DNA from: Halorhodospira halophila SL1
Lineage (GTDB): Bacteria; Pseudomonadota; Gammaproteobacteria; Nitrococcales; Halorhodospiraceae
Direction of reading: 5' to 3'
Length of the DNA stretch: 32,000 bases
Assembly: GCF_000015585.1 (NCBI RefSeq)
Contig: NC_008789.1
Coordinates: forward strand, 2,130,001-2,162,000
Below are positions 1 through 32,000 of the stretch, piece by piece (position 1 is the first letter of the stretch; each line of letters begins with the position of its first letter). Position numbers and translations under genes: made by a program. The notes beneath the pieces were generated by a model that was given only the letters and a program-made list of their open reading frames with translations, made no database searches and had not been told where the DNA came from.

Positions 1-1
1 C

Positions 2-358
2 GGTGCCGCCGAGGCGTGGACACCGCTCTTCCACGAGTCCCTCCAGCGCCTGCTGGCCCTGACCGAGGACACGGTGGTCCTGCCCGGTCACGCCACCGAC
101 GCCGGCATCGCCGACGAACGCGGGCGCTTCAGCGCCGAGCTCGGCGCCCTGCACCGCAGCAACCCCGGTCTCCGCCAGGTCGATGCCGGCCTGGAGTCGT
201 TCCGCAGCTACATCCTCGGCAGCCTGCCCCACTTCCCCGAGGCGTATATCGAGATCAAACGGGTGAACATCGGCCTCGCCCACCCCGACGAGACCGAAGC
301 CCGGCGCCTGGAGGTGGGGAAGAACGTCTGTGCCCTGAGCGAGGCCGCGGCCGCCTGA
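2..358 (+). CDS. MBL-fold metallo-hydrolase, C-terminal fragment (5' end lies outside the window)
   Basis: The frame is open from the window edge to TGA at 356-358. The translation ...LALTEDTVVLPGHATDAG... carries the late 'PGH' histidine motif typical of metallo-beta-lactamase-fold enzymes. GC3 is high. Confidence 0.6.
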   Translation, partial: GAAEAWTPLFHESLQRLLALTEDTVVLPGHATDAGIADERGRFSAELGALHRSNPGLRQVDAGLESFRSYILGSLPHFPEAYIEIKRVNIGLAHPDETEARRLEVGKNVCALSEAAAA

Positions 359-458
359 GGGCGGCCCGGCCAACGGTACCCCGTTGGGGATATTTGCATG
401 ACATATGCGCGCGTCATGATGGACGGCGCATCTGCAAAGACCAGCAGGGGACCCCGCG

Positions 459-1946
459 ATGGATCACTACCCGATCTTCCTCAACCTCCACGGCCGGCAC
501 TGCGTGGTGATCGGCGGCAACGAGACCGCCGCGCGCAAGGGCGAAGACCTGCTCGACAGTGGCGCGATCATCACCCTGATCGCCCCGGATCTCGGCGGAG
601 ACTGTGAGGATTTGCTGCAGCGCTACCCCGACCGGGCCCACCACCGCGCCGAGGACTACAAGCCCGGCATGGAGCAGGGGGCCGCGCTGGTGCTCAGTGC
701 CAGCGGCCACGACGCCACCGACCGGCTGGTGTACCGGCAGTGCACCCGGCTGGGCATCCCGGTTAACACCGTGGACCGCCCCGAGTACTGCAGCTACATC
801 ACCCCAGCGGTGGTCGACCGCTCTCCCCTACAGGTGGCCATCACCAGCGGGGGCGCCGCCCCGGTGCTGGCCCGTCAGGTGCGCAGCCAGATAGAGACGC
901 TGCTGCCCACCGCCTACGGGCGGCTGGCCGCCCTCGCCGGGCGTCTGCGCGAGCGCGTGGCCGCCGTCCTGCCCACCGGCCGACAACGGCTGCGCTTCTG
1001 GGAGCAGGTCTTCGACGGCCCGGCCGCCGAGTCGATGCTGGCCGGACGGGAACGGGAGGCCGAACAGGCCATGCTGGAGCTACTGCGCCGGGAGCAGGCG
1101 CGCCGCGACGAGCGCGGCGAGGTCTATCTGGTCGGTGCCGGCCCCGGCGACCCCGACCTGCTGACTTTCCGCGCGCTGCGCCTGATGCAGCGGGCCGATG
1201 TGGTGCTCTACGACCACCTGGCCGCACCCGGCCTGCTGCGCCTGGTGCGCAAGGATGCCGAGCGGATCCCCGTCGGCAAGCGCCGCGGTCAGCACACCCT
1301 CCCCCAGGAGGCGATCAACGACAAGCTCATCGAACTGGCCGCCGCCGGCAAACGGGTACTGCGGCTCAAGGGCGGCGATCCGTTCATCTTCGGTCGCGGC
1401 GGCGAGGAGATCGAGGGGCTGATCGAGCACGGCATCCCCTTCCAGGTCGTGCCCGCGGTGACCGCTGCCCAGGGCGCGGCGGCCTACGCCGGCATCCCCC
1501 TGACCCACCGGGACCACGCCCAGAGCTGTCGCTTCCTGACCGGCCACCGCCGCCACGGCGCCCTGGAACTGGGCCAGTGGGCGCCGTTCCGCAGCGACGA
1601 GACGCTGGTGGTCTACATGGGGCTGACCCACCTGGAGACGGTGAGTGCCCAGCTGCAGGCGGGGGGGCTACCGCCGGACCAGCCGGCCGCCGCCGTCGAT
1701 CAGGCCACCACCCCGGCCCAGCGGGTGATCACCGCCCCCCTGGCCGAGCTGCCGGAGCGGGTCCGCACGGCCCGCCTCCAGGGCCCGGCGCTGATCGTGG
1801 TCGGCGCCACGGTCACCCTCCAGCCACAGCTGGGCTGGTACCACAGCTCCCCCAACGCCGAACCCGCCTTCCCGGAGCACGGCTGCCTGCGCGGCGAGCC
1901 GCGGCCGACCCGCCACCCGGCACCGGCAGACACCGAGCAGGCCTGA
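459..1946 (+). CDS. cysG: Siroheme synthase CysG (precorrin-2 dehydrogenase/sirohydrochlorin ferrochelatase fused to uroporphyrinogen-III C-methyltransferase)
   Basis: ATG at 459. The N-terminus MDHYPIFLNLHGRHCVVIGGNETAARK is a Rossmann CysG-N domain. The central VYLVGAGPGDPDLLTFRALRLMQRADVVLYD...LKGGDPFIFGRGGEE is a SUMT methyltransferase signature. The protein is 495 aa and has a Pro-rich C-terminal tail of about 35 aa. Confidence 0.93.
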   Translation: MDHYPIFLNLHGRHCVVIGGNETAARKGEDLLDSGAIITLIAPDLGGDCEDLLQRYPDRAHHRAEDYKPGMEQGAALVLSASGHDATDRLVYRQCTRLGIPVNTVDRPEYCSYITPAVVDRSPLQVAITSGGAAPVLARQVRSQIETLLPTAYGRLAALAGRLRERVAAVLPTGRQRLRFWEQVFDGPAAESMLAGREREAEQAMLELLRREQARRDERGEVYLVGAGPGDPDLLTFRALRLMQRADVVLYDHLAAPGLLRLVRKDAERIPVGKRRGQHTLPQEAINDKLIELAAAGKRVLRLKGGDPFIFGRGGEEIEGLIEHGIPFQVVPAVTAAQGAAAYAGIPLTHRDHAQSCRFLTGHRRHGALELGQWAPFRSDETLVVYMGLTHLETVSAQLQAGGLPPDQPAAAVDQATTPAQRVITAPLAELPERVRTARLQGPALIVVGATVTLQPQLGWYHSSPNAEPAFPEHGCLRGEPRPTRHPAPADTEQA

Positions 1947-1983
1947 CCCCCCGGCGGCTCCGCCGGTGCCCACCCCCAACGCA

Positions 1984-2025
1984 GGCACCGAAGCCCCGGA
2001 CCGAAATGGCCGGGGCTCCGGTGCC
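1984..2025. terminator. Long GC-rich stem-loop between convergent cysG and soeC (candidate bidirectional terminator)
   Basis: ggcaccgaagccccgg (1984-1999) pairs with ccggggctccggtgcc (2010-2025), giving 15 bp with one mismatch around a 10-nt loop. There is no U-tract. It sits between two convergent stop codons. Confidence 0.45.
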
Positions 2026-2061
2026 TCTGGATCGCACTGGGGACGGTGTAACTCGGCGCGC

Positions 2062-3000
2062 CTAGAGCCGCGCCTCGTGGTAGTAGAGACGGACCGTGTG
2101 CCGGGCCTCGGCGAAGACCAGCCAGCGCTCGATGAGGGCGCCGAGCACCGCCACGGCCGCCGCCACGTAGGCCCAGAGCACCCCCGCACCCAGGGCCACC
2201 GCGCTCAGCGCGGCGATCGGCAGTGCGAAGGTGACCACGAGGGCCACACCCCGGTAGAACTGCGCCCGCCCCTCGGGCAGGGGGTACTGGAACTCCCAGG
2301 TGAGGAAATTGCCGGCGGTGTGGCCGCCGTCGACCAGGCGCACCGGCCCGCTGCTCAGCCCCAGGGCCGTGCTCTTGCTGGAGCTGCCCGGGCGGCGATT
2401 CCACAGGTACCAGGCCGTCTTGGTGACCGCCGCCCCACCCAGCAGGCCGACCCCCATCGCAGCGGCCGGGGCAGGATCAGCGCCGAAGAAACCGCGCACG
2501 GCGGCGAGAACGGCGGCGCCGAGGCCCAGACCGATGAGCAGGTAGTTCACCGGGGTGAGCCCCTGGCTCCACTCCCGGATGGCTCGGACACAGGCGTAGA
2601 TCATGCCCGTCGCTGCCACGGTGGCCAGGGCCAGCACCGCAGTCAGACCGGCAAAGAAAACGGTGACCGCGTTGTGCTCCAGCCCGAGCAGGAAGTAGGG
2701 CCCGACATAGAACAGGGCCACCGGATAGAAGAGTACGGCCAGCACCGCCTCCCGGGAGAGCCAGGAGGTCCGGAACCGGGCGAACGAGCGCCAGGCGTTG
2801 CGCGGGTTGGCCAGGTGACCGGCGGAGGACATCAGGCCGACAGTGATCAGCACCGCCGCGATGGCGACCGCCGCCAGAAGCTCCTGCTGCCCCACGGGGC
2901 CGCCGAGGGCGAAGACATCGGTCAGGGCGAACAGCGCCATGAACCCGTAGCCGGTGCCCGAGAGCACCGTGAAGAAGACGACGGACCAGGCCGGATGCAT
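2062..3000 (-). CDS. soeC: Membrane anchor subunit of a molybdopterin oxidoreductase (NrfD/PsrC/DmsC-like; SoeC-type)
   Basis: A polytopic hydrophobic protein (MHPAWSVVFFTVLSGTGYGFMALFAL...). ATG at 3000 is preceded by a GAGGGAGGA Shine-Dalgarno sequence and lies 14 nt after the soeB stop. The longer ORF start at 3156 would overlap soeB and encodes Pro/Ala/Gly-rich low-complexity sequence. Confidence 0.85.
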   Translation of the reverse strand: MHPAWSVVFFTVLSGTGYGFMALFALTDVFALGGPVGQQELLAAVAIAAVLITVGLMSSAGHLANPRNAWRSFARFRTSWLSREAVLAVLFYPVALFYVGPYFLLGLEHNAVTVFFAGLTAVLALATVAATGMIYACVRAIREWSQGLTPVNYLLIGLGLGAAVLAAVRGFFGADPAPAAAMGVGLLGGAAVTKTAWYLWNRRPGSSSKSTALGLSSGPVRLVDGGHTAGNFLTWEFQYPLPEGRAQFYRGVALVVTFALPIAALSAVALGAGVLWAYVAAAVAVLGALIERWLVFAEARHTVRLYYHEARL

Positions 3001-3014
3001 GGGTGGATCCTCCC

Positions 3015-3728
3015 TCAGCGGTGAACGACGCGATTGGTCCAGTGCTGCACCGTTGCCGGGTCGGCCGCCGCCTGCCGCGGCGGGTCGGCCGCCTCGGGCA
3101 GCGGGCGGCTGGCCTGGGGCGGCCGCAACGGCAGGTAGTGGTTGACCGGCTGACACCCCATCTCCGGGAGCATCACGAAGCCACGGCGCTCCCGCACCAG
3201 CTGGCTGACCCGAGAATCCGGGTCGTCAAGGTCGCCGAAGTGCCGCGCCCGGGCTGGACAGGAGAGCACGCAGGCGGGCTGGCGCTCGTCTTCCGGGAGG
3301 CGATCGTCGTAGATCCGGTCGATGCACAGCGTGCACTTCTTCATCGTGCCGCTGGCGCCGTCGAGCTCCCGGCAGCCGTAGGGGCAGGCCCAGGCGCAGT
3401 AGTTGCAGCCCATGCACTTGGTCTCATCGACCAGCACGATCCCGTCGGCGTCCCGCTTGTAAGACGCCCCGGTGGGACAGACATCGACGCACGGCGGGTC
3501 ATCGCAGTGCATGCAGGAGACCGGCACGTTGACGGTCTTGCTGTTCGGATAGGTGCCCTCCTCGTAGTGGCGCACGCGGTTGAGCATCACCCCACTGGGA
3601 GCCTCGCCGTAGGGGTGGTAGTCGGTGAGCGGGCCCACCGTCCCCGAGGTGTTCCACTGCTTGCACGCCACGACGCAGGCGTGGCACCCGACGCAGGTAT
3701 CGAGATCGATGACCAGTCCCAGTCTCAT
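3015..3728 (-). CDS. soeB: 4Fe-4S ferredoxin-type iron-sulfur subunit of a molybdopterin oxidoreductase (SoeB-type)
   Basis: MRLGLVIDLDTCVGCHACVVACKQWN plus further CxxCxxCxxxCP clusters (CMGCNYCAWACP, CTLCIDR). There is no signal peptide. ATG at 3728 overlaps the soeA TGA (TGATG). The track start at 3731 is a TTG one codon upstream. Confidence 0.9.
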   Translation of the reverse strand: MRLGLVIDLDTCVGCHACVVACKQWNTSGTVGPLTDYHPYGEAPSGVMLNRVRHYEEGTYPNSKTVNVPVSCMHCDDPPCVDVCPTGASYKRDADGIVLVDETKCMGCNYCAWACPYGCRELDGASGTMKKCTLCIDRIYDDRLPEDERQPACVLSCPARARHFGDLDDPDSRVSQLVRERRGFVMLPEMGCQPVNHYLPLRPPQASRPLPEAADPPRQAAADPATVQHWTNRVVHR

Positions 3729-6649
3729 CAACGCCCCCGGCTTAGAATGTCGCGCATGGAGCGGTGCAGGCGCACCGCATGGTGGGTTGCGTACCGCAGG
3801 AACTTCAGCGGTCCGTTATCGACCCCCGGCGGCGGGGTCAGGTCGGCGAACTGGGGGTGGGAGACCCCGCCCTCGCCAGGAGCCGCCTTGTGGATGCGCA
3901 CCTGGAGGTCGTACCAGGCCGCCTGCCCGGTAATCGGGTCGGAGTTGCTCAACGGCTTCTCGTCCCCGTTGCGCGGCAGCCGGTCATCGATCAGGTGATT
4001 GAGCAGGAAACCGCGGGTGGCCTCCGGCCCGCCCGGCTCCAGTCCCCAGGCGCCGGAGCGCTTGCCCACCGCGTTCCAGGTCCACACGGTGTCGGCCTGA
4101 ACGCCCTCGACCAGCTGCAGCGGAACACAGATCCGCCCCCGGTGGGACTCCACCCAGACCCAGTCACCGTCCTCGAAGCCCAGCGCCTCGCCCCGCGCCC
4201 GGTTCATGTACAGGACGTTGTCGGCCATGATCTGGCGCAGCCAGGCGTTCTGGCTGTCCCAGGCGTGATACTGGGTCATGGGGCGCTGGGTGATGGCGTG
4301 GAAGGTATACCCCTGCCCCGCCAGGCGCGTCTGCTCCAGCGGCGGGTAGTAGAAGGGCAGCGGGTCGCAGTAGGCGAGGATGCGCTCGCGATCCACCGGA
4401 TCCTCGGGCTGCGGCCCGTCGTAGAGGCCCTGACCGGCCAGCCGGAAGCGCTGCAGGGGCTCGGAGTAGACATTCATCACCATCGGCTCGGCGGAGCCGT
4501 TGATCCCGGCCTCCTCGGCCCACTCCAGGTACCCCTTGTTGGCGAACTTATAGAACTGGTGCGAGAGCGGCAGCTCGTACTGGAAGAAACCGCCGTTCTC
4601 GATGTAACGCTCCCACTGCTGCGGGTTGGGCTCGCCGCGCAGCGGTTTGCTGCCGTCCTCACCCCGCCAGCCGGCCAGGAAGCCGACCCCGGGGGCCTTC
4701 TCGAAGCGGACGATGAAGTCCTCGTAACCGCTGTACTTCGGGCTGCCATCCGCCTCGGTGAACGCCGGCAGCCCCAGGCGGGCACCGAGTTCGATCATCA
4801 CCTCCTGCCAGGGGCGCGCCTCGCCCTCCGGCTCGAGGATCGGCTGACGGATGGCATCCGCCGGTCCCTCGGCGGTGGAGATCGGTCGGTCGAGCATGGA
4901 GATGCAGTCGTGGCGCTCCAGATAGGTGGTATCCGGCAGCACCAGATCGGCGTACTGCACCGTCTCGGAGTGGAAGGCGTCCACCACCACCAGATAGGGG
5001 ATGCGGTAATCCCCGTTATCGTCCCGGGCGCACAGCATCTCCTGAACGCTGGCGGTGTTCATGGTGGAGTTCCAGGCCATGTTGGCCATGAACAGCATCA
5101 GCGTATCGATGGGGTACGGATCCCCGTCGTGGGCGTTGCTGATAACGGTGTGCATCTTGCCGTGGGGCGAGACCGGGGCCTCCCAGGAGAACGCCTTGTC
5201 GATCCGCAGCGGCCGCCCCTCGCCGTCGATGACCAGGTCCTCCGGGGCCACCGGGAACCCCAGCGGCGAGGCCGACAGCGGCGTCTCCGGCGCCGTCTCC
5301 CGGGCCGGGCGCAGCGGCGGCGGGATCGGCTTCGGGTACGGGGGCTTGGCACGGTGCCCGCCGGGGCAGTCCACCGAGCCGAGCAGCAGCTGCAGAAGGT
5401 GCAGCGCCCGGGCCGCCTGGAAGCCGTTGGAGTGGGCGGAGACACCCCGCATGGCGTGCATGGAGACCGGCCGCCCGATGAACCGGTCGTGCTCACGCCC
5501 GGCCCAATCGGTCCACTGGCACTCGATCTCGATGGTCTCCTGGAAGGCGACGTGGGCCATCTCGGCGGCCAGGCGCTCGATGGTCTCCGCCGGGACGCCG
5601 CAGACCTCGGCGGCCTGATCCGGCGCGTACTGCGGATCCAGATACCGCTCGGCCAGGAGGGTCATGGCCGTCTTCACCGGTCGACCGTCCGGGGCCGTCC
5701 AGGCACCGAAGAGCGCCGGCGCAATCTCGGCCCGGGTGCCGTCGACGAAGTCCTCCCGCTCGAGATCCCGGACCAACGGCGCGCCCTGCTCGTCGCGCAG
5801 GAACAGGCCGTCGCCAGCCTGCCCCGGGGTCTGCACCACCAGGTAGGGGGCGTTGGTGTAGCGGATCAGGTAGTCCCAGTCGAACTGGCCGTCCCGCAGC
5901 AGGCAGTGGATCAGCGCCATGGCCAGCATGCCGTCGGTGCCCGGGCGGATGGGCACCCACTCATCGGCAACGGCCTGGTAGCCGGTGCGCACCGGATTGA
6001 TGGCAACGAAGCGCCCACCCCGGCGTTTGAGGGTGTCGATGCCCAGCTTGAAGGGGTTGGAGGCGTGGTCCTCGGCGGTCCCCCAGAGCAGGAAGTAGCG
6101 GGTGCGCTCGAAGTCCGGATCGCCGAACTCCCAGAAGGCGTGACCCAGGGTGTAGAGGCCGGCCGCGGCCATGTTCACCGAGCAGAAGCCGCCGTGGGCG
6201 GCCCAGTTGATGGTCCCGAACTGCGTAGCCCAGAGCCCGGTCAGCGCCTGCATCTGGTCGCGGCCGGTGAAGTAGGCGAGCTTCTTCGGATCCTCGGCGC
6301 GGATGCGGCGGAGGCGCTCGGTGAGTTCGTCCAGGGCGGTCTCCCAGGAGATCTCCTCGAAGGCGCCCTCTCCCCGTTCGCTACCGGGCTTGCGACGCAG
6401 CGGGCGACGAAGCTTGGCCCGCGAGTTCTGCTTCATGATGCCGGCGTTGCCCTTGGCGCAGAGCACGCCGCGATTAACCGGGTGATCCGGATTGCCCTGG
6501 ATGAAACGGATCTGACCGTCCTCCAGGGTGACCTGGATACCGCAGCGACAGGCACACATGTAGCAGGTGGTATAGCGGACTTCCTGGCGGTCCCGAGGTT
6601 CAAGACGAGCGGGATCGTCCGCCACCTCGGCTTGCGGGGTGACGCTCAT
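3728..6649 (-). CDS. soeA: Molybdopterin (bis-MGD) oxidoreductase catalytic subunit without Tat signal; SoeA-type cytoplasmic sulfite dehydrogenase
   Basis: The N-terminal Cys motif CYMCACRCG...(27 aa)...C fits CX2CX3CX27C for a [4Fe-4S] cluster. There is no twin-arginine leader. It is about 973 aa from ATG 6649, which follows a GGAGG Shine-Dalgarno sequence. It is followed by FeS and NrfD-like subunits. The architecture matches SoeABC described in Allochromatium vinosum. Confidence 0.85.
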   Translation of the reverse strand: MSVTPQAEVADDPARLEPRDRQEVRYTTCYMCACRCGIQVTLEDGQIRFIQGNPDHPVNRGVLCAKGNAGIMKQNSRAKLRRPLRRKPGSERGEGAFEEISWETALDELTERLRRIRAEDPKKLAYFTGRDQMQALTGLWATQFGTINWAAHGGFCSVNMAAAGLYTLGHAFWEFGDPDFERTRYFLLWGTAEDHASNPFKLGIDTLKRRGGRFVAINPVRTGYQAVADEWVPIRPGTDGMLAMALIHCLLRDGQFDWDYLIRYTNAPYLVVQTPGQAGDGLFLRDEQGAPLVRDLEREDFVDGTRAEIAPALFGAWTAPDGRPVKTAMTLLAERYLDPQYAPDQAAEVCGVPAETIERLAAEMAHVAFQETIEIECQWTDWAGREHDRFIGRPVSMHAMRGVSAHSNGFQAARALHLLQLLLGSVDCPGGHRAKPPYPKPIPPPLRPARETAPETPLSASPLGFPVAPEDLVIDGEGRPLRIDKAFSWEAPVSPHGKMHTVISNAHDGDPYPIDTLMLFMANMAWNSTMNTASVQEMLCARDDNGDYRIPYLVVVDAFHSETVQYADLVLPDTTYLERHDCISMLDRPISTAEGPADAIRQPILEPEGEARPWQEVMIELGARLGLPAFTEADGSPKYSGYEDFIVRFEKAPGVGFLAGWRGEDGSKPLRGEPNPQQWERYIENGGFFQYELPLSHQFYKFANKGYLEWAEEAGINGSAEPMVMNVYSEPLQRFRLAGQGLYDGPQPEDPVDRERILAYCDPLPFYYPPLEQTRLAGQGYTFHAITQRPMTQYHAWDSQNAWLRQIMADNVLYMNRARGEALGFEDGDWVWVESHRGRICVPLQLVEGVQADTVWTWNAVGKRSGAWGLEPGGPEATRGFLLNHLIDDRLPRNGDEKPLSNSDPITGQAAWYDLQVRIHKAAPGEGGVSHPQFADLTPPPGVDNGPLKFLRYATHHAVRLHRSMRDILSRGR

Positions 6650-6685
6650 GGGCTGCCTCCATGGCCGGCTTGCGGGTGTGTCCCG

Positions 6686-6708
6686 GGGGTCGCCGTTGCG
6701 GCGACCCC
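6686..6708 (-). other. Perfect 9-bp GC stem-loop in the tusA-soeA intergenic spacer
   Basis: ggggtcgcc (6686-6694), a gttgc loop, then ggcgacccc (6700-6708). It lies between the tusA stop (6715) and the soeA ATG (6649). No U-tract follows on the transcribed strand. Confidence 0.5.
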
Positions 6709-6714
6709 ATCGGC

Positions 6715-6945
6715 TCAAGCGCGCTTGAGCCGGAAGTGGTAGGTGCCGTCCTCTTCCTTCTGCTCAAGCAGCTCGTGCCCGGTCTGCTTGCTGAAGGACT
6801 CAAAGTCCTTCACCGAGCCCGGATCGGTGGCCATGACGTAGAGCACCTCCCCGGCATTCATGGTGGCCAGCGTCTTCTTGGCCTTGAGGATGGGCAGCGG
6901 GCAGTTCAGCCCGGTGGCATCGAGGGATTGATCGAACTCCGCCAT
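6715..6945 (-). CDS. tusA: TusA/SirA-family sulfur carrier protein
   Basis: A 76-aa protein, MAEFDQSLDATGLNCPLPILKAKK..., with the conserved CPxP active-site Cys motif. GGAG precedes the ATG at 6945. Confidence 0.92.
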   Translation of the reverse strand: MAEFDQSLDATGLNCPLPILKAKKTLATMNAGEVLYVMATDPGSVKDFESFSKQTGHELLEQKEEDGTYHFRLKRA

Positions 6946-6957
6946 CTCCGGTGCTCC

Positions 6958-7149
6958 TCAGTTAGACGCGACGATGTGGTCGGTACGGCCTTCCAGGCCG
7001 TCTGCGTAACCCGCCTCATAGCGGTCGGTGATGCGCTGCTCTTCACGCTTGGGGTTCTGCAGATAGCCGCCAATCCAGCCGGCCATGTAGTCGGCATCGA
7101 CCCCCTGTTCCTCCATCCGCCGGACGGCGTCGTAGTACTCCCGATTCAT
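6958..7149 (-). CDS. Small acidic hypothetical protein (63 aa), first gene of the tusA-soeABC operon
   Basis: ATG 7149 follows a GAGAGG Shine-Dalgarno sequence. Codon usage has genome-typical high GC3. Its stop lies 12 nt before the tusA ATG, and that spacer carries the tusA Shine-Dalgarno sequence. I recognise no family. Confidence 0.6.
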   Translation of the reverse strand: MNREYYDAVRRMEEQGVDADYMAGWIGGYLQNPKREEQRITDRYEAGYADGLEGRTDHIVASN

Positions 7150-7437
7150 GGACCGCCTCTCTCAGCTGCCGTGTTGCGACGCTCTGTGGCCCGAAGAATG
7201 CCCATGTCCTGATATATGCAACAACCTGCCAAAGGGGAGACCGGGCCGGGGACGCCTATCCCCGAGGGGGTATTGCGCCTGCCACCGCTCCACCGCCCCC
7301 AGTGGCCTCTCCAAAAGGGAATAGTCCGGCGTGCCGGCTTTCACCCCCCAATGGGTATTCCGCCGATGGACGCGCGGTCCTAGTTTGGATTTTGACCCAT
7401 CGCAATCAACCACCCAAGGCAACCGAGGAGCCTGGCG
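7150..7437. promoter_or_regulatory. Divergent control region between orf63-tusA-soeABC (-) and soxB (+)
   Basis: A 288-bp non-coding gap between divergently oriented operons. It contains TATCCCCGAGGGGGTAT (7257-7273), CCAAAAGGGAATA (7311-7323), GCCAAAGGGG (7228-7237) and GGGTATTCC (7353-7361). Promoter positions were not resolved. Confidence 0.5.
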
Positions 7438-9183
7438 ATGCGCTTATCCCGGCGCGACTTCCTGGAGCTGATGCTGGCCGCCGGTGCGGCCGGCGCGCTG
7501 GCCCGCCCCGGCAAGAGCCTGGCCGGCAGCAACGGCTCGAACGACTGGCGAGCCATCCCGGAGGACTTCTACGACGTGCCGCGACAGGGCAACGTGCACC
7601 TCCTGCACTTCTGCGACCTGCACGGGCAGCTCAAGCCCGTCTACTTCCGCGAGCCCAACATCAACCTGGGCCTCCACGACTTCAAGGGCAAGCCGCCACT
7701 GCTCGTGGGCGAAGAGCTGCTGCGCCACTACCAGCTCGACCGCTTTAGCCCCGCGGCGCACGCCTTCACCCACCTCGACTTCCGCGCGGCAGCCGAATAC
7801 TACGGGCGTGTCGGTGGTGCCGCCCACCTGGCCACGGCGGTCCAACGGGCCCGCGATGAACGCCCCGGCGCACTGCTGCTCGACTCCGGGGACACCTGGC
7901 ACGGGTCCGGCCCGGCCCTGTGGAGCGAGGGCCGGGCCATGGTCGAGTTCCAGAAGAAACTCGGCGTCGACGCCTGCACCGGGCACTGGGAGTTCATCTA
8001 CGGCGACGAACGCGTCCAGGAGCTGGTCGCCGATCTCGACGGCGCCGGGGTCCACTTCCTGGCGCAGAACGTGCTCGACCGCGACTGGCTCGACCCGATC
8101 TTCGACGCCTACAGCATGCACGAGGAGAACGGCGTCCCGGTGGCGGTAGTCGGCCAGGCGTTCCCCTTCACCCCCATCGCCAACCCCGGGTATCTGTTCC
8201 CGCAGTGGGAGATGGGTCACCGACTCGACCGCCTTCAGGAGCAGGTGGACCGGGCGCGCGACGACGGCGCCCAGGTGGTGGTCCTGCTCTCCCACGCCGG
8301 CATGCTCACCGACATGGCCTACGCCCGGCAACTGCGCGGCGTCGACGTCATCCTCGGCGGCCATACCCACGACCCGGTCCCCTACCCGGAGCAGGTGGAG
8401 GATGCGGACGGCGAGTCGACCCTGGTCGTCAACAGCGGCTCCAACGGCAAGCACCTCTCGGTGCTGGATCTCGATGTCCGTGACGGGCGCATCCGCGACT
8501 TCCACTACCGCAACCTGCCGATCTTCTCCAACGCCCTCGAACCCGACCCGGACATGCAGTCCCTGGTCGACGAGGCCTACGCCCCTTACGAGGACAAGCT
8601 CTCTGAGGTGGTCGGCGAGGTCGACGGGGTGCTCTACCGCCGCGGCAACTTCAACGGCACCTTCGATGAAGTGCTCGCCCAGGCCCTGATCGAGGGCCGG
8701 GACGCCGAGGTGGCCTTCACCCCGGGATTCCGCTGGGGCCCGAGTGTTCTGCCGGGCAAGGTCACCTTCGAGGACTGCATGAACCAGACCTGCAGCACCT
8801 ATTCGGAGACCACCCGCAACGAGATGACCGGCGAGGCCATCAAGCACGTCCTCGAGGACGTCGCCAACTCCATCTTCAACGAGGACCCGATGCTCCACCG
8901 CGGCGGCGACATGGTGCGCAGCGCCGGGCTGCGCTACGCCATCGACCCCTCCCGGGGCATGGGGGAGCGCATCACCGACCTGGAGATCAACGGCGAGCCC
9001 ATGGATCCCAAACGCAAGTACGTCGTGGCCAGCTGGGCGGATGTCAACGAGCCCCAGGACGGCCCGCAGGCGTGGGACGTGCTCGCCGACTACTTCCGCA
9101 ATCACAACGCGCTCCGTGTCGAGGAGCCCTATGTGCCGAAGCTCAAGGGGGTCAGCGATGACAATCCGGGCATGGCGCTCTAG
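7438..9183 (+). CDS. soxB: Thiosulfohydrolase SoxB (dimanganese 5'-nucleotidase/metallophosphoesterase family)
   Basis: Tat leader MRLSRRDFLELMLAAGAAGALA. Metallophosphoesterase motifs (FCDLHGQLKP, DSGDTWHGS, LLSHAG, GGHTHD) and a C-terminal 5'-nucleotidase domain are present. It is 581 aa. Confidence 0.93.
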   Translation: MRLSRRDFLELMLAAGAAGALARPGKSLAGSNGSNDWRAIPEDFYDVPRQGNVHLLHFCDLHGQLKPVYFREPNINLGLHDFKGKPPLLVGEELLRHYQLDRFSPAAHAFTHLDFRAAAEYYGRVGGAAHLATAVQRARDERPGALLLDSGDTWHGSGPALWSEGRAMVEFQKKLGVDACTGHWEFIYGDERVQELVADLDGAGVHFLAQNVLDRDWLDPIFDAYSMHEENGVPVAVVGQAFPFTPIANPGYLFPQWEMGHRLDRLQEQVDRARDDGAQVVVLLSHAGMLTDMAYARQLRGVDVILGGHTHDPVPYPEQVEDADGESTLVVNSGSNGKHLSVLDLDVRDGRIRDFHYRNLPIFSNALEPDPDMQSLVDEAYAPYEDKLSEVVGEVDGVLYRRGNFNGTFDEVLAQALIEGRDAEVAFTPGFRWGPSVLPGKVTFEDCMNQTCSTYSETTRNEMTGEAIKHVLEDVANSIFNEDPMLHRGGDMVRSAGLRYAIDPSRGMGERITDLEINGEPMDPKRKYVVASWADVNEPQDGPQAWDVLADYFRNHNALRVEEPYVPKLKGVSDDNPGMAL

Positions 9184-10117
9184 CGCGCTGGGTACTACCG
9201 GAGCAACCGCCTGCGCCCTGGCCTTCACGCCGGCGCTGGCAGCCGATGAGCTGTTCATCCCCGAGGCCGAGCCGGTGGCCGACGGAGTTTACGCCATCAT
9301 CGGACCGACGGACGCACGCACCTACGAGAACCACGGCATGAATGCCAACTACGGCATCGTCGAGACCGATGAGGGCGTGCTCCTCATCGACTCCGGGCCG
9401 ACCGCCTTCAGCGCCGAGCTGATCGAGGAGGCGGTGGCCGAGGTGACCGACACACCGATCCGCTGGGTGTTGAACATCGGCGTCCAGGACCACCGCTGGC
9501 TGGGCAACGACTACTTCCAGCGCGAGCACGACGCCGAGGTCATCGCCTTCGAGGAGACGGCACGCCAGCAGGAGGCGTTCGCCTCGGACCACCTGGAGGG
9601 CCGGCTGAAGGAGGCCGTCGGGGACCGTCTGGAGGGGACCGAGCCGGCCTATGCCGACCGCGAGCTCGAGGGCGAAGAGTCGACGCTGGAGCTCGGCGGC
9701 GTCACCTTCGAGCTGCAGCGCACCGATGCCCACTTCCCCGGCGACGCCATGGCCCACCTGCCCGAGGCCGACGTGGTGTTTACCGGCGACCTGGTCTATG
9801 TCGACCGCATGCTCGGCGTCCACCCGTGGTCGAGCGTTGAGAACGGCTACGAGGCCTACCAGGAACTGGCGGACCTCGGCCCCGAGACGGTGGTGCCGGG
9901 CCACGGACAGGTCAGCGACATGGAACGGGTCGAACGGGACACCGGCGCCTACTACGAGTTCCTCGTCCATGAGGTGGGTGCCGCCGCCGAGGATCTCGAG
10001 CCCCTGGACGAGGTAGTGGAACGACACCGCGAGGAGTCGGCCTTCCAGCACCTGGAGCATTTCGACGGCTGGCACACCACCAACATCAACCGCGCCTACC
10101 TGGAGTTCGAGTGGTAG
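9158..10117 (+). CDS. Periplasmic MBL-fold protein, SoxH-like
   Basis: ATG 9158 follows AAGGGGG and gives a signal peptide MTIRAWRSSALGTTGATACALAFTPALA. MBL-fold landmarks are present (VLLIDSGP, AHFPGD, VVFTGDL, VVPGHG). It sits between soxB and soxY and overlaps the soxB 3' end by 26 nt. Confidence 0.75.
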   Translation: MTIRAWRSSALGTTGATACALAFTPALAADELFIPEAEPVADGVYAIIGPTDARTYENHGMNANYGIVETDEGVLLIDSGPTAFSAELIEEAVAEVTDTPIRWVLNIGVQDHRWLGNDYFQREHDAEVIAFEETARQQEAFASDHLEGRLKEAVGDRLEGTEPAYADRELEGEESTLELGGVTFELQRTDAHFPGDAMAHLPEADVVFTGDLVYVDRMLGVHPWSSVENGYEAYQELADLGPETVVPGHGQVSDMERVERDTGAYYEFLVHEVGAAAEDLEPLDEVVERHREESAFQHLEHFDGWHTTNINRAYLEFEW

Positions 10118-10176
10118 TCCGCGGCACAGCGTGTTTGAGCAACCGGCCCACCGGGCCGAAACGGGAGGAATCCACC

Positions 10177-10662
10177 ATGGATCAGCATCACGTCGACACA
10201 CAACGCCGCAAGATCCTGACCGGCGCCCTCGGCCTGGGAGGCGTCGGGACCGCCGTGGGGCTCGGCGTCCTCGCCCCGTCCCAGGCCCTCGCCTCGTGGC
10301 GGGAGGAGTCGATCATGGCCACCAGCCTCGAGGAGGGCCTGAACGCGGTGCTCGGCGCCAGCGAATACGAGGAGAGCGACGAGATCCACATCGACGCCCC
10401 GGAGGTGGCCGAGAACGGCGAGACGGTGCCGATCACCATCGACACCTCGCTGCCGGACGTTGAGAGCATCACCGTCTACGTCCCGGAGAACAACGCCCCG
10501 GTCTCGGCCGTCTTTGAACTCGGCGGCAAGACCAAGCCCAAGGTCTCGCAGCGGATCCAGATGGCCGACACCTCGGACGTCGTGGCGGTGGCCAAGAGCA
10601 ACGGCAAGCTCTACGGCACCAGCCGCCGGGTCCGGGTCACCATCGGCGGCTGCGGCGGCTGA
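10177..10662 (+). CDS. soxY: Sulfur carrier protein SoxY
   Basis: ATG 10177 follows GGGAGGAA. A Tat-type leader (QRRKILTGALGLGG) is present, and the C-terminus ends in the diagnostic GGCGG swinging-arm motif. Confidence 0.93.
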   Translation: MDQHHVDTQRRKILTGALGLGGVGTAVGLGVLAPSQALASWREESIMATSLEEGLNAVLGASEYEESDEIHIDAPEVAENGETVPITIDTSLPDVESITVYVPENNAPVSAVFELGGKTKPKVSQRIQMADTSDVVAVAKSNGKLYGTSRRVRVTIGGCGG

Positions 10663-10715
10663 GCCTTTCACCGACGGCGATCACGGGATAGCCACAGACT
10701 GCGAGGGAGCACACC

Positions 10716-11009
10716 ATGTCTTCGATTCGAGCACGCGCAACCCTGGTCGACGGGATAGCGGAGGTCCGCGCCCTGATCAGCCACCCCATGGATGCCCCGG
10801 ACGAGGAGAGCGGGGACGAGGGGCACTTCATTCAGGAGGTGATCGCCGAGATCAACGGCGAGAAGGTCCTCCACGCCCACTGGGGGCCGAGCATCTCCCC
10901 CAACCCGCTGATCCAGTTCGAGGCTGAGGCCGAGGCCGGGGATACCCTAACGCTCCGCTACACCGACAACCTCGGCGAGAGCGACAGCCACGAGATGGAA
11001 CTGAGCTGA
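10716..11009 (+). CDS. soxZ: SoxZ, partner of SoxY
   Basis: A 97-aa protein, MSSIRARATLVDGIAEVRALISHPMD...FIQEV...NPLIQF, typical of SoxZ. It lies immediately downstream of soxY. Confidence 0.9.
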   Translation: MSSIRARATLVDGIAEVRALISHPMDAPDEESGDEGHFIQEVIAEINGEKVLHAHWGPSISPNPLIQFEAEAEAGDTLTLRYTDNLGESDSHEMELS

Positions 11010-11025
11010 AAGCCGACCGCCGTAC

Positions 11026-11072
11026 CCGACACGACGAGGGCACCGGCTTGCCCGGCGCCCTCGTCGTGTCGG
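11026..11072. terminator. Bidirectional hairpin between convergent soxZ and the DsrE-like gene
   Basis: ccgacacgacgagggc (11026-11041) pairs perfectly with gccctcgtcgtgtcgg (11057-11072), a 16-bp stem. There is no clear U-tract. Confidence 0.5.
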
Positions 11073-11087
11073 CCCCGCGGAAGGGCG

Positions 11088-11594
11088 CTACTGGATCTTG
11101 ATATACGAGAAGCCGCGGCGCTGGAGCTCTTCGAGGCGGGTGGCCCCGTAGTCGATCAGCTCCGCATCCACCGCCAGATCCTCCTGCTCCAGCCCCGCCT
11201 CGTCCATGGAGCTGGCACAGACCTCCAGCTGCACGTCGTAGGTATCGGAGAGCGTGCGCAGCCGCTGGAGTAGATCGTCACGCTCGGCCACGTCGGCCTC
11301 ATCCACCTCGTAGGCGGTGTCCGCCAGCCGGTCCTCGGTCACATACCGCAGACCGAACCCGTGCAGGACGATCCGCACATCGTGATCGAGCAACTGCCCT
11401 TCGTAGTGGCTCGCAGCGTTATTGGCGTTGAAGATGGTGGAGCTGACGCGCTGCGGCTCCTGCATATCGATGTGGAACACCAGTTGAGGCTCCGGGAAAT
11501 CCTCCGCCGCTGCGCTGGCCAGCGCGCCACTGAGTGCCAGCAGGCCAGCGGCCACACCACCAAGCCGGCCTCGCTCCCCCTTCCGTGCTGTCAT
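11088..11594 (-). CDS. Secreted DsrE/DsrF (YchN-fold) family protein
   Basis: Signal peptide MTARKGERGRLGGVAAGLLALSGALASAAA. The core VFHIDMQEP...IVLHGFGLRY...LEVCASSMDEAGL resembles the DsrE/F-like family with a conserved Cys. ATG 11594 has better spacing from the AGGAGGG Shine-Dalgarno sequence than ATG 11600. Confidence 0.7.
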   Translation of the reverse strand: MTARKGERGRLGGVAAGLLALSGALASAAAEDFPEPQLVFHIDMQEPQRVSSTIFNANNAASHYEGQLLDHDVRIVLHGFGLRYVTEDRLADTAYEVDEADVAERDDLLQRLRTLSDTYDVQLEVCASSMDEAGLEQEDLAVDAELIDYGATRLEELQRRGFSYIKIQ

Positions 11595-11622
11595 GGTCAT
11601 CCCTCCTGCGGCCCGAACCGCC

Positions 11623-12186
11623 CTAGTGCGCCTCCTGCTCCAGCAGATCGGCCAGATCCTCCGGCGTCAGCCGGAAGGAGAGCTCGCCCCCGGGGGTGGC
11701 CATGGTCGGCGTACCCGGCACCCCGATCTGCTGCGCCACCTCCTGGTGGTCCTCGACCGGTGACGCGTCGCACGCCCCGGCCTCGGGCTCTTCACCGGAC
11801 TTCGCCGCCTCCAGGGCCTCGTGCCGGTCGTCGCTGCACCAGACCTGGTCCATCAACGCCCGGGAGGCATCGGACAGGGCGAAGGCGGCATACCGCACCC
11901 GGATCCCCTGTTCCAGGTACGCGTCGAGCTCGGCGTGGAGATCCTGGCAGTGGGGACAGGTCACATCGGTGAAGACCGTCACGCTGTGCTCCGCTTCCCC
12001 CTCCTCGGGTTCGTAGACGATCAGATCCTCCTCGGGCATCGCCTCAAGGGTCTCGGCGATCTCTTCCGGCATCATGCCCACCGACGCGGTGGCCGCGCCC
12101 ATGCATCCCCCGAACACCAGCACCCGGGCGGCACGGCGTGCCGTCCGAATGCGCGGCGCGCGGGCGCTCGTCGACTCCCTGCGCAT
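11623..12186 (-). CDS. Thioredoxin-fold thiol:disulfide interchange protein (DsbC/DsbG/DsbA-like), possibly a lipoprotein
   Basis: CPHC redox motif (FTDVTCPHCQDLH). The N-terminal leader has a lipobox-like VFGGC. ATG 12186 follows GGAGGG and lies 17 nt after the fccB stop. Confidence 0.75.
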   Translation of the reverse strand: MRRESTSARAPRIRTARRAARVLVFGGCMGAATASVGMMPEEIAETLEAMPEEDLIVYEPEEGEAEHSVTVFTDVTCPHCQDLHAELDAYLEQGIRVRYAAFALSDASRALMDQVWCSDDRHEALEAAKSGEEPEAGACDASPVEDHQEVAQQIGVPGTPTMATPGGELSFRLTPEDLADLLEQEAH

Positions 12187-12203
12187 CACGCCCTCCTCTT
12201 CCC

Positions 12204-13511
12204 TTAGCCGAAGATGTCGCGGGTGATCGAGGCGTACCAGCCGGGGGCGTAATCCGCCTCCCGGGCCCGGAACTCCCGCGAGGCCCCCTCGGGGCTCAAC
12301 CCGCCGGCGCCTTCCACCGAGCGCATCTCACCGTCGCGGTACTCGTAAACCGCGGCCACGGTCACGCCCCAGTCCGGGGCCGCCAGGCTGTAGCAGGTGT
12401 TGACCATCGGGAACCCGGGCACTTCGTGTCCGCGCAGTTCGCTAACGATGCTCGCGGCCACCAGCTTGGCCTGGTTATTGGCGGCGTGACCGGACTTGGG
12501 CATATCACCGGCAACAGCCGCATCTCCCACCACGTAGACGTCGTCGTGCCGGGTCGAGCGGAAGGTGCGCTGATCCACCGGGCACCAGCCGCCCTCGTCG
12601 GTCAGCCCGGCCCGCTCGGCGATGGCACCGGCCTTTTGCGGCGGGATGACGTTGAGGACGTCGGCGCGGTGCTCCGCGTCGCCGCCATCGGTGAAGACCT
12701 TGCGCTCCCGCACCGCGATGCGCTCCGGCTTGCCCCCCTCCTTCGCCGGCACCCACTCGATCATGTCACCGTAGAGCGCTTCCCACGCCTCCTCGAACAG
12801 GCCCTGTTTGGAGAAGCTGTCCTTGGGATCCAGCGCCAGCACCTTGGCCCGCGGCTTGTGCTGCTTGAGATAGTGGGCGATCAGGCTCATGCGCTCGTAC
12901 GGCCCCGGCGGGCAACGGTACGGCCCGTCCGGCGGGCAGATCACGACCGTGCCCCCATCCTCCATGGCCTCAATCTGGCCGCGCAGGATGGAGTACTGCG
13001 CCCCGCCCCACCAGGCGTGGGGGACGGCGATGGTGTCGTCCCCGTCCATCCCCTCGACCCGATCCCAGTCGAAGGCGATCCCCGGCGCCACGACCAGACG
13101 ATCGTAGCTGATCCGGCCGTTCTCGGCGGTCACCACCCGGTGGCCGTCGAGATCGATATCCCGGGCGCGGTCGTGGATGACCTCGATGCCGTAGTCGTCG
13201 CGCAGCGTGTGGTAGCCGTGGCGGAGGGTCCGGAGCTCGCGGAACCCACCCAGGTACCAGTTGCCGCCGTAGCAGGTGTAGTAGCTCTCGTTCGGCTCGA
13301 TCAGCGTGACCTCGAGCTCCGGCGCGTGGTGCTTGAGGTAGCGCGCGGTAGTGGCCCCGCCGGAGCCGCCGCCGACCACCACCACGCGCCCCTCGATGCG
13401 GCCATTGGCGTCCGGCCCGGTGGGAGCGCAACCGGCCAGCCCCAGCCCGGCCCCCGCGGTTCCGAGACCGGCGAGGCGCATGAAATCTCGTCTCGTGAGG
13501 CGCTTGCTCAT
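12204..13511 (-). CDS. fccB: Flavocytochrome c sulfide dehydrogenase, FAD-binding subunit
   Basis: Tat leader MSKRLTRRDFMRLAGLG, FAD-binding site VVVVGGGSGGATTARYLK, 435 aa. It is directly preceded by a monoheme cytochrome c gene. Confidence 0.9.
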   Translation of the reverse strand: MSKRLTRRDFMRLAGLGTAGAGLGLAGCAPTGPDANGRIEGRVVVVGGGSGGATTARYLKHHAPELEVTLIEPNESYYTCYGGNWYLGGFRELRTLRHGYHTLRDDYGIEVIHDRARDIDLDGHRVVTAENGRISYDRLVVAPGIAFDWDRVEGMDGDDTIAVPHAWWGGAQYSILRGQIEAMEDGGTVVICPPDGPYRCPPGPYERMSLIAHYLKQHKPRAKVLALDPKDSFSKQGLFEEAWEALYGDMIEWVPAKEGGKPERIAVRERKVFTDGGDAEHRADVLNVIPPQKAGAIAERAGLTDEGGWCPVDQRTFRSTRHDDVYVVGDAAVAGDMPKSGHAANNQAKLVAASIVSELRGHEVPGFPMVNTCYSLAAPDWGVTVAAVYEYRDGEMRSVEGAGGLSPEGASREFRAREADYAPGWYASITRDIFG

Positions 13512-13523
13512 GCCTGCCCTTCC

Positions 13524-13850
13524 CTATTGATCCATTGCTGCGAGGTAGGCCGCGACCGCGCGCAGCTGCTCATCGGTGTAGCCGGTGGCGTGCCGATCCA
13601 TCACCGTGGGATCCCCCCGGCCTTCGCGAAAGTCTCTCATCACCTCCACCAGGGCCTCTTCATCCCAGCCGGCCAGCGGCGGCATGCTCTCCGCCCCCTG
13701 GCCGCCGGGGCCGTGGCAGGCCAGGCAACTGTTGGCGATCATCTCCCCCTCGGAGATCCCGCCATCGCCGGCCGTGGCCGCCCCCCCGCCGAATAGCAGA
13801 CCGAATAGGGTGGCACCGCTGAGCAGTGCCCTGCGCGACGATTGCTGCAT
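13524..13850 (-). CDS. fccA: Flavocytochrome c cytochrome subunit (monoheme c-type)
   Basis: ATG 13850 follows GAAGGAGGAG. Signal peptide MQQSSRRALLSGATLFGLLFG. There is a single CLACH heme-binding motif. It is 108 aa. Confidence 0.85.
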   Translation of the reverse strand: MQQSSRRALLSGATLFGLLFGGGAATAGDGGISEGEMIANSCLACHGPGGQGAESMPPLAGWDEEALVEVMRDFREGRGDPTVMDRHATGYTDEQLRAVAAYLAAMDQ

Positions 13851-13898
13851 GGATGGGCTCCTCCTTCTCGTATGGTCGGGGTGGCCACCGGCCACCCC

Positions 13899-15080
13899 TC
13901 AGAACGTCGCCCCGAAGTCGTACCGGGCGCCGATGGCGTAGGTGGTCAGGTGATCGTCGGCGGCCTCGTCGGGATCCTCGCCGGCGCTACCGATCGCATC
14001 GTCGAAGGACTGGTACTGCACGCCGGCGTACACCCGGAAATCCTCGTGGGGCTGATGGACCACGGCGCCGGTGATCGAGCTGACGTCCTCGTCGTCGCCA
14101 TCGGCGTCGGCGTGACCGAGGGCGAGCACCCACTGGTTGCGCCCCTGCTGGTAGGTCCCGATCAGCGCGTGGTGGTCCACCGCGTCGGTGAAGCGGCCGT
14201 CGTAGAAGGCTGGGTCGTCATCCGTTGTACTCTCGCCGTCCACCCGGTTTGAGGGATCCCCCACTAGGTTGTCGATCCGGCCGGCGCCCCCGGGCCCGCG
14301 GATGATCTCCACCGACTCGTACTGGTAGGCCAGAGAGAACGCATCCGGCGCCCAGCGGGCCCCCACCTTCCAGTTGGTATCGCCGTCGTCCACGTCATCC
14401 ACGTCGGTGAACCGCTCGTCGAGGTGCATCACCGCGGCGATGAAGTGCCAGTCAGGGAGGCCGAGGTAGCTGGCACCAAGGATGACATCGCCCTGCTGCA
14501 GGTCCTGATCCGCATCACCCGGATCGGGGCTCGACAGCGTCCGGTCCTGGTTGTCGTCCTCCACCCCGATCTGGGCGTGCAGCTGCAGCCCGGCCATCTC
14601 CGGGCTGACGTACTGCACCGCGCGGTTGACGAAATCGTTGTGGCCGAAGGAGCCGCCGGACATCCCGCCGGTGCGCCGCTGCTGCAGCTCGGTGGCCACC
14701 AGCGGATCCCAGCGCACGCCGCCGAGGGTCTTGTAGGCGGCGTGGACCGTGCCGACGACCAGCTCACCGTAGGGGCTGTCCACTCCCACGTAGCTGATCC
14801 GTCGACTAAAATCGTCGTCCCCCAGGTGCGGGCTGGCGCTCCACTCCAGTTGGCCGATGGCCGTCCACTCGTCGTCCAGGGGCTGCTGCCCGGAAACGCC
14901 CCAGCGCGTCCGCCCCTGGTCCGTGAATTTGGTGACGTCGGAAGAGTCCTCGTAGGCGAACTGGTGCAGGCCGGCGTGGACCTGCCCATAAAGGCTGACC
15001 TCGCCGGCCTGTGCCGCCGACGCCGCACCGCCCCATGCAAACAGTCCCGCCACAGCCGCCACGGTCGATGTCCTTCTCAT
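13899..15080 (-). CDS. Outer-membrane porin (Gram-negative porin family), very acidic
   Basis: Signal peptide MRRTSTVAAVAGLFAWGGAASAAQA, then EVSLYGQVHAGL. The sequence has an alternating beta-strand pattern and the terminal YDFGATF with a C-terminal Phe. ATG 15080 follows GGGGAGG. Confidence 0.85.
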   Translation of the reverse strand: MRRTSTVAAVAGLFAWGGAASAAQAGEVSLYGQVHAGLHQFAYEDSSDVTKFTDQGRTRWGVSGQQPLDDEWTAIGQLEWSASPHLGDDDFSRRISYVGVDSPYGELVVGTVHAAYKTLGGVRWDPLVATELQQRRTGGMSGGSFGHNDFVNRAVQYVSPEMAGLQLHAQIGVEDDNQDRTLSSPDPGDADQDLQQGDVILGASYLGLPDWHFIAAVMHLDERFTDVDDVDDGDTNWKVGARWAPDAFSLAYQYESVEIIRGPGGAGRIDNLVGDPSNRVDGESTTDDDPAFYDGRFTDAVDHHALIGTYQQGRNQWVLALGHADADGDDEDVSSITGAVVHQPHEDFRVYAGVQYQSFDDAIGSAGEDPDEAADDHLTTYAIGARYDFGATF

Positions 15081-15388
15081 GCTGCCTGCCTCCCCATGCC
15101 TGGATGGATCGCGGGCGGGAGACCGACCCGGGCTGCGCCCCACGCCGCCTCCCCAGCCCGCCTGTGCACCAGCCAGCCTGTTTCAACACCCGGGAGGCAA
15201 CAATTGCCCACATGGGCAGCCTGCCCTGCCCGATGGGGATAGGCTCCCGACAGACCGCTCACCCTAAAAAGGGTATTCGCACGCTCACCCCCTCTCGCTA
15301 GCCTGCCTGCACAGGCTACCGAGCCCGCGAAGCAGCCAGAAATAGCCAATCGGACAATCCATATTCCGGGTTTGAAGGAGGGGGTCCC
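15081..15388. promoter_or_regulatory. Divergent control region between the porin-fccAB operon (-) and soxXA (+)
   Basis: A 308-bp non-coding gap. It holds overlapping palindromes GGCAACAATTGCC (15196-15208) and TGCCCACATGGGCA (15205-15218), GGGGATAGG (15235-15243), ACCCTAAAAAGGGTATTC (15261-15278), a hairpin at 15299-15318, and TATTCC (15362-15367). Confidence 0.5.
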
Positions 15389-16843
15389 ATGACAGCGCGC
15401 AGCCCTACACGCTCGACACACTCGGCAGGCATTGCAGTTACCCTCGGGCTCTGCACCGGTGCGGCAGCCATCAGCCTGCTGGCCACCCAGGGCGCCGGCG
15501 CAGGCGAGGAGGAGCGCAACATCGAGCCGCGCCCGGCCCCCGACGGCATGGACTACCACACCAGCGAAACCTGGGAGTCCCTCGCCACCGAACCCTCCCA
15601 GGGCCGCATCGTCGAAGAGGACGGCGAGAAACGGCAGATTCGCTACGAGTTCGGTGGTTTCCCGGACGAAGAGAACGAAGACTTCAGTGAGTGGCCCACC
15701 CACTCCTACGCCGACGACGCCGACTACCCAGAGCCTCAGGAGGCGGACATCCCCAACGACCTCGAGGGGGATCCCGAGCGCGGCCGGGAGCTGTTCGCCA
15801 AGGGCGAGCTGGGCCCCTGCTCCTCCTGCCACCTGGTCCCGGAGGCGGAGATCGACTCCCCGGGCAACGTCGGCACCGACCTGCGCACCGTGGGTGAGTG
15901 GGCTCCGGATAAAGAGTGGCTCTACCAAGTGGTCTACGACCCGCGGGTCTTCTATGGCGAGGACACCCCCATGCCGCCCTTCGGGGTCAACGGCATGTGG
16001 TCCGAAGAGCAGATCATCGATGTCGTCGCCTACCTGATGACCCTGGAGGGCGACGAGGACGGCGAGCCGATCGCCCCGGAGGGCGTGGACCGCCACTGGG
16101 ACCCCAACGACCGCCCGCCCCTGCAGCCCGCCGGCGAGCACCTGGACCCGTTCGACAATCCGGGGCTGATGCAGGCCGAGCAGATCGCCGTGCCGCTCTG
16201 GGATGAGCCGGCCCCCAACGGCGAGTCCTGCGCCAGCTGCCACGGCGACCTGGAACCGGCCGACGACCTGCGTCCGATCGGCGTCATTGAGGACCTGGAG
16301 GGCGTGGCCACCGAGTACCCGAAGTGGTTCGACGAGTACGACCGAATGATGTCCCTGGAGGACTTCCTGGCGGTCCACGCCAAGGAGGAGCAGGACATGG
16401 AGCTGCCCACGCAGTCGCAGGAGAACCTCTACATGTCGATCCTGGTGCACAGCCAGTCCAACGGCATGGTCTACGATCTGGATGACGACGACCCCAATGT
16501 CCAGGCCGCCATCGAGCGTGGCGAGGAACTCTTCCACCGTCCGGTGGGGCAGCGGGCCCACGCCTGCGCCAACTGCCACACCGATCGGGGCGGCGGGGAC
16601 AAGTGGCTGAGCGGGCGCATGCTGGCCAACATCGAGGCCGACGACACGGCCATGACCAACCACCCCTACTGGCGCACGGCGCAGAGTCGGGTCTGGGACC
16701 TGCGCACCCGCTTCCAGTGGTGCATGACCCCCGTCGGAACCAACTACCTCCCCGGGGACGCACCGGAGTACGCCGACCTGGAGACCTACATTGTCTCCGA
16801 GCAGCAGGGTGAGGAAATCATCGTGCCACGCTACGCCCACTGA
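15389..16843 (+). CDS. soxXA: Fused SoxX-SoxA c-type cytochrome (three heme-binding motifs)
   Basis: A signal peptide is followed by an acidic segment of about 90 aa. Next comes a SoxX-like monoheme domain (GDPERGRELF...CSSCH...MPPFG). A SoxA-like diheme domain follows (CASCH, CANCH and the conserved RFQWCM cysteine). It is a single 484-aa ORF with a GAAGGAGGGGG Shine-Dalgarno sequence. Confidence 0.85.
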   Translation: MTARSPTRSTHSAGIAVTLGLCTGAAAISLLATQGAGAGEEERNIEPRPAPDGMDYHTSETWESLATEPSQGRIVEEDGEKRQIRYEFGGFPDEENEDFSEWPTHSYADDADYPEPQEADIPNDLEGDPERGRELFAKGELGPCSSCHLVPEAEIDSPGNVGTDLRTVGEWAPDKEWLYQVVYDPRVFYGEDTPMPPFGVNGMWSEEQIIDVVAYLMTLEGDEDGEPIAPEGVDRHWDPNDRPPLQPAGEHLDPFDNPGLMQAEQIAVPLWDEPAPNGESCASCHGDLEPADDLRPIGVIEDLEGVATEYPKWFDEYDRMMSLEDFLAVHAKEEQDMELPTQSQENLYMSILVHSQSNGMVYDLDDDDPNVQAAIERGEELFHRPVGQRAHACANCHTDRGGGDKWLSGRMLANIEADDTAMTNHPYWRTAQSRVWDLRTRFQWCMTPVGTNYLPGDAPEYADLETYIVSEQQGEEIIVPRYAH

Positions 16844-16955
16844 GCCCCCCGCCCTGTGTGGCTGCCGGCGGCCGCAGTCCGGACCTCCCGGGCCGCGGCC
16901 GCGGCACTTCCAAGTCCCCGGGGCGTGGCCCCGGACCCGCGCACACGCCGTGCGA

Positions 16956-17531
16956 TCACCCCCGGACCAGGTGCTCGCCGGCACCGACCCCCAGGTTGCC
17001 CAGCAAACCGCCGATCACCGGCCGAAGATCCGCAATCATCTCCGGCCCCTCCACCTCGGTCAGACGACCGTGCAACCACAGATCCCGCGGCCGGTCACTG
17101 GCGTCACAGCCACGCTGGCCAAGCAGATTGTAGGCCGGGAACCCCGGATCCTCGCCGGCGTAATCGATGCGCGCGTACTCGTTGAGACGCTCTCCGGCAC
17201 GGGCCAGGAACGCCTGGCCGGCGTCCGGCGCGCCGCTGTTGTCGCGGATGCCATCGGCCAGGCGCTTGACCATGGCCTCGACCAGCCGGCGGCGCGATTC
17301 ATCCTCCAGACCCCGCAGCCAGGCGAGGCGGTCGGTGTACTGCACGGCGAAGAGCAGCAGCTCCTCCACCAGCGCCAGGTGTCCGCCGGTGCGGTCGGTG
17401 ATCGGTCCGTCTTCCGACAGCGTTCGCACCGCGGAAGTCGCGATGCGCCAGGCACGGATCGACGCCGCGGCGCCGACCTCTTCCGGCTGCTGCTCCTCGC
17501 GGGGCCGGAACCAGTGGGTCTTGGTACGCAT
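16956..17531 (-). CDS. Hypothetical protein (191 aa), translationally coupled to the upstream Cas6/Cmx6-like gene
   Basis: ATG 17531 lies 2 nt after the upstream TGA (TGA-TC-ATG). GC3 and codon usage are typical of the genome throughout. It is predicted to be largely helical, and I recognise no family. Confidence 0.65.
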   Translation of the reverse strand: MRTKTHWFRPREEQQPEEVGAAASIRAWRIATSAVRTLSEDGPITDRTGGHLALVEELLLFAVQYTDRLAWLRGLEDESRRRLVEAMVKRLADGIRDNSGAPDAGQAFLARAGERLNEYARIDYAGEDPGFPAYNLLGQRGCDASDRPRDLWLHGRLTEVEGPEMIADLRPVIGGLLGNLGVGAGEHLVRG

Positions 17532-17533
17532 GA

Positions 17534-18190
17534 TCAGGTCACCGCCTTGTGGGGAAGGAATAGTCCGCAGCCCCAGCAACGGCCGCTGCCCAGACCGCGG
17601 GCCTGGAGCCGGCGCCCGGCCTCAGGGCCCATGCCGTCCACCAGAAGGCTGCGGGTGACTGCCGGCCCGTCGGGGGTCACCAGCGTCTCCTGGCGACCGC
17701 AGAGCAGGCGCTTGGGGTGGATATCCATCTCGGCCAACTCCTGCCGGGCGGCCGCAAGCAGTGCGCTCTCCGCCACCGCGCCGCCGTCCGGGCCCAGGAC
17801 CCGATGGGCGTAAACGGTCGGTGCCGCCGGCAGTTCGCTCAAGCGGGAACCGCCCAATTCCAGGGCCTCGCCGGCGACATCCAGTCCCGCGCCGGCCAGG
17901 CCGGCGACCGCATCGGCATGCGCCCGGGCCACCCGCAGGACCAGCCGGCTGCGTCGTGGCAGCAGGATCGGTTGATCCGGCGTTCGCCACCAGCCGTGGC
18001 CACTGGTCGGCAGATGGGTCACGCGGATGCCCACCTCCCCGGGATCGAGCAGCGGCGCCAACCGAGGTGCCAGGGCGTCGGCCAGGGGCACCGCGTAGGC
18101 CTCAGGCAACACCCGCCCGCGCAGCGGGAAGGCCACATCCACCGCCTCAGCGAGCTCCGGCGCCTGCTCCTCCTCGGTCTCCCAATACAC
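17534..18190 (-). CDS. Cas6/Cmx6-like RAMP-family protein (orphan; no CRISPR or other cas genes in the window)
   Basis: The N-terminus VDVAFPLRGRVLPEAYAVPLADAL, the central LLPRRSRLVLRV...LAGAGLDVAGEALELG, and the C-terminal Gly-rich loop GLGSGRCWGCGLFLP resemble the Cas6 subtype MYXAN (Cmx6) family from memory. The preferred start is GTG 18190, preceded by GGAGG with 5-nt spacing. An alternative ATG at 18268 adds 26 codons with AT-rich, atypical codon usage. Confidence 0.6.
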   Translation of the reverse strand: MYWETEEEQAPELAEAVDVAFPLRGRVLPEAYAVPLADALAPRLAPLLDPGEVGIRVTHLPTSGHGWWRTPDQPILLPRRSRLVLRVARAHADAVAGLAGAGLDVAGEALELGGSRLSELPAAPTVYAHRVLGPDGGAVAESALLAAARQELAEMDIHPKRLLCGRQETLVTPDGPAVTRSLLVDGMGPEAGRRLQARGLGSGRCWGCGLFLPHKAVT

Positions 18191-18403
18191 TGCAGCCTCC
18201 GCACCGTGATGGCTGTCCCGAGTACACCCGCGCGCTGCACGCTGCTCTATATCCCGAAAGGGATACATCAGAATCCTATTCAGCTCCTTGAATGGATATT
18301 CCCTCGCCCCTCCCCCGCTGGCTAGCTTAGGCCACAACCGAAACCGGGCCGCCTCCCGCGGCCCTCGGGTCCGGCAGCCGCAGGCGAGGTGAGGATCAGC
18401 GTC
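18191..18403. promoter_or_regulatory. Divergent control region between the Cmx6-like pair (-) and dsrA (+)
   Basis: This is the most AT-rich short stretch of the island. It has a perfect palindrome TATCCCGAAAGGGATA (18250-18265) and GGATATTCC (18294-18302). A GAGGTGAGGA Shine-Dalgarno sequence precedes dsrA. Confidence 0.5.
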
Positions 18404-19663
18404 ATGACCGACAACACGTACAACACCCCGAAACTCGACGAGCTGGAGACCGGCCCGTGGCCGAGTTTCGTCACCGGGCTCAAGCGTCTGGCCGAGGACA
18501 AGCCCATGATCGCTGGGGTGCTCGGGCAGCTTGAGCACTCCTACACCGACCGCAAGGGCTACTGGAAGGGCGGCACCATCGGTGTCTACGGCTACGGCGG
18601 CGGCATCATCCCGCGCTTCACCGAGCTCAAGGACAACGACGGCAGCCCGCTCTTCCCGGAGGCGCAGGAGTTCCACACCATGCGCTTCATCCCGCCGGCG
18701 GGGATGCACTACTCCACGGAGCTGCTGCGCGACATCTGCGACATCTGGGAGAAACACGGCTCGGGGCTGATCGCCCTGCACGGGCAGACCGGCGACATCA
18801 TGCTCCAGGGCATCACCGCGGATAACGTCCAGGCCTGCTTCGACGAGCTCAACGCCTACGGGCTCGACCTCGGCGGTGCCGGGCCGGCAGTGCGCACCGG
18901 CATGTCCTGCGTCGGCGCCGCCCGCTGCGAGCACTCCTGCTGCAACGAGCAGAAGATCCACCGCCTGCTCGTCAACAACTTCCTCGACGACATGCACCGG
19001 CCCAGCCTGCCTTACAAGTTCAAGTTCAAGGTCTCGGGCTGCGCCAACGACTGCATGAACAGCATCGAGCGCTCGGACTTCGCCGTCATCGGCACCTGGC
19101 GCGACGAGATCCAGGTCGACCAGGCCGAGGTCCAGGCCTTTGTCGAGGCCAAGGGCCGCAAGCACACCATCGACAACGTGGTCAGCCGCTGCCCCTCCGG
19201 CTCCCTGAGCCTGAACGACGACAACACTCTGGAGATCGACAACGACAGCTGCGTGCGCTGCATGCACTGCATCAACGTCATGACCCGGGCCCTGTCTCCG
19301 GGCGAGGACCGCGGCGTCACCATCCTGGTCGGCGGCAAGCGCACCCTGCGCATCGGCGACCTCTTCGGCACCGTGGTCGTGCCCTTCCTGCCGCTGCGCT
19401 GCGACGCCGACTACCAGCGCATCCTCGAGATCGCCCAGGAGATCGTCGACTTCTTCGCCGAGAACGCCCTGGAGCACGAGCGGGTCGGCGAGATGATCGA
19501 GCGCATCGGCCTGGTCAACTTCCTCGAGGCCGTGGGCCTGGAGGTCGACCCGAACATGATCCACGAGCCGCGCTCGATCTCCTACGTCCGCACCGACGAC
19601 TGGGACGAGGAGGCCGAGAAGTGGTACCGGCGCCAACACATGCAGTCCGAGCAGGCCTCGTGA
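18404..19663 (+). CDS. dsrA: Reverse-type dissimilatory sulfite reductase alpha subunit
   Basis: MTDNTYNTPKLDELETGPWPSFV... is a typical DsrA N-terminus. Siroheme/FeS Cys motifs (CVGAARCEHSC, CANDC) and a ferredoxin insert (CPSGS...CVRCMHC) are present. It is 419 aa. Confidence 0.95.
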   Translation: MTDNTYNTPKLDELETGPWPSFVTGLKRLAEDKPMIAGVLGQLEHSYTDRKGYWKGGTIGVYGYGGGIIPRFTELKDNDGSPLFPEAQEFHTMRFIPPAGMHYSTELLRDICDIWEKHGSGLIALHGQTGDIMLQGITADNVQACFDELNAYGLDLGGAGPAVRTGMSCVGAARCEHSCCNEQKIHRLLVNNFLDDMHRPSLPYKFKFKVSGCANDCMNSIERSDFAVIGTWRDEIQVDQAEVQAFVEAKGRKHTIDNVVSRCPSGSLSLNDDNTLEIDNDSCVRCMHCINVMTRALSPGEDRGVTILVGGKRTLRIGDLFGTVVVPFLPLRCDADYQRILEIAQEIVDFFAENALEHERVGEMIERIGLVNFLEAVGLEVDPNMIHEPRSISYVRTDDWDEEAEKWYRRQHMQSEQAS

Positions 19664-19711
19664 GGCGCGTCGCGACGACCCGGGCGCTCAGCAGCGGAGG
19701 AAGACCGAATC

Positions 19712-20800
19712 ATGGCTGAAGCAACCAGCAACACCCAACCCCGGTCCCCCATCGAGAGCGGGACGCCGGATCCGTTCCCCCACATGCACGCCACCCTGCG
19801 GCGCAACTTCGGGCTGTGGCGCCACCACGACCGACCGCAGCCGGGCGTGCTCCACCACGTCTCGGAGACCGGTGAAGAGGTGTGGACGGTGCGCGCCGGC
19901 ACGCAACGGCAGATGGACCTGGCCACGGTGCGCAAGCTCTGCGACATCGCCGACGAGTACGCCGACGGCTACCTGCGCTTCACCATCCGCTCCAACGCCG
20001 AGATCACCGTCGATCGCGAGGAGAAGGTCCAGCCGCTGATCGACGCCCTGCGCGGCGCCGGGTTCCCGGTGGGCGGCACGGGTCCGTCGGTGACCATGAT
20101 CTCCCACACCCAGGGCTGGCTGCACTGCGATATCCCGGCCACCGACGCCTCCGGGGTGGTCAAGGCGCTCATGGACGAGCTGCACCAGGAGTTCGTCCGG
20201 GAGGACATGCCCAACCGAGTGCACATCACCACCTCGTGCTGCCAGATCAACTGCGGCGGCCAGGGCGACATCGCCATCAACATCCAGCACACCAAGCCGC
20301 CCAAGATCCAGCACGACTTGGTCGGCCAGGTCTGTGAGCGGCCCTCGGTGGTGGCGCGCTGCCCGGTGGCGGCGATCCGCCCGGCCGTGGTCGACGGCAA
20401 GCCGTCGCTGGAAGTGGACGAGAGCAAGTGTGTGGCTTGCGGCGCGTGCTATCCGCCCTGCCCGCCGATGCAGATCAACGACCCGGAGCACTCGCGGCTG
20501 GCCATCTGGGTGGGCGGCAACCACTCCAACGCCCGGGGCGTGCCGACCTTCCACAAGCTGGTGGTGGCTGGACTGCCCAACAACCCGCCGCGCTGGCCCG
20601 AGGTCGCCGAGCACGTCAAGAAGATCCTCTACACCTACCGCGACAACGCGCGCGACTACGAGCGCGTCGGGGAGTGGATCGAGCGCATCGGCTGGAAGCG
20701 CTTCTTCGAGCTCACCGGTCTGCCGTTCACCAAGCACCACATCGAGAACTGGCAGGGCTCGCGGCACAAGCTCAACGCCTCGGCGCACCTGCGCTTCTAG
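19712..20800 (+). CDS. dsrB: Reverse-type dissimilatory sulfite reductase beta subunit
   Basis: A 362-aa protein with GYLRFTIRSN, HTQGWLHCDIPATD, a CCQINCGG motif and a ferredoxin domain (CPVAAI...CVACGACYPPCP). It directly follows dsrA. Confidence 0.95.
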   Translation: MAEATSNTQPRSPIESGTPDPFPHMHATLRRNFGLWRHHDRPQPGVLHHVSETGEEVWTVRAGTQRQMDLATVRKLCDIADEYADGYLRFTIRSNAEITVDREEKVQPLIDALRGAGFPVGGTGPSVTMISHTQGWLHCDIPATDASGVVKALMDELHQEFVREDMPNRVHITTSCCQINCGGQGDIAINIQHTKPPKIQHDLVGQVCERPSVVARCPVAAIRPAVVDGKPSLEVDESKCVACGACYPPCPPMQINDPEHSRLAIWVGGNHSNARGVPTFHKLVVAGLPNNPPRWPEVAEHVKKILYTYRDNARDYERVGEWIERIGWKRFFELTGLPFTKHHIENWQGSRHKLNASAHLRF

Positions 20801-20814
20801 GCAAGGGAGGACCC

Positions 20815-21174
20815 ATGCAATTCGGAATCCTGGTCAACGAAGGGCCGTACCAGCACCAGGCCTCGGACAGCGCCTACCAATTCGCCGTCGCCGCCCTGGA
20901 GCAGGGCCACGAGGTGCCCCGCGTCTTCTTCTACATGGACGGGGTGCACAACGCCAACCGGCTCCAGGAGCCGCAGCAGGACGACCGCAACATCGTCCGC
21001 CGCTGGTCCGAGCTCGCCGAACGGCACCAGATCGACCTGGTGGTGTGCGTCGCCGCTGCCCTGCGCCGCGGCGTCAAGGACGAGATCCTGGCCCCGGGGT
21101 TTCGCATCTCCGGGCTCGGCCAGCTGGTCGAGGCGGGCATCCAGGCGGATCGGCTGGTGACCTTCGGCGACTAG
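20815..21174 (+). CDS. dsrE: DsrE, sulfur-transfer subunit of DsrEFH
   Basis: ATG 20815 follows AAGGGAGGA. MQFGILVNEGPYQHQASDSAYQFA...VVCVAAALRRG carries the conserved active-site Cys region. Confidence 0.9.
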   Translation: MQFGILVNEGPYQHQASDSAYQFAVAALEQGHEVPRVFFYMDGVHNANRLQEPQQDDRNIVRRWSELAERHQIDLVVCVAAALRRGVKDEILAPGFRISGLGQLVEAGIQADRLVTFGD

Positions 21175-21211
21175 CGCCGTCGGCGCAGGCAACGGAACAG
21201 GAGGCGAAACC

Positions 21212-21604
21212 GTGAGCGAGGCAATGGATCTGGAACAGGAAGGCGATATCAAGCGGTTCATGTTCGTCAACCGCAAAGCGCCGCACGGGAGCATCTACGC
21301 CCTGGAAGCCCTGGAGGTGGTGCTGATCGCCGCTGCGTTCGACCAGGACGTCAGCCTGGCGTTCCTGGATGACGGAGTCTTCCAGTTGCGCCAGGACCAG
21401 AACGCGAAGGCCATCGACATGAAGAACTTCGCGCCCACCTTCCGCGCCCTCGAGGACTACGACATCGAAAAGCTCTATGTCGAACAGGAGTCTTTGGCTG
21501 AACGCGGACTCACCGAGGCGGACCTGATCGTCCCCGTGGAAGTCGTCGATCGGGCGCGCATGGGCACATTGATGGCCGACCAGGATGTCGTGCTGTCGTT
21601 CTAG
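21212..21604 (+). CDS. dsrF: DsrF, subunit of DsrEFH
   Basis: GTG 21212 follows GGAGG with 7-nt spacing. KRFMFVNRKAPHGSIYALEALEVVLIAAAFDQDVSLAFLDDGVFQL is the TusC/DsrF pattern. Confidence 0.88.
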   Translation: MSEAMDLEQEGDIKRFMFVNRKAPHGSIYALEALEVVLIAAAFDQDVSLAFLDDGVFQLRQDQNAKAIDMKNFAPTFRALEDYDIEKLYVEQESLAERGLTEADLIVPVEVVDRARMGTLMADQDVVLSF

Positions 21605-21615
21605 GAGGACTCACC

Positions 21616-21915
21616 GTGCTGCACACCGTCAACAAATCCCCCTGGCAGACCACCAACCTCGACGCCTGCCTGGCCCACCTCGGCGGTGAGCGCCTGTTGC
21701 TGATCGAGGACGGGGTCTACGCCGCCGTGGCACGCAGTGATGCGGCCCAGAAACTCGATACCCCGGCCCGGGACGGGCGGGTCTATGTCCTCGGCCCGGA
21801 CCTCGAGGCCCGCGGCATCGGCACCGAGCAGGTGGCCGAAGGCATCGGGGTCGTTGATTACAGCGGCTTCGTGCAGCTGGTCGCCGAGCACGGCCCGCAC
21901 CAGGCCTGGCTCTGA
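21616..21915 (+). CDS. dsrH: DsrH, subunit of DsrEFH
   Basis: GTG 21616 follows TAGGAGGA. MLHTVNKSP...LLLIEDGVYAAV is the TusB/DsrH pattern. It is 99 aa. Confidence 0.88.
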   Translation: MLHTVNKSPWQTTNLDACLAHLGGERLLLIEDGVYAAVARSDAAQKLDTPARDGRVYVLGPDLEARGIGTEQVAEGIGVVDYSGFVQLVAEHGPHQAWL

Positions 21916-21980
21916 GCACCGGGGCACGACCGCCCAGGCTCCAAGAGAAGAGAGACGACCGCAGAAGAGGAGAGAGAACC

Positions 21981-22313
21981 ATGGCAATTCAGGTCAATGG
22001 CACCACCATCCCCACCGACGAGGAAGGCTACATCGAGGACCTGAGCCTCTGGTCCCCCGAGGTCGCCGAGATCATGGCCCAGGAGGATGGCCAGGAGCTG
22101 ACCGAGCAGCACTGGGAGGTGATCAACTTCCTGCGCGAATACTACGACGAGTACCAGATCGCACCGGCGGTGCGGGTCCTGACCAAGCAGATCGGTAAGC
22201 GCCTGGGGCCGGAGAAGGGCAACAGCAAGTACCTCTACGAGCTCTTCCCCTACGGCCCGGCCAAGCAGGCCTGCCGCTACGCCGGCCTGCCCAAGCCCAC
22301 CGGCTGCGTCTAG
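21981..22313 (+). CDS. dsrC: DsrC, sulfur-relay substrate protein of DsrAB/DsrMK
   Basis: A 110-aa protein whose C-terminal arm ...QACRYAGLPKPTGCV carries the two conserved cysteines, 10 residues apart. It has a TusE/DsrC fold signature (HWEVINFLREYY). Confidence 0.95.
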   Translation: MAIQVNGTTIPTDEEGYIEDLSLWSPEVAEIMAQEDGQELTEQHWEVINFLREYYDEYQIAPAVRVLTKQIGKRLGPEKGNSKYLYELFPYGPAKQACRYAGLPKPTGCV

Positions 22314-22363
22314 GGCGGTGTCGAGGCGCCGTCTCGGGGAGCGATGAAGGGAGAGCGAGTACC

Positions 22364-23110
22364 GTGCTGACAGCGACCTTTGCCGTGCTGTTCTACACCG
22401 CCACCGTGGTACTGGTGCTCGGCCTGGCGGCGCGGGTCTATCTCTACGCCCGCACGCCAGCGCCGCTGCGCATCCCCACCACCCCGGCCCCAACTTCCCG
22501 GGGCGGCGCCGCCCTGCGCGTGACCAGCGAGGTGGTGGCCTTCCGCAGCCTGTTCCGCGGCGAGAAGCTGCTCTGGCTGCTCAGCTGGGCCTTCCATGTC
22601 GCCCTGCTGCTGGTCATCCTGCGCCACCTGCGCTACTTCCTCGATCCGGCGCCGCAGTGGCTGGTGTGGATCCAGCCGCTGGGCCTCTACGCCGCCTACG
22701 TCCTCGCGGCCGCCCTGGTCGGCCTGTGGCTGCGGCGCCTCTGGATCGACCGGGTGCGCCACATCAGCACCCCCTCCGACCACGCCGCCCTGGCCCTGTT
22801 GCTGGCCATCGGCCTGACCGGGCTGGGCCTGCAGCACTTCCAGCCCACGGACATCGTGGCGGTGAAGGCGTTCTTCATCGGCCTGATGCAGTTCAACTGG
22901 CAGCCGCTGCCGAGCGAACCGCTCCTGCTCCTCCATCTGACGCTGGTCGCCCTGCTGATGATGGTCTTCCCGTTCAGCAAGCTGTTGCACGCCGCCGGGG
23001 TGTTCTTCAGCCCCACGCGCAACCAGCCGGACAACCCGCGGGAGCGCCGGCATATCGCCCCCTGGGCACGCGCCCTGGAGCAGGACGCCACCCACCAGAA
23101 GCAGGAGTGA
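22364..23110 (+). CDS. dsrM: DsrM, NarI-like membrane diheme cytochrome b
   Basis: GTG 22364 follows GGGAGAG. It has five or so hydrophobic helices with conserved His residues (AFHVALLLVILRHLRYF, LLHLTLVAL...KLLHAAG). Confidence 0.9.
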   Translation: MLTATFAVLFYTATVVLVLGLAARVYLYARTPAPLRIPTTPAPTSRGGAALRVTSEVVAFRSLFRGEKLLWLLSWAFHVALLLVILRHLRYFLDPAPQWLVWIQPLGLYAAYVLAAALVGLWLRRLWIDRVRHISTPSDHAALALLLAIGLTGLGLQHFQPTDIVAVKAFFIGLMQFNWQPLPSEPLLLLHLTLVALLMMVFPFSKLLHAAGVFFSPTRNQPDNPRERRHIAPWARALEQDATHQKQE

Positions 23111-23117
23111 GGACGCC

Positions 23118-24671
23118 GTGAGCCAGGATCCCTTTGACGTACCGCCCCTTGCCGCGGACCCGGAGGCCAACGGCCCGCCGCACATGGAGACCGAAGCCAC
23201 CGGGCACGTGCGCCCGCACCCGGCCAGTAGTGAGCACCAACAGGCGCTCGGCTTCCCCGGCGAGATCCCGGAGGACTGGCAGGAGCGCGCCCTGGCCCGC
23301 ATGGAGACCCTGCTCGAGCGCAATCGCTCGCTGCGCGTCTACATGGACGCCTGCGTGCGCTGCGGCGCCTGCACCGACAAGTGCCACTTCTACCTGGGCA
23401 CCTCCGACCCGCAGAACATGCCCGTGGCCCGCCAGGATCTGATGCGCGACGTCTACCGGCGCCACTTCACCCCTGCCGGGCGCAACTTCCCCAGCCTGGT
23501 CCGTGGCCGCGAGCTGACCCGCGAGGTGATGGAGGCGTGGTTCACCTACTTTCATCAGTGCTCGCAGTGCCGGCGCTGCTCGGTCTTCTGCCCCTACGGC
23601 ATCGACACCGCCGAGATCTCCATGGCTGCTCGGGAGATCCTCGACGCCGCCGGCTTCGGCCAGAAGTACACCAACGAGATCATCGGCAAGGTCCACAAGG
23701 TGGGCAATAACCTCGGCCTCCCCGGGCCGGCACTGGAGGACACCCTTGAGGGTCTGGAGGAGGACCTCAAGGACGACACCGGCCACGACATCCGCATCCC
23801 CCTCGACCAGGAGGGCGCGGACATCCTGCTGGTCACCCCGTCAGCAGACTTCTTCGCCGAGCCCCACGTCGACGGCCTGATGGGGTACGCCAAGGTCCTG
23901 CACCAGGCCGGGCTCTCCTGGACGCTGAGTTCCTACGCCTCGGAGGCGGCCAACTTCGGGATGTTCATCGGCAGCTACGAGCAGATGAAGCAGATCGCCG
24001 AGCGCATCCGCAAGGCCGCCGTCGACCTGGGCGTCAAGCGCATCGTGGTCGGCGAGTGCGGCCACGCCTGGCGGGTGGCGTACAGCTTCTGGAACACCCT
24101 GGCCGGCATCGGCCGCGGGGCCGACGCCGACGACGAGTACGCGCGGGCCCTGCAGCGCCAGCTCGATCCGCGTTACCCGGTACCGCAGCACATCTGCGAA
24201 CTCACCCAGGACCTGGTCGATCGTGGCGCCATCCGCCTTGATCCGGAGGCCAACAGCCACTACGGCGGTGTCACCTTCCACGATTCCTGCAACGTCGCCC
24301 GCGCCTCCCGCATGGGGCAGCGCCCCGGGGGGCAGCTGGAGATCCCCCGCCGGCTGCTGCGCGCCAGTGTCCACAACTACCAGGACATGGCCGACGCCAC
24401 CATCGGCGACCGGACCTTCTGCTGCGGGGGCGGGGGCGGTCTGCTGACCGACGAACTCATGGAGCTGCGCGTCAAGGGCGCGCAGCCGCGCGTCTCGGCG
24501 CTGCGCGAGACCATGGACGAACACGGGGTCGACCGCATGGTGGCCATCTGCGCCATCTGCAAGGCCCAGTTCAGCAAGGTCCTGCCGTACTACGACATCC
24601 CGCGCGAGACCATCATCAGCCTCCACGAGGTGGTGGGCAACGCGGTGCGGCTGGATCGCAGCGAGGCTTGA
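23118..24671 (+). CDS. dsrK: DsrK, HdrD-like iron-sulfur catalytic subunit
   Basis: CVRCGACTDKCHFY and CSQCRRCSVFCPYG ferredoxin motifs are present. CCG-type Cys-rich domains follow (FHDSCNVAR, TFCCGGGGG, CAICKAQ). It is 517 aa. Confidence 0.93.
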   Translation: MSQDPFDVPPLAADPEANGPPHMETEATGHVRPHPASSEHQQALGFPGEIPEDWQERALARMETLLERNRSLRVYMDACVRCGACTDKCHFYLGTSDPQNMPVARQDLMRDVYRRHFTPAGRNFPSLVRGRELTREVMEAWFTYFHQCSQCRRCSVFCPYGIDTAEISMAAREILDAAGFGQKYTNEIIGKVHKVGNNLGLPGPALEDTLEGLEEDLKDDTGHDIRIPLDQEGADILLVTPSADFFAEPHVDGLMGYAKVLHQAGLSWTLSSYASEAANFGMFIGSYEQMKQIAERIRKAAVDLGVKRIVVGECGHAWRVAYSFWNTLAGIGRGADADDEYARALQRQLDPRYPVPQHICELTQDLVDRGAIRLDPEANSHYGGVTFHDSCNVARASRMGQRPGGQLEIPRRLLRASVHNYQDMADATIGDRTFCCGGGGGLLTDELMELRVKGAQPRVSALRETMDEHGVDRMVAICAICKAQFSKVLPYYDIPRETIISLHEVVGNAVRLDRSEA

Positions 24672-24722
24672 GCCGGCGCTGGGCCCCGCGCGGGCCCCGG
24701 CCGAATAACGAGGGAGAGAGTC

Positions 24723-26666
24723 ATGGCGACCCACGCGGAAGAGATCCCCTTCACGTTCCGTCGTTACCGCGACGGCGACGACCGGCAGCGCGCCTGGCGC
24801 GAGCAGATCTTCAAGGCGGACACCTCCCACAAGTGTCCGACCTACGTCCACCGCACCCCCCCGTGCCAGGCCAACTGCCCGGCCGGCGAGGAGATCCGCG
24901 GCTGGCTCCACGCCGCCCGCGGCCTGGAGCAGCCCGCCGAGGGTGAAGAGTGGCAGGCGCTCGCCTTCCGGCGCCTGGCCGCCGCCAACCCCTTCCCGGC
25001 GGTGATGGGGCGCGTCTGCCCGGCCCCCTGTCAGCAGGGCTGCAACCGGCGGGTCGTCGACGACCACATCGCCATCAACGCCATCGAGCACACCATCGGC
25101 GACTACGCCCGCGCGCACGCCCTCGACCTCGGCGAACCGGGGAGCGACACCGGGCACCACGTCGCCGTCATCGGCGGCGGCCCGGCCGGGCTGTCCGCCG
25201 CCTACCAGCTGCGCAAGCGCGGCCACCGCTGCACCCTGTTCGAGGCGCAGCCGGAGCTCGGCGGCATGATGCGCTACGGCATCCCCGGCTACCGCGTCCC
25301 CCGCGAGGTGGTCGACACCGAGATCCAGCGCATCCTCGACCTCGACGTCGAGGTCCGGACCGGGTGCCGAGTCGGCGAGCAGATCACCCTCGAGCAGCTC
25401 GACGCGGATTACGACGCCGTCCTGTGGGCCGTGGGCACCCATGAGGGACGCCCGCTACCGGTGGAGGGCTGGGACGAAGCGCCCAACTGCCTCACCGGCG
25501 TCGAGTTCCTGCGCGCCTTCAACGAGGGCCGCCTGGGTGCAGTGAGCGATCGCATCCTGGTCATCGGCGGTGGTGACACCTCCATCGACGTGGCCTCGGT
25601 GGCCCGGCGCCTGGGCTACAGCACCGAGTTGCCCGACGAGGAGCGGCCGGAGCACGCCGTGCTCGGCTACACCGCCCATGACGCCGCCAACCTGGCCATC
25701 CGCGAAGGGGCCGATGTGGTTCTCACCTCCCTCTTCCCCCGCGAGGAGATGGCCGCCTCTGAGCAGGAGATCGAGGACGCCCTGCGCGAGGGGGTGACCA
25801 TCCGCGACGGGGTGATGCCCCTGACCGTCGAGCGCGACGAGAACGGCCGCGCCTGCGCGGTGCGCTTCGCCGAGTGCCGCATGGAGGGCAACACCCCGCA
25901 CCCGGTGGAGGGGACCGAGTTCCGGGTCGAGACCGACCTGGTCATCGCCGCCATCGGCCAGCGGGGCAACCTGGAGGGGCTCGAAGAGCTCGACAACGGC
26001 CACGGCTTCATGGACGCCGACAAGTCGTTCCAGCTCAGCGGCCGGCCCGGCCACTTCGTCGCCGGGGACATCATCCAGCCCCACCTGCTGACGACCGCCG
26101 TCGGGCAGGCAGCCACGGCGGTACGCGGGATCGACGCCTACCTCGCGGGCCAGGAACCGGCCCGCCCGCCCAAGGTCAATGGCCACCACTTCCGGCTGCT
26201 CGACGCCCTGCGTCGTGCCGGCCGCGAACCGGAGCCCTACGAGCCGCAGGCGGTGCGCGGCACCGACGCCAGCGGCTTCGCCATCCACAACTTCGAAGAC
26301 CGCGCCACCCACGAGGTGATCCGCCACGACCGGCTTTACCTGGGCCACTTCACCCCGGCCGAGCGCCCGGAGCGTGAGCGCCGGGCCATCGACCCGGACG
26401 GCGTGATCGGCGACTTCAACGAGCGCATCCAGCCGCTGCCCGCCGAAACGGCGCGGACCGAGGCCCGGCGCTGCATGAGCTGTGGCCTGTGCTTCGAGTG
26501 CGATAACTGCCTGGTCTACTGCCCGCAGAGCGCCGTGCAGCGGGTACCCAAGGCCGAGCGAGCCACCGGCCGCTACGTGCGTACCGATTACAGCCGCTGC
26601 GTGGGCTGCCACATCTGCCGGGACGTCTGTCCGACCGGCTACATCGAGATGGGGCTCGGCGAGTAG
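24723..26666 (+). CDS. dsrL: DsrL, NAD(P)H:acceptor oxidoreductase (glutamate synthase small-subunit-like iron-sulfur flavoprotein)
   Basis: It has an N-terminal FeS region (CPTYVHRTPPCQANCPAGE, CPAPCQQGC) and dinucleotide sites (VAVIGGGPAGLSAA, ILVIGGGDTSIDVA). A C-terminal 2x[4Fe-4S] ferredoxin domain follows (CMSCGLCFECDNCLVYCP, CVGCHICRDVCP). It is 647 aa. Confidence 0.93.
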   Translation: MATHAEEIPFTFRRYRDGDDRQRAWREQIFKADTSHKCPTYVHRTPPCQANCPAGEEIRGWLHAARGLEQPAEGEEWQALAFRRLAAANPFPAVMGRVCPAPCQQGCNRRVVDDHIAINAIEHTIGDYARAHALDLGEPGSDTGHHVAVIGGGPAGLSAAYQLRKRGHRCTLFEAQPELGGMMRYGIPGYRVPREVVDTEIQRILDLDVEVRTGCRVGEQITLEQLDADYDAVLWAVGTHEGRPLPVEGWDEAPNCLTGVEFLRAFNEGRLGAVSDRILVIGGGDTSIDVASVARRLGYSTELPDEERPEHAVLGYTAHDAANLAIREGADVVLTSLFPREEMAASEQEIEDALREGVTIRDGVMPLTVERDENGRACAVRFAECRMEGNTPHPVEGTEFRVETDLVIAAIGQRGNLEGLEELDNGHGFMDADKSFQLSGRPGHFVAGDIIQPHLLTTAVGQAATAVRGIDAYLAGQEPARPPKVNGHHFRLLDALRRAGREPEPYEPQAVRGTDASGFAIHNFEDRATHEVIRHDRLYLGHFTPAERPERERRAIDPDGVIGDFNERIQPLPAETARTEARRCMSCGLCFECDNCLVYCPQSAVQRVPKAERATGRYVRTDYSRCVGCHICRDVCPTGYIEMGLGE

Positions 26667-26678
26667 GGGGGACCGGCC

Positions 26679-27092
26679 ATGCGGCGTCAACAGCGACTGG
26701 CGTGGATCGGCTCCGGGGCCGCCGGGGTGCTTGCGGCCACCGGCCTCGCCCTGGCCGTCGGCGGATGGCCCGGAGACGGCGACGAACCGGCGGCGCTCGC
26801 CGACCGCCCCGAGCCCCAGGGCGAGGCCTGTATCCACGATGACCCGGCCACCATGCGTCGCGAGCACATGGACCTGCTCCGGGCCCACAAGGATGCATCG
26901 GTGCGGGAGGGGCAGCGCGATCCCGAGAAGAGCCTGCAGGGGTGCGTGAACTGCCACGCCACACCGGGGGATCAACAGGAGCAGGGCGTCCCCGAGATGG
27001 CCTTCTGCACCAGCTGCCACGATTACACCGCGGTGGAGATGGAGTGCTTCCACTGCCACAGCAGCGACACGGAGGGGCACGATGAGCGATAA
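26679..27092 (+). CDS. dsrJ: DsrJ, periplasmic triheme cytochrome c
   Basis: A signal/anchor sequence is followed by three CxxCH motifs (CVNCH, CTSCH, CFHCH). It is 137 aa. Confidence 0.92.
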   Translation: MRRQQRLAWIGSGAAGVLAATGLALAVGGWPGDGDEPAALADRPEPQGEACIHDDPATMRREHMDLLRAHKDASVREGQRDPEKSLQGCVNCHATPGDQQEQGVPEMAFCTSCHDYTAVEMECFHCHSSDTEGHDER

Positions 27093-27819
27093 GGATCCGG
27101 TGGGCATCAGCCGCCGGCGGCTGCTCGGTGGTGCGGCGGCGCTCGCCGGCGCCGCCCTCGCTCCGGGGCTGTTCCTGGTCCAGGCACGCCCCGATGGCGG
27201 TGCCGATGCCGGGGTCCGCTGGGGCCTGCTGGTCGACACCACCCGCTGCGCGGAAGACTGCCAAGCCTGCGTGGACGCCTGCCGCGAGGAAAACGGTTGG
27301 CCCGCCGGCGACGGTTCGGCCGGCGACATCCACTGGATCCGCAAGGTCGACCTCGAACCGGTGCGGGAAGACGGCCCCGGCCATTCCGCGCCGGTGATGT
27401 GTCAGCACTGCGCCGAGCCGCCTTGCGTCAGCGTCTGCCCCACCCGGGCCTCATTCCGGCGCGCCGACGGCATCGTCCTGGTCGACAAGCACCGCTGCAT
27501 TGGCTGTCGCTACTGCATGGTCGCCTGCCCGTTCCACGCTCGCGCCTTCGTCGACGAACCCGTGGCCGAGCGCTCACCCAATCATCCGCGAGGCAAGGGA
27601 ACCGTGGAGGCGTGCACCCTCTGCGTACACCGCATCGACCGGGGCGAGGCGCCGGCCTGCGTGGCGCGCTGTGCCGAGACGGGACACGCGGCGCTGATCT
27701 TCGGCGACCTGAACGACCCCGACAGCGAGATTCGCCAGGCCCTGCGCAAGCACCGGGCCGAGCCCCTGCGCCCGGATCTGGCACTGGATGCCGGCGTGCG
27801 CTACCACGGACTGTCCTGA
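27082..27819 (+). CDS. dsrO: DsrO, periplasmic 4Fe-4S ferredoxin-like subunit
   Basis: Tat leader ISRRRLLGGAAALAGAALA. Several CxxCxxCxxxC clusters are present (CIGCRYCMVACP, CQHCAEPPCVSVCP). It overlaps dsrJ by 11 nt. Confidence 0.92.
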   Translation: MSDKDPVGISRRRLLGGAAALAGAALAPGLFLVQARPDGGADAGVRWGLLVDTTRCAEDCQACVDACREENGWPAGDGSAGDIHWIRKVDLEPVREDGPGHSAPVMCQHCAEPPCVSVCPTRASFRRADGIVLVDKHRCIGCRYCMVACPFHARAFVDEPVAERSPNHPRGKGTVEACTLCVHRIDRGEAPACVARCAETGHAALIFGDLNDPDSEIRQALRKHRAEPLRPDLALDAGVRYHGLS

Positions 27820-27832
27820 GGGAGCATCAGCC

Positions 27833-29083
27833 ATGGCGGCACGGATTCGTTATCAACACCTGGGCACACGCCACCCGCTACGCTGGGCTGCGGCCCTGGC
27901 CGGTGCCGGCCTGCTGACGCTGATCGGGGCGGCGGCAGGGCTCTACCTCATCGTCGCCGGTCACCACCTGACCGGCATGGGTCAGCAGGTGGTCTGGGGC
28001 TGGCCCCATGTGGTCGCCATCGGCCTGATCCTCGCCGGCAGCGGGGCTTTCGCCCTGGCGGCGCTGGCCCCCACCACCCTGGGACACCCGGGCGAGCCGT
28101 GGGCACGCCTGGGCACGGTGGCCGCCGCGGCCCTACTGATTGGCGGACTCGCGGTCCTCAGTCTGGACCTGGGCAGCCCGCAGCGCATCCTTCCGCCGCT
28201 GGAGCTCAATCTGATGTCGAGCTTCAGCCGCAACCTGTTCCTCTACACGGCGTTCCTGATCATCGCCTTGCTCTATCTGGCCACCCTGCTGGAACCGCGC
28301 CTGCGCCGTTTCGCTGCGGCAGCCGGCGGCCTGGCCGCCGCGGTGGCGGTCCTCCTGGCGCTAAACGTCGGCTCGATCTTCGCCATGCTCGCCGCCCGCC
28401 CGGTGTTCGGCGGCGCCATCATGATGCCGCTCTTCCTCGCCGCCGCCCTGACCCTGGGCACGGCGACCCTCTCCCTGATCTGGCTGGCGGTGCTGCGCGC
28501 CCAGGGCCAGGAGCCACCGCCGCGGGCCACCGGGCGCCTGGGCGCCCTCCTGCTGATCGCTGTACTGGCCCTCGCCGCCCTGCTGGCGCTGCACTTCCTG
28601 ACCCTCGCCTACCAGCCGGGCCATCGGGAGATCGCCCGTTTCCTCCTCGTCGACGGCGGCGTCTACCCGGTCGTGTTCTGGATCGGGGTAGTCGCTGTCG
28701 GCATCATCACGCCCACTCTCCTCCTGCTGCGGAAGGCGGCCCGCGCTCGCGGTCAGGCCCTCGCCTGGGCCTCGGGGGTTGCCCTGATCGGCGGGTTCGC
28801 CCATCTTTTCGTGATGATCGTCGGTGCCCAGGCCTTTCCGCTGCAGATCTTTCCCGGGCGAGAGGTCGAGGGGGCCGTCTTCGACGGGGAGGCTGCCTCT
28901 TACCTGCCCAGCGCCTGGGAGGCGCTGCTCGGGCTGGCCGGCCCCGGGCTGGCCCTGCTGATCCTGCTCCTGGCCCTGCGGGCACTGCCACTGACGGCGG
29001 TGCACTTCCCGGGGGAGCCGGCGGCGGCAGACGGGCCGATGGCGGCAGCCGATGCAGGAACGGCCGCCGAGCCCAGCCAGTGA
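27833..29083 (+). CDS. dsrP: DsrP, NrfD/PsrC-like integral membrane subunit
   Basis: ATG 27833 follows GAGGGAG, 13 nt after the dsrO stop. It has about 10 hydrophobic helices and is 416 aa with a short Ala/Pro-rich C-terminal tail. Confidence 0.9.
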   Translation: MAARIRYQHLGTRHPLRWAAALAGAGLLTLIGAAAGLYLIVAGHHLTGMGQQVVWGWPHVVAIGLILAGSGAFALAALAPTTLGHPGEPWARLGTVAAAALLIGGLAVLSLDLGSPQRILPPLELNLMSSFSRNLFLYTAFLIIALLYLATLLEPRLRRFAAAAGGLAAAVAVLLALNVGSIFAMLAARPVFGGAIMMPLFLAAALTLGTATLSLIWLAVLRAQGQEPPPRATGRLGALLLIAVLALAALLALHFLTLAYQPGHREIARFLLVDGGVYPVVFWIGVVAVGIITPTLLLLRKAARARGQALAWASGVALIGGFAHLFVMIVGAQAFPLQIFPGREVEGAVFDGEAASYLPSAWEALLGLAGPGLALLILLLALRALPLTAVHFPGEPAAADGPMAAADAGTAAEPSQ

Positions 29084-29091
29084 CGCACACC

Positions 29092-30492
29092 ATGACCCGA
29101 CCCCCCGCCCGGCTCTACCTTTCGGCCCTGCACAAGGGGTCCGGCAAGACCTCCCTGAGCGTCGGGCTCGCCGGGGCCCTAAACCGCCGGGGGCTCGCCG
29201 TCCACCCCTACAAGCGGGGCCCGGACTACATCGACCCCGGCTGGCTGACCCTCGCCAGCGGCCGGCCGTGCCGGAACCTCGACTACCACACCATGGAGTG
29301 CGACGAGATCCGGGCCGAAGTCGCCGCGGCGGATGGCGACCTGGCCCTGATCGAGGGCAACAAGGGGCTGCACGACGGCCTCGACCCCGACGGCCGCGAC
29401 AGCAACGCCGCCCTGGCGGCGGAGTTGCAAGCCCCCATCGTGCTGATCGTGGACGCCCGTGGCATGACCCGCGGGATCGCCCCCACGGTCCTCGGCCACG
29501 CCGGCTTCGACCCGCAGGCCCCGGTTGCCGGCGTGATCCTCAACCGCGTCGGCGGGGCACGCCACGAGCGCAAGCTGCGCCAGGCACTGGAGCGGTACAC
29601 CGACCTCCCGGTGCTCGGCGCCGTGCCCAATCACCCCGAGCTGCACATCGAGGCGCCTTACCTGGGCCTCATCCCGGCGGCGGAGCAGGAACGGGCCCAG
29701 GGGATCGTCGACCTGTGGGCCGACCGGGCCGAGGCGCACCTCGACCTGGAAGGTCTCCGGGAGCTGGCGGCGACCGCCCCGCCGCTCCACGCCCCGGCCC
29801 AGCCGAACACCGCAGCGAGGAGGGCCGACGTCGACATCGGCATCGCCCACGACCGCGCGTTCAACTTCTACTACCCCGGCGACCTGGAGGCCCTGGAGCG
29901 CGCCGGTGCCCGACTCCGCTGGATCGACCTGACCGCTGACACCGAACTTCCTGCCGTGGACGGGCTCATCATCGGCGGTGGCTTCCCGGAACGCCACGCC
30001 GCGGAACTCGCTGCCAACCACGCGATGAAGCGGGCGGTGGCCGAGGCCTCCGCCGCGGGCCTGCCGATCTACGCCGAGTGCGGCGGACTGCTTTACCTGT
30101 GCCGGCGACTGAACACCGGGGACGGCCATCACATCATGGCCGGTGTCTTCCCGCTGGATGCGGAGATGACCGGCCGTCCCCAGGGCCACGGGTACATGAC
30201 CCTGCAGACCACGCCGGAGACCCCCTGGAGTCCGGCGCCCGGGACGACGGCCCTGCCCGCCCACGAATTCCACTACTCCAGACTGCGCGAGCCGGTGCCT
30301 GAGGAACTCCCCTGTGCCTATCGGGTCACCCGCGGGCAGGGGCTCGGCGGGTGCCGCGATGGGCTGATCAAGGGCAATACCGTCGCCTCCTACGCCCACC
30401 TGCGCCACACCTGGACCACCCCCTGGGCCGAGCGATTCGTGGCCTTCGTGCGGGAGCAGAGGCGAAGCGCGGCACCGACCGCCCCTTGCTGA
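29092..30492 (+). CDS. dsrN: DsrN, cobyrinic acid a,c-diamide synthase-like siroheme amidase
   Basis: ATG 29092 lies 8 nt after the dsrP stop. It has a P-loop ALHKGSGKTSLSVGLAG and a CobB/CbiA-type glutamine amidotransferase domain (IYAECGGLLYL...HEFHYS). It is the last gene of the dsr cluster. Confidence 0.9.
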   Translation: MTRPPARLYLSALHKGSGKTSLSVGLAGALNRRGLAVHPYKRGPDYIDPGWLTLASGRPCRNLDYHTMECDEIRAEVAAADGDLALIEGNKGLHDGLDPDGRDSNAALAAELQAPIVLIVDARGMTRGIAPTVLGHAGFDPQAPVAGVILNRVGGARHERKLRQALERYTDLPVLGAVPNHPELHIEAPYLGLIPAAEQERAQGIVDLWADRAEAHLDLEGLRELAATAPPLHAPAQPNTAARRADVDIGIAHDRAFNFYYPGDLEALERAGARLRWIDLTADTELPAVDGLIIGGGFPERHAAELAANHAMKRAVAEASAAGLPIYAECGGLLYLCRRLNTGDGHHIMAGVFPLDAEMTGRPQGHGYMTLQTTPETPWSPAPGTTALPAHEFHYSRLREPVPEELPCAYRVTRGQGLGGCRDGLIKGNTVASYAHLRHTWTTPWAERFVAFVREQRRSAAPTAPC

Positions 30493-30517
30493 CGTTTGCG
30501 TCAGATCAATTTTTTTT
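30489..30517 (+). terminator. Intrinsic terminator candidate after dsrN
   Basis: ctgacg (30489-30494), a tttg loop, then cgtcag (30499-30504). A run of 8 T (30510-30517) follows 5 nt later. This is the only T8 run in the window. Confidence 0.55.
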
Positions 30518-30676
30518 GCCGCTCCCCCCTTTATTCCCGTGTTGGTGATGAATATAGTCTGAATATATGAAGCGGATAGCCGCGGCCTTAAGCGGCTTGA
30601 AGCAACAGCAACGGCCCTAACAAAAACAAGGAATTAAGTTCCCAAAGGGGCCCCCGGTTGACCGTCAGGAGGAGAC

Positions 30677-32000
30677 ATGTACGCTGGGAGAGATACGGAC
30701 CCGACCGGCCCACGCCGGCAGCGGGGGGCAGGAGCTGTCGAGCCCCTCACCGTACGGGAGCCCCGTGGGCACGGCCCCCGGGACGGTGGTGGCAGTGCCG
30801 GCCGTTGGCACCCGGTGCGCCGCCTCCGGGCCCCCCCCACCCCCACGCCCTACCCCGACACCCCGAATGTGCCTGCGTCATCGGCCAGCGAACAGGAGGC
30901 CCTGCACCTGCTCAGCGCCCTCGGCGTGGTGGCGGCCCAGGCGCGGGATCTCGATGAACTGCTTCAGGGCAGCCTGGAACGGCTGATCGAACAGACCGGT
31001 GCCACGGCGGCTGCCGTACGACTCTTCGACGAACAGGGCAGCCTGCGCCTGGTCGAGGCAAGCGGGCTCAACGCCGGCTTTATCGATGCCGAGCGCCGCC
31101 AGCCGGCGGCGGGCTGCTCCTGCGCCATCGCCGGGGAACGCGGCACCGTGCAGTTCCGGGGCGACCTGCGCCAGTGCATCCGCCGCAGCGGCTGCAACCC
31201 GCTGCCCAACCGACCCCAGCTGGCCATGCTGGCGGTGCCGATCCTCGATCCCGCGGGCGAGAGGGTGGGCATCTACAACATCTATCTGGAACCGAGCGAG
31301 GCCCAGCGCTGGATGCATCCGCCACGCATGCTGGAGTGGATCGGGCACCAGCTGGGCGCGGCGATCGCCCGGGTCCGCGACGAGTACCGCAGCCACCAGG
31401 GGGCCCTGCAGGAGGAGCGCAACCTCCTCGCCCACGAGCTGCACGACACGGTTGCCCAGGAGGTGGCCACGCTGCGCCTGCGGGTCCGCCAACTGGAGGA
31501 GCGGGCACGCGGCGATGCCGACACCGCGGCCCTGCTCGCCCCGCTGGAGGATCTGCGCACCCGACTCGACCACACCAACGACCAGGTCCGCACGGTGATG
31601 CAGCAATTCCGTACCCAGGCCCTGGGTACACCGCTGGAGACGGCGCTGAGCCGCCTGGCCAACCGCTTCCGGCGCGACAGCGGCATCGAGGTCCGCCTGA
31701 TCCATCGTTGGCCGGAGCTCGCCCTGGGCGAGCGCGAGCAGCTGCACATCCACCGCATCGTCGAGGAGGCCCTGTCCAACGCCTGGCACCACGGCGGCGC
31801 CCGCAACGTGCGCCTGCAGCTCGAGACCCCCGGCGGGGATCTCTGCCTGCTGATCGAGGACGACGGATGCGGCTTCGTGGTGGACGATGTACCGGACTCC
31901 GACCCGGCCGAGAGCCGGGGACACGGCCTGCGGGGGATGCGCGAGCGCGCCCGCCACCTGGGCGCCATCCTCACCGTGGAGAGCGATCCCGGCCAGGGCA
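30677..32000 (+). CDS. GAF-domain sensor histidine kinase, HisKA_3/NarX-UhpB type (3' end outside the window)
   Basis: This ORF is not in the supplied track because it runs off the window. The frame is open from ATG 30677 (AGGAGGAG Shine-Dalgarno) to 32000. It has a GAF-like region (EALHLLSALGVVAAQARDLDELL...LAVPILDP...IYNIYL) and an H-box EERNLLAHELHDTVAQE. An HATPase_c N-box (IVEEALSNAWHHG) and G-box (DDGCGF...GHGLRGMRERA) follow. The start is uncertain because the first ~70 aa are Pro/Arg/Gly-rich. Confidence 0.8.
   Translation, partial: MYAGRDTDPTGPRRQRGAGAVEPLTVREPRGHGPRDGGGSAGRWHPVRRLRAPPTPTPYPDTPNVPASSASEQEALHLLSALGVVAAQARDLDELLQGSLERLIEQTGATAAAVRLFDEQGSLRLVEASGLNAGFIDAERRQPAAGCSCAIAGERGTVQFRGDLRQCIRRSGCNPLPNRPQLAMLAVPILDPAGERVGIYNIYLEPSEAQRWMHPPRMLEWIGHQLGAAIARVRDEYRSHQGALQEERNLLAHELHDTVAQEVATLRLRVRQLEERARGDADTAALLAPLEDLRTRLDHTNDQVRTVMQQFRTQALGTPLETALSRLANRFRRDSGIEVRLIHRWPELALGEREQLHIHRIVEEALSNAWHHGGARNVRLQLETPGGDLCLLIEDDGCGFVVDDVPDSDPAESRGHGLRGMRERARHLGAILTVESDPGQG

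Follow-up and report, generated by a model that had tools for sequence, protein, structure and literature searches.

Halorhodospira halophila SL1 carries, between soxXA and dsrA in its sulfur island, a gene whose product resembles the Cas6 proteins of CRISPR-Cas systems, and the question raised by this locus is whether such a protein belongs to CRISPR at all or serves the Dsr pathway beside whose genes it is encoded. A preliminary description of the locus, made on a 32-kb stretch of the genome (the window, in which position 1 is the first nucleotide), portrayed the gene and a partner of no known family as an orphan pair inserted at this site, and offered the speculation that a domesticated Cas6-type protein acts on sulfur-oxidation transcripts or that the pair has another non-CRISPR function tied to Dsr.

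Organization of the gene pair

The two genes are co-directional on the minus strand (Table 1), and the ORFs were found, as first described, with the junction TGA-TC-ATG, in which the stop codon of the Cas6-like gene (17534-17536) precedes the ATG of the partner gene (17531-17529); the partner gene is probably translationally coupled to the Cas6-like gene through this junction. The end of the unit, formerly placed at 18268, is corrected here to the GTG at 18190, the start indicated alike by the N-terminus M-[YFL]-W-x-E that the family conserves, by the NCBI gene model (P0011, 218 aa) and by frame-breaking indels in relatives. The first 26 codons of the longer ORF are a conserved DNA palindrome in translation; given the GTG start, the palindrome is therefore intergenic instead of constituting codons 2-7. 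The 214-bp control region said to be shared with dsrA exists only with this start, at a length of 213 bp, and not with the ATG at 18268. The base composition of the pair is native (GC3 0.84), in agreement with the native codon usage noted earlier, and the dN/dS ratios of the Cas6-like gene (0.19-0.38) and the partner gene (0.05-0.32) are similar to those of soxXA and dsrA. Recent insertion of the pair is rejected in view of the native GC3 and conserved synteny. Where soxXA and the partner gene converge, the inverted repeat (Table 1) may serve as a bidirectional terminator.

Table 1. Features of the soxXA-dsrA region and related sites elsewhere in the window
Feature	Position	Strand	Description
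Palindrome, third copy	377..392		TACCCCGTTGGGGATA; upstream of sirohaem synthase gene cysG
Small protein gene, c17-family homolog	6958..7149	-	63 aa; upstream of tusA (6715-6945), divergent from soxB
Palindrome, second copy	7257..7272		TATCCCCGAGGGGGTA; between c17-tusA and soxB
soxXA	15389..16843	+	fused cytochrome gene; convergent with partner gene
Inverted repeat	16868..16902		G+C-rich; between convergent soxXA and partner genes
Partner gene	16956..17531	-	191 aa + stop; all-alpha, six helices
Cas6-like gene (Cmx6/PF09559 family)	17534..18190	-	218 aa + stop; GTG start at 18190, GGAGG ahead
Divergent control region	18191..18403		213 bp; common to Cas6-like gene and dsrA
Palindrome, perfect	18250..18265		TATCCCGAAAGGGATA; TATCCC-GAAA-GGGATA
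ATTC-N8-GAAT	18278..18293		matches deduced SqrR/BigR-type site; sole copy in window
Hairpin	18346..18364		G+C-rich; ~40 nt upstream of dsrA start
dsrA	18404..19663	+	first gene of dsrABEFHCMKL(JOP) operon; divergent from Cas6-like gene

A Cas6-fold protein outside a CRISPR context

All four peptide motifs quoted in the preliminary description are found in the product of gene 1, including the C-terminal glycine-rich loop GLGSGRCWGCGLFLP, and the resemblance to Cas6/Cmx6 on which that description was founded is borne out by profile searches and structure alike. The protein matches PF09559 with 175.8 bits (E 1.3e-51; cut-off 26.7 bits), residues 43-241 of the longer ORF aligning with profile positions 1-190 of 191; it matches PADLOC Cas6 models with up to 210 bits, and the profile of its family matches PDB 8fcj_B at E 4.6e-23. 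The AF2 model (pLDDT 77.5) passes twice through a beta-alpha-beta pattern, which is the double ferredoxin/RRM fold expected of it, and the top Foldseek match to this model is 8fcj_B, the Cas6 of a type I-B CAST (TM 0.66, E 8e-12), followed by 5yi6, 4c97, 3i4h and Cse3, the best matches all being Cas6 or Cse3 structures. The product of gene 1 is thus a true Cas6-fold (RAMP) protein belonging to the Cmx6/PF09559 family, and NCBI names it type I-MYXAN Cas6/Cmx6. With TIGR02807 (cas6_cmx6) it scores 81.9 bits, under the equivalog cut-off of 98.85, and seven dsr-linked relatives pass this cut-off with 100.6-217.8 bits; dsr-linked and CRISPR-linked members are therefore not told apart by this model.

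Among 85 relatives, R80, R86, G165, G201, G207-C208-G209, F211 and P213 are invariant; E141 is present in 82 of them and C164 in 75. The RNA contacts in Cas6 structures are made by the glycine-rich loop and by arginines of the beta-strands, and a strongly basic pI is expected of an RNA-binding Cas6; the pI is 5.9 in the window protein and has a median of about 6.6 in its family. The catalytic residue of Cas6 is usually a histidine near the first beta-alpha junction. Positions 31-32 are Asp-His in 68 of the 85 relatives, and position 32 is tyrosine in all nine proteins of the Halorhodospira clade. Catalytic residues vary between Cas6 families (PMC6452270). Compared with the known Cas6/Cmx6 proteins of type I-B (MYXAN variant) and CAST systems (8fcj chain B, PF09559, TIGR02807), the window protein is alike in length (about 200-220 aa) and fold, with profile homology across the whole protein, and it shares the glycine-rich loop ...G-x-G-x5-(G)CG-x-F-x-P; the residues of 8fcj_B that align with R80, E141, C164 and G207 are different. 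Unlike the known proteins, it has no array, cas1, cas2, cas3, cas5, cas7 or cas8 nearby, and is instead fixed beside dsrAB in a non-cas operon, with a near-neutral pI and a score under the TIGR02807 cut-off.

No CRISPR array, tandem array or Rfam match was detected in the window, and neither a further Cas family nor a mobile-element family came out of Pfam scans of its genes, so that the reported lack of CRISPR repeats, cas genes and mobile-element genes stands, the Cas6-like protein itself excepted. Among 90 sequences scanned (89 related loci and the window) there is no genuine CRISPR array, an apparent one in an Achromatium locus being a 57-bp tandem repeat, and eight diverse loci yielded no Rfam families, CRISPR repeat families included. 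The genome paper of H. halophila SL1 has a map ring of "CRISPR-associated protein genes" and gives no CRISPR detail. No paper linking Cas6 to dsr was found in the literature searched.

A conserved neighbor of the dsr operon

A genome scan with an alignment of the Cas6-like protein confirmed 588 relatives, and loci were analyzed from the best 80, which were picked by similarity to the Halorhodospira protein and describe the dsr-linked subfamily, not PF09559 as a whole. Almost all of these best 80 carry labels of known sulfur- or iron-oxidizer genera or of unclassified gammaproteobacterial and betaproteobacterial MAGs. By clustering of neighboring genes, dsrAB is divergent from the Cas6-like gene in 56 of the 61 loci whose upstream flank is 4.5 kb or longer, all 56 from gammaproteobacterial and betaproteobacterial sulfur oxidizers; of the 54 loci with a downstream flank of 8 kb or more, 39 have a DsrC-like gene directly 3' of the Cas6-like gene and 37 have the partner gene. 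Outside the Halorhodospira clade the Cas6-like proteins have 24-38% identity to that of the window. The full cluster, in which the Cas6-like gene usually lies and which is transcribed divergently from dsrA, has the order dsrQ (a TauD-like dioxygenase), the small protein DUF6967, the Cas6-like protein, a DsrC paralog that has no cysteines and a strictly conserved C-terminus (...RKGGY), the two small proteins c16 and c17, and the partner; the surrounding genes encode TauD-like and 2OG-Fe(II) oxygenases (two 2OG dioxygenases), and TusA is encoded within the cluster in at least one locus (L092). The same cluster was obtained independently in a search from the partner side (loci L004 and L092). Recurrent "ORF" clusters upstream (c15 and c36), suspected of marking a conserved dsrA leader, proved to be spurious alternative-frame ORFs inside dsrA.

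In the window, the starts of the Cas6-like gene (18190, minus strand) and dsrA (18404, plus strand) are divergent, and the dsr operon is of the oxidative type (dsrABEFHCMKL). Three Halorhodospira-like contigs with 64-82% identity likewise have the pair between soxXA and dsrA. The window locus lacks dsrQ, DUF6967 and the KGGY paralog of DsrC; a DUF6967-like ORF is retained in two MAG contigs of Halorhodospira. The H. halophila locus is a reduced variant of the cluster, with a coupled Cas6-like/partner pair and with c17-tusA elsewhere in the same sulfur island, and the terms "orphan" and "inserted" are accordingly withdrawn: the cluster from which the pair is reduced is widely conserved next to dsr, and the partner family comprises about 170 sequence clusters. 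The Cas6-like subfamily is a fixed, vertically conserved neighbor of the oxidative dsr operon in gammaproteobacterial and betaproteobacterial sulfur oxidizers. The neighborhoods of homologs in dsr-containing sulfur oxidizers were the check proposed for a link to Dsr, and the association is there; the dsrAB adjacency, with no array at any locus scanned, strongly supports the broad proposal that the pair functions outside CRISPR in connection with Dsr.

The partner protein

The partner is, as previously described, a helical protein of 191 aa with one cysteine and no known family. It has no match in Pfam, NCBIfam, PADLOC or PDB sequences, no consistent Pfam match across 61 members of its family, and no PDB fold match with Foldseek (best E-value 0.43). 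An exhaustive HMM search collected 172 uncharacterized representatives, and the partner is a member of an undescribed family. It is also found with no Cas6-like gene nearby, beside genes for rhodanese and thioredoxin, FeoB, Hpt or PfkB.

The control region and its palindrome

The perfect small palindrome reported in the region shared with dsrA is present, and has two other copies in the window (Table 1). At three or fewer mismatches the 16-mer finds two sites in the window versus 0.11 expected, the copy at 7257 having come from a separate scan. Of the similar mini-hairpins described in other leaders of the island, the loose pattern CCC-N4-GGG occurs no more often than expected in the window (37 found versus 41.6 expected), whereas the full 16-mer is enriched at promoters of sulfur genes. 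The palindrome is foldable as an RNA hairpin (-9 to -11 kcal/mol). Among 31 sites that precede dsrA, of which 30 were scored, pair counts equal those of shuffled controls and covariation does not exceed what column composition gives; TATCCC-N4-GGGATA is conserved as a sequence and asymmetric between its arms. Some 30 loci have it ahead of dsrA, and it is absent from this position in the SUP05-like and betaproteobacterial loci that carry the Cas6-like gene. Because covariation is lacking and the motif is missing from many lineages with a Cas6-like gene, the palindrome is not upheld as an RNA target and is probably a DNA operator for a transcription factor.

The ATTC-N8-GAAT site, which matches the recognition consensus of SqrR/BigR-type (sulfide-responsive ArsR-family) proteins (PMC9774250), is conserved within the Halorhodospira clade. 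The shared region bears this candidate site as well as the palindrome that recurs at the promoters of soxB and cysG, which makes co-expression of the pair with the genes of sulfur oxidation probable. The G+C-rich hairpin nearer to dsrA retains its stem in related contigs with different sequences. In SUP05-like loci, RNAalifold found no pairs and no consensus structure in the spacer between the Cas6-like and DsrC-like genes, in which a conserved block reads, by inspection, as a promoter. Neither Rfam in the eight loci nor RNAalifold revealed a structured RNA next to the Cas6-like gene, no candidate repeat was detected, and no conserved hairpin was found to be shared by all lineages.

Possible functions of the pair

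The Cas6-like protein very probably has an accessory role that is independent of CRISPR and linked to Dsr. As a complete explanation we somewhat favor a Cas6-fold protein, fixed at dsr, that together with its partner would assist Dsr sulfur oxidation at the post-transcriptional level. By the preferred mechanism, chosen because the invariant glycine-rich loop and the conserved Cas6 arginines are retained, the Cas6-like protein would still bind, and might process, structured RNA of the dsr regulon. Action on RNA is itself a tentative proposal drawn from residue conservation, and is opposed by the near-neutral pI of the family, which is not strongly basic, by the failure to find a hairpin that all lineages share, by the replacement of the majority histidine with tyrosine in the nine Halorhodospira-clade proteins, by the occurrence of the partner away from any Cas6-like gene, and by the surrounding genes (TusA, DsrC-like and two 2OG dioxygenases), which fit a role at the protein level equally well. 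Rather unlikely is the bolder proposition that the dsr-linked proteins are either RNA-binding or RNA-processing RAMPs domesticated as dedicated Dsr regulators, or non-defense ancestors of Cmx6-type Cas6 that were recruited into type I-B systems; if it were true, an RNA-binding protein of a CRISPR family would be fixed in the core energy metabolism of hundreds of species, with a cysteine-less paralog of DsrC and a novel helical family as its working partners.

A doubtful but possible alternative is that the Cas6 fold has lost its RNA function here, and that the protein and its partner form a scaffold, chaperone or ligand-binding subunit of a sulfur-relay or protein-modification pathway serving DsrAB. 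This pathway would include the KGGY paralog of DsrC, TusA, DsrQ and the 2OG dioxygenases, with an anion or a peptide tail taking the place of RNA at the glycine-rich loop. The operon neighbors are indeed sulfur-trafficking or protein-modifying (DsrC-like in 39/54 loci, TusA in L092, TauD-like and 2OG-Fe(II) oxygenases) and solitary partner genes adjoin rhodanese and thioredoxin genes; the near-neutral pI, the tyrosine in place of the putative catalytic histidine in Halorhodospira and the searches that detected no structured RNA point the same way. However, the strictest conservation falls on the glycine-rich loop and beta-strand arginines, which are the RNA contacts of Cas6 structures, and no cysteine is both invariant and specific to the subfamily, C164 being present in 75/85 and C208 also in genuine Cas6; nor do we know of an earlier case in which a Cas6 fold takes part in sulfur transfer.

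Post-transcriptional action at dsr also has to be weighed against an ordinary Cas6 function in trans, in which the protein would process pre-crRNA from an array elsewhere in the genome and its adjacency to dsrA would be incidental. The NCBI name, the relatives above the TIGR02807 cut-off and the ring on the genome map, by which other cas genes may exist, agree with such a function, which is nevertheless very improbable: dsrAB adjoins the gene in 56/61 loci across two proteobacterial classes, with 24-38% identity to the window protein outside the Halorhodospira clade, the 90 scanned sequences contain no CRISPR array, the operon to which the gene belongs is conserved and made up of non-cas genes, and the window protein falls under the TIGR02807 cut-off (81.9 versus 98.85 bits).

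We give equally little credence to the pair, or one member of it, as a DNA-binding regulator of TATCCC-N4-GGGATA at the dsr, sox and cysG promoters. The Cas6-like gene adjoins this operator, which has copies at 377, 7257 and 18250 and in some 30 dsrA upstream regions, and the window has no gene beside the pair for a regulator with a known DNA-binding domain; but Pfam assigns neither protein to a DNA-binding family, SUP05-like and betaproteobacterial loci have the Cas6-like gene without the operator upstream of dsrA, and to our knowledge no Cas6 fold binds duplex DNA. A decaying, functionless remnant of a lost CRISPR-Cas locus, as a lone cas-like gene in a window free of arrays might suggest, is hardly credible, the ORFs being intact and under purifying selection by dN/dS and conservation (which speaks against a pseudogene), the motifs invariant across 85 sequences and the synteny conserved across classes.

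Comparison with other recruited Cas modules and with dsr-linked genes

Cas modules outside adaptive immunity reviewed in PMC8730458 are the type I-E-derived cas5-8 genes with a STAND NTPase in Streptomyces, haloarchaeal HRAMP, type IV systems and CASTs. Like the locus described here, they are Cas proteins with no adaptation module or array and a presumed new function; in contrast, they are multi-subunit effector derivatives of patchy distribution that are still related to defense or mobile elements, whereas the Cas6 homolog here stands alone, within a core energy-metabolism locus with which it is inherited. For CRISPR biology, a widespread and apparently vertically inherited lone Cas6-fold protein outside any CRISPR-Cas or mobile-element context bears on the recruitment and exaptation of RAMPs, and the PF09559, TIGR02807 and PADLOC profiles label as "CRISPR-associated" genes of sulfur oxidizers that have no CRISPR link at any locus examined. 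For sulfur microbiology, the Cas6-like protein, its partner, DUF6967, the KGGY paralog, c16 and c17 are a conserved, uncharacterized accessory set of dsr, in which dsrQ had already been named, and a palindrome common to the dsrA, soxB and cysG leaders is defined; the set and the palindrome are targets for long-open questions about the regulation and assembly of Dsr sulfur oxidation.

The tauD-like gene dsrQ was reported upstream of dsr clusters by Lenk et al. 2012, as cited in the excerpts of PMC7596348. It occupies the same place here, being divergent from dsrA and the first gene of the Cas6-like cluster in most loci, though not at the H. halophila locus; the excerpts name dsrQ alone, with no mention of the Cas6-like, DUF6967, KGGY DsrC paralog, c16, c17 and partner genes. 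The KGGY paralog, also a gene that the H. halophila locus lacks, belongs to PF04358/TIGR03342 like other cysteine-lacking members of the DsrC/TusE family, and differs from DsrC/TusE in that it ends in ...GLP-x3-RKGGY instead of ...GLPKPTGCV, with both arm cysteines missing.

Gene models and local context

The Cas6-like gene and its partner gene (the pair) very probably serve the oxidative Dsr system as an accessory that is independent of CRISPR, and they probably have their sulfide-responsive control in common with dsrA. The two-gene minus-strand unit with a TGA-TC-ATG junction claimed in the preliminary description is present among the open reading frames (ORFs) of the window, the four peptide motifs quoted for the Cas6-like product are all found in its translation, and the partner product has 191 amino acids and one cysteine, as claimed. 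The start codon proposed for the Cas6-like gene (ATG 18268) is replaced by GTG 18190, because frame-breaking indels lie between the two positions in an intergenic alignment of the window with three related contigs, the equivalent start is used both in the 218-aa model of NCBI and in the genes called on all three contigs, and this position is also where M-[YFL]-W-x-E, the N-terminus common to the family, begins; GTG 18190 is preceded by GGAGG. The first 26 codons of the longer version are translated conserved non-coding DNA, palindrome included, and the "214-bp control region" shared with dsrA does exist, but not with ATG 18268 as its edge.

The neighbourhood is a sulfur-oxidation island made up of cysG, three genes for a molybdopterin oxidoreductase, tusA, soxB, soxYZ, a DsrE-like gene with a thioredoxin gene, fccAB, a porin gene, fused soxXA, the pair, dsrABEFHCMKL, probable dsrJOP (a call for which only Fe-S and NrfD-sized ORFs were scanned) and a GAF histidine kinase gene. 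Two ORFs tried in the approximately 1.6 kb between dsrP and the kinase gene had no Pfam match. Between soxB and soxY lies a metallo-beta-lactamase-fold gene whose mechanically called ORF shares sequence with the 3' end of soxB.

Features of the window and of two related contigs (window positions unless a contig is named)
Feature	Position	Strand	Remark
Palindrome near-copy	377-392		upstream of cysG
tusA	6715-6945	-	follows c17 homolog
c17 homolog	6958-7149	-	63 aa (MNREYYDAVRRMEEQGVDADYMAGWIGGYLQNPKREEQR...), unannotated-looking; upstream of tusA, divergent from soxB
Palindrome near-copy	7257-7272		between c17-tusA and soxB
Metallo-beta-lactamase-fold gene	9041-10117	+	
Partner gene	16956-17531	-	
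Cas6-like gene	17534-18190	-	
Control region	18191-18403		
Palindrome	18250-18265		TATCCCGAAAGGGATA
SqrR/BigR-type site	18278-18293		ATTCAGCTCCTTGAAT; matches ATTC-N8-GAAT
G+C-rich hairpin	18346-18364		about 40 nt upstream of dsrA start codon
dsrP/kinase interval	29084-30660		
GAF histidine kinase gene	30662-31999		
Palindrome sites, related contig L001	7914, 10905, 15183		
DsrC-like paralog, related locus L015	10765-11103		directly downstream of Cas6-like gene

Association with dsr genes in other genomes

In three Halorhodospira-like contigs, at 64-82% identity, the pair is likewise flanked by soxXA and dsrA. Searching one genome per species with an alignment of Cas6-like proteins confirmed 588 relatives, and almost all of the best 80 are labelled as known genera of sulfur or iron oxidizers or as unclassified gamma- or betaproteobacterial metagenome-assembled genomes, with record titles that include Ectothiorhodospiraceae, Thiothrix, Thioalkalicoccus, Achromatium, Cocleimonas, Sedimenticolaceae, Acidiferrobacter, Arenicellales, Thiobacillus, Sideroxydans and Rhodoferax. 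ORFs were called in all loci and searched with profiles of both proteins, and neighbours were clustered and named via Pfam. The recurrent order has a left arm, dsrLKMCHFEBA, divergent from a cluster that opens with dsrQ (TauD-like) and continues with genes for a small protein resembling DUF6967, in some loci a 234-aa protein, the Cas6-like protein, a DsrC-like protein, the small proteins c16 (74 aa) and c17 (64 aa), the partner, a 2OG-Fe(II) oxygenase and a glycosyltransferase-3-like protein. Among 61 loci with at least 4.5 kb of upstream sequence, dsrAB is present in 56, dsrQ in 52 and the DUF6967-like gene in 46; among 54 loci with at least 8 kb downstream, the DsrC-like gene immediately follows the Cas6-like gene in 39, and the partner is present in 37. 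Two metagenomic contigs reached independently from partner homologs show the same cluster, the order in locus L092 being DUF6967, Cas6, TusA, DsrC-like, partner and TauD, divergent from dsrAB. The tauD-like gene upstream of dsr clusters has been named dsrQ (Lenk et al. 2012, as cited in PMC7596348); no paper in the literature searched names the Cas6-like gene or any other member of the cluster. The protein family itself is already known, annotated as Cas6/Cmx6; the fixed dsr association, the accessory cluster and the partner family are new with respect to that literature.

The DsrC-like protein lacks both DsrC-arm cysteines, and 52 of the 54 copies listed end in GLP-x3-(R/G)KGGY (the other two, in L016 and L046, have different C-termini), whereas the operon dsrC product of the same loci ends in GLPKPTGCV. 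Because this KGGY paralog is absent from the H. halophila locus and the c17 homolog and tusA stand elsewhere in the window, H. halophila has a reduced, dispersed version of the cluster. In SUP05-like marine gammaproteobacteria (L015, L016, L019, L023-L036, L046) the spacer that separates the Cas6-like gene from the DsrC-like gene has a conserved TAGACT-N17-TAGAAT block, which resembles an internal promoter of the sigma-70 type for the DsrC-like gene.

The partner is a member of a real, undescribed protein family. Its product had no match in Pfam, NCBIfam, PADLOC or PDB, and its AlphaFold2 model, with six long helices and a confident pLDDT of 86, had no significant fold neighbour. All relatives retrieved by a word-indexed search were Halorhodospira-like, and an exhaustive search with a profile then brought up 172 representatives, about 180-200 aa in length. 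Nearly invariant in the family are R2, W7, W28, E57, D67, R68, R80, N98, N113, Y119, W152 and P163. The Cas6-like and partner families are linked but not obligatorily so, because in four other lineages the partner stands with no Cas6-like gene nearby, next to genes for rhodanese and thioredoxin, FeoB, Hpt or PfkB.

Cas6 identity and possible function

The Cas6 assignment at the level of sequence and predicted fold is sound, since the protein has a full-length match to Pfam PF09559 (Cas6; E 1.3e-51) and matches several PADLOC Cas6 models, a profile of its relatives matches one solved protein over its whole length (8fcj_B, the Cas6 from a CAST Cascade of type I-B, E 4.6e-23), and the best Foldseek matches of its AlphaFold2 model (two beta-alpha-beta units, pLDDT 77.5) are Cas6 structures: 8fcj_B (TM 0.66, E 8e-12), then 5yi6, 4c97, 3i4h and Cse3. 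The likeness to Cas6/Cmx6 that had been proposed is thus borne out. With 81.9 bits, the window protein does not reach the curated cut-off of 98.85 bits set for the NCBIfam equivalog TIGR02807. In 85 Cas6-like sequences, of which those from beyond the Halorhodospira clade are 24-38% identical to the window protein, R80, R86, G165, G201, G207, C208, G209, F211 and P213 are invariant and E141, Q196, G199 and K215 nearly so. Some Cas6 enzymes have a catalytic histidine near the first beta-alpha junction; Asp-His occupies positions 31-32 in 68 of the 85 sequences, and position 32 is tyrosine in all nine Halorhodospira-clade proteins.

Because the glycine-rich loop and beta-strand arginines of Cas6 are what stays conserved, retained RNA binding, possibly with processing, is only tentatively favoured as the mechanism. 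About as likely, and as doubtful, is a role at the level of proteins, in a pathway of sulfur relay or protein modification that would include the KGGY DsrC paralog, TusA, DsrQ and the partner; the neighbouring genes, the neutral pI (family median 6.6), the change of histidine to tyrosine and the failure to detect structured RNA speak for it.

CRISPR context

As had been claimed, the window contains no CRISPR-like repeats or such tandem arrays; it also contains no Rfam family, and Rfam, CRISPR repeat families included, had no match in eight diverse loci. A k-mer scan of 90 sequences (89 loci and the window) gave one candidate array, in Candidatus Achromatium palustre (L058 17011-17591), which was rejected because the whole 57-bp unit repeats, making it a tandem repeat (at least seven copies up to the contig end, at a distance of 6.5 kb downstream from the Cas6-like gene). 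Seven dsr-linked relatives exceed the cut-off of TIGR02807 ("type I-MYXAN Cas6/Cmx6"), and the 217.8 bits of the Thiobacillus-type protein suggest that the seed alignment includes a protein of this type. Genomes of sulfur oxidizers therefore receive the label "CRISPR-associated" on a gene that has no CRISPR link at any locus examined. One ring of the map in the H. halophila genome paper is given to "CRISPR-associated protein genes", and further cas genes may therefore be present elsewhere on the chromosome. Service of the Cas6-like protein to CRISPR in trans is unlikely.

Control region

The Halorhodospira intergenic region has two conserved elements, the palindrome TATCCC-N4-GGGATA and a block with ATTC-N8-GAAT, the sequence deduced to be recognized by SqrR, a repressor that responds to sulfide (PMC9774250). 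The latter, conserved in Halorhodospira-clade contigs, occurs once in the window (0.07 copies expected) and suggests persulfide- or sulfide-responsive repression of both dsrA and the Cas6-like gene. In 33 of 68 loci, which represent many gammaproteobacterial lineages, the palindrome occurs with up to two mismatches at a distance of approximately 100-260 nt upstream from the start of dsrA; its four central nucleotides are mostly N-A-A-N in the dsrA sense. Related contigs have near-copies at the soxXA/thioredoxin and soxB promoters. Its RNA is able to fold, but over the 30 sites scored, of 31 distinct ones, pairing and covariation were not above column-preserving shuffles (204 of 500 reached the observed paired-cell fraction and 76 of 500 the covariation score), and the dsrA-proximal arm GGGATA is better conserved than the distal arm. 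The palindrome as an RNA hairpin is thus not supported; it behaves as a DNA operator of which one half-site is strong, apparently for some sulfur-oxidation regulator with sites at the dsrA, soxB, soxXA/thioredoxin and cysG promoters. Of the mini-palindromes said to recur in leaders, the full 16-mer does recur but the loose CCC-N4-GGG is not enriched. A tie to the Cas6-like protein is not supported; SUP05-like and betaproteobacterial loci have the gene with no TATCCC-N4-GGGATA found upstream of dsrA. The pair is improbable as a DNA-binding regulator.

Other palindromes are found upstream of betaproteobacterial dsrA, GGTAGG-N6-CCTACC (L071, L077, L079, L086) and TGGGTA-N8-TACCCA (L081, L085), about 190 nt upstream of the GPWP motif of dsrA, a position similar to that of TATCCC-N4-GGGATA; they are possible forms of the operator specific to particular lineages. 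The G+C-rich hairpin near the dsrA start codon, also flagged by a terminator scan on the minus strand, keeps its stem with different sequences in L001, L002 and L003 and may be a stabilizing 5' stem-loop of dsr mRNA.

Selection on the pair

There is little likelihood that the pair is a decaying remnant. In comparisons with Halorhodospira-like relatives, dN/dS is 0.19-0.38 for the Cas6-like gene and 0.05-0.32 for the partner, 0.29-0.32 for soxXA and 0.13-0.25 for dsrA, and the native codon usage noted for the pair holds, with a GC3 of 0.84.
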